DNA from: Candidatus Hydrogenedentota bacterium
GTDB taxonomy: Bacteria; Hydrogenedentota; Hydrogenedentia; Hydrogenedentales; SLHB01
Assembly (NCBI GenBank): GCA_045863335.1
Contig: BTVY01000007.1
Location: 32,001 to 96,000, forward strand
Direction: 5' to 3'
DNA: 64,000 nt
Part shown: one piece after another, positions 1-64,000 of the stretch
Layout of the letters: each line of letters opens with the position of its first letter
Position numbering within the stretch: position 1 is the first letter of the stretch
The notes under the pieces: generated by a model
What the model saw: only the letters and a program-made list of their open reading frames with translations
The model's database searches: none
What the model was told of the DNA's origin: nothing
Position numbers and translations under genes: made by a program

Positions 1-310
1 CGCGCTCAGGCCGGGCCTTCCAGAAGTATGATTGTCAATCCCAGCACCTGCAATACCCAAGCCGGGCAACGATGAGTTCACTGTCCCCTCGAGCGAAGCA
101 CGTTCCTATCCCCGGTCCACTCACCCGCGGAATTCGAAACCGGAACTCCGTCGCAGGCGAGACGTATATTCGCAAGCGCAACGCTGAGACGCAGACCACG
201 GCTCCCCACCCAGACAGTCCCTCCCCCATACACACTCGCAAGGCTCAACGCCATCCGAGCCTCTGTTTATAGGGGCGCGTTGGGCTTCCCGCGGTCCGAT
301 GGAAAATCCG

Positions 311-1768
311 TCACGTCCTCATCGCGGCAATAAGTTCGTTCAACGACACGCTGGCGATTGCCGTAGCTTTGTCGCTCATCGCGTAGGGCAGAATGAGTTC
401 GTCCCCGTGCAGCATTGAGCCGCAGCTATAGACGACGTTGGGAACATACCCGTCGCGCTCGTCGCCGTTGGGACTGAGGAGCGGGTCGCGAAGGCGCCCA
501 ACGACCTTGGTGGGATCGTCGAGATCCAGCAGGGCAGCGCCGATGCAGTACTTCCGCATCGGGCCCACGCCATGGGTAATGACCAGCCAGCCGGCGTCTG
601 TCTCGATGGGGGAACCGCAATTCCCCACCTTTACGGTTTCCCAGGCCTCTTCCGGCCGAAGAAGAACTTGCGGATTGCTCCAAAAGTGGGGGTTGTCCGA
701 AAACATGATCAAGAGGTTTTCGTCATCCTGACGGGAGAGCATCGCGTAGAGACCGTTGATGCGTCTGGGGAAGAGGGCCATGCCTTTGTTCTGCACGGCG
801 TCGCCGTTCAGCGTCAGCACACGGAAGTGAAGAAAGTCCCGGGTCTCAATGAGCTGTGGAAGGATGGCACGTCCGTTATAGGCGGTGTAGGTTGCATAAT
901 ACGTGACCGCACCGTCATCATCGACGAAGCGGACGAAGCGTGCGTCCTCGATGCCGTTGCTTTCGTTTGCGGAGACCGGAAAGATGATGCGCTCGCTTAG
1001 CGCCAGGTTGGATGAGAACTGCAATTCGTAGTTGGAATCCGCCAACCATTGCATGCACTCCAGCGTGCGTTGCAGATCGAACGTGCTGGTCAACGTGTCA
1101 TGCCGGATCTGTGCGACGCTATTGACCAAATCGCTGCGGGTAAACGCGTCCGCGAGAGGCCCTGTCACCGCCGAGGTGCAGTCATTGTCAAATCCCATTT
1201 CGTGCAGCTTGATGATGAAGTCCTTCTTCCGGTACCGGGGGTTGGGAACCACTTCGGGCACGGTGACAAAACGCGAGACCGGGTCCATTCCAATGCAGCC
1301 GTCGGGCAAGATCGTTCCTACCCGAAACTCGATGGAGGAGATGTGCCCTTCGCCAGTGGCGCGCAGGCTCATGATAAAACGGAGGCACCCATTAGGCACG
1401 CCGCTTTGATCGGGGTGCGACACGATGGAAGGATTGAACAGGGCTGCGGATTCCAGCGCGTATTCACCGGAGAACAGCGCGCCGATAAGCAGTTGCCGTG
1501 CCCGCGATAGCGTTTCCGGGGCGGCAACGTGGTGTTGCACCTTCGTATAATGATCCAAGAGCAGCGCTTCAATGTCGAAATGCCGGGAATCGAATTCATC
1601 ATGCACCGCACGCAATTCCTTCTCGGCCTCTTCCTCGGTCCGGGCAAGGGCACGGCCAATGATCGCGGCAATACGCTCGGGATCATTGGGGACGAATGGG
1701 CGGATGATGACCCGGGCGCTCTCCGGAAGAAGCGTGACCTCGTGACGGCGCATGCGGATCGTGGTCAT
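311..1768 (-). CDS. GH130-family glycosidase / beta-mannoside phosphorylase-like protein with N-terminal extension
   Basis: 485 aa ORF with GH130 beta-propeller motifs (ALFNPSIV, NGIEDARFVRF, YYATYTAYNG, NKGMALFPRRING, GYVPNVVYSCG). Its start overlaps the stop of the upstream GT gene (ATGA). Confidence 0.85.
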   Translation of the reverse strand: MTTIRMRRHEVTLLPESARVIIRPFVPNDPERIAAIIGRALARTEEEAEKELRAVHDEFDSRHFDIEALLLDHYTKVQHHVAAPETLSRARQLLIGALFSGEYALESAALFNPSIVSHPDQSGVPNGCLRFIMSLRATGEGHISSIEFRVGTILPDGCIGMDPVSRFVTVPEVVPNPRYRKKDFIIKLHEMGFDNDCTSAVTGPLADAFTRSDLVNSVAQIRHDTLTSTFDLQRTLECMQWLADSNYELQFSSNLALSERIIFPVSANESNGIEDARFVRFVDDDGAVTYYATYTAYNGRAILPQLIETRDFLHFRVLTLNGDAVQNKGMALFPRRINGLYAMLSRQDDENLLIMFSDNPHFWSNPQVLLRPEEAWETVKVGNCGSPIETDAGWLVITHGVGPMRKYCIGAALLDLDDPTKVVGRLRDPLLSPNGDERDGYVPNVVYSCGSMLHGDELILPYAMSDKATAIASVSLNELIAAMRT

Positions 1769-4071
1769 GCGAGATCCGGCAGCGGGTGTTCCGCGCGATT
1801 CATCTCAGCCAGTGCCAAATGGAAGGCGAGTGACGATTCCGCTCCTTGGTTCTCGTTGACGCGATCGCAGTGCAACCCATCGCCGCAGCCGCCAGTGCCG
1901 GAATCATAAATCGGGAGACCGAGATCGTTCCGCCCTAGAAACCATTCGAACGCACGCCGGGCCTCGATCAACCAGGAGGAATCCTTCGTGGCGCGAAAGG
2001 CTTCCAGGGAGGCGCAAACCATGGCCTGGGCCTCGACAGGCTGTTGATCGAAGTCGGCGCGCGCACCATCGCGTACATAAAATCCGTTGCTGCCGATGGG
2101 TCTGAAATGGCCTGCTTGAGTCTTTTGCAGCGAGGCCAGCCAGCGGAGGGACTTCAACCCGATTTCCACGGCTTCAGTATGGGCCATACGCATACCGCTC
2201 AGAATCAGGGCTTGGCAAAGGCGGGCGTTGTCGTACGTGGCACTCGCTTCAAACCATGGCCAGTTTTCGGTGGCGCAGCTTTTCCAGAGCGTCACGAGGT
2301 GGCCGGCAAGCGTTTGGCGGACAGCTCTGGCTTCCAGACTATCCGGACACCTCCGAATGTACTCATCAATCCCAAGCAACGTGAACGACCAAGCGCGCGG
2401 CGAGGTGAATGACGTTGCGGCGCTCAATCCACGTTCGAAGAGTTGCGCCGATAACCGGCCCCGGCCCTCGTTTCGAGACCGCGCCGATCCGACACCCAAC
2501 GCCCAAAGCGCGCGGCCGTGGCTGTCCTCGCTGCCGGCATCCTCCAGCCATTGCCGGCCATGGCTCATAAAGTTCCGGAATCGCCCCGTATCGCGATTCA
2601 AGGCAGACGCGAGAAACGCGAGATACGTGGTAGTGAAGCCATTGAGATTCTCTTCGAGAGGCTCGCCGCCTAGTTCATCAAGGAGATTGCATAAGATGAA
2701 CGCCCTGGCATTGTCATCGGTGCAGTAGCCATGGTGAAAGTCCGGAACATTGAAAATCGCATGTTGAAAGATACCGGTGTTGTCACTCATGTGGACGATG
2801 TGATCCAGCCGCAACGGAGGGAGATCGTAAGGACGGCTGGCGAGTGTCCAATTTGCAAAGGCGGTGCGTGGGGTCGCCTGGCGATCCGCACGCGCATGTT
2901 GGAACGACTCCAGATAGCGTTGGGCCACTGCAGACCAGATCATCTCACGCCCGCGCCGATAGGCCTCTTCTCGCGTACTCTCCAGAAGATCGGGACGGTT
3001 GAGAAACTCGCACACGCCGGCGGCGATGGCGGGTGGGTCGCGAAAAGGAACGAGTATGCCGCGTCCTTCCGCAAGCAGTTCCTGTGCATGCCAGTACGGA
3101 GTGGAAACCACCGCCTTGCCCGCGCCGAACACATACGCCAAGGTTCCGGACGTGATTTGTCCCTCGTTAAGATAGGGCGTGATGTAAATGTCCGTTGCGC
3201 CGATGAATTCGGTCAGGTCGTCGAGCGACACAAAACGGTTGTGAAAAATCAGGTGTTCTTTTACACCGCGCTCCTCTGCCAGTCTTTCCAGACTTAGCCG
3301 ATAACGCTCCCCCTCGCGCGCCAAAAGATTTGGATGTGTCGCACCCAGCACCAGATAAACCACATTCGGATGAGCCTGAACGATTTCGGGTAATGCTTCG
3401 ATGACGTATTCAATACCCTTGCCAGGGCCAAGCAGGCCGAAGGTCAGTAAGACAATTCGTCCCTCGACGCCGAACTGCTCCTTGAACGAGCGGGAATCCG
3501 CGAACGGAACATCGGGGATACCGTGGTGAATGATATCCAGTTTGGTATCCGGCACCGCGTACGTATCGCGCAGAATCTCCGCGCCCTTCTGCGCCATCAC
3601 GACCACGCGGTCGCTGCGTTGCACCAACTCGTTCATGACCGTCCGTTGCGCGGCATTCGGCTCGCGAAGAACCGTGTGCAACGTGGTGACCACAGGCATG
3701 CGGACTTCTTTAAGGAGCGCCAACACGTGACTTCCCGCAGGTCCGCCGTAGATGCCGAACTCATGCTGCACGCACAGTACGTCCGCATTGTTGAAGTTCA
3801 GGAAATCCGCTGCCCGGCGATAGGAGTCCAAATCCTTTTCCAGCAATTCAAAACGTACGCGGGATGGATACTCATAACCGTCTACCCGGTCGTTCACCGC
3901 ACCCGCATAACATTGCGCCGCCGGAACCGCCCCCGCCACGGCTTCGCAGAGATCGTGGGTGAAGGTCGCAATTCCGCACAGGCGTGGCACGTAGTTTCCG
4001 AGGAATGCGATGCGCATTGGCGGGGCCAGGTGACCCACGGTTTTCCTTTCCGGTGCCGCGCGGGAACGCAA
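1765..4071 (-). CDS. GT4 glycosyltransferase fused to a C-terminal six-hairpin glycosidase-like domain
   Basis: N-terminal GT-B motifs (PRLCGIATFT, QHEFGIYGG, FGLLGPGKGIE, TSGTLAY). C-terminal domain has GYCTDDNARA, EDSHGRALWALG, YDNARL, FDQQPVEA, NQGAES. The true start may be the ATG at 4017 (MRIAFLG). Confidence 0.85.
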   Translation of the reverse strand: MRSRAAPERKTVGHLAPPMRIAFLGNYVPRLCGIATFTHDLCEAVAGAVPAAQCYAGAVNDRVDGYEYPSRVRFELLEKDLDSYRRAADFLNFNNADVLCVQHEFGIYGGPAGSHVLALLKEVRMPVVTTLHTVLREPNAAQRTVMNELVQRSDRVVVMAQKGAEILRDTYAVPDTKLDIIHHGIPDVPFADSRSFKEQFGVEGRIVLLTFGLLGPGKGIEYVIEALPEIVQAHPNVVYLVLGATHPNLLAREGERYRLSLERLAEERGVKEHLIFHNRFVSLDDLTEFIGATDIYITPYLNEGQITSGTLAYVFGAGKAVVSTPYWHAQELLAEGRGILVPFRDPPAIAAGVCEFLNRPDLLESTREEAYRRGREMIWSAVAQRYLESFQHARADRQATPRTAFANWTLASRPYDLPPLRLDHIVHMSDNTGIFQHAIFNVPDFHHGYCTDDNARAFILCNLLDELGGEPLEENLNGFTTTYLAFLASALNRDTGRFRNFMSHGRQWLEDAGSEDSHGRALWALGVGSARSRNEGRGRLSAQLFERGLSAATSFTSPRAWSFTLLGIDEYIRRCPDSLEARAVRQTLAGHLVTLWKSCATENWPWFEASATYDNARLCQALILSGMRMAHTEAVEIGLKSLRWLASLQKTQAGHFRPIGSNGFYVRDGARADFDQQPVEAQAMVCASLEAFRATKDSSWLIEARRAFEWFLGRNDLGLPIYDSGTGGCGDGLHCDRVNENQGAESSLAFHLALAEMNRAEHPLPDLA

Positions 4072-4198
4072 GATACCGTTCAGCGTTCTCGTACGATTCC
4101 AACTACAGGTTCGGTGTAATCCTTACAAGCCTGCCGTCACTTCCGCGTGACGGTAGTCTCAGGTCCAAGTCGGAGTTTGTTCTCCAGACACACCCATT

Positions 4199-4645
4199 CT
4201 ACGGCTGAAAACGATGCTCGTAATAGTCGTCGTTTAATTTACCCACAAGATCCCGGGAATCCGAAAGATCGGCTTCCAGGAGTTCTCGCCAGGAAACGAA
4301 TCCCCGAAATTGGTGATGTTCATCCTTGACGACCAACTGGCCAAGCCGTTTGTCGACCATGATTGCCTTCGCGACCTCATAGCGTTCGTCCATGGAGATC
4401 CAGTATGCCGGTGACGTCATTGCGTCCCGGACTTTGGTCGAATTCAGGTCGAGTCCCTGGCGCACAATCCGCCGCAACAGATCGCGTTCCGAAAAGACTC
4501 CGACAACCTTGTCGCCGTCACAAACGGCGACCGCACGCACTTCGCCGTCGTACATGTAATCAATCACTTGCCGAATCGTTCGGTCGAGATTCACCGAGTA
4601 CTTCTCCCGATCTTCGCCGACAAGTTCACGTATCGTCATAGACAT
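4199..4645 (-). CDS. CBS domain-containing protein
   Basis: Tandem CBS pair (VVGVFSERDLLRRIV, KVRDAMT, GFVSWRELL); GGAG-type RBS upstream. Confidence 0.85.
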   Translation of the reverse strand: MSMTIRELVGEDREKYSVNLDRTIRQVIDYMYDGEVRAVAVCDGDKVVGVFSERDLLRRIVRQGLDLNSTKVRDAMTSPAYWISMDERYEVAKAIMVDKRLGQLVVKDEHHQFRGFVSWRELLEADLSDSRDLVGKLNDDYYEHRFQP

Positions 4646-4771
4646 TGTTCTTGCTCCAATTGCGCAGCGGTTGTCGCCGGATGGGGATATCGCTTGTCAC
4701 AATTCCCGCTACCATGCAAAGTCAGATGCCGGAAAATTGGTGAAACGTATTGTTTTCGATCTCGAGAATTC

Positions 4772-4897
4772 CTATTTGAGGAGTCCGGCTGAAGGCTTCT
4801 TCTCGTGTTTTTCTTCCTTGCGCTTCTTTGAATCCGCGTCCTTTACCGCTTTCTGTTTTCGGTTTTTGTCCTTGTCTTTCTGGCTCTTGTCACCCAA
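4772..4897 (-). CDS. Small lysine-rich protein, 41 aa (MGDKSQKDKDKNRKQKAVKDADSKKRKEEKHEKKPSAGLLK)
   Basis: Read by hand, below the ORF-track cutoff: GGGAGG RBS 6 nt before a TTG start at 4897, TAG stop at 4772-4774, strongly biased K/D/E/R composition. Confidence 0.65.
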   Translation of the reverse strand: MGDKSQKDKDKNRKQKAVKDADSKKRKEEKHEKKPSAGLLK

Positions 4898-5431
4898 TGG
4901 AAACCTCCCTCATTGTATCGGCTAAGACCAGCCAAACCGTTGAAAAAGTTCAAATCGTGGACCGGGTCCGGTCGTCATTTGCGCCGCGCGAATAGGCGCG
5001 CATTGTCTTTCGCACAGAATTCGAGAGGAATAAATGAGGCAGTCAGATAGGAAAGAAAACGGTACCTGCTCTACCGGGAGCTTCGACCCATATTCGTTAC
5101 TATACGCCAATGAGGCGAAGATATCCATCCCAGAGCGGAACTTGTCCGGTTACATTGTGGCGCCGCACGATGTCGTCGTCTCGAGTCGACCAGCGTTAGG
5201 GTGATAACATCGTCCGCTGTTCCCGTCATCGGCCCGTCACGGGTCCACACTGACGACCGGGGGAGTCTCTGGAAATAAGGTGGAAATCACTACTGTCCCA
5301 ACGTTTTTAATTTGGCATTTGTAGATATTTGGAATAAAAAGACTTGGAACGCAAAACTCGTTTTTCGATTTTGAGCCGGAGAAGTCAATCTGGCCATCCT
5401 TGCAGATTCACACGCGAGGAGGCACAGTATG

Positions 5432-5500
5432 GAAATAGAGGGACTGGAAATAGAGGGACGAAATAGAGGGACGGGACGAAATAGAGCGAAATAGAGGGAC
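5432..5500 (+). repeat. Irregular tandem repeat of GAAATAGAGGGAC (4 perfect copies plus partial copies)
   Basis: Copies at 5432-5444, 5447-5459, 5460-5472 and 5488-5500; partial GGGAC at 5473-5477 and GAAATAGAG at 5478-5486. Confidence 0.95.
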
Positions 5501-5503
5501 AGA

Positions 5504-5795
5504 CTACGAATTACCCGCCTCTCCGCCGGCTTCCTTTGCGCGTTTGCGCTTACGGCCTCGTTTGGCCGGACGGGGGAGGGGCCGAGCAGGTTCTCCAGTT
5601 GGACCACGAATCACGCCTTTGGCGTGACGCAAGGGCGGCCCGTGTTGGTCTGGCGGCGAATGCGATCGACGGCATCGGGGTCCTCCTCCACACGAAGCCA
5701 CTCCGCCCAGTCCCCAATGACGCCGGGCGGGGGGAACTCCTTCAATAGTAGCGTATCGGTCGCCAAACCGCAATGGGCTCGCGCAAAAACCACGG
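5504..5795 (-). pseudogene. C-terminal remnant of a REP-associated tyrosine (Y1/HUH) transposase (RAYT)
   Basis: Translation across frameshifts gives PW..ARAHCG...DWAEWL...DAVDRIRRQTNTGRPC[stop]FVVQLENLLG...RPAKRGRKRK. This matches the typical RAYT C-terminus (PWSSARAH...LRRxxxTGRPxGxxxF...RGRPxK). The HUH catalytic half is absent. Confidence 0.7.
5611..5627. repeat. Short palindromic hairpin element TCACGCC-TTT-GGCGTGA
   Basis: Perfect 7-bp stem; the same stem recurs at 52245-52260 and 52591-52607. Confidence 0.85.
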
Positions 5796-5856
5796 GCTGC
5801 TAGTGTAGTGAATTCGAGATTCGTTTCGCTTTTTTGTCCCGGTATCTGAGGGAACA

Positions 5857-5889
5857 TCCCCCTAAATCCCCCTTCAAAGGGGGACTTTT
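5857..5889. repeat. REP-like palindrome TCCCCCTAAATCCCCCTTCAAAGGGGGACTTTT, possibly acting as a terminator
   Basis: Stem TCCCCCTT/AAGGGGGA (5867-5884) with a duplicated TCCCCCT arm, about 50 nt downstream of the cyclase stop. Confidence 0.55.
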
Positions 5890-5939
5890 AGCGACACGTC
5901 ACACAATATCTTTGAGAAGGGAATTTCGGGTTCAGGACA

Positions 5940-7577
5940 CTACCCCTTCACCGATTCGACTTTGTAGGCGTGTACGGGTTCTTCCTTGCCTTTGAGCATG
6001 ACGGTGCCAATCGGCGTGACCTGGACGCGGTCGTGGATGAGGCTGTAGGTTCCTTCCGACACGATCACCTGGCCCGGTTCGGCGAGTGAGCAGAGGCGGC
6101 GCGCCGTGTTCACCTTATCCCCCACCACGGTGAACTCCATGCGGTCGGGCGATCCGATGTACCCCGCAACCGCTTCTCCGGTGGCGACGCCAATTCCCAG
6201 TTCGAAGAGAGGACGCCCCTGCTGTTTGCGGCGTTCGTTCAGTTCCGCGTTCTTGATCTGGATGGCAATGGCGGCCTTCACGGCGCGGTACGCGTCGTCC
6301 CCCGTGCTGAGGGGCGACCCGAAGACCGCCATGATCTCGTCGCCGATGTACTTGTCGAGCGTCCCTTCCAACTCGAAGATGATTGCCGTCATCGCGGTGA
6401 AATGCTCGTTGAGCATATCGACCAGTTCCGTCGGCGATATCCGCTCCGCGATGGGCGTGAACCCGCGAACGTCGCAGAACAGGGTGGTCACAATCCGCTT
6501 GCGGCCGCCCAGTTCGAGGACGGTGTCCTCCTTCATGATCTCTTCCACGATAGAAGGCGACAGGAAGCGGCCGAGGCTCGCGCGCTTCTTTTCCGATTCC
6601 ACCATGCGCTCGTAGAGCTGAACGTTCTCGATCGCCATGGCGGACTGAGCGGCCAGCGATGCGAATAATTCAAGATCCTCCTCGTCGAACGTATGCGTTG
6701 GATCCCGCGTATCGACGTAGATAGAGCCGAGAATCCGGTCCTCCACCTTCAGCGGCACGCACATGGCGCTGCAAATCTGCTGGCGGATGATGCTCTCCCG
6801 GCCGCCGAACTCACCGTCCCGCTCGCGGTTCGCCATGAGCACCGGTTCACCGTCCCGCGCGGCGCGCCCGGCGATCCCCATGCTCGGCGAACTGGCTTGA
6901 AGCTCCTGCCCCATCTGGCGCGCCACGCTGACCTTCAGTCCGTCGCCAGAGTCTCCCTTCAACATGATGAACCCGCGCTGGGCGTTCATCACCTCGATGG
7001 CCGTATCCAACACCGACGAGAGCCGGTTGTGGAGATCGAACTCCGACGCGATCGATTTGGTCGCCTTATACAGCGCGTCGAGCCGGCGGAAGGCGCGCCC
7101 CATTTTGACCAAGTCTTCCTGGGACACGGCGGGCGCTTGCGCAGTGGTGGGCGTCGGCGTCTTGGCTTGCATGCCGATGAGAGTCATGCTGTTCCCGACG
7201 CTCTCCATTTCCGCGCGGATCTTGTCCAGATCCTGCACCAATGGTGAGTCTTCTGCCTTAGCGGACACCGGCGGCGCATCGGCGTCCGCCTGGAACAGAA
7301 TCCGGCATTTGCTGCCCAGCCAGATCTCATCCTTGTCCGCCAACACCCGCTCAACCACGCGCTGACGGTTGACGTACGTGCCATTCAGACTGCTGAGGTC
7401 GTAGAGGACCACATGCGCCCCGCGGCGGACGATCTTGGCATGGTGGCGCGATACCTCATCGGCGACGAGCGCGACGTCGTTGTCCTCCGCGCGCCCAAGA
7501 TGGATGGTATCTTTGGAAAGGGGCACCGTAATCGGCGCAACACCCGGTTGTTCGATAATGGCTTTCGACATTCCCAC
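5940..7577 (-). CDS. FHA-GAF-class III adenylate cyclase
   Basis: FHA (LGRAEDND, VSRHHA, SLNGTYVN), GAF (SAMCVPL..ILGSIYVD, FDEEDLEL) and cyclase motifs (FCDVRGF, DKYIGDEIM, GDKVNTARRL). The Lys in DKYIGD points to ATP specificity. Confidence 0.9.
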   Translation of the reverse strand: MGMSKAIIEQPGVAPITVPLSKDTIHLGRAEDNDVALVADEVSRHHAKIVRRGAHVVLYDLSSLNGTYVNRQRVVERVLADKDEIWLGSKCRILFQADADAPPVSAKAEDSPLVQDLDKIRAEMESVGNSMTLIGMQAKTPTPTTAQAPAVSQEDLVKMGRAFRRLDALYKATKSIASEFDLHNRLSSVLDTAIEVMNAQRGFIMLKGDSGDGLKVSVARQMGQELQASSPSMGIAGRAARDGEPVLMANRERDGEFGGRESIIRQQICSAMCVPLKVEDRILGSIYVDTRDPTHTFDEEDLELFASLAAQSAMAIENVQLYERMVESEKKRASLGRFLSPSIVEEIMKEDTVLELGGRKRIVTTLFCDVRGFTPIAERISPTELVDMLNEHFTAMTAIIFELEGTLDKYIGDEIMAVFGSPLSTGDDAYRAVKAAIAIQIKNAELNERRKQQGRPLFELGIGVATGEAVAGYIGSPDRMEFTVVGDKVNTARRLCSLAEPGQVIVSEGTYSLIHDRVQVTPIGTVMLKGKEEPVHAYKVESVKG

Positions 7578-7643
7578 AGACTCCCATGCGCAGCGACGGC
7601 ATCATAACAACGGCCGGCGAAGCGGTCAATGGACGGCGTCCCA

Positions 7644-7673
7644 TTGTGCGCAGCTCGCCGGCTTTGATACACT
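7644..7673 (+). promoter_or_regulatory. Putative sigma70 promoter for rsmA (TTGTGC-18 nt-TACACT with extended TG)
   Basis: Motif match only. Confidence 0.35.
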
Positions 7674-7681
7674 CCCGCCAA

Positions 7682-7712
7682 GCGGACGCCTTTGCAGGCA
7701 TCCGCCTTTTTT
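7682..7712. terminator. Terminator-like hairpin in the divergent cyclase/rsmA intergenic region
   Basis: GCGGACGCCT-TTGC-AGGCATCCGC followed by CTTTTTT on the + strand; on the - strand the stem is fully paired (G.U) with a GCAA tetraloop. Confidence 0.45.
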
Positions 7713-7757
7713 GTCTAAGGTCGCCCGAGTACAGCCGGGCGGGAGTACGAGCGAAAC

Positions 7758-8606
7758 ATGGCCCTCCGGGATCTTTGTGAACAATACGGCATCTCTTTCA
7801 AAAAGCAGTTGGGACAGAACCTGCTGCTCGACGAGAACATCAACCGCATCATGGTGGACGCCGCGGACATCACCGGCGCTGACGATGTCATCGAGGTGGG
7901 GGCGGGCCTCGGCGCGCTTACGGGTCGCATCGCGGAACGGGCGAACCGCGTTTTGGCCATCGAAATTGACCGTTCGTTCATGCCCTGCCTCGAGGATCAG
8001 TTCGGCGCGAACGACAAGGTAAAGCTATTCCGGGGCGACGTGCTGAACCACGACGTGGAGAAGCTGGTCGCGGAATACCTGCCGGAACCCAAGACGCTGA
8101 AGATGGTGTCGAACCTCCCCTACTACATCACAACCCCCGTCCTCTTTCATTTCTGGGAATCCTCACTGCACTTCGACCGGCTGGTCGTTATGACGCAAGA
8201 AGAGGTCGCCCTGCGCATGGTGGACCCGGTTGGAGGCCACGACTACGGCGTGCTGGCCTTGGCGGCGGCGCTGTATTCCGACGTCGACATTGTCCATAAA
8301 GTGCCGCGGACTTGTTTTCGTCCACAACCCCGCGTGGACAGTTGCATCGTCCGCATGCGATGCCGGCAAGAGCCGCTTTACCCCGACGTGCCGCCCAAGT
8401 TCCTCATGCGGATCATACGCTCCGCCTTTTCCCAGCGCCGGAAGACGCTGCGCAACTCGCTCACCCGGGCGGGCGCCTTCGGGGCGCCCAAAGAGGCCGT
8501 GTTGGAAGCCTTCGATGCCACGGGAATCGATCCCGGCCGGAGGCCCCAGACCCTGACGCTCGACGAATTTGCCGCGCTCGCGCGTGAAATCCGAAGCCGA
8601 ATCTGA
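7758..8606 (+). CDS. rsmA: 16S rRNA (adenine1518/1519-N6)-dimethyltransferase
   Basis: KKQLGQNLL, VIEVGAGLGALT, IEID, SNLPYYITTP, FRPQPRVDS, FSQRRKTLRNSL. Confidence 0.97.
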   Translation: MALRDLCEQYGISFKKQLGQNLLLDENINRIMVDAADITGADDVIEVGAGLGALTGRIAERANRVLAIEIDRSFMPCLEDQFGANDKVKLFRGDVLNHDVEKLVAEYLPEPKTLKMVSNLPYYITTPVLFHFWESSLHFDRLVVMTQEEVALRMVDPVGGHDYGVLALAAALYSDVDIVHKVPRTCFRPQPRVDSCIVRMRCRQEPLYPDVPPKFLMRIIRSAFSQRRKTLRNSLTRAGAFGAPKEAVLEAFDATGIDPGRRPQTLTLDEFAALAREIRSRI

Positions 8607-8656
8607 CACACTGACGCGGCCGCGAACGGTTGGGGCCATCGTAGCGAAGGTGAACC

Positions 8657-9706
8657 ATGCTCGACTTGTATGAACAAATCGTCAACAGCCTGGGCAGCGG
8701 GGTCATCGCGCTGGACCCGGAAGGCCGGATCATCATGGCCAATCCGGCTGCCGCGGCCTACCTGGATGTCGATCCCTCGGTGCTCGCGCCGGGAACCGCT
8801 ATCACGGATGTCCCGAATGCCGGCCCCTTGGCTTCTGTCCTGCTCGAAGTCACGCAATCCGGCCAGCCATTGTCCCGGCATGAAGTCACCCTGGCCTTGC
8901 CCAATGGCACCGTGAAACAGATCGGCCTGAGCGCCTCGGTCCACACGGAAGAAGAGGCGCTCAACGGGATCATCGTGTTGTTTACCGACATGACCGAACG
9001 CGTGCGCCTCGAACGCTCGGCGGAACTCAACCGGCAACTGGCTGCGTTGGGCGAGTTGACGGCCGGCGTGGTCCACGAGTTGCGGAATCCCGTCAGCATC
9101 ATCAGCGGCATGGCCGAATTGCTCATCCGCAAACTGGAACCGGAAGACGAGCGAATGAATGCCGCACAAACCATCCTTCGCGAAACCGCCGACCTCGAAC
9201 GGCTCATTTCCCAGTTCCTGGGGTTTGCCCGCCCCTTCGAGTTGCAGCGAGGGAAATGTACGGCGGACGCGATCGTCGATCGCACGGTGCAATTGTGTAT
9301 TCGCCGTGCCGAGCAGAAGGGCGTATCGTTGGAAGGCCAGTCGCCCGCGAACATCCGCATCCATGCCGACCTCTACCGCGTGGCGCAGGCGCTCTCGAAC
9401 ATTGCGAACAACGCCATCGAAGCAGTCCCCGCGGGTGGTAGGGTGACGATCCGCGTATTGGTGGAGGAATCGGAAGTCGTGTTCGAAATCGAGGACAACG
9501 GCCCCGGTATCTCCCTCATGCCCGGCGAAGATGTTTTCCGGCCCTTCTTCACCAAGAAGGAAGGGGGAACCGGGCTTGGGCTGACCATCGCCCATCGCAT
9601 CATCGCCGCCCATGAGGGAACGGTGAAGTTCGACTCCGAAACGGTCGGCGGCGCGTGTTTCCAGGTACGGCTTCCGCGCGCGAACTCGGACCCGCCAGTT
9701 ACCTGA
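8657..9706 (+). CDS. Cytoplasmic PAS-domain sensor histidine kinase (NtrB-like)
   Basis: N-terminal PAS, H-box VHELRNP, N-box NNAIEA, DNGPG, FFTKKEGGTGLGL; no TM segment. Confidence 0.9.
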   Translation: MLDLYEQIVNSLGSGVIALDPEGRIIMANPAAAAYLDVDPSVLAPGTAITDVPNAGPLASVLLEVTQSGQPLSRHEVTLALPNGTVKQIGLSASVHTEEEALNGIIVLFTDMTERVRLERSAELNRQLAALGELTAGVVHELRNPVSIISGMAELLIRKLEPEDERMNAAQTILRETADLERLISQFLGFARPFELQRGKCTADAIVDRTVQLCIRRAEQKGVSLEGQSPANIRIHADLYRVAQALSNIANNAIEAVPAGGRVTIRVLVEESEVVFEIEDNGPGISLMPGEDVFRPFFTKKEGGTGLGLTIAHRIIAAHEGTVKFDSETVGGACFQVRLPRANSDPPVT

Positions 9707-10430
9707 CGGAGACCGCAAGGCCGCGCAGGATGTTCGGCAGCGCGGAAATGTCCGAGATCTTCAGGTCAGGTTCAAACTCGGGACCATCCTGAATCCGGTC
9801 GTGATACGTGCTGTCAACCAGGATGCCGGTCATGCCCACACCGTGGGCGCCCACGATATCGCGGTGGGGCTTATCGCCGACGTACCAGGCTTCTTCCGCG
9901 GGGACGTTCATGTCCTCCAGCGCTTGACGAAATATCGACGCATCGGGTTTGTTCATGCCAAACTCCGCGGAGAAAACCAAGGTGTCGAACAGGGGCAGGA
10001 TGCCGCCTTCCCGAAACAGGCGCCGGTGCTCTTCGGTGACCATGAGCGTATTCGAGACGAGACCGAGCCCGAACCCCATCGCGTGAAGCGCCTCCAGCGT
10101 TTGGCGCACAAACGGATAGAGCGGCCGCACCTCCCACTGCGCGATAACCCGGTACCAGAATTCGATGTTGTCTTCCGTGGGCTCGATTCCGGCCTTGGGA
10201 AGCCACTCGCTGATAATTGGGCGGGGGTCCAGGGCCGGCCGGGGCGACGGCAAAGCCTCGAAGGCGTGAATCAACGCCACGGACATGCCGATAAACCAAT
10301 CTTCGGTACCGGGCGATGGGATGCCGTCCGGAAACGATTTCCGATACCCGCTGGGATCCCACATATCGGCCGATTCGAGCAAGACGCCCCCCATGTCAAA
10401 AAGAATGGCGGAGGGTTTTTGTAAATCCAT
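9699..10430 (-). CDS. HAD-superfamily hydrolase
   Basis: Motif I FDMGGVLL, motif II VSN, KPDASIF, VGDKPHRDI. Confidence 0.88.
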   Translation of the reverse strand: MDLQKPSAILFDMGGVLLESADMWDPSGYRKSFPDGIPSPGTEDWFIGMSVALIHAFEALPSPRPALDPRPIISEWLPKAGIEPTEDNIEFWYRVIAQWEVRPLYPFVRQTLEALHAMGFGLGLVSNTLMVTEEHRRLFREGGILPLFDTLVFSAEFGMNKPDASIFRQALEDMNVPAEEAWYVGDKPHRDIVGAHGVGMTGILVDSTYHDRIQDGPEFEPDLKISDISALPNILRGLAVSVR

Positions 10431-10590
10431 GGGAAATCCTTCCAGTACGTTAGGGTTCGCGCGGAGGAACGGTCTTGTCCCCGATTGCCGGCCGGCAACT
10501 CGTCGATCGAATTGTACCGGACGAGGAAAAACTGTTGACCCCGGCGCGGGAGTCGGCTATTGTATAGGCAAGCATTGTGGGGTGCAAAGT

Positions 10591-10920
10591 ATGAAAACTG
10601 GATTGCGGATAGTTGCGGGCGTGTGTGTCGCCGCGTCCTTCGTCCTTCTGCCGGGCTGCGGCACGCTGGGATCCGTTGCGGATCTTGCAAATTCGGTCGT
10701 CAATACGGCCGCCAATACTGCCGTCAAAGCCGTCAGCCCAAGCACCTACACCGGCAAGTCCAACGAGACCTACAACTCGCGCGAACCGCTGAAACGGCGC
10801 CGCAACACCATGAGCAGCCGGGAAGGGTCGCGGTCCTGGGCGTCCAAGTCCAGCCATTCCTCCAGCAGCAACCCCGACGTGGGCATGCCGTACAAGTCCC
10901 GGAACTTCGACAAGCGCTAA
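10591..10920 (+). CDS. Hypothetical lipoprotein
   Basis: ATG at 10591; signal MKTGLRIVAGVCVAASFVLLPG-C with lipobox; Ser/Arg-rich tail. Confidence 0.65.
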   Translation: MKTGLRIVAGVCVAASFVLLPGCGTLGSVADLANSVVNTAANTAVKAVSPSTYTGKSNETYNSREPLKRRRNTMSSREGSRSWASKSSHSSSSNPDVGMPYKSRNFDKR

Positions 10921-10987
10921 GCGCGACGGTGGAACTTTCCTTGGCAACGTAGGGACCAAGTACCGTCTTCCGGCCTGCTTGGCGACT

Positions 10988-12007
10988 TCACCCCAATCCG
11001 TGGTGGCTGTTCTCCTTGACGATTTGCTCGTCGCTGACGATGGGAAATCTCGAAGGATAGCGGAGGTATGACACGTGCCCGTCCATGTACAGTACGTTTG
11101 ATCCTCCCGGTACGTGATTGAATGCCAGCCCCCCCGCTTCGTTGTCCGTGAACGCGCTGCTTCCGAAGGTGTCCCACATGATGGCGAGATTGCTTTCAGC
11201 GAACCCGGCGGCAGCGGGATTGTTGATATCGGTTATGTAGAATCGCTCTGCGCCCTGCCGAATGCGAACTACCGCGTCGGAACCAAAGGTGCCCGTAGCT
11301 ACCGGCGGAGCGGGCACCCACGGTGGCCACAGCGCCGTCTCCATGGGCAAGTCTTCCGTGTAATCTTTGACGCGCACCGTCGTGTGGCCCAGAATGGCCA
11401 CGTCTCCCATGATGGGATTGACGGACTTCGCTCCCCAGATTCCGTAGTACTCGGCCGTGTTGGTGGCGAGGTATCCTTTGTACATGTAGGAACGGGCAAG
11501 TTCCGCGCACAGGTAATAGTCGAATGAGACCAAGTCCTCGGCCTGCAGGGCATCGTCCTGCCATGCGTCAAATGCGATGGAGCCGGACGGCACACGGGGA
11601 CCGACACTCGCCCACCCGGGGTCGGCGCCTGAATCGGATGGACATTTCGCGATTGCGGAATCCGCGAGATAATCCGGAACGATACTTGCGCCGTGGGGTG
11701 ACTCAAAGAGCGGTGACGACCGTCCATCCGGCCGTACGCTGCCGTAGGGGGCCGGCGGCGGATAGTCGCCCTTGTTCTCGCCGGCGTACATGGCGAAGAT
11801 CGTGCCGAACTGTTTCAGATTGTTCTGGCACGAGGCACGCCGCGCCGATTCGCGGGCGCGCGCGAGCGCGGGCAGCAGAATGGCGGAAAGGATGCCGATA
11901 ATGGCGATAACAACCAGGAGTTCCACCAGGGTGAATCCCCGGGGTTCCGTCGTCGTTCGTACAGGTTTCAAATGATAAATGGAAACGTTCCTCATTAGGT
12001 TTGGCAT
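10988..12007 (-). CDS. DUF1559 family prepilin-type N-terminal cleavage/methylation protein with H-X9-DG motif
   Basis: [47 protein letters not shown], and C-terminal [16 protein letters not shown]. The start may be the TTG at 11971. Confidence 0.9.
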
Positions 12008-12019
12008 GGCCGCAACGCT

Positions 12020-13495
12020 TCAGTCCGTGTCGGGGAGTGATGCGGAAAGCCAATCGACAACAGTCCGCAGCGCTTTGACTCGGGCGTAACGCTTGTCATT
12101 CGCTTCTATGATAATCCATGGCGCATGGGGTGTCGAGGTACGCTCGATCATGTCGGACACGGGATCCCAGTAATCCTCCCAGCGCTCGCGATTGCGCCAG
12201 TCCTCATCGGTTAGTTTCCACCGCTTATGCGGCAGCGTTTCCCGCTCTTTGAACCGGTTCAGTTGCTCGTCCTTAGAGATATGTAGATAGAACTTCACAA
12301 GGACCGCCCCGAATTCCACGAGTTGCTGCTCGAATTCGTTGATCTCGCGGTAGGCCCGCTCCCATTCGTGCGGTTTGGCGAACCCTTCCACGCGCTCGAC
12401 GAGGACGCGGCCATACCAGCTCCGGTCGAAGATGGTGAAGTGCCCCGCCTTCGGCAATGCCGACCAGAATCGCCAGAGATAATGCCGGCGCCGTTCCTCG
12501 CCCTGAGGCGCGCCGACGGGGACCACCTCGTACCCGCGCGGGTCAAGGCCCCGCGTCAGCCGGCGGATGTTGCCGCCCTTTCCGGAGGCGTCGGTTCCCT
12601 CGTAGACAATGATCACCGGCGTTCGCGCGAAGTAGCAGAGGTGCTGCAGGCGCCGCAACTCGGACTGAAGCCTTGGCAGCGCCTTGTCGTATTCCTTCCG
12701 TTCAATCTTGACCGCAAGGTCTACCCGATCCAGCGGGCTTGTCCGCCGGGGCGCCGCAATCACGGGCTGCGCCGTACCGCTTTCACCTCCCGCGAGCGCC
12801 GCCTTGAGCGCGGCATGCAACGTTTCCGCGACCATGACTTCGGCGAAATTCTCGTCCGTCGCGGGAACGATGGTCCACGGCGCGTACGAGGTCGATGTTT
12901 CGCGCAGCATGTCCTCGACGGCCTGCTCGTAGTCCGAGTATTTCTTGTGCCGTTTGCGTTCCGCTTTACCGACCTTCCACGCGAAGGCGGGATCCTTGGC
13001 AATCCGCTTAAACCGTTTCGCCTGTTCCTTCTTGGAAATGTGGAAGAAGAACTTGACGACGACCGCACCATCGTCCTGCAATTGCCGCTCAAAAGTCCGG
13101 ATACGTTCGTAGGCCTGGTGCAGCCCCGCGCCATTCACGTCGCCCTCGACGCGCTCGTTGAGCACCTGCCGGTACCAGCTATGGTTGTAGATGGCAATGG
13201 TGCCGCGCGCCGGCGCGGTGAGCCAGAACCGGCACAAAGCGGGATACATGCGTTCTTCGAGGGTCGGTTCCTTGATGTTGTGCACTTTATAGCCGCGCGG
13301 GTCCAGGGGTTGCAGCAACCGGTTCAGTACAGACCCTTTCCCCGCCGCGTCCCACCCCTCAAAGACGACAAGCACCGGGCAGCCGTCCGGCTGCAAGTCC
13401 CGCTGTAACTGGGACAACTCGAGGTCCAGCCGATCGAGCGCTTCTTTCGCGTCTTTTTTAGACAAGCGGGCGTCGAGGTCTGCGGTTTCCAACAT
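12020..13495 (-). CDS. pap: Polyphosphate:AMP phosphotransferase (two-domain PPK2)
   Basis: Two PPK2 domains (FEGWDAAGKG...LDPRG; YEGTDASGKGG...FDRSWYGRVLVERVEG); ATG at 13495 preceded by an AAGGAG RBS. Confidence 0.92.
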   Translation of the reverse strand: MLETADLDARLSKKDAKEALDRLDLELSQLQRDLQPDGCPVLVVFEGWDAAGKGSVLNRLLQPLDPRGYKVHNIKEPTLEERMYPALCRFWLTAPARGTIAIYNHSWYRQVLNERVEGDVNGAGLHQAYERIRTFERQLQDDGAVVVKFFFHISKKEQAKRFKRIAKDPAFAWKVGKAERKRHKKYSDYEQAVEDMLRETSTSYAPWTIVPATDENFAEVMVAETLHAALKAALAGGESGTAQPVIAAPRRTSPLDRVDLAVKIERKEYDKALPRLQSELRRLQHLCYFARTPVIIVYEGTDASGKGGNIRRLTRGLDPRGYEVVPVGAPQGEERRRHYLWRFWSALPKAGHFTIFDRSWYGRVLVERVEGFAKPHEWERAYREINEFEQQLVEFGAVLVKFYLHISKDEQLNRFKERETLPHKRWKLTDEDWRNRERWEDYWDPVSDMIERTSTPHAPWIIIEANDKRYARVKALRTVVDWLSASLPDTD

Positions 13496-13556
13496 CGCGG
13501 CAACTCCTTGTACTGCAAGATTACGGGCGGGACCGGTCGAGATACAACGGCATTGC

Positions 13557-14156
13557 TTAGTCCTTGAGTAATTCGGGATGGTACTTCGCAGTGCACTCCG
13601 GACACATGCCGTGGCTGAATTCCGCGTTGGAGTGTTCGGCGACGTACTCCTCGATGCGCTGCCAAGACGCATCATCGGACTGGATTCGCCGGCAGTACAT
13701 GCAGATGGGAAGAATCCCTTGTAGCGTCTTGATGTGGTCCATTGCGCCTTGAAGCTCACGAAGCCTCCGCGCTCCTTCCAGTTCGAGTGCGACGATCCGC
13801 TCGCCAGCCCCCACCCGGGCCTTGAGTTCGTCGCGGTCGAAGGGCTTCACGATGTAGTCGTCCGCGCCGGCATTCAGCCCAAAGGCGATATCGGCTTTGT
13901 TTGCGCGCGCGGTCACCAGGATGATGTAGGGAAGCGTGTCTTTCCGGTTTTGGCGCACGCGGCGACACACCTCGACCCCGTCGATACCGGGCATCATCCA
14001 GTCCAAAAGGGCCAGCGGCGGACTATCCGCTTCGAGCAGGATCTCGAGGGCGCGTTCACCGTTGTTCACGACCTGCACATGGTATCCCCATTTCTCCAGT
14101 ACGGCCTCAAGCATCCGGCGCGAAGTGACGTCGTCTTCTGCTATCAGGATTTCCAT
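13557..14156 (-). CDS. Response regulator with a C-terminal Cys/His-rich domain
   Basis: REC domain (IAEDD, LLDWMMP, DDYIVKPF), coiled coil, then LPICMYC...FSHGMCPEC. Confidence 0.9.
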   Translation of the reverse strand: MEILIAEDDVTSRRMLEAVLEKWGYHVQVVNNGERALEILLEADSPPLALLDWMMPGIDGVEVCRRVRQNRKDTLPYIILVTARANKADIAFGLNAGADDYIVKPFDRDELKARVGAGERIVALELEGARRLRELQGAMDHIKTLQGILPICMYCRRIQSDDASWQRIEEYVAEHSNAEFSHGMCPECTAKYHPELLKD

Positions 14157-14207
14157 CGATTCTATCCTCGGGTACCTGGAGATCGGCCGTCCGCCCCGTC
14201 CCCCATC

Positions 14208-17200
14208 CTACGAAACAACGATGACCGACTTAAACTTCTGTAAGGCAAGCTCCACATCCTTGAGGGCGGCATCCACTAACTCCCAATCCTGCTTCGCGGC
14301 ACTCGCTTCGAGGGTACGAGCCGAATCTGCAATGTCTCCAGCCTCGACGTTCAGTGCGGAACCCTTTAACGTGTGCGCCAAGCGGCTGAGCGAGGTGGCG
14401 TCCCGCTGCGAAATCGCGCTCCGCATACGACCGAATTGCGCGTCGCAATCCGCCAGAAAGACCTGCACCAGTTCGTCGAACAATTCAGTGTCGTTGTCCA
14501 GCCGCGCCAACAGCGCTCGACGGTTGAACACGGGTTTTCGGCTCCCCTTGCCAGGTCGATCCTTTGGCATTTCGGGCACCGTAGTGCCGTCCCCAACGTA
14601 CCGTTCGATCATCTCGGCCAGCTCGCGGGGCTGTAACGGTTTGGCCAGATAGTCGTCCATGCCCGCGGCAATATACCGGTCGCGGTCCCCCTGCATGGCG
14701 TGCGCCGTAAGCGCGACGATTGGAATGCGCCGCTTGGCGCCGGACTCTCCCTGGCGAATGATCCGTGTGGCCTCAATCCCATCCATTTCCGGCATCTGGC
14801 CGTCCATTAGAATCAAGTCGTAGGGCAGGCGTTTAACGGCTGATACTGCTTCCATTCCGTTTGCGACCGCATCGGCGCGATAGCCGAGTTTTTCAATAAT
14901 CCGGAGCGCCACCTTCTGGTTGATGGGGTTGTCTTCGGCAACAAGAATCCGTTTCGTATATTTCTTGCGCTCGACGACGGAATGGCGGGTGATTAGCCGC
15001 TGCGGCTTCTCCGACTCGCCGCGGCGGCGAGTGCCCAGCGCCGCACGGAGGCAATCGTAGAGCTGGGAGCGTTTGACCGGTTTGGTGAGGTACGCCACAA
15101 ACCCCAGCTCGTGAAACCGGGACGCTTCGCCCCGGCGCGCGCTGGACGTGATCATGACCAGAACGGGGTCTCCCAACACGGCGTCCGCCCTGATGGCACT
15201 GGCAAGTTGCTGCCCATCCATCTCGGGCATAAGGGAGTCGATGAGGACGAGGTCAAATGGCGTTCCAGCGCTGGCCCGCGCCCGAATCGCGTCGAGTGCG
15301 GAACGGCCATCCGCTACCACCTCGCAATGACATCCCCATCGGTTCAACTGTTGAGACAAGACAGCCCGATTCGTCTGGTTGTCGTCAACAACAAGGATCC
15401 GCCGGCCCTCGATGGGCTCCAGGGGAAATTCTTCTTCGGTGTCTGCGCCGCGCTGGTGCTCCAACCTGCACGTAAACCAGAATGTCGACCCCTTTCCTTC
15501 TTCGCTCTCGACGCCGATTTCCCCTCCCATGAGGTTTGCAAGCTGCATCGATATGGCAAGTCCCAGCCCCGTGCCGCCATACCGGCGCGTGGTGGAGCTG
15601 TCGACTTGAGAGAAGGACTTAAACAAGCGGTCCATCCTATCCTTCGGAATCCCGATTCCCGTATCCGTCACGGCAAACCGGATTGTCGATAGGTGCTCGG
15701 ACTCCTGGTCGAGCGTCGCATGAATGATGACTTCGCCGTGCTCCGTGAACTTGATGGCGTTGGAAACCAGATTGATGAGGATCTGGCGGAGCCGTCCCGG
15801 ATCGCCTTTGACGCGCGACGGCACACCGGGCTCCACGAGCGACGCGATCTCCAGGCCTTTCTCCTGCGCCCGCACGGCAAGCAGGTCGAGGACTTCCTCA
15901 ATCGCGATACGCAGATCGAAGTCAATGACCTCCAGTTCGAGGCGCCCCGCTTCCACCTTGGAAAAGTCGAGAATATCATTGATGATGGCAAGGAGGGCAT
16001 TTGACGACTCGATAATGGTCTCCGCATGGTCGCGCTGTTCGTCATCCAACTCCGTGTCGAGCAACAGACCCGTCATGCCGATGACCCCATTCATGGGCGT
16101 ACGAATCTCATGGCTCATGTTGGCCAGGAATTCGCTCTTGGCGGCGTTCGCGACTTCCGCCTCGATGGCCATCTGATTCGCGCGGGCAATCGCTTCCTGC
16201 AGTTGTTCGTTCGTCCGTTCCGCTTCTTCCTTCGCTCGAACCAGCGCCGCTTCCGCGCTGACCCGATCGGTCACGTCCCGCCCGACCGACTGATACTCGA
16301 TTGGATGACGCGTATCGTCGAAAAACCCGCGGATCGTCCATTCGTACCATCGCGGATCATCTCCCGGTGCGGTGATCTTGCTCCGGTGCGTAACCATGGG
16401 ACTCTCCGGTGTGCGTTGCCGGATCAGGTCGGCGACCACCCCGTTTTCAGGTTCAGGAATGAGTTCCAGGAGATTTTGACCGACGAGTGTCTCGGGAGTC
16501 TTGCCCACGAGTTGGGCGAAGGCCCCGTTCACGTACCTGAGCGTTCCGTCCGGCGCGAATCGGTGCACGGCTTCCGTCTGGTCTTCGAGTACACCGCGCA
16601 ATCGCGCCTCACTCTCCTTGAGTGCCTGCTGTGCATGTTCGCGCTCGTGGACCTCCTCCTGAAGTTGCTTGGTACGCTCTAGCACGCGCGTTTCAAGTTC
16701 CGCATGCGCTTGCTGCAACGCTGCGTCGCGGCTTTGGATACGGTCCAACATCGCATTGAACTGGTCGATGAGATCGCCCATCTCGTCCTGCCCAAAGGTC
16801 TTGGCCCGAGTGGAGTAGTCTTTTCGTTCGGAAACGTGCTTTGCGACTGCACCCAGATGAAAAATCGGGTCGGTAATCAAGTACCGCCACCGCGATTGTA
16901 GCACCAGCGCTAGAATCAGTGCCGCTCCGATGGCGAGGGCGAACACGACGATGTCCCGCATGACGCGGGTCCAGAAGGAGTTTCGGTTGGCATGGAGCAC
17001 GAGGGTTCCCACCGGCGTGCCGTCACGCTCGATCGGTTTAACGACAATCATCTCTTTCCACGACAGGGACACCGCGCGCGCCGGAATGCCAGGATCCTCT
17101 TGGTGTTCCTGAACGGGTAGGCGATGCCAGTGCGTGAACAACTCGCCTTCCGCGCCGTAGATGAACGCCGTCTCGATCTCCTCCATGACGGTCATGGCCG

Positions 17201-17432
17201 ACATGATCGTCTCGGCTTCGCCGGCGGCATCAAACATCACGGCCGCCGCGCTATTCTCGGCGATAACCGAAGCGATGGCTCGGAGATCCTCGATTGTGGA
17301 GTTCCGAAACGACACCAGATCCACAGTGACAATTGTGGACGCAGCGAGCAACAATGCCGCGAGGCTCGGTAGCATCACCAGCAGCGTCAGCTTCTTGCCG
17401 ATGGAGAGATCGTTAAGCCGGAGCTTCTTCAC
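14208..17432 (-). CDS. Membrane hybrid sensor histidine kinase (periplasmic sensor-HAMP-PAS-HisKA-HATPase-REC-REC-HPt)
   Basis: Two TM helices, HAMP ([14 protein letters not shown]), [22 protein letters not shown], two REC domains, HPt AHTLKGSA; GTG start with GGAGG RBS. Confidence 0.93.
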
Positions 17433-18060
17433 GGTCCTCCTCCCCATCTTCCTCGGATTCGATAAGGTGTGCCAGGCTCAAGAGCTGGGAGCTAATGCGA
17501 ATGTTCGCCCGCTGGGCGGATTTCGCATTGATCTCAAACCGGATCTTGCCTTCCCGTTCGACAAAATTAATGATGCCGCCGCGTTTCGCGAAGTCGGCAG
17601 AATCGCCGATCGTCAGGATATGTCGTTCGTGCAACTTCGTTGTCAGGGATTGAACGTCGGCGGGCACCGGCTGGGCGACGAACACCATATGACAGGCACT
17701 AAGTTCTTCGACGTCGTTCGACCGCCTGGCTTCGAGCGTTCGACCGCGAACCGACTTGCCTTCTATGGTGCGGTCCAGTGATGTTCCGAATGGATCCTCG
17801 CCCAGAATGCCGATTCGGATCGGCGTATCGTTCTCCGGAAAGGACTCCTCCGGCCACTCGACAAAACTGACGAATTTGAAAATGAATGCGGCCTTGACTT
17901 CGTATTCGGTCGGCGCCTCGTCCGTCGCACCCGAAACCGGTGTTTCGCTCGCGCCCAGAATGGCCACCAGGAAACCCAACGTCAGCCGAAGACATTGGCG
18001 TTGCGCAGCCACACGAGCCGCGCGACGAGCACGGGTCGCGTATTGCGTCAGAACCTCCAT
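17413..18060 (-). CDS. yfiR: YfiR/HmsC family periplasmic regulator (DUF4154)
   Basis: EYEVKAAFIFKFVSFVEWP, LGEDPFG, CHMVFV, LTIGD..F...GGIINF, RFEIN, ISSQLLSLA. Exact start uncertain. Confidence 0.88.
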   Translation of the reverse strand: MEVLTQYATRARRAARVAAQRQCLRLTLGFLVAILGASETPVSGATDEAPTEYEVKAAFIFKFVSFVEWPEESFPENDTPIRIGILGEDPFGTSLDRTIEGKSVRGRTLEARRSNDVEELSACHMVFVAQPVPADVQSLTTKLHERHILTIGDSADFAKRGGIINFVEREGKIRFEINAKSAQRANIRISSQLLSLAHLIESEEDGEEDREEAPA

Positions 18061-20072
18061 GTAACCTTTCCGTAGATACCGCGTTCCACTTCGCTGGGTA
18101 CGGTGTTGATAAAGCTGGGCGCGTACTCGAGGTGGGAGTCTTCGAAGAGGTTCTGTCCGACCAGGGAGAATTCGAGGTTCTCTCGCGGCAACCAGGCGAG
18201 CCGGACGTCCATCGTCAGGTAATCGTCAACCCCGAGGGCGGAGATGGCGTCGACGTACCGGAACGTTGCGTCAATCTCGACATTGTGCGGCAAATCGAAA
18301 CTGTGGTGCATAAAGAACTGCTGTTCCGGCGATTCATCCTCGACGGCTCCGGACAAGAGGTCGAAGGTGTCCGGATTCGGCGAAAGATCCATTTCGAGAT
18401 AGGAGTATCCGGTTCGGACGCGCCACCACTCCCTGGGGCGCCAATCCAACGCCGCCTCGAACCCATAGGCCGTTCCCGACATGTTGTTGTCGGCGACGAC
18501 AGGAATGGCGAGATGAACGGGAAGGGGATCGACTTCGATGAATGGCCGCCGGAACTCCGTCGTTCTGAGATCGTCATAGCTATTGTGAAACAGGGCCAAA
18601 TCCAGGGCGGCGGTTTCGTGCAGTTGAACGCGATACCCGGCCTCCAGCGCAAGGACGTTTTCCGACTCGAAATCTTCGTCCCCGTACAGGGCAACGGCCA
18701 GGCGGCGCGTGGTCGTGTTCTCCAAGCGAACGTCCAGTTCGGCGCGGGATGGGCTCCGCACGGCCCGCGACGCGGCAAGCCAGAGGGTGTGTCTTTCGGC
18801 CGGTGTCCACGTCAGTCGCGCATTGGGTTGTATCTCCAGGCCGCTGTAACTGTTGTGTTCCAGCTTGGCCCCCAGCGTCAGGTTCAGGGTATCCTGAATC
18901 ACGGTAATCTCGTCCTGCAGATACACGCTGTAGATTTTGAGATCCCGTTCATCCGGGTCCAGCGACAGCAAATTCGATCCGCGAATATCGTCGCTCACAT
19001 ACCGGAAACCCGTGCCCCACACGATGCGGTGCCGTTCGCCCGCTTCGAACTCATACTGAAAGTCGAGATCCACCGTGTGCTCGCGCTGCAAGATGCTTGT
19101 GGCATCGGATTCGAAGTAGTCGTAGTACGCCTGAAGCTGAATGCGCGAGCCGTTGGCGAGGTCACGGTTCCAGCGTGCGACAAGACTCCGCCTCGCCAGG
19201 TCCTCGCTGCCGTCCGTTCGCCGGCGGAACGGGAACGTCCGCGTCGGGAGATCCAGCGTCTCCGACGTGTCGTTGCCCGATGCCCGCCCCTCGATCGTCA
19301 CCGTGTCGGACTCGTCAGGGGTCAGGTCAAAGCGGAAGCCTCCAAACGTCGAGTCCCAAGCATCGTTCGCGTTCTTGCCAGAACGAAATTCCGCTTCGTC
19401 ATGATTCGAATAGCCAAGGTAGAATCGATAGAATCCAAGATCACCAAGCGGCCCACCGTAACGGATCCGCCCAAAAACTTCGTCCTCGGTGCCGCCGCCC
19501 AAGGACAGCACGCCGCCGGTGGTCTCGCTGGCTTTCTTGGTGATGATGTTGATCACCCCATTGACCGCGTTGGCTCCCCACAAGGTGCCGCCGGGGCCGC
19601 GGATGACTTCAATGCGCTCGATGTCTTCGAGCATCACATTGAGGCCTTCCCAAAACACCCCGGAGAACAGGGGCGTATATACGGACCGGCCGTCGATAAG
19701 TACGAGTAGTTTATTCGCATACTGGCCGCTGAATCCGCGAACGGATACGGACCATGAGTTTGCGTTTAGGCGCGCCACGTGCAGGCCTGGAACAGTCCTC
19801 AAGACCTCGGGCAACGTGGTCGCGCCGGAGCGGCGAATGTCCTCGGCCGTGAGCACATAGACCGCGGCCGGAGCCAACCTCTGGGGTTCGGCCCGCTTGG
19901 AAACGCTGGTCACCTCGATACTCATGAGGTCTTCGAGGCTGAGTTCGGTAAGATCGCCTGCCGTAGTGGTTTGCGGACCAGACGCATCCTCCTCGCCACC
20001 GAGTGCTCCTGCGCTGCCTGCCCAAATTGCGGAAAGAAGGACGAGATTCCTCAGCTGACGGGCCCGAAACAT
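18048..20072 (-). CDS. TonB-dependent receptor
   Basis: Signal peptide, LSLEDLMSIEVTSVSK, plug motifs (LVLIDGR, IERIEVIRGPGGTLWGANAVNGVINIITK), C-terminal beta-signal YGKVTWRF. Confidence 0.93.
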   Translation of the reverse strand: MFRARQLRNLVLLSAIWAGSAGALGGEEDASGPQTTTAGDLTELSLEDLMSIEVTSVSKRAEPQRLAPAAVYVLTAEDIRRSGATTLPEVLRTVPGLHVARLNANSWSVSVRGFSGQYANKLLVLIDGRSVYTPLFSGVFWEGLNVMLEDIERIEVIRGPGGTLWGANAVNGVINIITKKASETTGGVLSLGGGTEDEVFGRIRYGGPLGDLGFYRFYLGYSNHDEAEFRSGKNANDAWDSTFGGFRFDLTPDESDTVTIEGRASGNDTSETLDLPTRTFPFRRRTDGSEDLARRSLVARWNRDLANGSRIQLQAYYDYFESDATSILQREHTVDLDFQYEFEAGERHRIVWGTGFRYVSDDIRGSNLLSLDPDERDLKIYSVYLQDEITVIQDTLNLTLGAKLEHNSYSGLEIQPNARLTWTPAERHTLWLAASRAVRSPSRAELDVRLENTTTRRLAVALYGDEDFESENVLALEAGYRVQLHETAALDLALFHNSYDDLRTTEFRRPFIEVDPLPVHLAIPVVADNNMSGTAYGFEAALDWRPREWWRVRTGYSYLEMDLSPNPDTFDLLSGAVEDESPEQQFFMHHSFDLPHNVEIDATFRYVDAISALGVDDYLTMDVRLAWLPRENLEFSLVGQNLFEDSHLEYAPSFINTVPSEVERGIYGKVTWRF

Positions 20073-20368
20073 GGAGTGCTCCCTCTCCACCGTCTGCGCG
20101 CGGCCTAAACATACTACGCGCCTTTCGATAGGCTTTCCGCAGAAGTCGCCCCTACTCCGCGGCCCGGGCCCAGACGATCGGGCCAGGATAGCCGTGGCGG
20201 ATACTATACCATGAAATACCGGGAGTTAAAGCGGATCATACGGGTTCGCCGTGTGATTGGTTGGATTGCTTCGAGTAGATTGGCGAACATCGCCTCATGA
20301 AGGCTGCCACCGCCATAGCTTGGTTTCCAAGCCAACTCGGGCAAAGTACTCCTGAACCGGGCGTCCTC

Positions 20369-20381
20369 AGTCAACGTATTG
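20369..20381 (+). promoter_or_regulatory. Putative IHF site upstream of the sigma54 promoter
   Basis: AGTCAACGTATTG versus consensus WATCAANNNNTTR (1 mismatch), about 35 nt upstream of the -24 box. Confidence 0.4.
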
Positions 20382-20413
20382 CAGCGGAGGAATTTACAGA
20401 TTTCAAGCATAGT

Positions 20414-20429
20414 TGGCACATGGGTTGCA
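20414..20429 (+). promoter_or_regulatory. Sigma54 -24/-12 promoter of the PilZ-psp operon
   Basis: TGGCAC-ATGGG-TTGCA is a perfect match to TGGCAC-N5-TTGCW; psp operons are classically sigma54-dependent. Confidence 0.8.
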
Positions 20430-20440
20430 CTAGGCCATTC

Positions 20441-20953
20441 ATGAATACGAAACCAACCCATACCGACCCCGCGCAATCCACGCTTAAACCGAGTCCGTAC
20501 CGTGGCGATGATAAGCGGGGGCTTGCGCGACTGCCGCTATTCATCAATGCCGAATATCGTTACGGCACGACTGGCGAGGGGTGCGCCAAAGTCCAGAACA
20601 TCGGGCGTGCCGGCTTGCGGTTGCGCATGGGCCGCTATCTTCGCCCCGGGACGGTCGTTCGATTACATCTCGAAGCGGAGGATTTGGGCTTGGATCCCAT
20701 CGAATTCACGACGCATATCGCATGGTGCATCCCCGTTTCGGAAAACGGGGAGTTCGATGCGGGCCTGCGCATCCTTCACGATGGGACCGAATCGCTGGCT
20801 CAGGTATCGGCGTTGATTCACGCCGCCCTCTTGCGCTCGGGCCAGCTCTGCGAGCGGAAAGGGCCGCACGCGATGAACTTGGGAGTAACCGTGACGCCCG
20901 TCTGGCGGTGTGATACCGCACACGCTGGGGCCACGTTGCAGATTGGGACGTAA
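20441..20953 (+). CDS. PilZ domain protein
   Basis: RxxxR (KRGLARLP) and N-x-G-x-x-G (NIGRAG) motifs, IAWC and GLRI beta-barrel pattern; start chosen downstream of the sigma54 promoter. Confidence 0.75.
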   Translation: MNTKPTHTDPAQSTLKPSPYRGDDKRGLARLPLFINAEYRYGTTGEGCAKVQNIGRAGLRLRMGRYLRPGTVVRLHLEAEDLGLDPIEFTTHIAWCIPVSENGEFDAGLRILHDGTESLAQVSALIHAALLRSGQLCERKGPHAMNLGVTVTPVWRCDTAHAGATLQIGT

Positions 20954-21020
20954 CGTACAAGCGCCGCGCCGGCGACCTGGCTGAACGGGGCGGCATCGAA
21001 ATGAGTTGGAGGACGATTTC

Positions 21021-21698
21021 ATGGGTATCTTTACACGGGTTCGCGACATCATCAGCTCGAACATCAACGCCATGCTCGACAAGGCGGAGGATCCGGAAAA
21101 GCTGGTTAAACTGATGATCCGGGAAATGGAAGACACGCTGGTGGAGGTGAAGGCCTCCTGTGCGGGCGCCATGGCCACGAAGAAGAAGATTCAGCGCGAA
21201 GCCGACGAAGTGCGCAAGCGGGAAAAGGATTGGGGCGCCAAGGCCCAGCTCGCGGTTGACAAGGGGCGTGAAGACCTTGCGCGCGAAGCCCTTGTCGAGA
21301 AGCGGCGGTACCGGGAACGGGCCGAAGCAATCGACAAGGAACAGACCCAATGCGACGCGCTGGTCGAGCAGTACCAGTCTGATATAATGCAGTTGGAAGA
21401 TAAGCTCGCCCTGGCGCGCGAGAAGCAGCGCGTCCTGGTGCAACGGCACGTGCATGCCTCGCGCAAGAAGCAGGCGCAGGAAAAGATTCGGCGCAGCGAT
21501 ACGGCCGATGCGATGGCCCGGTTCGAGACCTTCGAGCACCGCATCGAACGCATGGAGGCCGAGGCTGACCTCGTGAACTTTGGCGTCAAGTCCAACTCCC
21601 TGGAAGAGGAGTTCCTCAAGCTCGCAGACGACGAGGAGATCGAGAAGGAACTGAACGCGCTGAAAGCCAGAAAGGGGTCCGGCGAGCAGCCGAGCTAA
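21021..21698 (+). CDS. pspA: Phage shock protein A
   Basis: MGIFTRVRDIISSNINAMLDKAEDPEKLVKLMIREMEDTLVEV; coiled coil; GREDLAREAL; GGAGG RBS. Confidence 0.96.
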   Translation: MGIFTRVRDIISSNINAMLDKAEDPEKLVKLMIREMEDTLVEVKASCAGAMATKKKIQREADEVRKREKDWGAKAQLAVDKGREDLAREALVEKRRYRERAEAIDKEQTQCDALVEQYQSDIMQLEDKLALAREKQRVLVQRHVHASRKKQAQEKIRRSDTADAMARFETFEHRIERMEAEADLVNFGVKSNSLEEEFLKLADDEEIEKELNALKARKGSGEQPS

Positions 21699-21753
21699 CG
21701 ACGGCAGCGCCGGGGGTCAAGGGTAACGCCGTACCAACAGGAAAGGGAACGTC

Positions 21754-22227
21754 ATGCTGGAGACGCAGTCGGGAGAGATGTACACCGTTGAAGAGGTGGA
21801 GTCCATATTGCGGCGCGCCCTCCGGCGGAAACGGGATTCCGGAGAGATTACCTACGACGAACTCGTCGAGACTGCACGGGAACTGGGCATTGCGCCCGGC
21901 GAACTTGAACGCGCGATCAACGAGCAACGGACCGTGGGCGAATTCGAATCGGCCTGCGACGAATGGAAGATACGGCGGAAACGCAAGTTCTACGAGCACC
22001 TCCGCGCGTATCTCATTATTAACGGGTTTCTGTTCTTGTTCGACATCGTCGTCACCGGCGGGAGCTGGTTCTTCTACTGCCTGCTTGGGTGGGGGATCGG
22101 GCTTGCCTTTGACGCGGCCAGCGCGTTCAATCCCGATCCCAAAGAGATCGAGCGCGGAGCGAACAAGATCATGCGCAAACGCGCGCGCGGCGACGAATCA
22201 GGCAATTGGAGCCGGCGCGGCTGCTAA
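21754..22227 (+). CDS. 2TM domain-containing protein
   Basis: N-terminal EEVESILRRAL...ELVETARELGI; C-terminal FYEHLRAYLIINGFL...W...GWGIGLAF (2TM-domain pattern). Confidence 0.8.
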   Translation: MLETQSGEMYTVEEVESILRRALRRKRDSGEITYDELVETARELGIAPGELERAINEQRTVGEFESACDEWKIRRKRKFYEHLRAYLIINGFLFLFDIVVTGGSWFFYCLLGWGIGLAFDAASAFNPDPKEIERGANKIMRKRARGDESGNWSRRGC

Positions 22228-22251
22228 CCCAGGAGATGTGGGGTAATCGAA

Positions 22252-22503
22252 ATGGTTATGGTTGTCGCTTGGGCGGAATTGTTGATACTGGTTGTGCTGC
22301 TTCTCTTTGTGTCCGTCATTGTATGCGTCGTTGGGTTGGCCGCGGGCGCGTCCCGGGTCGCACGAAACCGGCCGCGGCAACAGGATACGGACGAGGCCCG
22401 CGTGATCCAGGAGATCCATCAAGGCCTGGCCCGGATGGAAGAGCGGCTGGAAGCGCTTGAAACGATTATCATGGAACGCGAAGAAGATCGCAGCCCGTAC
22501 TGA
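22252..22503 (+). CDS. PspB-like single-TM protein (copy 1)
   Basis: N-terminal TM helix, then IQEIHQGLARMEERLEALETII (PspB C-terminal motif). Confidence 0.75.
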   Translation: MVMVVAWAELLILVVLLLFVSVIVCVVGLAAGASRVARNRPRQQDTDEARVIQEIHQGLARMEERLEALETIIMEREEDRSPY

Positions 22504-22544
22504 ACGGGACGGCGAACTCTTAGGAATGAGTGAAGGAGAATGGA

Positions 22545-22793
22545 ATGGATGTCGCGCTTATCGGTGTCATGATCCCGTTCGTCGCCGTGCTCGGTGCGAT
22601 CTTTCTGGCGGCCCTGTTAATCCTCAAAGGCGGATCGCGGCGCTCCGATCGGGAGATGCACGCCGAAGAAACTCGCCTCATCCAGGACATCCATCACGGC
22701 TTGATCAAGATGGAAGAACGGGTCGAGGCTTTGGAAACCTTGCTTCTCGAACGGGACCGCCAAGGTGGAAGTGTCGGACAGGATACGCGCTAG
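22545..22793 (+). CDS. PspB-like single-TM protein (copy 2)
   Basis: TM helix, then IQDIHHGLIKMEERVEALETLL; AAGGAG RBS. Confidence 0.8.
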   Translation: MDVALIGVMIPFVAVLGAIFLAALLILKGGSRRSDREMHAEETRLIQDIHHGLIKMEERVEALETLLLERDRQGGSVGQDTR

Positions 22794-22837
22794 GGTTTTG
22801 AATTTGGGTTTTCGGAACGGCGAAGGGAGGAGCCGGC

Positions 22838-23221
22838 ATGGTGCCTCATGAACATAATGTAAAACGGTTGTATCGGTCCCGGTCGGGCATGATCTTCGGG
22901 GTGTGCAAAGGAATGGCGGAGTACCTCGATTTTCCCGTGGGCGGACTCCGGCTTATCGCTATCTTACTCAGCCTGTTCACCGGCATCTGGCCGCTCGTCG
23001 GCGCGTATATTATTGCCGCGCTGATCCTGAAGCCCGAACCCGTCATCCCGTTCAGGGAAGACACGGACCAGGAGTTCTACGAGTCCTACGTCAATTCCCG
23101 CTCCATGGCGCTCCACCGCCTGAAGCGCACCTTTGACAATCTCGAACGCCGCATCCGTCGCCTGGAAAGCATGGTCACCGCCCGCGACTACGACTGGGAG
23201 CGCCGCTTGAACGAGCACTAG
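22838..23221 (+). CDS. pspC: Phage shock protein C
   Basis: KRLYRSRSGMIFGVCKGMAEY, TM with YIIAALIL, C-terminal LERRIRRLESMVT. Confidence 0.93.
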   Translation: MVPHEHNVKRLYRSRSGMIFGVCKGMAEYLDFPVGGLRLIAILLSLFTGIWPLVGAYIIAALILKPEPVIPFREDTDQEFYESYVNSRSMALHRLKRTFDNLERRIRRLESMVTARDYDWERRLNEH

Positions 23222-23245
23222 AATCCCACACCAAAGACCTTGTCG

Positions 23246-23275
23246 GGACGCGCAAATAGCGCGTCCTTTTTCTTT
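23246..23275 (+). terminator. Rho-independent terminator of the psp operon
   Basis: GGACGCGC-AAATA-GCGCGTCC followed by TTTTTCTTT, 25 nt after the pspC stop. Confidence 0.85.
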
Positions 23276-23341
23276 GGCCCGCGCCGCAATCCTGCATGAA
23301 TTATTGGACACATCCGGAGTCAGCACGTACAAAGATTCGAA

Positions 23342-23357
23342 CCGGAAGTACTTCCGG
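23342..23357. promoter_or_regulatory. Perfect 16-bp palindrome CCGGAAGTACTTCCGG, candidate activator-binding site
   Basis: Palindrome 60 nt upstream of the sigma54 -24 box, beyond an IHF-like site. Confidence 0.45.
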
Positions 23358-23374
23358 AAGCCAGACCCTCGCCG

Positions 23375-23387
23375 TAAGTGCTTGATG
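23375..23387 (-). promoter_or_regulatory. Putative IHF site
   Basis: Minus strand CATCAAGCACTTA versus WATCAANNNNTTR (1 mismatch). Confidence 0.5.
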
Positions 23388-23416
23388 TACAGCACGGATA
23401 CATTTCGGACACGACT

Positions 23417-23432
23417 TGGCACAAACCATGCT
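23417..23432 (+). promoter_or_regulatory. Sigma54 -24/-12 promoter of the rubrerythrin operon
   Basis: TGGCAC-AAACC-ATGCT with correct GG/GC spacing; a sigma54 activator is encoded in the same gene run. Confidence 0.7.
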
Positions 23433-23513
23433 CTCAGCAGCAGTGCCGGTCCATCTCGGGACTGGAACAGCAGAGGAAGTGAAACATCACGTCGTTGTAA
23501 GGAGGTTCGAGGA

Positions 23514-24161
23514 ATGTATCCTGCACGTGCATCGAAGCGTCTGGTTTGGAAGATCACGGTAATCGGATTGTTGGGGCTGGTGGCCTCCCCATTCGTTTCC
23601 GCGGCGTCGCCGGAACTCGTCGTGGGCTCGACCCTGGAGAACTTGCAGGCCGCGTTTAACGGCGAATCCAACGCCCACGCACGCTATCTTACATTCGCCA
23701 AGAAAGCCGAAGAAGAAGGATATGCCCCTGTCGCGAGCCTCTTCCGCGCGGCGGCAAAAGCCGAGGAGATTCACGCGGCCAATCACAAGAAAGTCATTGA
23801 GGCCATGGGCGGCACCGCAGAGGCAACCATCGAAACCCCGGAAGTGAAGACCACTGCCGAGAATCTCGCGGCCGCCATTGCGGGCGAATCGTACGAACGC
23901 GATATCATGTACGTCGAGTTTCTCAAAGTAGCAAAGTCCGACCGCAACCGGGACGCTATCCGAACCCTGAACTTCGCAAAAACCGCCGAGGCGGAGCACG
24001 CCAAGATGTACCAGAGCGCCCTGGACAATCTGGAATCCTGGAAAGGCGACGCGAAAACCTTCTTCGTGTGCACGGTCTGTGGATACACGACGACCGATCC
24101 CTCGTTCGAAAAGTGCCCCTCTTGCTTCTCTCCCCAAGAGAAGTTCATCAAGGTATCCTAA
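23514..24161 (+). CDS. rbr: Rubrerythrin with an N-terminal signal peptide
   Basis: Di-iron ligands (GESNAHARY, AEEIHA, GESYE..MY, AEAEHA), C-terminal CTVCG...CPSC; AAGGAGG RBS before ATG 23514; hydrophobic leader ending VSA-A. Confidence 0.92.
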   Translation: MYPARASKRLVWKITVIGLLGLVASPFVSAASPELVVGSTLENLQAAFNGESNAHARYLTFAKKAEEEGYAPVASLFRAAAKAEEIHAANHKKVIEAMGGTAEATIETPEVKTTAENLAAAIAGESYERDIMYVEFLKVAKSDRNRDAIRTLNFAKTAEAEHAKMYQSALDNLESWKGDAKTFFVCTVCGYTTTDPSFEKCPSCFSPQEKFIKVS

Positions 24162-24180
24162 CCCTTGAGCCTACTCCCAC

Positions 24181-24211
24181 GCCGGCCGCCGTCCACCCCG
24201 CGGCGGCCGGC
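24181..24211 (+). other. GC-rich stem-loop between rbr and DUF2231 (no U-tract; possible mRNA stabiliser)
   Basis: GCCGGCCGCCG-N9-CGGCGGCCGGC, perfect 11-bp stem. Confidence 0.55.
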
Positions 24212-24252
24212 AACCCTCAACGAATTATGACCACTACCGGAGGATTCGAGCC

Positions 24253-24804
24253 ATGTTGCCACCACTGCCGAGTTGGGACGGACTTCACCCGCTGGTCGTC
24301 CATTTCCCCATCGCGCTGTTGCTTGTCGCACCACTTCTCGTGATCCTGGGTCTGCTTGTCCCGAAAATGTGGAAGGGGTTCGCCATTGCCGCACTGGTGC
24401 TTATGGCCTTGGGAACGGCCGGCGCGTTCGTGGCCGTCGCCACTGGCGAAGCCGGCGCGGGTCTGGTAGAACGAACGGAGGCCATCTCAGAAGTGCTCGA
24501 GCAGCACGAAGACCTTGCTGAAACCACCCGGACCGTGTTCGCCGTATTGACCGTCATCTTCGCGGCGATTGTCCTGGGGCCGATGCTTTCGCGCAGCACC
24601 TTAAAACCCGCTGTGAACGCGGGCCTGAACGCCGCGTTTCTGCTACTGTACGCCTTTGGCGCGCTGCTGCTCGTGAATGCGGCGCATGAAGGCGGCCGGC
24701 TCGTGCATGAGTACGGCGTCCAGGCGATGACCGCGCAAGGGCCATCGAGCTTGGGAGCTTTCTTCGGCGAGGATGAACATGAAGAACACGAAGACGACGA
24801 CTAG
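24253..24804 (+). CDS. DUF2231 family membrane protein
   Basis: LHPLVVHFPIALL, ATG, EQHE, AHEGGRLVHEYGV; 4 TM helices; acidic His-rich tail. Confidence 0.85.
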   Translation: MLPPLPSWDGLHPLVVHFPIALLLVAPLLVILGLLVPKMWKGFAIAALVLMALGTAGAFVAVATGEAGAGLVERTEAISEVLEQHEDLAETTRTVFAVLTVIFAAIVLGPMLSRSTLKPAVNAGLNAAFLLLYAFGALLLVNAAHEGGRLVHEYGVQAMTAQGPSSLGAFFGEDEHEEHEDDD

Positions 24805-25579
24805 AGCGGAATCGGACCGCCCGGAGGCCAAGTCGGCGAGAGGCATTCAACGGGGCACGCTGTACGCTGTCGTATTTGGCCTGCTGACCCACGCAGTATT
24901 CGCGGTTTCCGTCTTGGTGATGGTGTTCGGCCTGTACTCGGGCTTGCGATCGGGCCACGGACACCTGCACGGGTGGTGGGCAGCGTTGGGAAACGCGATG
25001 CTCATCGCGCAGTTTCCCCTCGTTCATTCCTTTCTCTTGAGCAAGCGAGGACGACGTATCCTCGCACGACTTGCACCGGGCAAAGTTGGCGCGGACCTCG
25101 CTCCGACGACCTACGTGTTCACCGCGAGTCTGCAACTGTTGGCGACGTTCGAACTGTGGTCGCCCAGCGGGATTACGCTATTCGATCCCTCGGGCGGCGT
25201 CCGATGGCTTTCTCTTGCCCTGTTTGTTGCGAGTTGGATTTTCCTTATCAAGGCCCTCACCGATTCCGGCCTCGCACTGCAAACCGGCTACCTCGGTTGG
25301 AGTTCGGTGGCACGAGGAAAGCGACTGGACTACGGAGACTTCCCACAACACGGACTTTTCAAACTCATCCGGCATCCTGTGTATCTCGGGTTCGCGCTCG
25401 TGCTCTGGACGGCCCCCATTCACACGTTGGACGGGGTCATTCTGGCAGCACTCTGGACCGTCTATTGCGTTGCGGGACCCCTCCTAAAGGAGTCGAGATT
25501 CCACGCCTGGTACGGCGAACGATACGCCCGCTATCGGGACGCGGTCCCCTATATGCTACCGTGGCGCAAGTCCCGATGA
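24773..25579 (+). CDS. Isoprenylcysteine carboxyl methyltransferase / MddA-NnrU-like membrane methyltransferase
   Basis: Multi-TM; QFPLVHS, GLFKLIRHPVYLG, KE..F...YGERYARYRDAVP. Start uncertain. Confidence 0.8.
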   Translation: MNMKNTKTTTRAESDRPEAKSARGIQRGTLYAVVFGLLTHAVFAVSVLVMVFGLYSGLRSGHGHLHGWWAALGNAMLIAQFPLVHSFLLSKRGRRILARLAPGKVGADLAPTTYVFTASLQLLATFELWSPSGITLFDPSGGVRWLSLALFVASWIFLIKALTDSGLALQTGYLGWSSVARGKRLDYGDFPQHGLFKLIRHPVYLGFALVLWTAPIHTLDGVILAALWTVYCVAGPLLKESRFHAWYGERYARYRDAVPYMLPWRKSR

Positions 25580-25613
25580 TCGGGGCACCCGAGCGCGCAT
25601 TGGCGGCACTGGC

Positions 25614-27068
25614 ATGAGCTGCACTATACTCAAGAGCCAGACAAACTCGTGCCGGTGCAGCGCCGGTGTACGGTCGCGGAGTTCAGTGGATAGCGCGCAG
25701 AATACCAGTGGAGACGCACCTCGACCGGGCGATTCGGACCGCCCGGACACGCTGGTATCGACCGCCTTGACAGCATGCGTTGATTTCGAAGTATTCCGTC
25801 GGCAGGAAAGCACGATCATCCTGCTGAACCTGTCCATCATCGCGGCGTTGCTACTCGTGCAGGTGATTTTTCGGGAAGTCTTTGTACTTCCCTCCCGTCT
25901 CATCATCCTGCTTTTCGGCGGGCGCTTTCTCATGCAGGCCGTCGAGCTCATCGTGCTCAACACGAGAACCCGGCCCTGGGGATGGCGCGTGGTATGCGGT
26001 TACGCGCACCTCTCCATCGTGCTGCACATCGCGTTCGCAACGCTCGTGTCGATGCTGGCCACCTCCGAAGATTCCCACTACGCGGTGTTGATGGTCTTAC
26101 CCGTGGTCGCCGCGGCGTTCCGCTATTCATTAACCGGTACGCTGGGCGTGGCAGGTGTTGCCGGCGCGCTTACGATTCTCCAGGTGTGGGTCTACTTCCG
26201 AGGCGCCCCGGAGGTCAATCTCAGCGAGTACTTCGAAGCCGTGACGATGGTCCTCATCTATTTCGCTGTCGGGCTTGTGGTCTGGCTGCTCGTTGCCCAA
26301 CTTCGGTCGGAGCAAGGCAAACTTCAAAACGCCCTTCTCGAACTCGAGAAGACCCGAGACCGGCTTGTTTCCGAGGAGAAACTGGCGGCAATTGGCCGGT
26401 TGTCCAGCGCCATCGCTCACGAAATCCGCAATCCCATCGCCATGATTTCCAGTTCACTGGCGACTGCGAATCAGCCGGGTACGGAACCGGAAATCCGGGA
26501 CGAGATGTTCGGCATTGCCGCGACCGAGGCGCAGCGGCTGGAAACCTTCACAACAGACTTCCTCGCCTACGCGCGCACGGCCAAGCCCGACCGGCAACCG
26601 GCCTCTCTCACAACAATTGCCGAGTACGTGGGCGCCCTCGCCAAGGCGCGCGCGGCAGAAGCAGGCGCCCAGGTTGGCACGGTATGTGTCGGCAGCGGCA
26701 CGGCGTCAGTCGACGCGTTTCAAATACAACAGGCAGTCGTGAACCTTGTGTTGAACGCCATCGACGCGGCCGGCCCCGGAGGCCGCATCGAAATCGGCTG
26801 CCGCGCGGAAGGTTCCGATCTAGCAATTACCGTGCAGAACACCGGCACGCCGATTCCCTCCGAAACGGCGGCGCGCATCTTTGAGCCCTTCTATACCACC
26901 AAATCCCGTGGAACCGGACTGGGCCTGGCCATCGCACGCAATATTGCCCGGGGTCACGGCGGCGAACTCGAGTTGGATGCAAACGAACCCGATAAGGTTC
27001 GTTTCGTGATACGCTTGCCGGGGGCGTTGGTTGCCGACAACGATGTGACGCCGGGGGATCACTCGTGA
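25614..27068 (+). CDS. Multi-TM sensor histidine kinase
   Basis: About 6 TM helices, EKLAAIGRLSSAIAHEIRNP, NLVLNAIDA, FYTTKSRGTGLGL. The real start is probably about 50 codons downstream of the ORF start. Confidence 0.9.
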   Translation: MSCTILKSQTNSCRCSAGVRSRSSVDSAQNTSGDAPRPGDSDRPDTLVSTALTACVDFEVFRRQESTIILLNLSIIAALLLVQVIFREVFVLPSRLIILLFGGRFLMQAVELIVLNTRTRPWGWRVVCGYAHLSIVLHIAFATLVSMLATSEDSHYAVLMVLPVVAAAFRYSLTGTLGVAGVAGALTILQVWVYFRGAPEVNLSEYFEAVTMVLIYFAVGLVVWLLVAQLRSEQGKLQNALLELEKTRDRLVSEEKLAAIGRLSSAIAHEIRNPIAMISSSLATANQPGTEPEIRDEMFGIAATEAQRLETFTTDFLAYARTAKPDRQPASLTTIAEYVGALAKARAAEAGAQVGTVCVGSGTASVDAFQIQQAVVNLVLNAIDAAGPGGRIEIGCRAEGSDLAITVQNTGTPIPSETAARIFEPFYTTKSRGTGLGLAIARNIARGHGGELELDANEPDKVRFVIRLPGALVADNDVTPGDHS

Positions 27069-28471
27069 ACCGAATTTTGATCGTGGAGGACGAAGCGGGG
27101 ATGCGCCGCATCTTGGCCGTGCTGCTGCAGAAGGAAGGGCACGAGGTTCACGAAGCGGGCACACACAAGGAAGCGCTGAAGACCCTGAACGCGCAACCCC
27201 TGGACCTGATCATTACCGACCAGCGCCTGCCCGATGGCGAAGGTCTAATGGTGCTCGCCGCAGCGAAAGACGCGGACCCGTCCCTCCCCGTTATCGTTAT
27301 TACCGCCTACGCCTCGGTCGAACTTGCCGTGGAAGCCATGCGCGCAGGCGCATTCGATTTCATCACGAAGCCGTTCAATCCCGATACCGTGCGCGCGGCC
27401 GTATGGCGGGCCTGCAATCACGCGGCGCTCTTGCGCGAGAACGAACGCCTCCGCGATGAGGTCGGCCGTCTCGCCGCGGATACGGAACTGCTGGGCGAGA
27501 GTGCCGCCATGCAGACGGTGCGGGAATTCATCGTTCGTGCTTCGCCGACCAACGCCACCATCCTGATCACCGGCGAGACGGGTACGGGCAAAGAGCTGGT
27601 CGCCCGCGCCATTCACAAGGGCAGCGCGCGCTCGGAAGCGCCGTTTGTGGCGGTAAACTGCGCGGCCATGCCGGAAGACTTGCTGGAGAGCCAGTTGTTT
27701 GGCCACGAGAAAGGGGCCTTCACCGGTGCCGATCAAGCTCGACAGGGATTGTTCGAGGCTGCAAACAGGGGGACTCTCTTTCTCGACGAGGCCGGCGAGA
27801 TGTCCCTGAGTCTCCAGGCGAAGCTCTTGCGCGTGCTGGTGGACGGCGAACTGTTGCGTGTGGGTTCCACCAATCCGCGCAAGGTCGACGTGCGAATCAT
27901 TGCCGCCACGCACCGCAACCTGGAGCAACGCGTGAAGGACGGCACTTTTCGTGAAGACCTTTACTTCCGTCTTGCCGTGGTGCCCCTTGCGATTCCGCCG
28001 TTGCGCGATCGCCGGGACGATGTCCCAGGGTTACTCGAGCATTTCCTCACGGCCGTAGCTCAGGATCTGAAAGTCGCGCGAAAGACCATCGCGCCCGAAG
28101 CCGTGGCGGCCTTGAAGAGTTATCCGTTCCCCGGCAATGTGCGCGAACTCCGGAACCTGATCGAGCGCGCGTACATCCTGGGGCGAAGGGAAGAATTGCG
28201 AGTTGAAGATTTCCCCGTGGCGAATGCACGAAGCTCAAAAGCTTCAGCACCCGCGTCCGATTCGGCCGAAGATTTCGTTCGCGCTTTGCCACAAGAACTG
28301 GATGCCCGATCATTCCTCGACGACGTCGAACGTCAACTCCTGATCCGCGCCCTCGACGCATCCGGCGGCGCACAGGCGGAAGCCGCGCGAAAGCTGGGCC
28401 TCTCCCGAAGCGATATGACGTACAAGGTGAAGAAATACGGCATCCGGGACCACACGTCCCAAGGAAGCTGA
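27065..28471 (+). CDS. Sigma54-dependent NtrC/AtoC-family response regulator
   Basis: REC, Walker A GETGTGKE, GAFTGA, LFLDE, FPGNVRELRN, Fis-type HTH; GTGA overlap with the kinase. Confidence 0.95.
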   Translation: MNRILIVEDEAGMRRILAVLLQKEGHEVHEAGTHKEALKTLNAQPLDLIITDQRLPDGEGLMVLAAAKDADPSLPVIVITAYASVELAVEAMRAGAFDFITKPFNPDTVRAAVWRACNHAALLRENERLRDEVGRLAADTELLGESAAMQTVREFIVRASPTNATILITGETGTGKELVARAIHKGSARSEAPFVAVNCAAMPEDLLESQLFGHEKGAFTGADQARQGLFEAANRGTLFLDEAGEMSLSLQAKLLRVLVDGELLRVGSTNPRKVDVRIIAATHRNLEQRVKDGTFREDLYFRLAVVPLAIPPLRDRRDDVPGLLEHFLTAVAQDLKVARKTIAPEAVAALKSYPFPGNVRELRNLIERAYILGRREELRVEDFPVANARSSKASAPASDSAEDFVRALPQELDARSFLDDVERQLLIRALDASGGAQAEAARKLGLSRSDMTYKVKKYGIRDHTSQGS

Positions 28472-28524
28472 AGTTCAGGGCCTTCCTGCTGTCCCTTCCC
28501 TGTTGTCTCTGCTGTCCCTTGCGC

Positions 28525-31500
28525 CTACTGCAAATCGGCTTCAAACGAATAGGACCCCGCGCCGATTTTGAAAACGACGCCGCCCTCGACCGGCTTGATA
28601 TCGCTTACTCCATCCGCCTCCGCCAGCGCCACGCCGCCTTCCGTCACGGACTCCGGATCGCTCGTGGGCACGTGAACGGTGGCCGTCGTGTTCGGCGGCA
28701 CGGTCACGGCCCACTCGAACGTGCCGCCCTTGCGCTTCCACGAGCTGGCGATGGTGCCATACAGCGATTCATGCGTGGCGCGCACGAAGTCGAGACCTTC
28801 GACGGGGACTGGTTTCAGCACGATCTGCTTAAAGCCCGGCGCTGCCGGATCGGGACGAATGCCGCCGAGGTATTCGTAGAACCACATGACGAGATCGCCG
28901 ACGAGCATGACGTGGTTGTGGGAGTTCATGGCGGGATCGGCGGTGTTGCCGTTCCACAACTCCCAAATCGTCGTCGCGCCGTTCTCGATCATATATCCCC
29001 AACTCGGGTAATCCGTCTGCGTCGCGAGCGTGTATACCACGTCCGGACGCCCGCCGTCGGATAGGGCGCGCGTCAACCACTGACCACCGATGAGCCCCGT
29101 GCCAACGTGGCCATCGGTTCCGATCATGATCTTGTCGACAAGCGCATTGAACACCGCATCGCGCTGATCTTCGGGAACCATGCCGAAGGCCAACGGCAAC
29201 AGGCTCGCCGTCTGCGAACCGTTGTCGTAGTCGTGGGTATCCTCGTTGAGGAATCGATTGTTGAAAGCGGCTTTCATCTCCGCGGCCAGCGCGCGAAATC
29301 CCTTCGCATCTTCGGGCTTCGCCAGCAAATCAGCGTAGCTTGCCATCAAATCGAGATCCCGGTAGAAGTACGCCGTCGCAATCACCGGCGCGTTCGTCTT
29401 CCGCTTGGGATCGTTCGAGTGGATGAGGATTGGATCCTCCGGCGGCACGCACCAATCGCCATACGAGTCCTTCGAGATGATCCCGTCCTCGATGAACTGC
29501 GTCATGTAGTCGATCCACTGTTTCATTCCGTCGTAATGGCGTTCGAGAACGCGGATGTCGCCGTACTGGTCGTACAAGGCGCCCGGCACGATGATGAAAC
29601 TGCTGGGCCACGTGACGTCGTCGTTGTAGAACGGGTAATACGAGGGGCAGACATCCGGCACGCTGCCGCTCTCGCGCTGCGCATCGTCCATGTCCTGCAC
29701 CCATTTCGCATACAACGCGGCGATCTGGAACAGATAGGTCTCGCCGCGCGACTCTTCCGACCGGTCGCCGAGCCAGCCTTGCCGCTCGTCGCGTTGGGGA
29801 CAGTCCGTCGGCATGCTGCGGTAATTGCCGCGCGTGCCCCAAACGACATTGTGGTGGATTTGATTCAGCAGCGGGTGCGAGGTTTCAAACGATCCCGCGG
29901 GCGCGACGTCGTCGTGAACCACGCAGCCCTCAATCGTGCCCAGATCGGGTTCGCCCGGATAGCCGGTCAGTTCCACGTAGCGGAATCCGTGAAAGACGAA
30001 GCGTGGTTCGTAGGTTTCCGGACCGCCGCCTTTCAAGGTGTATTTATCCGTGACCTTCGCGGAACGGAGGTTGGCCAGGTACAAGGTGCCATCATCTTTG
30101 AGCACCTCGGCATGGCGGAGTTTAACCTGGGTACCCGCCGGGCCTTCCACCTTCAGGCGGCACCAGCCCACCATGTTCTGTCCCATGTCGTAGATGTATA
30201 CGCCGGGCTTGGGCTGCGCGACCGCCTTGGGCTTCAGCACTTCCGTGATGCGTATGGGCTCCTGCATCTGGGCCGACATCACGCCGCCGGGCGCGTCCAC
30301 GAGTTCAACGGACTGCCAAGCGCCGTCATCGAATCCGGCCTCCGACCAACCGGCGATTTCCATGCGCGCGTCGTAGACTTCGCCATCGAACTCGTTGTTT
30401 TCGCGAATCGGCCCTTCGGTGGTCAGCTTCCAGGACGCGTCGCTGACAACGTGCTGCACTGACCCGTCTGCATTTTCGACTTCCAACTGAAGGAGCAGCC
30501 TCGGGTACCCGTAAGTCCTGGCCCAGTCCCACCCCGGCCGCGGCGAGAAGTAGCGTCCATTACCCAGCATGACGCCAATTGCATTCGCGCCGTCCTGAAC
30601 GTTCTCCGTCACGTCGAAAGTCATGTAGAAGACGCGCTTGTCGAATTCGCTGCACGCCGGCGCGAGCACCTGGTCGCCAATCTTGTCGCCGTTTACATAC
30701 AATTCAAACACGCCCTGACCGCTCACGTACGCGGTGGCCCGTTTGATGGCCGGCGCCACCTCGAATTCCTTGCGCAACATGCGGGCGGGAAGTTCGTAGC
30801 CACCGGGAAGCGTAACCTCGCCCCACGGATCGATGCCGTTAGCGCCGAGCACTTGCGCGGCCTTCCAGTTCGCATCGTCGAAGCCGGCCGCGTGCCAGCC
30901 CTCGGCGACGCTTTCAGAAGTCGTCCACGAATCATCGGTCACGATGTTCATTGTCATGATGCCAGGCATGGTGATCGCGCAGGTCGCAATTACTCCCGCC
31001 GGATTGGCGCTGTCGCCCGCGTTCTCGGCGGATATGGCGATCACATTCGTGCCGGGCACCAGTTTCTCGAGAACGTTCATCTCGACTGCGGTGTGGAAAT
31101 CCGACCCTTGCCCCACTTCATTGCCGTTTACGAACAGCTTGAAGGAATTGTCCGCCGTCGCGTAGCACATCGCGCTTTCAATCGACTCCCCTTTCGGAAG
31201 CTCGAAGGTCTTTCGAAAGTACCGCGTACCCACTGGCGCCGACGACGCAGGCTCGCCGCCGGGGTGCCAGATCCAGTTCCCGGGAAGCGCCGGGCTTGGC
31301 TTGACGCCGCTGTCGAGACCAATCCACTGCGCTTCCCAATCCGCGGGTTCGAGCAAGCCCATGGACCATGACGCAACTTCGCTCCATGGGGACGCGATGT
31401 TGTTCCCGTCCCACACCCGCACTTTCCAGTAACATTGCTGGCGCGAGGTCAGCGGCGCTCCTGCGTACTCCACATGTACGGATTGGCCGGACTCCACCCT

Positions 31501-31761
31501 GCCGGTATTCCAGAGATCGGCGTCAGCCTCGTTGAGCTTCTCGGGCGTTGATGCGACCAGGATCTCGTAGGCGGATTGCACGGCGCCGCGCTCCGCAGAT
31601 TCGATGCGCCAGCTCAATCGCGGCTCAGTCGTGTCGATACCAACCGGATTGGACCGGTATTCACATTTCAGATCGATCAGGGAAAGGTCTGCGGCAAAAG
31701 ATGTGTGTTGCATGATAAGCACCAGTGTGAAGATTGCGGTCAAACGGATGGTTGTATGCAT
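28525..31761 (-). CDS. Secreted alpha-L-rhamnosidase (GH78)
   Basis: Signal peptide, PRLSW FN3-like start, DMGQNMVGW, FHGFRYVE, PTDCPQRDERQGWLGD, GATTIWELW, SHNH. Confidence 0.93.
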   Translation of the reverse strand: MHTTIRLTAIFTLVLIMQHTSFAADLSLIDLKCEYRSNPVGIDTTEPRLSWRIESAERGAVQSAYEILVASTPEKLNEADADLWNTGRVESGQSVHVEYAGAPLTSRQQCYWKVRVWDGNNIASPWSEVASWSMGLLEPADWEAQWIGLDSGVKPSPALPGNWIWHPGGEPASSAPVGTRYFRKTFELPKGESIESAMCYATADNSFKLFVNGNEVGQGSDFHTAVEMNVLEKLVPGTNVIAISAENAGDSANPAGVIATCAITMPGIMTMNIVTDDSWTTSESVAEGWHAAGFDDANWKAAQVLGANGIDPWGEVTLPGGYELPARMLRKEFEVAPAIKRATAYVSGQGVFELYVNGDKIGDQVLAPACSEFDKRVFYMTFDVTENVQDGANAIGVMLGNGRYFSPRPGWDWARTYGYPRLLLQLEVENADGSVQHVVSDASWKLTTEGPIRENNEFDGEVYDARMEIAGWSEAGFDDGAWQSVELVDAPGGVMSAQMQEPIRITEVLKPKAVAQPKPGVYIYDMGQNMVGWCRLKVEGPAGTQVKLRHAEVLKDDGTLYLANLRSAKVTDKYTLKGGGPETYEPRFVFHGFRYVELTGYPGEPDLGTIEGCVVHDDVAPAGSFETSHPLLNQIHHNVVWGTRGNYRSMPTDCPQRDERQGWLGDRSEESRGETYLFQIAALYAKWVQDMDDAQRESGSVPDVCPSYYPFYNDDVTWPSSFIIVPGALYDQYGDIRVLERHYDGMKQWIDYMTQFIEDGIISKDSYGDWCVPPEDPILIHSNDPKRKTNAPVIATAYFYRDLDLMASYADLLAKPEDAKGFRALAAEMKAAFNNRFLNEDTHDYDNGSQTASLLPLAFGMVPEDQRDAVFNALVDKIMIGTDGHVGTGLIGGQWLTRALSDGGRPDVVYTLATQTDYPSWGYMIENGATTIWELWNGNTADPAMNSHNHVMLVGDLVMWFYEYLGGIRPDPAAPGFKQIVLKPVPVEGLDFVRATHESLYGTIASSWKRKGGTFEWAVTVPPNTTATVHVPTSDPESVTEGGVALAEADGVSDIKPVEGGVVFKIGAGSYSFEADLQ

Positions 31762-31858
31762 GGCGATCAAAGTCCCGTGACGTTGGTATCCCCCAATGCC
31801 CGGCGCAACGCGAACGGATTACCCCTCGTCCGCGAACCTGCCGAACCCATCCAGTGTA

Positions 31859-32323
31859 TCAAATCCGCGCCTGGTCCGTCGCTTCCTCGCGGAACATCGG
31901 GCCCTTGACCTGAATCTCGTCCCGCTCCTCGGGGGTAAGCGGTTTGGCTTCGCCGGGAACCAGCCCGTCCGCCCCGATGATGATCTGGCTCGTACCGTCT
32001 ACATCCACCTGCTCGAGCTTGTAGTAATAGGTCTTGCCCGGTTCAACATCGAGATCGTAGTACCGGTAACGTTGCGGAATCGTCGTAGTCCCCGCGGCGT
32101 GAACCGGGGTCTTCGCATTGACAACGCGGGTCTCGCCGTCGGGCCTGTCCGCGCGGTGGATATAGAAACCGAAGGCGTTCATCTCGGTTTCCGTCTGCCA
32201 GGACAGACGGACGCGCCATTGTTCAGAGGCCGCGAGGCCCGCGTCAGCGCTCCCCTTTGTCGATTGACAGCCGGCCGCCACAGCGATTACAAGAATCGCG
32301 ACGGTTGGAACACCGATTTTCAT
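31859..32323 (-). CDS. Lipoprotein with a single Ig/FN3-like domain
   Basis: Lipobox VAAG-C; LSWQTETE..AFGFYIHRA...YRYYD...GKTYYYKLEQVDVDG. Confidence 0.75.
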   Translation of the reverse strand: MKIGVPTVAILVIAVAAGCQSTKGSADAGLAASEQWRVRLSWQTETEMNAFGFYIHRADRPDGETRVVNAKTPVHAAGTTTIPQRYRYYDLDVEPGKTYYYKLEQVDVDGTSQIIIGADGLVPGEAKPLTPEERDEIQVKGPMFREEATDQARI

Positions 32324-32433
32324 AATCGCCCCTTTGAACTGGTTTCCATCGGACTACGCGGATTTTCTCTCAGAAACTGCGAATCGCAAGTGTATCATAG
32401 GGTGCCGCAGTCTGAAACCGGCACGAGATTACG

Positions 32434-34317
32434 ATGACAACGCAATCACAAGAAGGACAACAACTAACACGGCGCCGCGGATCGGTCCTCCGAACGTGGG
32501 TGCCCGTGCTGCTGTTGCTCGCGACGACCGGCCTTGTGTACGGACGCGTGCTGCAGGCCGGATTCGTGGCCTTCGACGACGGCATCTACGTGACGCACAA
32601 CCGGCACGTTCCCAACGGAATCACCGCAGCGAACCTCCGCTGGGCGTTCACCACGCTCGAGACGGCTACATGGCAACCGCTGACCTTGATTTCCCATATG
32701 CTCGACGTCGAGATGTTCGGGCTCTGGCCCGGCGGCCACCACCTGACCAACGTCATTTTCCATGTGGTCAACACGCTCCTCCTCTTCGTGGTATTGCGAT
32801 ACATGACCGGCGACTGGGGACCCCCGCTTTTTGTTGCGGCGGTGTTCGCGTTGCACCCCCTCCACGTGGAGTCGGTCGCATGGGTGTCCGAACGCAAGGA
32901 CGTCCTCAGCACCTTCTTCTGGTTGCTTACCATGCTGGCGTTCGCCCGCTACGCGCGCGCGCCGGGGATTGGCGCCTACGTGGCTGTGACGCTCGCGTTT
33001 GGACTGGGACTCATGGCGAAGCCCATGCTCGTCACGCTGCCTTGCGTGCTATTGCTCTTCGATTACTGGCCCCTTCGCCGAATCGGAACCGTAGCAAGAC
33101 CGTGGCAAATGCGCGCAGCCGCGAAGTTGATTGCGGAGAAGACACCCTGGTTTGCCATGGCCGTCGCGTCATCGTTGACAACACTTCTCGCGCAGCGCGG
33201 AACGGAATCGGTTGTTTCAATCGAGAACCTGCCGCCTGGACTTCGCATTGGCAACGCTCTGGTATCGTACTGGAGGTATGTTGGCAAGACGGTCTGGCCG
33301 GTCGATCTGGCCGTGTACTACCCCTTCCCACATGGCGGCATCCCTGCCATTCAGATTGCACTGGCCGCAATGGGGCTCGCCTTGGTTTCGGCGGCCGCGT
33401 TTTACCTGGTTCGTCGAGCGCCCTATGCATTCGTGGGATGGTTCTGGTACCTGGGGACTCTCGTGCCGGTAATCGGTTTTATTCAAGTCGGATCGCAGGC
33501 GATGGCGGATCGGTACACGTACATACCGCTCATCGGGCTGTCCATGATTCCCGCTTGGGGGATCCCCGAGCTGCTGGCCCGCGCGTCCCGGAACGAAGCG
33601 GCTGGCGTGCTGAAGAAGCGGTTGCGCGTGGTTGCGGCCGCCGGATGCGCCCTGTGCGCCGTGTGGAGTTGGCTGACCTTCGCGCAGGCGGGAACATGGC
33701 GCGACTCGCTGCACCTGTTCCGTCATGCAGCGGACGTGACCGAGAACAACTATTTGGCGCTGGCTAACACGGGGATGGCATTGAACGGCAAAGGACGATT
33801 TGAGGAAGCCATCCCTTACCTCGAACGGGCCCTGGCAATCGATCCGGATCGCGCGGGCACCTTGTTCGACCTCGCTCACGCCTGCGAGAATACCGGCCGA
33901 ATAGCGGACGCGATCGCGCTCTACCGAAGAGGTCTGGCAATTCGGCCCGGCGACGGAAGCGCACTGACGAATCTTGGGCGATGCCTGCTTTCGAGCGGTA
34001 ACCCGGAAGCGGCATTGGAGGCGCTCACGCAGGCACTCCGCTACCGTCCGGATTCGGAACCCACCCTCTCCAACTACGGCGTCGCCCTCATCCAACTGGG
34101 CCGCGTTCGCGACGCGCTGGTACATCTAAACGACGCTGCACGGAGGTATCCCGCAAACGCCGACCTGCGAGTGAACCTGGGCATTGCGTATGCCGCAAAT
34201 GGGGACGCGGCGTCCGCGCTTCGAGAGTTTGAAGCGGCCCTTCAACTAGACCCCGGCAACGAACAAGCACGGATGAATTCGCAAATTCTCCGCAGCCAAC
34301 CGGTTGCCGGTGACTGA
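32434..34317 (+). CDS. TMTC-like GT-C membrane glycosyltransferase with C-terminal TPRs
   Basis: FVAFDD, WQPLT, HHLTNVIFH, FALHPLHVESVAWVSERKD, MADRYTY, then multiple TPRs. Confidence 0.88.
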   Translation: MTTQSQEGQQLTRRRGSVLRTWVPVLLLLATTGLVYGRVLQAGFVAFDDGIYVTHNRHVPNGITAANLRWAFTTLETATWQPLTLISHMLDVEMFGLWPGGHHLTNVIFHVVNTLLLFVVLRYMTGDWGPPLFVAAVFALHPLHVESVAWVSERKDVLSTFFWLLTMLAFARYARAPGIGAYVAVTLAFGLGLMAKPMLVTLPCVLLLFDYWPLRRIGTVARPWQMRAAAKLIAEKTPWFAMAVASSLTTLLAQRGTESVVSIENLPPGLRIGNALVSYWRYVGKTVWPVDLAVYYPFPHGGIPAIQIALAAMGLALVSAAAFYLVRRAPYAFVGWFWYLGTLVPVIGFIQVGSQAMADRYTYIPLIGLSMIPAWGIPELLARASRNEAAGVLKKRLRVVAAAGCALCAVWSWLTFAQAGTWRDSLHLFRHAADVTENNYLALANTGMALNGKGRFEEAIPYLERALAIDPDRAGTLFDLAHACENTGRIADAIALYRRGLAIRPGDGSALTNLGRCLLSSGNPEAALEALTQALRYRPDSEPTLSNYGVALIQLGRVRDALVHLNDAARRYPANADLRVNLGIAYAANGDAASALREFEAALQLDPGNEQARMNSQILRSQPVAGD

Positions 34318-34473
34318 TCCCGTCCCTGGGGGACTGATTCGTTCGCGCAATAGCGGGCGCATTCGCATCGAGGGCATGCACTTGAGGTAACTCCCAAAAC
34401 TTCGTAAGATCGCCGTGTTTGCCCAATCCATGGGATTTGTTCGGGCTGCGATGGTCTGATTGGGGAGCGCGGG

Positions 34474-35688
34474 TTGTCTCGATTTCGAGTGGAACATGCC
34501 GCATGGCTCGCATTAATGGCGAGCTTCGCGATTGTCTGTGCGCTGGGGTATAGTTTCCGCGGCACGGTCTTGGGACAACTTCACGAGCAGCGGTTCGATA
34601 CGTTGATCGGAGAGGCGCGCGACTTCGACCGGCGCGGCGAGCCGGACCGTGCCGCAACCGTATATGAAACCTTGCTCGAGCGGTACCCGAAGAACGAAGA
34701 GCTTTTGGTGGCTTATGGCGAGCACGTGGAGGCCCAGGGGCAGCTGCAGGAAGCCGAGGCGGCCCTCGCGGAGGCCGCGTCATTGGGGCGCCAACGGTTC
34801 AGCGCGGTTCGCCGTTACGCGAGTTTCCTGGAGCGGCTAGGCCGGTCAGAGGAGGCCGCCGCGTTCCTGGAGGATTATCTGCGCCGCTATCCCGACGATT
34901 TTACGGCCCACCTTGATCTCGGCTTCATCTACATGCGGCTCGACCGTTGGCAGCAGGCCGTGGGAGCGCTGCAACACGCTGCCCGGCGCCCGGAACTCGA
35001 GTTCGTGGCCCGCAGCAATCTCGCCGGCGCCTTCATGGAGTTGCGGCAAATCGAAAACGCGATTCAGGAGTGGCGGCGCGTGACCACGATGGGGCCCGGC
35101 GCGGAGTATCAGCAGTACCTCCAGCACATTGCTATCGCCTATGAAAATCTCGACCTTCCGGAGCAAGCGTGCGATGCCTGGCAGTCGTTCCTGGATCGGT
35201 TTCCCAATTCCATCCTTGGCGCGGAGCGGGTGCTCGCCCTTGCCGACCGCTGTGGGACGGAGGAGATGCAGGCACGGGCCGCCTTACGCCTCGCCGCGCT
35301 TTCACCGGAGCTCGCGATCGATGCCGCTCTCACACCGCGCCTGGAAATCGCAGGAGTCACTCGGCCGGAGGCTGCGATCACTCCCGGTTCCACGCTCACG
35401 CTCGAGGTGTGGTTTCAGGTGGTGCGGGCCGTTCGTCATCCAACCTTCGTGTCGTTTTCCTTGCAGGGTTCCGACGGAACGGTCTATCCCCTGATCAGCG
35501 AACCGGATGCCTTGGGAACGCCGCCCCTGTGGAGGGGAGATACCGTTCGCCAACCCTTCGCCATCCGTGCGCCGGAAGTCCTCGCCGGCGGAACCTACAC
35601 CCTTCGAATTCACTCCGCCGAAGATGGCGGTGGGACGGTAGCCCTTTGGCCCTCCGAAGCGGTCGACGCGCAAGGGGGCTCGGAATGA
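34474..35688 (+). CDS. Membrane-anchored TPR protein with a C-terminal Ig-like domain
   Basis: N-terminal TM, several TPRs, C-terminal beta domain (PGSTLTLEVWF...WRGDTVRQ...GTYTLRI). Confidence 0.75.
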   Translation: MSRFRVEHAAWLALMASFAIVCALGYSFRGTVLGQLHEQRFDTLIGEARDFDRRGEPDRAATVYETLLERYPKNEELLVAYGEHVEAQGQLQEAEAALAEAASLGRQRFSAVRRYASFLERLGRSEEAAAFLEDYLRRYPDDFTAHLDLGFIYMRLDRWQQAVGALQHAARRPELEFVARSNLAGAFMELRQIENAIQEWRRVTTMGPGAEYQQYLQHIAIAYENLDLPEQACDAWQSFLDRFPNSILGAERVLALADRCGTEEMQARAALRLAALSPELAIDAALTPRLEIAGVTRPEAAITPGSTLTLEVWFQVVRAVRHPTFVSFSLQGSDGTVYPLISEPDALGTPPLWRGDTVRQPFAIRAPEVLAGGTYTLRIHSAEDGGGTVALWPSEAVDAQGGSE

Positions 35689-37064
35689 TTCGCCGTTTCG
35701 GAAGAGTATCGACGGACGCCGTGCTGGTCGTCTACGCCTTCGGGTTTTGCGGGATATTGCGGACGCTTACCGGCGCTCCCTACGAATCGCTCGAAACGCT
35801 GGTGTACTCACTGGGGCCCTTCGTCTTGATTCATATACTGGCCCTGGGGTTCTTTGGGGCCTACGACTTCGGACGGCTTCGCAGCGAGTCAGACCTTGCG
35901 TTCGCGGCCTTGACGGGATCAATTGCCGGGTCGGCGCTATCGTTCATTCTTTCGTCCACGTTTATGCTCTATTACGCGCCGGATGTCCAAGTCGTGGGGC
36001 GATCCGTCTTCCTGGCGAGCGCAGTTTTATGCGCCATTGCCCTGCCGGCGTGGCGTGTGTGGTACACGCGGGTGCGCCGCCGCCGCGGAGAACTCGACAC
36101 GCGCGTGATCGCGTACGGGTCTGCGGAAAGCGTACAGGAGGTTGCCTCGGAACTGGCCCAGTACTCGCGCGCGGGACACCGCGTCGTGGGGTGCGTAGTC
36201 AGCGATGAAGTATCGGGCGCATTAGCGAGCGATCCTCCGATGCTCGGATCGGATGAGAACCTGGAATTGCTGATCCGCGAGCACGACGCGCACGAGGTGC
36301 TCATCATCGGCGACGTGCTGGCCCACGATGCGAAAGCCTTGTTGCGCGTCTTGCGCATCTGCGAGAACACGTCCGTTGTGGTTCACGTGTTGCCGGGATA
36401 CTACGAAGCCATGGTGGGCCGGCTCGACCTATACGAAATCGGCGGCTTGCCCCTCATCGAAATGAAGCAACACCCGGTGCCGTGGTCCTATGGCGTCCTC
36501 AAACGGCTCATGGACCTTGCGGGCGCGTTCATTGCACTGTTCCTGGGCTTCCCCATCCTGACCGCGGCCGCCATCGCCATCAAGCTGGACTCCAAAGGCC
36601 CGCTGATTTACTCGCAAGTGCGCTCCGGCCGGAACGGACGCGAGTTCCGAATCTACAAACTTCGGACCATGACGGCGGACGCGGAGAAGGACTCCGGACC
36701 CGTATGGGCACAGAAATCCGATCCCCGTGTCACCCGGGTGGGTAAGTTTCTCCGGAACAAGCGCATCGACGAGATCCCCCAGCTATGGAACGTGCTCAAA
36801 GGCGACATGAGTCTCGTGGGACCGCGTCCGGAACGGCCTTTCTTCATCGAGAAGTTCTCACAGGATGTCCCGTTGTTTTCCCTTCGCCTACGCGTGAAGC
36901 CCGGCGTGACCTCGTTGTCTCATGTGTGGGGCCGGTACGATTCGTCCCCTGCCCACCGCTTGCTGTACGATCTCGTCTACATGAGCAACATCTCGCTCAT
37001 GCTCGATTTGCGCATCCTGATCGACACCATCAAGATCGTACTCACGGGGCGGGGCGCCCAGTAA
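35685..37064 (+). CDS. Polyprenyl-phosphate glycosylphosphotransferase (priming sugar transferase, WcaJ/WbaP-like)
   Basis: 4 TM helices plus CoA-binding-like region, KRLMD, YKLRTM, DPRVTRVGKFLR, DEIPQLWNVLKGDMSLVGPRPE; ATGA overlap. Confidence 0.93.
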   Translation: MIRRFGRVSTDAVLVVYAFGFCGILRTLTGAPYESLETLVYSLGPFVLIHILALGFFGAYDFGRLRSESDLAFAALTGSIAGSALSFILSSTFMLYYAPDVQVVGRSVFLASAVLCAIALPAWRVWYTRVRRRRGELDTRVIAYGSAESVQEVASELAQYSRAGHRVVGCVVSDEVSGALASDPPMLGSDENLELLIREHDAHEVLIIGDVLAHDAKALLRVLRICENTSVVVHVLPGYYEAMVGRLDLYEIGGLPLIEMKQHPVPWSYGVLKRLMDLAGAFIALFLGFPILTAAAIAIKLDSKGPLIYSQVRSGRNGREFRIYKLRTMTADAEKDSGPVWAQKSDPRVTRVGKFLRNKRIDEIPQLWNVLKGDMSLVGPRPERPFFIEKFSQDVPLFSLRLRVKPGVTSLSHVWGRYDSSPAHRLLYDLVYMSNISLMLDLRILIDTIKIVLTGRGAQ

Positions 37065-37077
37065 CCACGGGGTTTGC

Positions 37078-38859
37078 ATGACGCGGGAAGAACTGCTGCG
37101 ATACGGCCGGACCTTGCGTCACCTCAAGGTCTCGCAAATCCTGTGGCGCGCGCGCTACGCGGCAGAGAAACGGCTCCCGATTCTCAAAGGCCAGGCTACC
37201 GTCCAGGCCCCTCCACAGTTTGACTCATCAACGATGGACCAGATTCGCACGGCGATGGGCGAATTGGCCTGGATCCTCCCGCCGAACGCGGACGCCGTTG
37301 ACGCGCTGTGCAGGAACGAGTTCACGTTTCTCAATCACACAGAACAATTTGGCCACGCGGTGGACTGGTCGGTCCCAGGTGCAAGCACGCTCTGGCGGTA
37401 TCATCTGCACTATTTCGGTTGGGGGCGTACCCTCGCTCTCGCCTATTTGCAGGAAAACCGGGAAGCGCTGCGCGCGCGGTTTCTGAGTCTCGCCGACGAT
37501 TGGATCGACAAGAATCCTCGGGGTTCCTCGCCCGGCTGGGACGCCTTCGTCATTTCCTCGCGATTGATGAACTGGGCGCAGGCGTTTTCGGTGTTTGCCG
37601 AAGCGTCCCCGCAGGTACTGGAAAGCGTTGCGAATCAGACTGGCTGGTTGCTTCGTCACCTGGAGAAGGACGTTCGCGCGAATCACCTGTTGAAGAATGC
37701 GCAGGCCCTGGTGATTGCGGGGGCCGTGCTCGGCGATCGCTACGGCGAACAAGCCACGCGGCGCGGATTGGAACTGCTCGCGCAGGAATTGGACGAGCAA
37801 ATCCTGGAGGACGGCGGGCACTACGAACGCAGCCTCATGTACCATTGCCAGGTGCTCGAAGATAACTTGTTCGTGCATGCCGCACTCGAAGACCCGCCAG
37901 CGAAGCTCACTTCCGTCATCGAAAAGATGTCCGGCTTTCTCGCGCGGATGCTGTACCGGGACGAAAGCATCCCGCAATTCGGTGACGCGAATCTCGACCT
38001 CGACGTTCCAGCGGAAGCACTCCTTCGTTTGACAAAGAAGCGCTTCCCAAATCTTGAATTGGAACGGCCCACTGGCTGCCGTGCCGAGGTAGCTTCCGGT
38101 TTCTATATCCTCGAAACTGCGGACGGCGAAGCGCGCATGACCGTCAAAGCGGGCAACCCCGGCCCGGCATATCAGCTCGGCCATGCGCACTGCGACATGC
38201 TGAGTTACGAGTTCTTCGCGGACGGCCGCAGACTGATCGTGGACTCCGGCGTCTTCAGTTATGACAACGATAAGTGGCGTGAGTACAGTCGCGGCACATC
38301 GGCCCACAACACCGTGCGCGTCAACGGCCGGGAACAACTCGAATGCTGGGACCGCTTTCGTGTTGGCCGACGATACAATTCCACCATTCGCGCGTGGACC
38401 GAACACGCCGGCGGTCAACTGCTGATCGCAAGTCACGATGGTTTCGCTCCGCACGAGTACCAGCGAATCGTTTATCTTGCCCCCGCTGGTTTTTGGCTGG
38501 TCGCGGATCGGGTGACCGGGCCGGAATCGTGCGACGTGGAAAGCTTCGTACATGCGCATCCCGAAGCGGGCGTCGAAGAGGGCTACGAGCAGTGGCGGAT
38601 CGAGTTCGGGAAAACCGTAGTGAAGCTCGTTCCGTTCGGCATGGACTGGGCCGAATTGGTCCAGGGCGCGGAATCGCCGGCTCAGGGTTGGTATTTTCCA
38701 CGCTTTGGCGAGGCGCGACCTGCCCCCAGCCTTGTGCTCCACCGACGGAATCCGTGCCCCGTCCTCTGTGGCTATGGTATCTTTTATGGTCCTCGAGATT
38801 TCGAATCGCCGGAGAGACTTCGCGCGCTGGCGGAGGAGTTGTTCGCACACCAACCATGA
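37078..38859 (+). CDS. Heparinase II/III-like protein (polysaccharide-locus associated)
   Basis: LWRYHLHYF, ANHL, DGGHYERSLMYH, GHAHCD, IVDSG, AHNTV. Confidence 0.88.
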   Translation: MTREELLRYGRTLRHLKVSQILWRARYAAEKRLPILKGQATVQAPPQFDSSTMDQIRTAMGELAWILPPNADAVDALCRNEFTFLNHTEQFGHAVDWSVPGASTLWRYHLHYFGWGRTLALAYLQENREALRARFLSLADDWIDKNPRGSSPGWDAFVISSRLMNWAQAFSVFAEASPQVLESVANQTGWLLRHLEKDVRANHLLKNAQALVIAGAVLGDRYGEQATRRGLELLAQELDEQILEDGGHYERSLMYHCQVLEDNLFVHAALEDPPAKLTSVIEKMSGFLARMLYRDESIPQFGDANLDLDVPAEALLRLTKKRFPNLELERPTGCRAEVASGFYILETADGEARMTVKAGNPGPAYQLGHAHCDMLSYEFFADGRRLIVDSGVFSYDNDKWREYSRGTSAHNTVRVNGREQLECWDRFRVGRRYNSTIRAWTEHAGGQLLIASHDGFAPHEYQRIVYLAPAGFWLVADRVTGPESCDVESFVHAHPEAGVEEGYEQWRIEFGKTVVKLVPFGMDWAELVQGAESPAQGWYFPRFGEARPAPSLVLHRRNPCPVLCGYGIFYGPRDFESPERLRALAEELFAHQP

Positions 38860-40097
38860 AAATCCTCCTGCTTACACAGTACTTCCCGCCGGAGTTCGGC
38901 GCGGCGGCGGCGCGCAACTCGGAGCATGCTCGGTTCTGGGCCGAGATGGGCCATGACGTCGAGGTCTGCACCGGGTTTCCCAACTACCCATCCGGCATCG
39001 TCCCCGGCGAGTATCGCGGCCGGCTCTATGCGCGCGAAAAACAAGACGGCTACGAAGTCATTCGCTCCTGGATCTACGCCACGCCCAACCGCTCGGTACT
39101 GAAGCGGGCGCTGGCGTCGCTGTCGTTTATGATCTCCGCATTGGTTTCCGGGCTGTTCCTGTGCCGCCGGCCTGACGTCGTCATCGCGTCCTCGGGGCCA
39201 TTCTTCGTAGGACCACTGGGGTACCTGCTGAGCCTGTTCAAGCGCGCGCCGCTGGTGTTTGAAGTGCGGGACATTCTGCCGCAACAAGCCGTCGACGTGG
39301 GCATGATCCGCAATCCGCTTCTCATCTGGACGCTGCAAACGATCGAGGAGTTCCTGTACCGCCGCGCGCGTTGCGTCGTGACGGTGGCGCAGGCTTCCAA
39401 GGAATCCATCGTGAGCCGTGGTTTCCCGGAGGAGAAGTTCGCCGTCATCGAGAACGGCATCCGCGAGGACCTGTTTGCTCCCGGTTCAAAGATGAATACG
39501 GTACGCGAAGAGTACGGCTGGAACGATACGTTCGTCGCCATGTATGTGGGCGCGCACGGCGTATCGCAGGGATTGTTCACGCTGCTTGAAGCCGCAGAAA
39601 GGCTGCGCGACCGCGACGATATCCACTTCGTTTTCATCGGCGACGGCGCTGACAAACCGAAAATGACCGCATGGGCGGAGCTGCACGAACTGACCAATGT
39701 GGAGTTCCTGCCGTTGCAGCCTAAGGAACGAATGCCCGGGTTGTATGCCGCCGCCGACGCGTGCTTTGTCCCGTTGCGCAAAGGTGAGTACTTCACCATC
39801 AACATCCCCTCGAAAATCTTCGAGATCATGGCCTGTGCGCGGCCCATCATCCTCGGTGCGACGGGCCAGGCGCTTCGCATCGTGGAATCGGCCGGCAGCG
39901 GTATTGCAGTGCCGCCGGAAGACGCAGCCGCCTATGCCGAAGCGGTTCTCAAGCTCCGCGACGATTCGTCCTTGGGCGAGCGGCTCGGCGCGAGCGGGCG
40001 CGCCTATGTGCTGGAGCATTTCACGCGACGTCAGAAAGCCCGCCAATACAGCGACGTGCTGGAAGCGACAATCGCTTCGGCGGGACAACGCAGATGA
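38856..40097 (+). CDS. GT4 glycosyltransferase (WbuB-like)
   Basis: MKILLLTQYFPPE, GFPNYPSG, FEVRD, YVGAHGVSQGL, PSKIFEIMA. Confidence 0.92.
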   Translation: MKILLLTQYFPPEFGAAAARNSEHARFWAEMGHDVEVCTGFPNYPSGIVPGEYRGRLYAREKQDGYEVIRSWIYATPNRSVLKRALASLSFMISALVSGLFLCRRPDVVIASSGPFFVGPLGYLLSLFKRAPLVFEVRDILPQQAVDVGMIRNPLLIWTLQTIEEFLYRRARCVVTVAQASKESIVSRGFPEEKFAVIENGIREDLFAPGSKMNTVREEYGWNDTFVAMYVGAHGVSQGLFTLLEAAERLRDRDDIHFVFIGDGADKPKMTAWAELHELTNVEFLPLQPKERMPGLYAAADACFVPLRKGEYFTINIPSKIFEIMACARPIILGATGQALRIVESAGSGIAVPPEDAAAYAEAVLKLRDDSSLGERLGASGRAYVLEHFTRRQKARQYSDVLEATIASAGQRR

Positions 40098-42949
40098 CGG
40101 ACGCGGATGCGAATCGCGATCCCGGCGTGCGCGCCATTCGTGTAGTTGCAGCAATCGGCGCCGCCGCGACGATTCTGGTTCTGTGGCCCGGCACCCATTC
40201 CCCGCCGCAGGATCCGAAGTATTTCCTCATCGGCATCCTGCCCCTGTTCTTGGGAATCGCGTGGCTTGTCGATCGGCTGCGGCGAAAAAGCGGCGTCATC
40301 GCGACTGGTCTACCGTTTTACTTCCTCGCAGGTTTTCTGCTCCTTCAATTCCTCGCGGCGCTCTTCTCGGAGCGGATGCCTATCAGCCTCGCAGCGTTTG
40401 CGCCTTTTTTCGCCCTCGGTCTCATTGCGTTTCTCGTCGCGCAGGGAGTCCGAACGACGAACCACGCGTGGACGATCTTCTGTTGGATTGCTGTCGCGGT
40501 CGCGCTGTCCAGCGTGTACGGTCTGGCCCAGAGAGCTGGGTGGGACCCGTTTCCCTGGGCCGCGCGCGATATCGAGGAGTATCGCGGTCTCCCCTCGACC
40601 TACGGAAACCCCAACATCGCGACCCACTGCCTGAACCTTGGGATTCTGATTCTTGCGGGATTGTCGTTTCGCCGTGGCACACGGTGGTGCGCGGTGCTCC
40701 TGGTGCCCATCGCCTTGCACCTCTACTTCACTGAAGTGCGAGCCGCCCGCGTCGCAGTACCCGCCGGCGCGGGAATTGTGTTGCTGGCGTGGATGTATCG
40801 CCGCGTCGCGGGGTCACCACAAAAGACGCTCGCCTGGACCTGCGCGACCGCCCTACTCGCCGCGCTGGCCGTGGGGTCGGCCGCCATGATCTACACAAAG
40901 TGGTCCACCGGCACCTATCTGCCAACGGGGCATTCCTTGCTCCTCCGCTACAACGGATACTACGGCGCATCCCAAATGATCGCCGATCGCCCACTGCTTG
41001 GCTTTGGACCCGGAACCTACCGGATCGAAAACGTTCCCTATTGGACTCCCTACGAGGAAACGACGTTTGCCACCGACAGCAGGTATAACGCGCGCGTTCA
41101 CAACGCCTACCTCGAATCTGCCGTGGAATCCGGGTTTGGCGGCGCGTTCTTCTACATCGGGTTTGTTGTGTCGCTGACACTTCTGAGTCTCGGCACCGCA
41201 CTCACTGCAACCGATCGCGACAAGCGCATATTGGGCTTCACGCTCGCAGCCTGTTTCAATGCCTTCGCAGTCGACGGCTTGTTTGGGTTCAATCTCCGCA
41301 GCCCCGCGTCAGCAACGATCTTCTTTATCCTGGCCGGGGTACTGGTTGGGTCGACTTTCAGGAAAGGCTCAAGTAGCACTGGTCAGTCGTCGCGCATGGC
41401 CGCCGCGCCCTTGGCATGTACCGGAGTAGCCCTTGTGCTCGCCGTCGTCGCCGGCGCGGTATTCGCGTCGCAGATCCTGCGACAGAAAGCCACCGCTGCC
41501 TACACGCTGGGCTATCCGCAGCAGGCCCTCGTCTTCCTGGGTCAGGCTCAGCGGATTTCACCGTGGGACACCGACATCCTCCGGCAGACGGCCGAAGTGA
41601 ACGCAACCATGGGCAGAACTCGCGACGCGATCGACTTGTACCAGGAGGCCCTGCGACTGAATCCCTACTGGGTGATGGACCATGTGAGCCTTGCGAGACA
41701 ATACTTCCAACTATCGGAATCGGGGAACGCGTCCTTCCTGCGTCAGGCGACAGAATCCGCCGAACGGGCCTTGGCGTTGTGTGCAACCTTGCCCGGCGCC
41801 CACGAACTGTTGGGACGGATTGCCTTGGCCCAATCGCTCGACCGCGCGGGTGACGGCCGGGATATCGAGGGCGCGGACGTCCGAGAAGCAGTCGACCACT
41901 TCCAGAAAGCCCTTCAGTATGGGGTTTCGGACCGCGAGCAGGTGCATCGTATGACCGCCCAAGCCCACCTCATTCTCGGCCAGATCGACGAGGCGGAACG
42001 GGCATATCAACGTGCTGCCGAGCTGACCAGCGGTACGGACATGACCTGGGCGCTTTTCGAGCAGTTCGCCCACGAAACCGGGCGTTGGACGGCGTTTTCA
42101 GATGCGCTGAACAACGCGATGGACCGCATCGAACGCGTCAATCCGGGAAATTGCACGGAGTTGGCCCGCATAACGTGGTGGCTATCCCACGCGTATGCAG
42201 ACGGCATGAAGGACCGCGCGCTTGCATCCCAAGTACTGGAGTCGGGAGTTCGCTCCTGCCCGCACGCGATCGATCTGTGGGGCGCATACGTGGATCTCCA
42301 CGACGCGGCGCGCGATCGGGTTCGCCTGAAGGCGGCAATGAACCGCTTGGATCAAGTGAAAGAAACGAACAGCAACACACCCAAATTGGTTTCGGATCTC
42401 ATCGCCTATCTCAACGCTCCCGATTGGAATGTCATGCAGCAGGTTGTTGATTTCCTCGATGATTTTCCGGTAGCCCTCCAAGCAAGTCCGACTGAAGACC
42501 CCGCGCGTGCCTACGGTTGGTTGTTCAGTGTGTATGGGTCCGATCTGGCTACCTCGAGCGGCCCGCCCGGAGAGCGCGGCGAATTGCTCGTGCAGTTGGG
42601 CCAGGCCGCGGCGGAGTTGGGCGCGTGGGTTCAGGCCAACGAGATCCTGGCATCGGCCCTCCCGCTGTTACCCAAAGGGCCGGATGTGGAATGCCTGTTG
42701 CTGCGCGTTGCGGTGCTCGAATCCATGGGCCGGTTCGATGAGGCCCAGAAGATCGCCGCCGACGCTGCGAATCGCGCGCGCAACGACTACCGGACCCAAC
42801 ACGCCTTGGCCCGGCAATCCGCGCTGAGCGGCCGCGCGGCCGAGGCGCGTTTGTCCTATCGATTACTCCTGACGCGTTTCGCGTTGGACCCTCCGACGCG
42901 GAATACAATCGAGCAGGAGATGAAGGCGCTTCTGGGAGACGGTCAATGA
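40094..42949 (+). CDS. O-antigen ligase/oligosaccharyltransferase-like membrane protein with a long TPR tail
   Basis: About 12 TM helices, STYGNPN, PLLGFGPGTY, RVHNAYLE (Wzy_C HN motif), followed by roughly 450 aa of helical repeats. Confidence 0.85.
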   Translation: MTDADANRDPGVRAIRVVAAIGAAATILVLWPGTHSPPQDPKYFLIGILPLFLGIAWLVDRLRRKSGVIATGLPFYFLAGFLLLQFLAALFSERMPISLAAFAPFFALGLIAFLVAQGVRTTNHAWTIFCWIAVAVALSSVYGLAQRAGWDPFPWAARDIEEYRGLPSTYGNPNIATHCLNLGILILAGLSFRRGTRWCAVLLVPIALHLYFTEVRAARVAVPAGAGIVLLAWMYRRVAGSPQKTLAWTCATALLAALAVGSAAMIYTKWSTGTYLPTGHSLLLRYNGYYGASQMIADRPLLGFGPGTYRIENVPYWTPYEETTFATDSRYNARVHNAYLESAVESGFGGAFFYIGFVVSLTLLSLGTALTATDRDKRILGFTLAACFNAFAVDGLFGFNLRSPASATIFFILAGVLVGSTFRKGSSSTGQSSRMAAAPLACTGVALVLAVVAGAVFASQILRQKATAAYTLGYPQQALVFLGQAQRISPWDTDILRQTAEVNATMGRTRDAIDLYQEALRLNPYWVMDHVSLARQYFQLSESGNASFLRQATESAERALALCATLPGAHELLGRIALAQSLDRAGDGRDIEGADVREAVDHFQKALQYGVSDREQVHRMTAQAHLILGQIDEAERAYQRAAELTSGTDMTWALFEQFAHETGRWTAFSDALNNAMDRIERVNPGNCTELARITWWLSHAYADGMKDRALASQVLESGVRSCPHAIDLWGAYVDLHDAARDRVRLKAAMNRLDQVKETNSNTPKLVSDLIAYLNAPDWNVMQQVVDFLDDFPVALQASPTEDPARAYGWLFSVYGSDLATSSGPPGERGELLVQLGQAAAELGAWVQANEILASALPLLPKGPDVECLLLRVAVLESMGRFDEAQKIAADAANRARNDYRTQHALARQSALSGRAAEARLSYRLLLTRFALDPPTRNTIEQEMKALLGDGQ

Positions 42950-43707
42950 GCGCATCGCCGGCAGAAACGCAGGTGACTGATGTGGATACGAAGCCGCCCT
43001 ATACACTGTTCGTGGTGGCCATCGCGGCCGCGTGCGCAGCCTTCACCGCCTTCGTATACGTGTACCCTCGCCTGGCGGGTCCAACTATCGCGCGGATGGA
43101 CCGCGCACTCGGATTGGAACAGTTCGAAAACGGGCAGCGTTTGCAGGCCGCGGGCGAGTACGCCAACGCCATACAAAGTTACCAGTTGGCGCTGGAAGGG
43201 CACTTCGAGGATCCCAAGTATCGCACCTTCACGTTGAAGGCGTTGGGGACGCTGCTCTGGTGGCGGGAAAGCGCCGAGGCGGCGCTACCGTATCTCGAAG
43301 AGGCCTACCAGAGTCCTCATGCCCCGCTCACGCTGTTCGATCCCTTGTGCGATTCGCTCCTACAGACCGGGCGAATTGAAGACATCCCTCCGGTTTGCGA
43401 GCGATGGTATCACGAGGCCGGACTCGAGAACGACGCGGAACAGCAGGCCCGTGCCGTGTACTACCTGGGAAAGGTCCAGCAAGAGCAGGGCGACGAGACC
43501 GGCGCTATGGCGCGGTTCTACCAGGGCGTCCTGCTACACCCCGGCGGGGACAATGCGTACGAATTGGGCCTCGCCTACTACAACGCGGGCGATAACAACC
43601 AGGCGCTAGTCTACCTGGAGCAATACCTGGAAAGCGGCTCCGGTGGCCGGGCGCAATACGCGCGTGAAGTTCGAGACCGAATTCTCGCCAAGCGCAGCGC
43701 CGAGTAA
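42946..43707 (+). CDS. Membrane-anchored TPR protein
   Basis: N-terminal TM helix and TPR motifs; ATGA overlap. Confidence 0.78.
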   Translation: MSASPAETQVTDVDTKPPYTLFVVAIAAACAAFTAFVYVYPRLAGPTIARMDRALGLEQFENGQRLQAAGEYANAIQSYQLALEGHFEDPKYRTFTLKALGTLLWWRESAEAALPYLEEAYQSPHAPLTLFDPLCDSLLQTGRIEDIPPVCERWYHEAGLENDAEQQARAVYYLGKVQQEQGDETGAMARFYQGVLLHPGGDNAYELGLAYYNAGDNNQALVYLEQYLESGSGGRAQYAREVRDRILAKRSAE

Positions 43708-43734
43708 GGTTCAGCCCGCAGGCGTCCACCTCTT

Positions 43735-44994
43735 CTACGTCCGGCCGGATCCCAACACGCGCACGATGAACCCAGCCTCGCGCCAGTCTTCATGATCGAG
43801 GAGATTTCGCGTGTCGAACAGGACCGGCTTCCGCATCAGACGGATCACTTGCCGGGGATTCAGATACTTGTAGTCGTTGTGATCGGTCAACAACAGCAGG
43901 CAATCGGCCCCGTCGAAACACGTCTCCAAGGGCAGGAGATCGATGTCCGCATTCTTCACGAAAGGATCGTGGACCGCGAGCGTGACGCCCCGATCTCCAA
44001 GCAGTTTAATCACGTCGAGCGACGGACTCTCCCGCATATCATCGACATTGCCTTTGAACGCAAGCCCAAGCACCGCCACCTTCGGCGATTCCACGCCTTC
44101 CAGAAATTCCATGGTCCGTTCGACGACATGGTGCGGCATGCCGTCGTTACGCTGCCGGGCGAGATGTACGATCTTGGCCGTATCGGGAAACTGCTCCACA
44201 AGAAACCAGGGGTCAACGGAGATGCAATGACCGCCGACGCCGGGGCCCGCCGTGTGGACGTTGACACGAGGATGCCGGTTCGCCAGCCGCGCCACGTCAC
44301 CGAAATCGATCCCCAGGGACTCACACAACAGCGCCACTTCGTTGGCAAGCGCGATATTGACATCGCGAAACGTGTTCTCGATGACCTTGACCATCTCCGC
44401 GGTGGTCACGTCCGTCAGGAAGATCTCGCCTTCAACAAAACTCGCATAGATGTCCCTCGCCAACTGGGCGGACAACGTATCGAATCCGCCGACGACGCGG
44501 TCGTTTTCGATCAATTCCTTGAGAATCTTGCCGGGCAACACGCGTTCCGGGCAGTGGGCGAGATAGATGTCCTTTCCCACTTCCAGGCCCGACTTCTCCA
44601 GGATAGGCTTGAGCATGTCGCGGCAGGTGCCGGGCGGCGACGTAGACTCGAGAATGACGAGGTTGCCCTTCTCCAGAAACGGCACGATACGCTCCGTGGC
44701 TTGGCAGACGTAGCTCATGTCCGCCTTCTTGTCGGCCGTGAGCGGCGTCGGTACCGCGAGGAAGAATACATCCGCCTTCTCGGGCTCGAGCGATGCGCGG
44801 AGGTTTCCCGAACCGATTGCCGCGCGCACGACCGTATGCAGTCCCGGTTCTTCGATATGAATGTTCCCCGCGTTCACGGTCTCCACGATGCGGGCGCCCA
44901 CGTCGACCCCCAACACCTGATACCCGTTCGTCGCCAGCACGCTTGCCGTCGGAAGGCCGATATACCCCAGTCCCATCACGCAGATACGTTTCAT
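43735..44994 (-). CDS. wecC: UDP-N-acetyl-D-mannosamine dehydrogenase
   Basis: GLGYIGLP, AVPTP, ESTSPPG, HCPERVLPG, ENTFRDVNIA, GPGVGGHCI, FKGNVDDMRESP. Confidence 0.92.
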   Translation of the reverse strand: MKRICVMGLGYIGLPTASVLATNGYQVLGVDVGARIVETVNAGNIHIEEPGLHTVVRAAIGSGNLRASLEPEKADVFFLAVPTPLTADKKADMSYVCQATERIVPFLEKGNLVILESTSPPGTCRDMLKPILEKSGLEVGKDIYLAHCPERVLPGKILKELIENDRVVGGFDTLSAQLARDIYASFVEGEIFLTDVTTAEMVKVIENTFRDVNIALANEVALLCESLGIDFGDVARLANRHPRVNVHTAGPGVGGHCISVDPWFLVEQFPDTAKIVHLARQRNDGMPHHVVERTMEFLEGVESPKVAVLGLAFKGNVDDMRESPSLDVIKLLGDRGVTLAVHDPFVKNADIDLLPLETCFDGADCLLLLTDHNDYKYLNPRQVIRLMRKPVLFDTRNLLDHEDWREAGFIVRVLGSGRT

Positions 44995-44998
44995 TGCG

Positions 44999-46105
44999 TC
45001 ATACTCCTACCGATTCCAGATGCCCCGCGATTCGTCGGCTGGCAAGGCCGTCGCCATAGGGATTCACCGCGTTCGCCATTCGCCGGTACGCGGGCGCGTC
45101 GTCCAATAGCCGTTGTACATTCTCTACGATCCCATGGTACGTATTGCCGACCAGCATCGCGGTACCGGCATCGACCGCTTCGGGACGTTCCGTCACTTCG
45201 CGCATGACAAGCACGGGTTTGCCAAGGGACGGAGCCTCCTCCTGTACTCCGCCCGAATCCGTGAGAACGAGATACGCCTTCTTGAGGATATGGACAAAGG
45301 GCAGGTAATCGAGGGGCTCGATGAGGTGAATGCGTTCTTCGCCCTTCAATATCTCGTCTACCGCCCGCCGCACGTTTGGATTCGGATGTACTGGATACAG
45401 GATCTCCACATCGTCGTTGGCATGCACCAGGTCGCGCATGGCCCGGCACATCTGGTCGAACCGCTCGCCGAAACTCTCTCTCCGGTGCGCCGTCACCAGG
45501 ATCAATCGCCGCTGCGTGCCCACGTCGGAAAGCAGGGGGTCGTCGAATGTGTACGGCCGCGCCGCCACATCGAGCAATGCGTCGATCACCGTGTTGCCCG
45601 TAACGACGATGTGCTTCTCCGGGATGCGTTCGCCGCGCAGGTGCGCCGCGGCCGTCTCGGTGGGCGCGTAGTGGTAGTCGGAAAGCGCATCACCCAGCCG
45701 CCGGTTGATCTCCTCCGGAAAGGGGCGGTACTTGTCGTAGGTACGCAGCCCCGCTTCCACGTGGCCAACACGAACGTTGTGGTAGTAGCTCGCGAGCGCC
45801 GTTGCGAAGGTCGTTGTCGTGTCGCCATGCACGAGGACGACATCCGGTTTGTCCGCCTCCAGAACCCGGCCCATCTCCAGAAGAACGCGGCTCGTGATGT
45901 CCGAGATCGTCTGGTTGGGCTGCATCAAATTGAGATCGCGATCCACGTGAATCTGGAACACGTCGATCACCTGATCGAGTAACTCGCGGTGCTGCGCGGT
46001 CAAACATACCCGCACGTCGAAACCAGAACGGCTCCGCAATTCGTTCACGACCGGCGCCATCTTGATGGCCTCCGGCCGCGTCCCCATGACGACCAAAACC
46101 TTCAT
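44999..46105 (-). CDS. wecB: UDP-N-acetylglucosamine 2-epimerase (non-hydrolysing)
   Basis: GTRPEAIKMAP, HGDTTT, HVEAGLR, PFPEE, TAHRRE, TDSGGVQEEAP, NPYGDG. Confidence 0.96.
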   Translation of the reverse strand: MKVLVVMGTRPEAIKMAPVVNELRSRSGFDVRVCLTAQHRELLDQVIDVFQIHVDRDLNLMQPNQTISDITSRVLLEMGRVLEADKPDVVLVHGDTTTTFATALASYYHNVRVGHVEAGLRTYDKYRPFPEEINRRLGDALSDYHYAPTETAAAHLRGERIPEKHIVVTGNTVIDALLDVAARPYTFDDPLLSDVGTQRRLILVTAHRRESFGERFDQMCRAMRDLVHANDDVEILYPVHPNPNVRRAVDEILKGEERIHLIEPLDYLPFVHILKKAYLVLTDSGGVQEEAPSLGKPVLVMREVTERPEAVDAGTAMLVGNTYHGIVENVQRLLDDAPAYRRMANAVNPYGDGLASRRIAGHLESVGV

Positions 46106-46311
46106 GAACCTCTCCGAACCCCAAGTTCTGCGATTACCCCGAAACGCGCGTCCAACGGCGCTGTTTGCGGAGGAACCGTGAGTATACTGAACAAAGGCCG
46201 CCGATGTGTACTCCTTCCAGCGCTGAGCTGAACAAAACCCGACAAGCCGCCCCATAGTATCCAGAGGGAGGCACGGGCAGAAGCGTTTATAGTCTCAGTA
46301 CTTGACGCAGG

Positions 46312-46349
46312 TTGACAAACATGAATTGCAAATGTTAAGCTAGCTAAAC
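46312..46349 (+). promoter_or_regulatory. Sigma70 promoter (TTGACA-18 nt-TAAGCT, extended -10) overlapped by the near-perfect palindrome GTTAAGCTAGCTAAAC
   Basis: Perfect -35 at 46312-46317; palindrome at 46334-46349 (14/16 self-complementary) in an AT-rich patch. Confidence 0.6.
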
Positions 46350-46391
46350 TATAGGTTCTTTTGCAGATAATTAGTTTTAGTTACACATAGG

Positions 46392-47330
46392 ATGTTCGTC
46401 ATGAGAAAAGGTTTCACGTTAATCGAGTTGCTGGTCGTCATCGCCATAATCGGCATTCTCGCCGCAATCCTTCTACCTGCACTGTCTCGCGCCCGGGAAG
46501 CGGCCCGGCGCGCTTCGTGCCAAAACAACCTCAAGCAAATCGGCCTGGTCCTGAAGATGTACGCCGGGGAGAGCGGGGGCGATTATCCCCGAATCGACCT
46601 GGACGACGAGTTTGGAGCGTCTGCCGTCCTTCCAGGCGAGGGTTGCGAAGGGGGCGACGACGGGTTGAACTTCATGTTCGAGTTTGCCGCAGTGTACCCA
46701 GAGTACCTAGCCGATACGAACGTGCTGGTCTGCCCTTCGGACCCCATGGCGGGTAGCGGCGCAGCCCTGGAGATCGTGCGCGACGCGGGCGGTCATATCT
46801 GCCCGTGGGTCAATTACGCCAGCACGCCGCATCAGAGCTATTTGTACCACGGATTCCTCATGGACCAAGTGGAAGCGGACGATCCAATGGCCACCATGCC
46901 GACGCCCATGGGCCCTGCCACCGGGCCAGGACAACTCTTCTTTATCGCGACGAATCTGTTGGCGTACCGCGACTACGACCCAACCAACGACGGGGAAATC
47001 GACCGGGACATCTCAGCGCCGCCGATGATGGCCGGCCTGGGGTTTGGCAATGGCGGCAGCGACACGATCTACCGGTTGCGCGAAGGCATCGAGCGGTTTC
47101 TCATCACGGACATCAACAATCCCGCCGGATCCAACCGGGCTCAATCGGAGATCGTAACGGTGTGGGACGTGGTCAGCGCCGATCCATCCGGGGGCGCGGA
47201 GTTCAACCACATTCCCGGCGGTGCCAATACGCTATTCCTGGACGGGCATGTGGAGTTCGTGCGGTATCCCGGTGCGTTTCCGTCCCACGCGTCCGCCGCG
47301 CGCATCGTGGCAATGATGTACACACAATAA
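46392..47330 (+). CDS. DUF1559 family prepilin-type protein with H-X9-DG motif
   Basis: [66 protein letters not shown]. Confidence 0.92.
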
Positions 47331-47341
47331 GGAGATCCCCA

Positions 47342-48163
47342 ATGAATACGGACTACGCGGCTACCATCCCCCTTCCCGGGGAGCATCTGTCCACGGAGAA
47401 AATGCCCGGACACTGGTTGCTGGCGCGACTTGGCAAGCGGGTGCTGCGTCCGGGCGGCATCGAGCTGACGCGCCGGATGCTGTCGGCGCTCGAAATCGGA
47501 CCGGCGGATGACGTGGTCGAGTTTGCGCCGGGCCTCGGCGTTACCGCGCAAATGACGTTGCAGCGCAAACCGGCCACATATACAGGCATTGAACGCGACG
47601 AGAACGCCGTCGAGCGAATCCGGCGGTTTCTTGCGGGGCCTTCGCAGCGGTGCGAGATGGCGCGCGCCGAGGCGAGCGGGCTGGAAGCGGGCACCGCATC
47701 GGTGGTGTATGGGGAAGCCATGCTTTCCATGCAGACGGCAGCAGGCAAGGCCCGAATCGTGAAGGAGGCGCATCGCGTGTTGCGGCATGGCGGACGGTAC
47801 GGCATCCATGAGCTGTGTCTGAGGCCGGACTCGTTGGACGAGGGGATCAAGTCGGCCATCGAGCGGGACTTGTCCGAGGCGATTCGCGTCGGAGCGCGGC
47901 CCCTGACGTCCACGGAGTGGCAGTCCTTGCTGGAGGACGAAGGGTTTCGCGTCATCTCCGAGAAGGCCGCGCCCATGCATCTCCTGGAGTTGCCACGAAT
48001 CATCGCGGATGAGGGCATATTCGGCGCAGGGTTTATTGCGTGGAACGTACTTCGGGACCGCGCCGCGCGCAAACGCGTGCTAGGAATGCGCCGCGCCTTC
48101 AAGAAGTACGAGCGGTATCTCTCCGCGATCATGTTGATCGGTGAGAAGACGGACAATCGCTAA
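47342..48163 (+). CDS. Class I SAM-dependent methyltransferase
   Basis: MPGHWLLARLGKRVLRPGG, VVEFAPGLG, GEAML, RVLRHGG; AAGGAG RBS before ATG 47342. Confidence 0.88.
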   Translation: MNTDYAATIPLPGEHLSTEKMPGHWLLARLGKRVLRPGGIELTRRMLSALEIGPADDVVEFAPGLGVTAQMTLQRKPATYTGIERDENAVERIRRFLAGPSQRCEMARAEASGLEAGTASVVYGEAMLSMQTAAGKARIVKEAHRVLRHGGRYGIHELCLRPDSLDEGIKSAIERDLSEAIRVGARPLTSTEWQSLLEDEGFRVISEKAAPMHLLELPRIIADEGIFGAGFIAWNVLRDRAARKRVLGMRRAFKKYERYLSAIMLIGEKTDNR

Positions 48164-48204
48164 CTCTTTCACCGTCTGAATACGGACATCGTCGCCGATG
48201 GTCT

Positions 48205-48234
48205 CGTGGTTTGGGCAAGAATGCCCAAACCACG
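48205..48234. repeat. REP-like perfect hairpin CGTGGTTTGGGCA-AGAA-TGCCCAAACCACG
   Basis: 13-bp perfect stem 40 nt after the methyltransferase stop; no U-tract. Confidence 0.7.
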
Positions 48235-48688
48235 GGCACGTCGCATTACTTCACAATTCACTTGAGAAAATGCTTTCGCATACTTGGAGAAGCTTTGCAC
48301 GACACCTCGGCTAATCGATTAACCCACTAGCGAGCCCGAGCGTCTACTCGCGAACAATTCTCACGGCTCCCCGCGACACCGACTACGGACAAACTCCATC
48401 TGAGGTGGGAGAAACGGGGGCAACGAGTCCCCCTTGCGTTCTTTGCGTTCTTTCGTGGCCAACTTATTTCTTCTATTCGCAGTGGATACAAAACGACAGA
48501 GTCCTTTCAGAAAACGGCCGTTCGCTTTCTGCCTACGCCACGCCTTGGTATCGCGTTTTCTATAACCCACCCTTTTCCTTTATGATTGCGCCCTGCGCGG
48601 TGGTTGCCTTGTGGAACGAATCCACGGAAAACGCGCGGCCACTCCATGACCAGGAACGGCGGCGCAATTGCACAAGAAAGCGGAAGGA

Positions 48689-49546
48689 ATGACGGTTAGT
48701 CTGGAACGAACGTTTCGCGTGCGCCACTACGAATGTGACGCCTACGAAAACGTCTACTATACAAACTACCTCCGCTACATCCAGGAAGCGGCCATGGACG
48801 CCTCGGCCTCACTGGGCTTCGACGCGGCATGGTACGCCGGTCAAGGGACCACGTGGATGGTCCGGGACACGGAGATCGAGTACCTGCGCCCGCTCCGGTA
48901 TGGCGATTCCGTCCATATCAAGACCTGGGTGGAGAATTTCCGCAAGGCCGTTTCCCGGCGCGCCTATCAACTGACCTTTCCGGACAGCGGGGAACTCGTT
49001 GCCCGCGCGGGCACGGAATGGGTGTACCTCGATGCGGCTCGGGGACGGCTTACGCGCATTCCCGACGAGTTCAAGACCCGTTTCTTTCCCGAAGGCCAGT
49101 CCGACGATCTGCCACCCCGCGAACGTTTTCCCGAGACGCTACGGCCCTCCGTGGGTGTCTTTACCCAGCGGCGGCGCGTGGAATGGCGCGACATCGATCC
49201 GGCCCAGCACGTGAACAATTCCGTGTACCTGGCCTACGCCGAGGATTCCGCGGTGGAGGCGGCCATGGCGGTCGGCTGGCCGCCTTCGCGAATGCGCGAC
49301 GCCGGGTTCGCCGTGCGGGTCACGCGGCACCGGATCGAATACAAGATTTCCGCCTTGCTGGGCGACGACCTCGAAATTGCCACCTGGATGGAAGCGAGGG
49401 ACGATGCCGCGATACGGTACTTCGAAATGACCCGCATTCAGGATGGCGCGGTCCTGGCGCGGGCGCTCGCCGAGGTGGAATGGTATGACGTCGCCACCGG
49501 CGCGCGAACCGCCATTCCCGAAGAATTCAGGAGTACGATGCGGTGA
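48689..49546 (+). CDS. Double hot-dog acyl-CoA/acyl-ACP thioesterase
   Basis: Two 4HBT domains (VRHYECDAYENV...YLRYIQEA; RDIDPAQHVNNSVYL). Confidence 0.88.
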   Translation: MTVSLERTFRVRHYECDAYENVYYTNYLRYIQEAAMDASASLGFDAAWYAGQGTTWMVRDTEIEYLRPLRYGDSVHIKTWVENFRKAVSRRAYQLTFPDSGELVARAGTEWVYLDAARGRLTRIPDEFKTRFFPEGQSDDLPPRERFPETLRPSVGVFTQRRRVEWRDIDPAQHVNNSVYLAYAEDSAVEAAMAVGWPPSRMRDAGFAVRVTRHRIEYKISALLGDDLEIATWMEARDDAAIRYFEMTRIQDGAVLARALAEVEWYDVATGARTAIPEEFRSTMR

Positions 49547-50958
49547 GTTTCGCGAGCATTCAATACGCGGTATTTCTGATCGTCGTCTATGGGCTCTACC
49601 GCCTGCTGTCGCACCGCGGGCAGAACATCATGCTGCTCATCGCCAGCTACGTCTTTTACGGCGCCTGGGACTGGCGGTTCCTGAGCCTCATGCTCATATC
49701 CACGTTTGTGGACTACTTTGTCGGCCTGCGTCTCCGCGACACGGAGAACGTGAGCACCCGGCGTAAGCTGCTCATGGCGTCGCTCGTGGCGAATCTCGGA
49801 ATGCTGGGGGTCTTCAAGTACTTCAATTTCTTCGCCGACTCTTTCGCGGAAATGATGGGCTGGTTTGGATTAACCGTCCACTGGACGACTTTATCCATCG
49901 TGCTGCCCGTCGGCATCTCTTTCTATACGTTCCAGACCCTGAGCTACACCATCGACGTCTACAACCGGAAACTGGAACCGACGGATCGCTTCCTGGATTT
50001 CGCCCTGTTCGTATCGTTCTTTCCCCAGTTGGTGGCGGGACCCATCGAGCGGGCCAGCCACCTTCTTCCGCAAGTGCTGACGAAACGAACCATCACCTGG
50101 GACCAAACCACGCGCGGCCTCTACCTCATCGCCTTTGGACTCTTCAAGAAGGTCGTCATCGCCGACGGCGTCGCGCGGTCGGTAGACGCCATCTACAACG
50201 CCAGCGGAACGGTTACGTGGGCGGACGTTATCCTGGCGACGTATCTCTTCGCGTTGCAGATCTACGGCGACTTCTCGGGATACAGCGACATCGCTCGCGG
50301 CACGGCGAAGCTCCTCGGCTTCGACATCATGACCAACTTCCGCCTCCCCTATTTCGCCACGAACCCCAGCGAGTTCTGGCGGCGCTGGCATATCAGCTTG
50401 TCCACCTGGCTGCGCGACTACCTGTACATCCCCCTCGGCGGCAACAAGAACGGCACGCGGCAGACCTATCGCAACCTGATGACCACGATGGTGCTCGGCG
50501 GGCTTTGGCACGGCGCGGCGTGGAACTTCGTCCTGTGGGGCATCTTCCAGGGCGGGATACTCTGCATTCACCGGCCCTTCGCGAAGCACGAGCCCGAGCC
50601 GAAGACCCTCGGCGCGCACATTGTCCGGGGGATCAAAGCCGCGTTGTTCTTCCAAGTTGTGTGTTACGGTTGGCTGCTCTTCCGCGCGCGGTCCTTCGAG
50701 CAGATCTGGAACTACACCATTACCCTGGTCGCCGATTTTGGCAACCTCGCCACTTCCATTCCCATGCCGCCCTTCGCGACGCTGTTGGGGATACCGCTTC
50801 TCTTCGTCCTCGACCTCATTGAATTCGAAACCGATACGCCCCAGTTCTACCGCCGCTGGATCACCCCGGCGCGGGGACTGTTGTACGCGGCACTACTCTT
50901 TATCTTTCTGATGGGAACCAGCAATGAACCATCCCAATTCATCTACTTCCAGTTCTAG
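49543..50958 (+). CDS. MBOAT family O-acyltransferase (AlgI/PatA-like)
   Basis: LPVGISFYTFQ, FFPQLVAGPIER, DFSGYSDIA, FWRRWHISLSTWLRDYLYIPLGG, GLWHGA, FIYFQF end; GTGA overlap. Confidence 0.95.
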   Translation: MSFASIQYAVFLIVVYGLYRLLSHRGQNIMLLIASYVFYGAWDWRFLSLMLISTFVDYFVGLRLRDTENVSTRRKLLMASLVANLGMLGVFKYFNFFADSFAEMMGWFGLTVHWTTLSIVLPVGISFYTFQTLSYTIDVYNRKLEPTDRFLDFALFVSFFPQLVAGPIERASHLLPQVLTKRTITWDQTTRGLYLIAFGLFKKVVIADGVARSVDAIYNASGTVTWADVILATYLFALQIYGDFSGYSDIARGTAKLLGFDIMTNFRLPYFATNPSEFWRRWHISLSTWLRDYLYIPLGGNKNGTRQTYRNLMTTMVLGGLWHGAAWNFVLWGIFQGGILCIHRPFAKHEPEPKTLGAHIVRGIKAALFFQVVCYGWLLFRARSFEQIWNYTITLVADFGNLATSIPMPPFATLLGIPLLFVLDLIEFETDTPQFYRRWITPARGLLYAALLFIFLMGTSNEPSQFIYFQF

Positions 50959-52078
50959 CCTGCCGCGGAAACGCGTGCGCGACGGAATCCGGGCCTGCGG
51001 CTGGATGATCCTGTTCCTCATCGGAATGGACATTACCGTGAACCTGATGTTCCCCTACCCCGCCGACCCCCAAGCGATGCCCAACTCGTTGGAACGCTAT
51101 TTCGAGTACGGCCGATCGGTTGAGGGCAAACTGCCGCGCATCGTCGGGCCCACCGATGAAACCACCCAGCCCGTTGCCGCGGCCGGTTGGCTGAACCCGG
51201 ACGACTGGAAAGAACAACCCACCGCGGCCGCCAGCGAAGACGGCGTCCTCCTGGCCGTCTACGGCATGTCCTTCGGCGCGGACCTCGGCGAATGGCTCTG
51301 CGCCCACGACGAACGGTTGACCATGCGATTCATCGGCGGCCCCGCGGCCCCGCCCAACTTCGTTTACGCCGCCTACACCATGGACCGGGGCCGGCACGAC
51401 GCGGACGTGGCGGTGCTCGCGATCATGGCGTCCAGCCTACGCGGCATGATGACCCTCACCGGGATGACGGTGAACTTCGAACAGCCCTTTCCCTTCACCT
51501 ATCCCCGGTACTCCGTCGTGGACGGCACTCTGAAAGCCGTGTGGCCGCGCATCCTCTCGCTGCCGGAACTCCGCGACGCCATGGCCGCCCCCGCCGAATG
51601 GGACCTCTTCGTCGACCAGCTCGCGGAACACGACGTGTACTACAGTCCCCTCCTCTTTGAAGGGACCCCTCTCGACCACTCCGCCATCGTGCGCATGTTG
51701 CGGCGCGCCTGGGCCCAACGGCGCAACCTCCGGATCATCCATTCCATCCATGGCCCCGCCGGGTTCGACGAAAACCAACCCCTCGTACCCGCGCTCAACC
51801 TCATGGTCAAGGAATTCGCGCAAACCTGCGAAGCAGACGGCATCGTCCCCATCGTCTACCTCGTCAACGACCGCGGCTACAGCGACCACCTCTTCAAACT
51901 CCTGCAACCCGTCCTCGACGAGAACGACACCACCTACCTCAGCTCCCACCAATTCGCCGACCCCGACAACCCCGCCAACTTCATCGGCGACGGCCACTTC
52001 ACCGATTCCGCCAACAACCAAATCGGCGAAGCGTTCCACGCCTTGCTCGCGCGGGAACTGGGGCCGGATAGCGATTGA
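50924..52078 (+). CDS. Membrane-anchored SGNH-like partner of the MBOAT (AlgJ/PatB-like)
   Basis: N-terminal TM, YGMSF (GDSF-like), C-terminal DGHF (DxH); adjacent to the MBOAT. Confidence 0.65.
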   Translation: MNHPNSSTSSSSLPRKRVRDGIRACGWMILFLIGMDITVNLMFPYPADPQAMPNSLERYFEYGRSVEGKLPRIVGPTDETTQPVAAAGWLNPDDWKEQPTAAASEDGVLLAVYGMSFGADLGEWLCAHDERLTMRFIGGPAAPPNFVYAAYTMDRGRHDADVAVLAIMASSLRGMMTLTGMTVNFEQPFPFTYPRYSVVDGTLKAVWPRILSLPELRDAMAAPAEWDLFVDQLAEHDVYYSPLLFEGTPLDHSAIVRMLRRAWAQRRNLRIIHSIHGPAGFDENQPLVPALNLMVKEFAQTCEADGIVPIVYLVNDRGYSDHLFKLLQPVLDENDTTYLSSHQFADPDNPANFIGDGHFTDSANNQIGEAFHALLARELGPDSD

Positions 52079-52219
52079 CGGCACCATCCAGCGCACTCGC
52101 ACGTGACTAACCGCAGAATCCAAACGCGCCGCTTCGACTCTCCCAAGCACCGAAGAATCCACGCAGATCTTCAATGCTAAGTACACGACGATCGGTGGCG
52201 CCAAACCGCCCCAACGGCA

Positions 52220-52483
52220 GCCCAACGGGCCTGCATACTTACAGTCACGCCACGGCGTGATTGGCGTGCCTTTGGCACGACTACCTGGGGTCACCTGTAC
52301 CCCCAATCTGGCTTCCCCTGAAAGGGGTATACAATACTTCGATCATTGTGCAACGCTTTCAGCGTATTGGTAGATCGGGGCTCCGGCACCCAGGCTAGGC
52401 CCTGCCGGTGGTACGCCGCGCAAGTGCGCGACGTCCCGCCGACCGAGCCAAGCCTGGGCTGCGAGTATGCAGGCCCGTTGGGC
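52220..52483. repeat. REPIN-like composite element bounded by 20-bp inverted repeats
   Basis: GCCCAACGGGCCTGCATACT (52220-52239) and its exact reverse complement (52464-52483); inner inverted pair CCCCTGAAAGGGG / CGCTTTCAGCG. Confidence 0.8.
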
Positions 52484-52561
52484 CAGATCGGAGCAGTGAT
52501 TGAGAAGTTGAGGAACTCGTTGTATGCCACGCGATTTGCGCCGAAAAGTGCACTCCCATCT

Positions 52562-52676
52562 TCCGCCTCGGACGAGGCGACAGACTGTAGTCACGCCGCA
52601 GGCGTGATGGAGCGAAGCGGAACGTTGGGTACCGCCACCGTCCCCTACCGCATAGCCCCCGAACGGCGGCGGTAGA
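52562..52676 (+). repeat. Second REP-type element (CGCCTCGGACGAGGCG...GGAGCGAAGCGGAA...GCCCCCGAACGGCGGCG) carrying an embedded TCACGCC/GGCGTGA hairpin
   Basis: Short GC hairpins and a GAGCGAAGCG loop typical of RAYT-associated REPs. Confidence 0.55.
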
Positions 52677-52758
52677 TCATCAGGAACGATCATCCCGATC
52701 CCGCTTCACCAGCCTGGCACGAAACGCGCACTACGGCACTGCCAATTCCTCCAGTTAG

Positions 52759-52813
52759 AAACGGGCGAGACGCCCATTCTCCTTGACTCCTAAATCGGTG
52801 AAAATCGGTCCAA
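52759..52813 (+). repeat. Left copy of a direct repeat flanking the TA module
   Basis: AAACGGGCGAGACGCCCATTCTCCTTG...TCCTAAATCGGTGAAAATCGGTCCAA; matches 53642-53711. Confidence 0.8.
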
Positions 52814-53003
52814 CTCGCCTCGGCATAGCCTCCGGCGGTGCCACGCCTGCGGCGTGGCGTGGCGCACGGATGGTGAGGGTCACGAGCGGCTAAACCGATT
52901 CACGACTTGTCACGCCTGTGGTTTGCATCGACGGATTGACACCAACAGCCGCTGCTGGTCTAATAGAGTTGTCGACCGTTCGCGCCGACAGGTGGAGATG
53001 CTT

Positions 53004-53231
53004 ATGACGTTTGAGCAAATCAAAGCCGAAATCAGCAGATTGCCACTCTCCGAGAAGCTCCTCTTGCTGGAGGATACGTGGGATTCCATCGCCGCGAATT
53101 CCAGCGAATTGCCCGTGCCCGAATGGCAGCGGAAGGAACTCGACAAACGGTATAAAGAGTACCTGGAGGGAGGCGTCGAGTTGCGCGACGCGCAGTCCGT
53201 TCACGAGTCGATCCGCAATAAGTACCGATGA
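53004..53231 (+). CDS. Addiction module antitoxin (TIGR02574-like)
   Basis: LPLSEKLLLLEDTWDSI...PVPEWQRKELDKR; GGAG RBS; ATGA overlap with the toxin. Confidence 0.88.
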   Translation: MTFEQIKAEISRLPLSEKLLLLEDTWDSIAANSSELPVPEWQRKELDKRYKEYLEGGVELRDAQSVHESIRNKYR

Positions 53232-53509
53232 AGCTGCGGTACACGCCGCGCGCCGCCCATGAACTGGAGGTGGCGGTCGACTGGTATGAGGAGCAGTGCC
53301 CAGGATTGGGCATCGAGTTTCTCGAATCCGTTGAAAGGGTGTTGGCATCGACTCGTGAGAATCCGTGGCTTTACCCGCGCACCCATGACGCTTTTCGCCG
53401 CTGCCTCACACGGCGATTCCCATTCTCCATCCACTTTACAATTGAAGACGATACCATCGTCCTGCATTCGGTTTTCGACAACCGGCGCAGTCCCAACGAT
53501 CTTCCGTGA
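53228..53509 (+). CDS. RelE/ParE family toxin
   Basis: YTPRAAHEL..AVDWYEEQ.PGLG.EF...RRCL.RRFPFSI...VFDNRRSP. Confidence 0.9.
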   Translation: MKLRYTPRAAHELEVAVDWYEEQCPGLGIEFLESVERVLASTRENPWLYPRTHDAFRRCLTRRFPFSIHFTIEDDTIVLHSVFDNRRSPNDLP

Positions 53510-53641
53510 CCGGAAATGGGGAAATTGTTACCTGCGACGAGGGACACCGGAATTCCATTGGTTCACGCTTAAGAACTTTGCTCATGTTCCTGGCGGTTCA
53601 CTTTTCTTCCGTTACGGCCTTGTCCAATCCTTCCGTCACGA

Positions 53642-53711
53642 AAACGGGCGAGACGCCCGTTCTCCTTGTCGCACGTTCTCTTAGGTCCTATATCGGTGAA
53701 AGTCGGTGCAA
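53642..53711 (+). repeat. Right copy of the direct repeat flanking the TA module
   Basis: AAACGGGCGAGACGCCCGTTCTCCTTG (26/27 identical to the left copy)...TCCTATATCGGTGAAAGTCGGTGCAA. Confidence 0.8.
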
Positions 53712-53886
53712 TCGGTGGACTGCCGATACCCCGTCTTCATCTGCGGCAATCTGCGTCATCTGCGGATCGATCCCTGCCGTTGATTGCCACGCCGCCGGTG
53801 TGGACGGTATAGTGCAACGCGGTGGCGATACCCCAGTGTTTCGGTCCGTAGTTTGCAGTGGTAGTCCGCGTTAGAAGGTTCTTTTC

Positions 53887-56124
53887 ATGCCTGTTTCCAA
53901 TATTGCCAAGCTGACCATCAGCGAGTCCGATCTGCGCGGCGCGTTGATTGAATCCGTGCGCGTGTCGAACAGCCCCGGGGCGGTTGCCTACGTGGGCGAC
54001 CGCTGGGGCGCGATACTCCATGAAGCGACGGGGAACCGTCAGCTCGTCCCGGCGCCGGTGAAGGCGGAGGTCAACACGATCTACGATCTGGCGTCGCTCA
54101 CGAAGGTCGTGGCCACCACCACGGCGGTGATGCAGTTGCACGAGGCTGGCAAGATCCAACTCGATCGGCCCGTCTCCGACTACCTGCCGATCCCTGCCTT
54201 CGACGCATTTACCGTACGGCATTGTCTCACCCACAGCGCGGGTCTCGTGCCCGGCCTTCCGTATTACAAGGAATGCAGCTCCATCGACGAGATGCTCCAG
54301 CGCTACGCGGAGGTCCCCCTCAAGTCGCAACCGGGGACGCGGTGGCTGTACTCAGATGTGGGGTTCATGATCCTCGGGCGTATCGTCGAACTGGTGGCAG
54401 CGGATTCGCTGGATGCCTACTGCCGGAAACACATCTTCGAACCGCTCGGGATGGCCGACACCGGCTTCAAGCCCGATACCGCGCGCCGGGCCCGCTGCGC
54501 CGCCACGGAGAACTGTCCCTGGAGAGGCGCCTTGATGGTCGGCGAGGTTCACGACGAGAACGCCTACGCCGCCGGAGGCGTGGCGGGCCATGCCGGGCTT
54601 TTCGGAACCGCCGCGGACCTTGCGACCTTTGTCCGCGCGCTGTTGGCCGGGAAGATCCTGCGTCCGGACACCGTGAGCGAAATGACCCGCGCGCCGCAAA
54701 TCCCCGCGTGGCCCTGGCAGGGGATCGGCTGGCAGTTAGACGGATGGTCGTCGAAGCACAGCGGCTTCCTCACCTCCCGCACAACCATGGGCCACTCGGG
54801 TTGGACCGGCACCAGTCTGTGGATGGACTGGAAACGGGGCCAGTTTGCCATCCTCCTCGGAAACACCTGCCACCCGTCCCGCAGCGCGCGCAACAATGTG
54901 GATTTCCGGCGAGTCTTTCACGCCGCCGTCTCCAAGGCGCTCTACAAGAACACGATCAACACGCACAGTGGGCTCGATCGGTTGCAGCGGGAGGACTTCG
55001 GCGAACTGCGCGGGAAGCGCGTTGCACTCCTCACCCACCATGCCGCCGTCGACCAGTTGGGCCGGCACATCCTCGACGTGTTCGCCCTGGCGCCCGACGT
55101 GCAACTGAAACTGCTCTATAGCCCGGAACACGGCATCAGAGGCCACGCGGAAGCCGGAGAATCCGTGCCCTCAGAGAATGGCGACATCCCGGTCATCAGC
55201 CTGTACGGCGCGCGCAAGGCGCCCACGACCGAAGAACTCCGCGGGATCGACTGGTTCGTCATCGATCTCCAGGATGTCGGCGCGCGGTATTACACCTACG
55301 CGGCAACCATGAAGGACTGCCTGGAGGCCTGCGCGCAGGCCGGGGTCCCGGTGCTGGTACTGGATCGGCCCAACCCGGTAGGCGGCACGATTCTGGAGGG
55401 TCCCATCGCGCTCAACACGGCTTCGCCCGTTTGTTGGGGCGCCGTGCCCATCCGCCATGGGATGACCATGGGCGAGATCGCGCTCCATTTCCAGCGCACC
55501 GAATTCGCGAGCACCAAATTGAGCGTATCCGTCAGCGCCCTCGATAACTGGTTGCCCAGCCGGTTCTTCGACGCCTGCTCCCTGCCCTGGCTCCCGCCGT
55601 CCCCCAATATCCCGGATGCCGGAACGGCCATCCTCTACACCGGCACCTGCCTCTTCGAAGGCACGAACCTCAACGAAGGCCGCGGCACGGAGACACCATT
55701 TGAGATCATCGGCGCGCCGTGGCTGGACAGCTCGGCCGTGCTCGGTATCCTGGATGAGGAGGCCTGTGCCGGTATGCAGTTGGACGCGATCCAATACACG
55801 CCGGTGAGCATCCCCGGCAAGGCATCCAGTCCGCGCTATCAGGACACGTTATGCAACGGCATACGGATCACGCTGTTGGACGCGCACGAAGCCCGGCCCT
55901 TTGCCGCCACGGTCGCATTGATCGCGGCAATTCGCAAGACGCATCCCGCTGAGTTTGCATGGGGACCGAGCTTCGATGTCCTCGCCGGCTCGAATGATCT
56001 CCGAACGCGCATCGAGCAAGGCCAAGGGTGGCGCGAGATTATTGCAGCCTACGCCCCGGGGATCGCGAAATTCGATGCGATACGCCCCAGATTGTACAGT
56101 GATGACGTAGTTGGAATGCCTTAG
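53887..56124 (+). CDS. Serine hydrolase (beta-lactamase/AmiE-like) fused to a DUF1343 NamZ exo-beta-N-acetylmuramidase
   Basis: SxxK (DLASLTK), YSD, GEVHDENA, GHAGLF, GHSGWTG; then SPEHG, DLQDVGARYYTY, LDRPNP, RHGMTMGE, PSPN, EGRGT. Confidence 0.9.
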   Translation: MPVSNIAKLTISESDLRGALIESVRVSNSPGAVAYVGDRWGAILHEATGNRQLVPAPVKAEVNTIYDLASLTKVVATTTAVMQLHEAGKIQLDRPVSDYLPIPAFDAFTVRHCLTHSAGLVPGLPYYKECSSIDEMLQRYAEVPLKSQPGTRWLYSDVGFMILGRIVELVAADSLDAYCRKHIFEPLGMADTGFKPDTARRARCAATENCPWRGALMVGEVHDENAYAAGGVAGHAGLFGTAADLATFVRALLAGKILRPDTVSEMTRAPQIPAWPWQGIGWQLDGWSSKHSGFLTSRTTMGHSGWTGTSLWMDWKRGQFAILLGNTCHPSRSARNNVDFRRVFHAAVSKALYKNTINTHSGLDRLQREDFGELRGKRVALLTHHAAVDQLGRHILDVFALAPDVQLKLLYSPEHGIRGHAEAGESVPSENGDIPVISLYGARKAPTTEELRGIDWFVIDLQDVGARYYTYAATMKDCLEACAQAGVPVLVLDRPNPVGGTILEGPIALNTASPVCWGAVPIRHGMTMGEIALHFQRTEFASTKLSVSVSALDNWLPSRFFDACSLPWLPPSPNIPDAGTAILYTGTCLFEGTNLNEGRGTETPFEIIGAPWLDSSAVLGILDEEACAGMQLDAIQYTPVSIPGKASSPRYQDTLCNGIRITLLDAHEARPFAATVALIAAIRKTHPAEFAWGPSFDVLAGSNDLRTRIEQGQGWREIIAAYAPGIAKFDAIRPRLYSDDVVGMP

Positions 56125-56318
56125 GCTACCGGCTGCTCGGCGCGATAGACGACCGTGTAGATGAGGTCCCCCGATCCGGCTCGGCCGCCCGGTTCGTGAC
56201 TTAAGGCGGTCTTTATGGTGACCACGTCAACCTTGTTCTGCAAAACCCATTGGTTGACCGTCTTGTCGAGTTCCGCGGTCTTATCTTCATACCCTTTGAA
56301 GGTTTGAACGAATAGCAT
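56121..56318 (-). CDS. Small hypothetical protein (65 aa)
   Basis: Strong AAGGAGGAGG RBS; beta-alpha-beta pattern; convergent 4-nt overlap with the upstream gene. Confidence 0.7.
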   Translation of the reverse strand: MLFVQTFKGYEDKTAELDKTVNQWVLQNKVDVVTIKTALSHEPGGRAGSGDLIYTVVYRAEQPVA

Positions 56319-56526
56319 CCAGATCCTCCTCCTTTCCCACCGAAGATGAACGCGCCTAGTGTAGCAACCGCACGAGTGGATGCCAAATTGGTTGACCGTG
56401 GCGAATCACTTGCGTAGGCTGGAGTTAGCCCAACAGCGCCGCGCCCGGCGGAAATGGCGCTCGCAGCCCCCGCGTTCCATTAGGTATCGGATCGAGGGCA
56501 ATCGATTCACCACGGAAGGAGGTCCC

Positions 56527-57588
56527 GTGAAAGCAGCCTATATCGAACAGAACGGCGATTTGGACGCCTTGCACGTTGGCGACGTGGCCGATCCAAAACC
56601 GGCCCGCGATGAAGTCGTCATCGAAGTCAAAGCCGCGGCGCTCAATCACCTCGACATCTGGGTCCGCAAGGGCCGTCCCGGTTTGGAGCTTTGCTTTCCC
56701 CACGTGCTCGGATCCGACGCGATGGGAACGGTCGTGGCGCTGGGCAGTGAAGTCGACACTGTGGAAGTGGGTCAGGAGGTCGTCGTCGATCCGGGTCTGT
56801 CCTGCGGTGTGTGCGAATTCTGCCTTCGCGGCGAGCAGAGCGAATGCCTGCACTACGGGATCGTCGGAATGAGCCGTCCCGGAACGTTCGCGGAGCGCGT
56901 CAGCGTACCGGCCACAAATGTGCATCCCTCGCCCAGCCACCTCACGCCGTCAGAGGCGGCGGCACTTCCGCTTGCATACCTCACCGCGTGGCGCATGCTC
57001 ATGACGCGGGGCCAGCTCAAGGCGAGCGATACGGTGCTCATTCACGGCATCGGCGGAGGGGTCGCGTTGGCGGGACTTCAGCTGGCGCGGCTTTCGGGCG
57101 CCGAAGTCATCGTCACGTCCTCTTCCGACGAGAAGCTGCAACGTGCGGCGAAATTGGGGGCCTCGGCGACCATCAATTACTCCAACAATCCCAACGTGGC
57201 CGTCGCCGTCAAAGACTTGACCGGAGGCCGGGGCGTCGATCTCGTACTCGACTCGGTCGGCGCTGCAACGTGGCCGATCAATTTTGGGGCCATCCGGCGA
57301 GGCGGCCGGATCGTCCATTGCGGCGTCACGTCGGGTGCCTCGGCACAGGTGGACATCTCCGCCTTGTATTGGAACCATGTCACCATTCTGGGTTCGACGA
57401 TGGGATCGCGAGAGGAGTTTCGTCAGATGGTGCGCGCGGTGAGCTCCTCCAAGCTGAAACCGGCTGTCGATTCAGTGGTATCCCTCAACGATGCCCGTAC
57501 CGCCATGGGACGAATGGAGCACGGAGAACAGTTCGGGAAGATCGTTCTGGATATCAAAGGGAAATTCGCGGATACGGTTTCGGCCTAG
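56527..57588 (+). CDS. Zinc-binding alcohol dehydrogenase/quinone oxidoreductase (MDR family)
   Basis: AALNHLD, LGSD.MG, CGVCEFC..GEQSEC, GIGGGVA; GTG start after GGAGG. Confidence 0.9.
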   Translation: MKAAYIEQNGDLDALHVGDVADPKPARDEVVIEVKAAALNHLDIWVRKGRPGLELCFPHVLGSDAMGTVVALGSEVDTVEVGQEVVVDPGLSCGVCEFCLRGEQSECLHYGIVGMSRPGTFAERVSVPATNVHPSPSHLTPSEAAALPLAYLTAWRMLMTRGQLKASDTVLIHGIGGGVALAGLQLARLSGAEVIVTSSSDEKLQRAAKLGASATINYSNNPNVAVAVKDLTGGRGVDLVLDSVGAATWPINFGAIRRGGRIVHCGVTSGASAQVDISALYWNHVTILGSTMGSREEFRQMVRAVSSSKLKPAVDSVVSLNDARTAMGRMEHGEQFGKIVLDIKGKFADTVSA

Positions 57589-57598
57589 CGCTTGACGT

Positions 57599-58753
57599 TC
57601 AGGACAGAAGCCGCTTCCGAAGCACCAAGCCTGCGCCAAAGACCGAGGCGATGACTCCGGCCACCCATGTCCGGGGATCGGACCACAGCGTGCCCTTGGC
57701 TGGGGCGGCCACTGGATTCTCGGAAGAATCCGCAACCAGACGGCCCTCCTCCATGGCGTTCGGCTGCGTGGGAGCCAGGCTTGCCATCTGTTGAGCGTCC
57801 TCGCGCCCTTCCGGCCGAAGTCGCCCCAAGGGCGAATGCTGGTCGACAACCGAAGTCTTCACCGCATCGTCGGGCGAGGAAGCCGGAGTCGCCGATTCGG
57901 TCCCGATAGCACCGGCTGCCGGTGGCGATGGCAGCGCGGCTCTCTTTCGCTCAAACTCCTTCGCCATGCGGTTCAACTGCGACAACCGGGACGCAGAATC
58001 CGAAAGCTCTGCTGGCGCTCCGGACCGCGTTACTTGGGGCATCCCGCCGCGTTCGCCGAGTTCAGGACCTTGCGATGGCGAATCGCCGTTCCCGGTGGGG
58101 ACGACGGGGCTGCCCGCCCCCCCCGACGGCACCGGATTCCCGGATCCATCCGCCGGGTCGTCGGCATCGTCGTCCGGCGCGGGGACAGGACCCTCGTCAT
58201 CGGGGACATCGGAACCGCCATCCGGGTCCTCACCTGGCGGCGTGTCCGGGTCTTCTGGGTCCGGATCGTTTGCCGGTGAACCGTTAAGCTCGAAGGTGCT
58301 GCTACTCCCCTGCGAGGCAATTGTCTGTCCGGCCAGGGAAGCCAGGGTTGTGCCGTCAATCGTCAAGTTGGTTTCGGCCGCGCTCGACGTGTCAACACGG
58401 CGGAACGACACCTCGGCGACCTTTCCGGCGTCCATCGTGGACTGATTGAGGCCGAACATCATGACCACATAATTGCCGGGGGAAGTCAGATTGTACTGAA
58501 CGCCCTTTTCGGCGGCGAGGGCGGCCTCGCCCGCCCGAACCCCGTTCGGGGCGAGTATCGCGGGATCGTAGCGCAGCGTGAAATCCAATGCGGCGACACC
58601 ATCTCCGAGGTTCCCATCCAGAAATACGGGAACAGTCACGTTACTGCCGTCTACGGCAGGAGTACCGATTGTAAGAACACCCTCTCCCAAAGCGGGCAGC
58701 ACCGCAAACACAAGGATTAGTGGGAATGTCTTGCTCAGATACGATAGTTGCAT
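57599..58753 (-). CDS. Surface protein: signal peptide, cohesin domain, Pro/Asp-rich linker and C-terminal TM anchor
   Basis: VTVPVFLDG...VAALDFTLRYDPAIL...GKVAEVSF (cohesin-like); PDPEDPDTPP linker; WVAGVIASVFGAGLVL-RKRLLS tail. Confidence 0.75.
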   Translation of the reverse strand: MQLSYLSKTFPLILVFAVLPALGEGVLTIGTPAVDGSNVTVPVFLDGNLGDGVAALDFTLRYDPAILAPNGVRAGEAALAAEKGVQYNLTSPGNYVVMMFGLNQSTMDAGKVAEVSFRRVDTSSAAETNLTIDGTTLASLAGQTIASQGSSSTFELNGSPANDPDPEDPDTPPGEDPDGGSDVPDDEGPVPAPDDDADDPADGSGNPVPSGGAGSPVVPTGNGDSPSQGPELGERGGMPQVTRSGAPAELSDSASRLSQLNRMAKEFERKRAALPSPPAAGAIGTESATPASSPDDAVKTSVVDQHSPLGRLRPEGREDAQQMASLAPTQPNAMEEGRLVADSSENPVAAPAKGTLWSDPRTWVAGVIASVFGAGLVLRKRLLS

Positions 58754-58893
58754 TTCGAAAGCCCAGAACTGGTAACTCACGATCATAACGTTGCTTAAGA
58801 GAAACGTTTCGTATCGCACACGCGTTGACAGGCCAGAGCAGGCCCCACGCAAAACACAAAACGAACCATCTCAGCCACTTGCAACAAGACGGC

Positions 58894-59508
58894 CTATTTG
58901 TCGTCTCCCCGGGCCGATTCTTCCGCCATGACACGGTCTTTCGCTCCGGCCGGATCGTCCCAGCCAGGCCGGTCGATCCAAGCGACTGAACTCGCCTCGC
59001 CGAGCTGTTCGTCTACCGGGGTACTCCGATGGGTGCTGGGGAATATCGAGGCCATCGCCGCGAAGGCATGGGATTGTCCAAACAACGTGTATCGCATGAT
59101 TATAATCAGCAGGAAAAACCAGGCCGAGACTTTTGCAAACGCCACAACAAGAACCACGACGCGGAGATTCGGTATCGGAATGTCCGCAAGATGGCCCACT
59201 TGGGCCAGCGAAAAGTTCAGGAAGGCCACCAAACCGACAATGGAAAACTGCAACGCCCGGGCCTTCGCATCGATCCGGGACAACCCTGCTTCCAGGCACC
59301 GGTGGTACGCAAAAAGACCCAAGTACGCCGAGAAGGCCAAGGTAATCAGGTGCGGACTGTTTACCATGGCGTTCAACACGCTGACCTGCCCCAGGTCCCG
59401 GAGTGTGAAAAAGAGCCGCTCCGGCTCCAGCCCGGCCAAGAAGAACACGGACCAGATTGCGGCCGCGGGCAGAGACCATGGGTCCCATTGTTTTACCGTT
59501 TGCGACAA
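58894..59508 (-). CDS. Hypothetical membrane protein
   Basis: About 4 TM helices; start uncertain (TTG 59508 chosen; the ORF extends to 59613). Confidence 0.65.
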   Translation of the reverse strand: MSQTVKQWDPWSLPAAAIWSVFFLAGLEPERLFFTLRDLGQVSVLNAMVNSPHLITLAFSAYLGLFAYHRCLEAGLSRIDAKARALQFSIVGLVAFLNFSLAQVGHLADIPIPNLRVVVLVVAFAKVSAWFFLLIIIMRYTLFGQSHAFAAMASIFPSTHRSTPVDEQLGEASSVAWIDRPGWDDPAGAKDRVMAEESARGDDK

Positions 59509-59673
59509 TTTGTAACTCCGGCGTTGGCAGGCGAATAGGCGTCCCGGCGCGTTGCGACGGGGTGCCCGGTCATGCAGACGCGAACACCACCCTCCATAGA
59601 ATCGGAACCCCATAGGCCATGCGAATTGTTCTTCAGCAATGGTATCACATGGCCCGGCCGGAGACGAGAAGCG

Positions 59674-60852
59674 TCACAACCCGGAACGCAGGACGGCGTC
59701 GCAGATGGGGCCCCGCGACTTGTGCCCCTTCAGAACGAGGTGGCCGTAGTTGTGACTGCCACGAAGTTTGCGGACAATCCAGTTCAGGGCGTTGTTGGAT
59801 TCGTTCAGGTACGGGTTGTCGACCTGGCGCGTATCGCCGAGGCAGATGCATTTCACGTTCTCGCCCATGCGCGTGAGCAGCGCCCGAATCTCCGTTCGCG
59901 ACAGGTTCTGCGTTTCGTCGATGATGACCACCGCGTCTTCGATGTTCATTCCGCGAATGAAAGCGAGCGGGAGGATTTCGAAGCGGGCCGAGTCGTACTT
60001 GGACTGTTCCGCCTTGGGATCGGCGAAGATCTTGTTTGCCGGGCGCAAGGCATGAAGCTTCGCCGTGAGGCCGTGCAGATAACTCACGTAAGGTTCGATC
60101 TTCTCCGCCACATCCCCGGGAAGGAAACCCATCTTCGTGCCGATTTCGATCATGGGTTTCAGCACGTAAATCTTGTTGAACCGCTTTTGCTCGAGTGTCA
60201 GGTACAGCGCCGCGGCGAGTGCAAGAAAGGTCTTCCCAAAGCCGGCTTCGCTTTGCAGGGTGACGAGATCGATGCGCTCGTTCAACAGCAGTTCGAACGC
60301 GAGATTCTGATATACCGTGCGCGGCTTGACCTTCCATATCTCGTGTTCGTACTCGATGACGCGGGGCCCTTCGGGTCCGTGGAAGAGGGGCTTACCTTCG
60401 TGCCACTCAAAACAGTTGGGGTATGGCTCCTCCCCTTCGGCGACAAAACCTGTATAGTGCTGCGATTCCGATTCGAAGGGATTGGAACTCTTGAACTCCT
60501 GGCTGCGAACTCCGCTGTGCTCCGCCAACAATTGCAGGATTCGGTCGTTGGTGACCAGGATAGGGTCGTCCATCCCCCCGCTCTTGATGTCTTTGAGGAT
60601 TTGCAGGTCGACGTTGGGCAGCGGTTCCGTCCCGTTCTGGCCGATAATCTTGATAACACTGAAATTCTCGCGGATGGAATCGACCGCTTTCGCCACGAGA
60701 TGCTGGACGCGCGGTTCCTTCTTGAGCTTGTCCAATTCCAGCAACACGTGAAACGGGATGCTGACCGAGTTCTCCTCCCCATTTCGCAGGATGCGAATGC
60801 AATTTGGATCTTCCAGCAGCGCGTTGGTGTCCAGAACGTAACTCTTCTTCAT
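59674..60852 (-). CDS. PIN-PhoH family protein (YlaK/PhoH2-like)
   Basis: PIN (VLDTNAL, ELDKLK, LVTND) plus ATPase (EAGFGKT, GFLPGD..EK, IRG, IIDETQN, GD..QVD); GGAGG RBS. Confidence 0.93.
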   Translation of the reverse strand: MKKSYVLDTNALLEDPNCIRILRNGEENSVSIPFHVLLELDKLKKEPRVQHLVAKAVDSIRENFSVIKIIGQNGTEPLPNVDLQILKDIKSGGMDDPILVTNDRILQLLAEHSGVRSQEFKSSNPFESESQHYTGFVAEGEEPYPNCFEWHEGKPLFHGPEGPRVIEYEHEIWKVKPRTVYQNLAFELLLNERIDLVTLQSEAGFGKTFLALAAALYLTLEQKRFNKIYVLKPMIEIGTKMGFLPGDVAEKIEPYVSYLHGLTAKLHALRPANKIFADPKAEQSKYDSARFEILPLAFIRGMNIEDAVVIIDETQNLSRTEIRALLTRMGENVKCICLGDTRQVDNPYLNESNNALNWIVRKLRGSHNYGHLVLKGHKSRGPICDAVLRSGL

Positions 60853-61428
60853 GAATTCGCCTCCAATACGAAAGAGCGGGAAGAATCGCGTCTAAGGTCG
60901 CCCGGACGGTGAATGACGCCGGCGAACCGGCATACAAGAGCAGAGTTTGGTGAGATTTCGGTGAGCGAGTCCCGGAGTACTTCGGGCAGAACGGCGGCGC
61001 TGCCGGCCGGCGCTACTGCAGGTCCATCGGGACTCACAGCCCCGCCTGGAACCATCCGCTTCCTCTCGGACGCCCAATCCCGAGGAGGGGCGCTCGTTCG
61101 GCAGTACTTGCCGGATGACCATAGGTGGCGTCCGGCGCTTCGTTGGACTCCGCGTGCGTCTATGTCGCGCTTCCTTGGCCCGGTCGCTGCCGCAGGGGAT
61201 TCCTCGGTCCGGGGCATCCGGCCGAAGGCGCAGCGCCTGTTCCAACTGACGGGGCGGAGAGGTTAGCCTGCCTCGCCACCCTTCCATTACGAGCATACCA
61301 TACAAGATGTAGGATTGCTATAGCCGAAACTACAACATATTGAATTTATGGATTTGCTCAGAACGACAAACATGACGGGGATTGGCCACCTCATGCTATA
61401 GTACGCGCCGCAACTTCGGGGGTCTCCA

Positions 61429-62235
61429 ATGCATCCCATACTCCTCGATTCTTTCGGGATTACGATAAGTTCGTATGCCGTTGTGCTCGCAATTGCCGTA
61501 GTAGCCGCCTCAGCCGCCACCGTCCGCAAGGCGGAACATCGGGACGTTCGCTTCAGCTATTGGACGGCGGTGGGCGCCCTTCTCGGGGGAATGGTGGGAG
61601 CCAGGGCGTTCTGGATTCTCCAATTCAGCGAATGGACTAATCTTGGGCGCGCGGCGATCGTATGGGCGCCTGGTATGGTCCTGTACGGCGGCGTTCTGGG
61701 CGCCGTGGCGACACTTGTCGTCTTATCCCGGATTCAAAGGCAGGCCTTGCTGCCGGTGTTGGACGTCGCAGCGCCACACGCCGCCCTGGGCGAGGGTATC
61801 GCGCGAATTGGGTGCTTCCTCGCGGGGTGCTGTTGGGGCGCGCCGTGCGCCGTTCCCTGGGGCGTCCGGTTTCCCGCAGGCAGTTTGGCGTACGGCGCGC
61901 AACTTGAAGCGGGGCTGACTGACGCATCGGCGACCCATTCGCTGCCAGTCCATCCCACCCAACTTTACATGACAGTGGGATTGGCCATCGGCTACTTCGC
62001 GTTGCGCGGCATACTGCATCGTCCCCACCCGAACGGCCTCGTCCTCGCCTCGTATCTCGCGTACTACGGCGCGCTTCGATTTGCCGTCGAGTGCTTTCGG
62101 GGCGACAGCACGCGGCCACTCTGGGGAATGACGCTCTCGCAAGCGATTAGTGTGATGCTGCTCGTGGCGGGTGTAACGGCAGTGGTCGTACTCCAACGGA
62201 TTGACCACAGTACCAATACCGGCAGCGACCGGTAG
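61429..62235 (+). CDS. lgt: Prolipoprotein diacylglyceryl transferase
   Basis: MHPIL, GARAF, LYGG, RIGCFLAGCCWG, HPTQLY, RFAVECFRGD, SQ. Confidence 0.9.
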   Translation: MHPILLDSFGITISSYAVVLAIAVVAASAATVRKAEHRDVRFSYWTAVGALLGGMVGARAFWILQFSEWTNLGRAAIVWAPGMVLYGGVLGAVATLVVLSRIQRQALLPVLDVAAPHAALGEGIARIGCFLAGCCWGAPCAVPWGVRFPAGSLAYGAQLEAGLTDASATHSLPVHPTQLYMTVGLAIGYFALRGILHRPHPNGLVLASYLAYYGALRFAVECFRGDSTRPLWGMTLSQAISVMLLVAGVTAVVVLQRIDHSTNTGSDR

Positions 62236-62333
62236 CCACGCGGCATACCTTCCTTGCATGGCTGCTCGCTCCTGCGTATTCTGCTTGGTGCAAACCATTT
62301 TTCCGGCATAACTTGTCAAACATTGGAGATGCA

Positions 62334-63101
62334 ATGAAGAGATTGATTTCGTGGAATGTGAACGGCATTCGCGCGGCGGGCCGAAACGGATTTCTGGAGT
62401 GGCTGGACCGGGAGAAACCGGACGTCGTGTGCGTGCAGGAGATAAAGGCGAATCCGGACGATGTACCCCAGGAACTGCGCGAACCGAAAGGATACGCGAG
62501 CCTGTGGCAACCGGCGAAGAAGAAGGGCTACAGCGGCGTTGCGACCTATTTTCGGGTCAAGAGCGAGCCGTTGGCGGTCGCAACCATGGGTATCGGCGAA
62601 TTCGATGATGAGGGACGAGTGCAACTCGTCGAGTACAAAGATTTCACCGTCGTCAATGCATATTATCCCAACGCCCAGGCCGAGCGGGCGAGGCTGGACT
62701 ACAAGCTGGGATTCTGCAAGGCCATGCTCAAGTTGTGCAACAAGCTGCGCAAAGCCGGCACCAACCTGGTGATCTGCGGCGACTACAATATCGCGCACAA
62801 AGAGATCGACCTGGCACGCCCGAAGGACAACCGGAATAGTCCCGGTTTCTATCCCGAGGAATGCGCGTGCATGGACGAGTTTGTTCAAGCGGGTTACGTG
62901 GACACCTTCCGGCATTTTAATCCGAATCCCGGGCACTATACCTGGTGGTCGTACCGGTCGCGGGCGCGGGAGAAGAACATCGGCTGGAGAATTGACTACC
63001 ACTGCGTGAACGCGGAGTTTTTGCCGAAGGTCAAGTCTGCTCACATTCACGCGGACATCATGGGTTCCGACCATTGCCCCGTTTCCATCACGGTGAATTA
63101 G
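62334..63101 (+). CDS. xth: Exodeoxyribonuclease III
   Basis: SWNVNGIRA, QEIK, GYSGVA, EGR, GDYNIAH, YTWWSYR, GWRIDY, GSDHCP. Confidence 0.96.
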   Translation: MKRLISWNVNGIRAAGRNGFLEWLDREKPDVVCVQEIKANPDDVPQELREPKGYASLWQPAKKKGYSGVATYFRVKSEPLAVATMGIGEFDDEGRVQLVEYKDFTVVNAYYPNAQAERARLDYKLGFCKAMLKLCNKLRKAGTNLVICGDYNIAHKEIDLARPKDNRNSPGFYPEECACMDEFVQAGYVDTFRHFNPNPGHYTWWSYRSRAREKNIGWRIDYHCVNAEFLPKVKSAHIHADIMGSDHCPVSITVN

Positions 63102-63105
63102 GCAC

Positions 63106-63696
63106 ATGAAATCGCAAGTCACCACCAAGCACGGCGATTCGGGAGATACAACGACCCTGGCCGGCGAGAAGGTATCCAAATCGCACGCGATTGTGGAATG
63201 CACGGGCTGTATCGACGAGGCGCGCGCCTGGACGGCCCTGGTCCGGCAACGTCTCACCTCGGCGAATCTCGAAGATGCCGCCCACTGGCAAGACTTTCTC
63301 CTGTGGTTGCTGCACGTGTATTTCGTGATCGGGTCCGCATGCAGCGACCCCGCGAACCGGCGGCCCACCTATCACCCTCGCGTGCTTGGGCAAGCAGATA
63401 TCGAGCGCCTCGAATCGGAGCAACAGCGGCTGGAAGATCGAGTCAAGCTGCCACGCCAGTTTGCCGCGTCCGGAGCAAATCCGGTGGCCGCGGAATGCGA
63501 CGTCCTGGTTACGGTGGTCCGCCGCATGGAACGGTCCGTGGTTCGGCTGCGGGAATCGGTCCCCGATTTCGAAGCGACAGCCATTCTCATATTCGTCAAC
63601 CGTCTCAGCGACACGCTGTTTATGCTGGCGCGGTACCTGGACGGAGGCGTCCACGTGCCGGTCGACTACCGGCTGCTCGATACGGGCATGGAGTAG
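63106..63696 (+). CDS. pduO: ATP:cob(I)alamin adenosyltransferase (PduO type)
   Basis: TTKHGDSGDT, G.IDE, RRMER, NRLSD.LF.LAR. Confidence 0.85.
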   Translation: MKSQVTTKHGDSGDTTTLAGEKVSKSHAIVECTGCIDEARAWTALVRQRLTSANLEDAAHWQDFLLWLLHVYFVIGSACSDPANRRPTYHPRVLGQADIERLESEQQRLEDRVKLPRQFAASGANPVAAECDVLVTVVRRMERSVVRLRESVPDFEATAILIFVNRLSDTLFMLARYLDGGVHVPVDYRLLDTGME

Positions 63697-63732
63697 TTGC
63701 CGGCAATGAAGCAAAGGAAGTCAGAGTAAGTC

Positions 63733-64000
63733 ATGGCGAAATTCCTGCCGCTCTTTCCACTGCAATTGGTGGTGTTTCCGGGAGAGAAGCTCAAGCTTCA
63801 CATTTTTGAACCACGGTACAAACAACTCGTTGGCGAATGCCAAGGTGAAGGGATTACGTTTGGGATACCGGCATATCTCGAAGGGCGGGTCGCCGAGTTT
63901 GGAACGGAGATGCGTCTCCTCAATATCTTCCGCACCTACGAAAACGGCGAAACGGATGTGCTGGTGGAAGGCGTCGCCGCGTTTCAACTGCTGCGATTTC
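63733..64000 (+). CDS. LON peptidase substrate-binding domain protein (5' part; runs off the window)
   Basis: MAKFLPLFPLQLVVFPGEKLKLHIFEPRYKQLV...; open to the window end. Confidence 0.88.
   Translation, partial: MAKFLPLFPLQLVVFPGEKLKLHIFEPRYKQLVGECQGEGITFGIPAYLEGRVAEFGTEMRLLNIFRTYENGETDVLVEGVAAFQLLRF

Follow-up and report, generated by a model that had tools for sequence, protein, structure and literature searches.

How can one and the same short hairpin come to stand in the place of a stem arm in repeats that belong to several different families? This question is raised by the 64,000-nt stretch of DNA analysed here, which we call the window (G000:C7:32001-96000, from a genome of 6.75 Mb in 105 contigs with 60% G+C). 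A preliminary description of the window had reported a hairpin of 16-17 nt that appeared to overwrite arms of REP elements. The hairpin is real, and its coordinates and strings were given correctly there: a search for TCACGCC-N2-4-GGCGTGA returned three matches in the window (5611-5627, 52245-52260, and 52591-52607), where none was expected, the mean over 100 dinucleotide-preserving shuffles of the window being 0.00, with no match in any of them. A scan of the whole genome, as that description had proposed, yielded 12 exact copies of TCACGCC-N2-3-GGCGTGA, which we call the cassette, and 23 copies of the variant CCACGCC..GGCGTGG. When all 7-bp stems that form a hairpin with a 2-5-nt loop were ranked across the whole genome, the cassette stem came 26th among 2,166 observed stems and the CCACGCC variant 12th. 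The shuffles and these ranks place the cassette hairpin far above chance; it is one among many hairpin repeats of this genome and not the commonest. Read from its copies, the cassette is a predicted self-folding unit of 16-17 nt with the consensus YCACGCC-N2-3-GGCGTGR. No target duplication was seen at the cassette sites, as had been claimed.

Contigs from four runs of four studies that cover window positions 52150-52750 carried the window alleles with 0 differences, and none of them had an indel at either cassette; as contigs drop rare variants, this match is uninformative on low-frequency switching. One RNA-library contig covers the same stretch, which is not proof of transcription. Eleven of the 12 exact cassettes lie in REP/RAYT-type DNA, so that the claim that every copy does so holds with the exception of C61:30043, which lies in a YD/RHS-like coding repeat.

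The REP elements of the genome follow a plan that is common to the families: a small hairpin is followed some 9 nt on by a tag (GTAG, ATAG, or CAG) and a 7-nt arm, then come T(T)GG with an inner hairpin or loop and the complementary arm of 7 nt, and a further small hairpin lies about 25 nt beyond. The halves are usually arranged in facing pairs, in the manner of a REPIN, and the copies are dispersed and mostly intergenic. Families I and II together comprise 41 halves (nhmmer, whole genome), mostly in facing pairs, with an NYAG tag that is often ATAG, GTAG, or CAG; family III comprises 43 copies (regular expression, whole genome), most of which have a GTAG tag. Matches to PF01797 (Y1 transposase) are flanked by family I REPs at C53:34794, by family II REPs at C4:3944, and by family III REPs at C16:55716, C62:205, and C7:164598. 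As the same families flank PF01797 genes, we regard the elements as REP/REPIN-RAYT systems. In known systems of this kind (REPtrons, with a domesticated Y1 transposase) and here, a GTAG-type tag stands at the 5' foot of the palindrome, there are dozens of intergenic copies, inverted doublets are formed (~230-270 nt), and the elements flank Y1 transposase genes. Although family I has seven different arm sequences, a perfect partner exists for 24 of its 28 arms, which reflects compensatory change, and the same holds for four of five arms in family II. This near-perfect pairing suggests frequent templated correction in these REPs.

An Rfam scan of window positions 50000-56000 (E<=1) gave 0 matches, indicating that the REP structure is not a known RNA family. 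A reading of the GCCCAAC...GTTGGGC ends as integron attC sites was considered and dropped, as this motif forms a small hairpin, of which compensatory variants exist (GGCC-TGAAA-GGCC, GTCCC-AAC-GGGAC), and as RAYT genes lie between such elements.

Where a REP carries the cassette, it lies directly 3' of the (G)TAG tag where other copies have the 7-nt 5' arm, and the 3' arm is retained but has no partner. We found this state in 4 of 33 halves of family I, 3 of 8 halves of family II, and 4 of 43 copies of family III, and in all families compared only the tag-side arm was replaced, never the 3' arm. The REPs concerned in the window are built as follows:

52218..52345, + strand: left REPIN half, family I, subfamily with the inner hairpin GCGTGCC-TTT-GGCACG
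~52220-52230, + strand: small hairpin a of the left half
52241-52244, + strand: tag ACAG of the left half (YAG at 52242-52244)
52245..52260, + strand: cassette copy 1, TCACGCC-AC-GGCGTGA, at the position of the 5' arm
52261-52281, + strand: TT and inner hairpin of the left half (TTGGC directly after the cassette)
52284..52290, + strand: orphaned 3' arm CCTGGGG of the left half
52315-52327, + strand: hairpin c of the left half
52342..52485, - strand: right REPIN half, other family I subfamily, 5' arm intact
52565..52675, + strand: REP of family III-b
52565-52578, + strand: hairpin a of the III-b REP
52587-52590, + strand: GTAG of the III-b REP
52591..52607, + strand: cassette copy 2, TCACGCC-GCA-GGCGTGA, in place of CCCAACG
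52608-52622, + strand: loop TGGAGCGAAGCGGAA of the III-b REP
52623..52629, + strand: orphaned 3' arm CGTTGGG of the III-b REP
~52656-52671, + strand: distal GC hairpin of the III-b REP

For copy 1 (case 1), the preliminary description had compared the two halves of the REPIN with each other. The strings were right, and so was the conclusion that a 7-nt arm had been replaced and its partner orphaned, but the half used for comparison belongs to another subfamily; there the 5' arm CCCAGGC (52452-52458, reverse-complemented) has a partner of its own in the 3' arm GCCTGGG (52389-52395, reverse-complemented). The true hairpin-free equivalents are therefore three paralogues of the same subfamily (C5:24728-, C53:34594+, and C53:35663+), which have CCCCAGG at the position of copy 1, pairing with CCTGGGG, and with these the conclusion stands. 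For copy 2 (case 2), the orphaned arm had led to the prediction of a lost CCCAACG, and exactly this arm was found at the syntenic locus of the congener G003 (L015) and in the paralogues of the genome, eight III-b copies keeping CCCAACG at this position and a ninth reading CCCAATG. In DNA folding, the G003 allele formed the long stem, and the window allele formed the cassette hairpin and left CGTTGGG free. Folded on their own as DNA, copies 1 and 2 reached -5.2 and -7.0 kcal/mol, respectively, and the cassette stem was as stable as the stem replaced.

Two further sites had been listed in the preliminary description as a compensated and a decayed copy of the hairpin. The first is a real hairpin, but it is native to another repeat family (C1:110485; G003:C486), and no arm has been replaced:

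52840..52858, + strand: GCCACGCC-TGC-GGCGTGGC hairpin with the same core stem as the cassette, in a different repeat family; not a replaced REP arm

The second, at 52909-52925, has mismatches at 3 of 7 positions of its right arm and no supporting paralogue, and we treat it as chance. A hairpin of the same repeat family as 52840-52858, CCACGCC-TGC-GGCGTGG, has lost 5 nt (CCACG) in G000 at C1:108300 in comparison with G003:C486 (L034), the flanks being 97% identical, which we read as cassette decay by a small deletion.

Five congeners (G001-G005) were found for comparison with the genome of the window (G000). Seven syntenic loci, and an eighth that is only partly syntenic as L031 begins at a contig end, showed a clean exchange between 7 nt and 16-17 nt, bounded by (G)TAG and T(T)GG. 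At the locus of copy 2, G003:C743, which has the same downstream gene, reads GTAG-CCCAACG-TGGAGCG where the window reads GTAG-cassette-TGGAGCG with the cassette at 52591, and the next 40 nt are identical. The remaining syntenic pairs are the following:

Cassette allele at G005:C471, arm allele at G000:C37
Cassette allele at G005:C67, arm allele at G000:C5:24850
Cassette allele at G005:C80, arm allele at G000:C43
Cassette allele at G003:C844, arm allele at G000:C42
Cassette allele at G005:C371, arm allele at G000:C5:44720
Cassette allele at G000:C1:255745, arm allele at G003:C100

The swaps go both ways between genomes, the cassette being found now in one species and now in another. In the cassette alleles, the retained 3' arm is complementary to the 5' arm of the other species. 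In two of the pairs (d and e), flank identity on either side extends up to the tag, and no co-converted flanking differences that would mark a donor are visible at the syntenic pairs. As the orthologous loci are aligned, we regard it as proved that block replacement happened in place. The comparison with hairpin-free paralogues and orthologues that had been proposed earlier thus came out in favor of a swapped block of 7 nt, and neither point mutation nor simple insertion describes it.

With respect to direction, the arm is found in G000 and G003 and the cassette only in G005 at C5:44720, a pattern that indicates cassette gain. At C42, the cassette is present in G003 and G005 and the arm in G000, which could mean that G000 lost it, or that G003 and G005 gained it once in common or each on its own; as the three genomes are about equally distant, these alternatives are indistinguishable. 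Judging from this locus in G000, the change may also run backwards, from cassette to arm. Cassettes common to orthologues were found at C34, C64, C37:6684, and C20, and in the family II copies.

The third cassette of the window (case 3) lies in a gene fragment:

5504..5793, - strand: C-terminal fragment of a Y1-transposase-like gene of a multi-copy family, with the frame broken by the cassette
5611..5627, + strand: cassette copy 3, TCACGCC-TTT-GGCGTGA, which replaced an 11-nt block

The preliminary description had seen the stem interrupt a RAYT remnant here, and this is confirmed by the alignment of eight gene copies, three of which carry the 17-nt cassette (window, G000:C27, and G005:C122) and five an 11-nt block of the GCGGGAGCCGG type, itself a small hairpin. 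G005:C139, which is 90% identical to the window copy, keeps the 11-nt block. On the coding (minus) strand of copy 3, the cassette ends in an in-frame TGA and thereby creates a new stop codon. This swap in a gene fragment means that block replacement is not confined to REP arms. The cassette contexts are three REP families and one gene fragment, and a tag adjoins the cassette in all but one of them. The proposal of a recurrent replacement at one structural position, almost only in REP/RAYT-type DNA, has been upheld.

The loops of the cassettes were compared in the orientation read from the tag. Among the T-type cassettes of the four congeners that have these families, GCA was found 11 times, ACA five times, and GCC three times, with GCT, GCG, ATC, and AC once each at the same position; orthologues were counted separately, so that these numbers are not independent events. 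Exact-pattern searches, some of which required AG before and T after the motif, gave no reverse complements of the tag-side loops. An imperfect second cassette copy at G005:C471 has the loop GGC. As the GCA loop is common to families I and III, the block seems to have been copied together with its loop. Family II has a cassette type of its own, CCACGCC with the loop AT, GT, or ATG, which is conserved at the right flank of the family's RAYT in G000 and G004, and family II REPs with the same cassette type are also present in G003 and G005. The tagged motif occurs in all six genomes of the genus (13, 3, 3, 6, 7, and 9 copies) and, with one or two copies apiece, in only 3 of the 127 further genomes of the order; a reversed-pattern control gave 0 matches in the six genus genomes and 1 elsewhere in the order. 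The tagged motif is essentially genus-specific.

Does a gene travel with the cassette? None was found among the Y1 transposases, which were screened at 11 loci in G000 and 30 in the five congeners. The cassette is on both flanks of the Y1 gene at 0 of these 41 loci in the six genomes, and on one flank at two, G000:C4 and G004:C10, which have the same RAYT type and carry it in the right-flank REP. A cognate RAYT for tag and cassette as a minimal REP was sought and not found, as no Y1 locus is flanked on both sides. Family VI of G001 and G002, where a longer inverted repeat encloses tag and cassette, was a candidate for the home family and was rejected, as there are only three tagged copies per genome and no RAYT is nearby. 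The preliminary description had imagined a dedicated enzyme or gene family flanking the hairpin; no such family emerged from the 41 Y1 loci, where the only association is one RAYT type on one flank. Nor did we find evidence for its suggestion of a reverse transcriptase or of hyperparasite behavior; the donors may be other REPs that bear the cassette.

What, then, writes a cassette over an arm? We tentatively prefer templated copying from one REP to another, non-reciprocal and effected at the hairpin foot either by a double template switch or by short-patch conversion, and consider it quite possible and short of probable. The cassette would have no enzyme of its own and would be templated by a REP in which it is already present. 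A strand being extended in replication or repair would stall at the foot of a folded REP, just past the tag, pair via the short shared tag with another REP, copy the cassette, and return in a second switch at the shared T(T)GG 3' of the arm. Such a double template switch would be equivalent to a very short conversion patch. The product would keep the form of a tag with a perfect short hairpin, as known minimal REPs have it, and might for this reason still work as a REP head.

Templated copying would explain why the junctions are sharp and the polarity is fixed, why copies share a loop, why no target duplication is seen, and why the cassette is restricted to REP-like DNA. It is in agreement with the block replacement in place at the seven syntenic pairs and with the tight tract limits of pairs d and e, as well as with the failure to find a linked gene among the Y1 transposases screened; the near-perfect arm pairing would fit active templated correction in REPs. 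According to the accessible parts of a study on quasi-palindromes (PMC5941160), it is well established that templates can be switched at short inverted repeats. However, donor and recipient from different families share only 2-4 nt of homology per side (AG/TAG, T(T)G), and in case 3 only about 1 + 2 nt. Switches on such homology should be rare, yet at least five REP lineages have the cassette. As the cassette stem is no less stable than the stem it replaced, easier copying does not explain the bias. Further points against templated copying are that no co-converted differences marking a donor were seen, that in families I and II the return point TTGG falls partly within the inner stem instead of an open loop, and that none of the REP donors seen has the loop of case 3 (AAA/TTT). 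The family II cassette that is kept at the RAYT right flank in G000 and G004 hints, moreover, at a function tied to the transposase.

Two local sources of the cassette were considered and rejected. Quasi-palindrome correction does not apply, as neither cassette arm matches the local 3' arm or loop. A local de novo origin from the 3' flank of the REP would be expected to leave TCACGCCGC repeated there, which is the case only in C20:65196, and we keep this origin only as an idea for the founding event. In that cassette REP (C20:65152-65280), TCACGCCGC occurs again immediately after the 3' arm, and GGCGTGA could pair either way; this arrangement may be a relic of the first cassette origin.

The main rival of templated copying is an exchange of REP heads by a RAYT, an HUH Y1 transposase that would cut single-stranded DNA at both ends of the tag-side arm and rejoin the segment of another REP. 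We consider this somewhat unlikely. Every replaced REP arm abuts the tag, and in known REP systems, as presented in the available sections of PMC8266576, the tag guides recognition and the choice of the cleavage site, and TnpA-REP cuts at CT or CA, on either the 5' or the 3' side of the hairpin; cleavage and strand transfer by RAYTs have been shown in vitro, and no in vivo product is known there. RAYT genes flanked by each of the three REP families are present, and in both G000 and G004 the right flank of one RAYT type is occupied by a cassette REP. In addition, TCAC is the commonest start of the sequence that follows a whole REP stem (about 11 of 39 in family III and 6 of 27 in family I, counted by eye). 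As the cassette also starts with TCAC, the junction of tag and TCAC looks like the joint left by hairpin excision. Against an exchange by RAYTs stands that a block swap needs two coordinated exchanges and that the known cleavage sites, in the same sections of PMC8266576, lie outside the hairpin and not at the stem-loop junction. No RAYT in the six genomes has tag and cassette on both sides, and case 3 has no adjoining tag.

Programmed sequence replacement, in which an enzyme reads the tag and the hairpin foot, excises the tag-side arm, and writes the 17-nt hairpin, is unlikely in our estimate; the enzyme would be a RAYT or an unrecognised HUH or polymerase activity. If this were true, the cassette would be a mobile unit far smaller than any known transposable element, replacing instead of inserting, and we would have a first view of RAYTs remodelling or retargeting REPs in vivo.

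REP evolution by gene conversion is reportedly an old proposal. Applied to the cassette, it would mean that ordinary two-way homologous conversion among REP paralogues shuffles an old polymorphism of arm and cassette, inherited or acquired once per family. Such shuffling would suit the stretch of about 100 nt, 80-90% identical, that donor and recipient of one family have in common, and the one locus that possibly went from cassette to arm. It is nevertheless distinctly improbable, as the tract never visibly extends beyond the block itself, there is next to no sequence in common around the site between families I, II, and III, the cassette of case 3 lies outside a REP, and only the tag-side arm is affected.

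We are still more doubtful about a dedicated enzyme, an HUH nuclease or a reverse transcriptase with a template, that overwrites hairpins as a parasite of parasites or as a disabling device. In its favor, the landing contexts seem unrelated and are themselves small hairpins or arms (REP families I-III, the transposase-like gene, and possibly one copy of the GTAGCGCAGGCGTCC family), the stem sequence is conserved while the loop varies, and the motif is restricted to one genus. However, the screen of Y1 transposases gave no linked gene near any copy, the copy number is low (3-13 tagged per genome), the GCA loop shared between copies fits copying from existing copies, and a reversal is possible at G000:C42. 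Chance, an assembly artefact, or the independent insertion of different REP variants at the same sites is hardly credible even in a genome full of hairpin repeats (2,166 different 7-bp stems), given the absence of window matches in 100 shuffles and of reversed-pattern matches in the six genus genomes, the same alleles in contigs of four runs from four studies, and the private flanks and inner details that orthologous REPs share.

A full-text literature search on REP/RAYT and template switching found no description of an arm-for-hairpin swap. In the REP/REPIN-RAYT literature, as far as its texts were accessible, neither the replacement of an arm by a self-folding hairpin nor the alternation of arm and cassette at orthologous loci is described. 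The swap is recurrent and sharply defined, and we see in it a variant within REP/RAYT biology. The closest published statement, in the accessible text of PMC3733652, is that some REPs lie inside other palindromes. That work on Thermomicrobium describes GTAG-23 within CCGSSCC..GGSSCGG, and there, as here, small GTAG palindromes are associated with other palindromic repeats; in the text at hand, however, they are presented as insertions in the target palindrome and not as replacements of an arm, and orthologous loci are not compared.

Known minimal REPs provide the nearest format. The group 3 REP of Stenotrophomonas, as given in the available part of PMC8266576, consists of GTAG, an 8-bp perfect palindrome, and a 3-nt loop, 23 nt in total, and tag and cassette have the same format, with (G)TAG, a 7-bp perfect stem, and a 2-3-nt loop. 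The difference is that the cassette lies inside larger REPs, whose arm it replaces, and that no RAYT in the six genomes is flanked by it on both sides. Quasi-palindrome template-switch mutagenesis, in the accessible text of PMC5941160, is likewise a one-step, multi-base, templated event with two switches at a hairpin, but it copies the opposite arm and perfects the palindrome, whereas here the template would have to lie elsewhere and the long palindrome is broken. The single-strand transposition of IS200/IS605, as covered by the sections of PMC8266576 at hand, is likewise hairpin-dependent, polar beside a guide tetranucleotide, and free of target duplication; in contrast, the cassette is a geneless single hairpin of 16-17 nt that removes 7-11 nt of its target.

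With the orthologous arms of related species at hand, we conclude that these elements are rewritten where they stand, probably by some process of copying. The event is sharply bounded, polar, located beside the tag that guides the transposase, and recurrent in several REP families, which makes the question of how REPs and REPINs originate, are copied, and diversify a testable one. The species of the genus supply the states before and after the swap at one and the same locus, each of the two junctions is predicted to be either a site of cleavage or a point of polymerase switching, and the system is small enough to be rebuilt on a plasmid. Templated switching between dispersed hairpins, if it is the cause, would be a clear natural case of ectopic microhomology copying in bacteria, and an enzymatic cause would mean a new kind of DNA rewriting.

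Several other repeats of the genome resemble the cassette or its hosts. A REP-like family of the form GGAGTGCGG-[apical hairpin]-CTGCTTT has about 45 copies in G000 (e.g., C3:201099, C74:7978, C2:180, and C62:13970) and co-varying 10-nt tops (CCCCTTGGGG, CCGCTTGCGG, TCCCTTGGGA, and CCACTTGTGG); about 10 of its copies have a native 16-nt top YCACGCC-NN-GGCGTGR, and this family may be where the cassette stem originated. Another REP type, at C48:4269 and C48:4721, has a native apical CCACGCC-NNN-GGCGTGG between intact CCCNGGG arms. The commonest hairpin of the genome by far is TCCCCCTT..AAGGGGGA, with about 240-280 copies (e.g., C27:18045 and C2:36264). A second REP-like family, GTAGCGCAGGCGTCC with the stem GCAGGCG, has about 75 copies, and in one of them (G000:C42:13197, + strand) the distal arm is altered: GCAG is followed by a 16-nt block ending in GGCGTGA, where the other copies have about 10 nt; this block looks like a decayed cassette in another REP family.

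The YD/RHS-like repeat genes (C61:30043, C2:150836; G003:C447; G004:C10:402922) contain the same near-palindrome as coding sequence. We rejected C61:30043 as a replacement, as the near-palindrome is native coding sequence (ITPAAS in C2:150836) and the perfect form differs by one base, which makes a stop codon. A perfect palindrome ending in this stop codon was found in three genomes, and the perfection could have arisen by template switching in orphan gene fragments.

Downstream of the REPs discussed here, window positions 52998-53509 (+ strand) hold two small overlapping ORFs that look like an antitoxin and a ParE-RelE-type toxin. This pair is absent from the syntenic intergenic region in G003, G005, and G004, and G004 has a similar pair elsewhere (L014). 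The whole 1.8-kb stretch between the two flanking genes is made up of stacked inserted repeats and the toxin-antitoxin-like pair.
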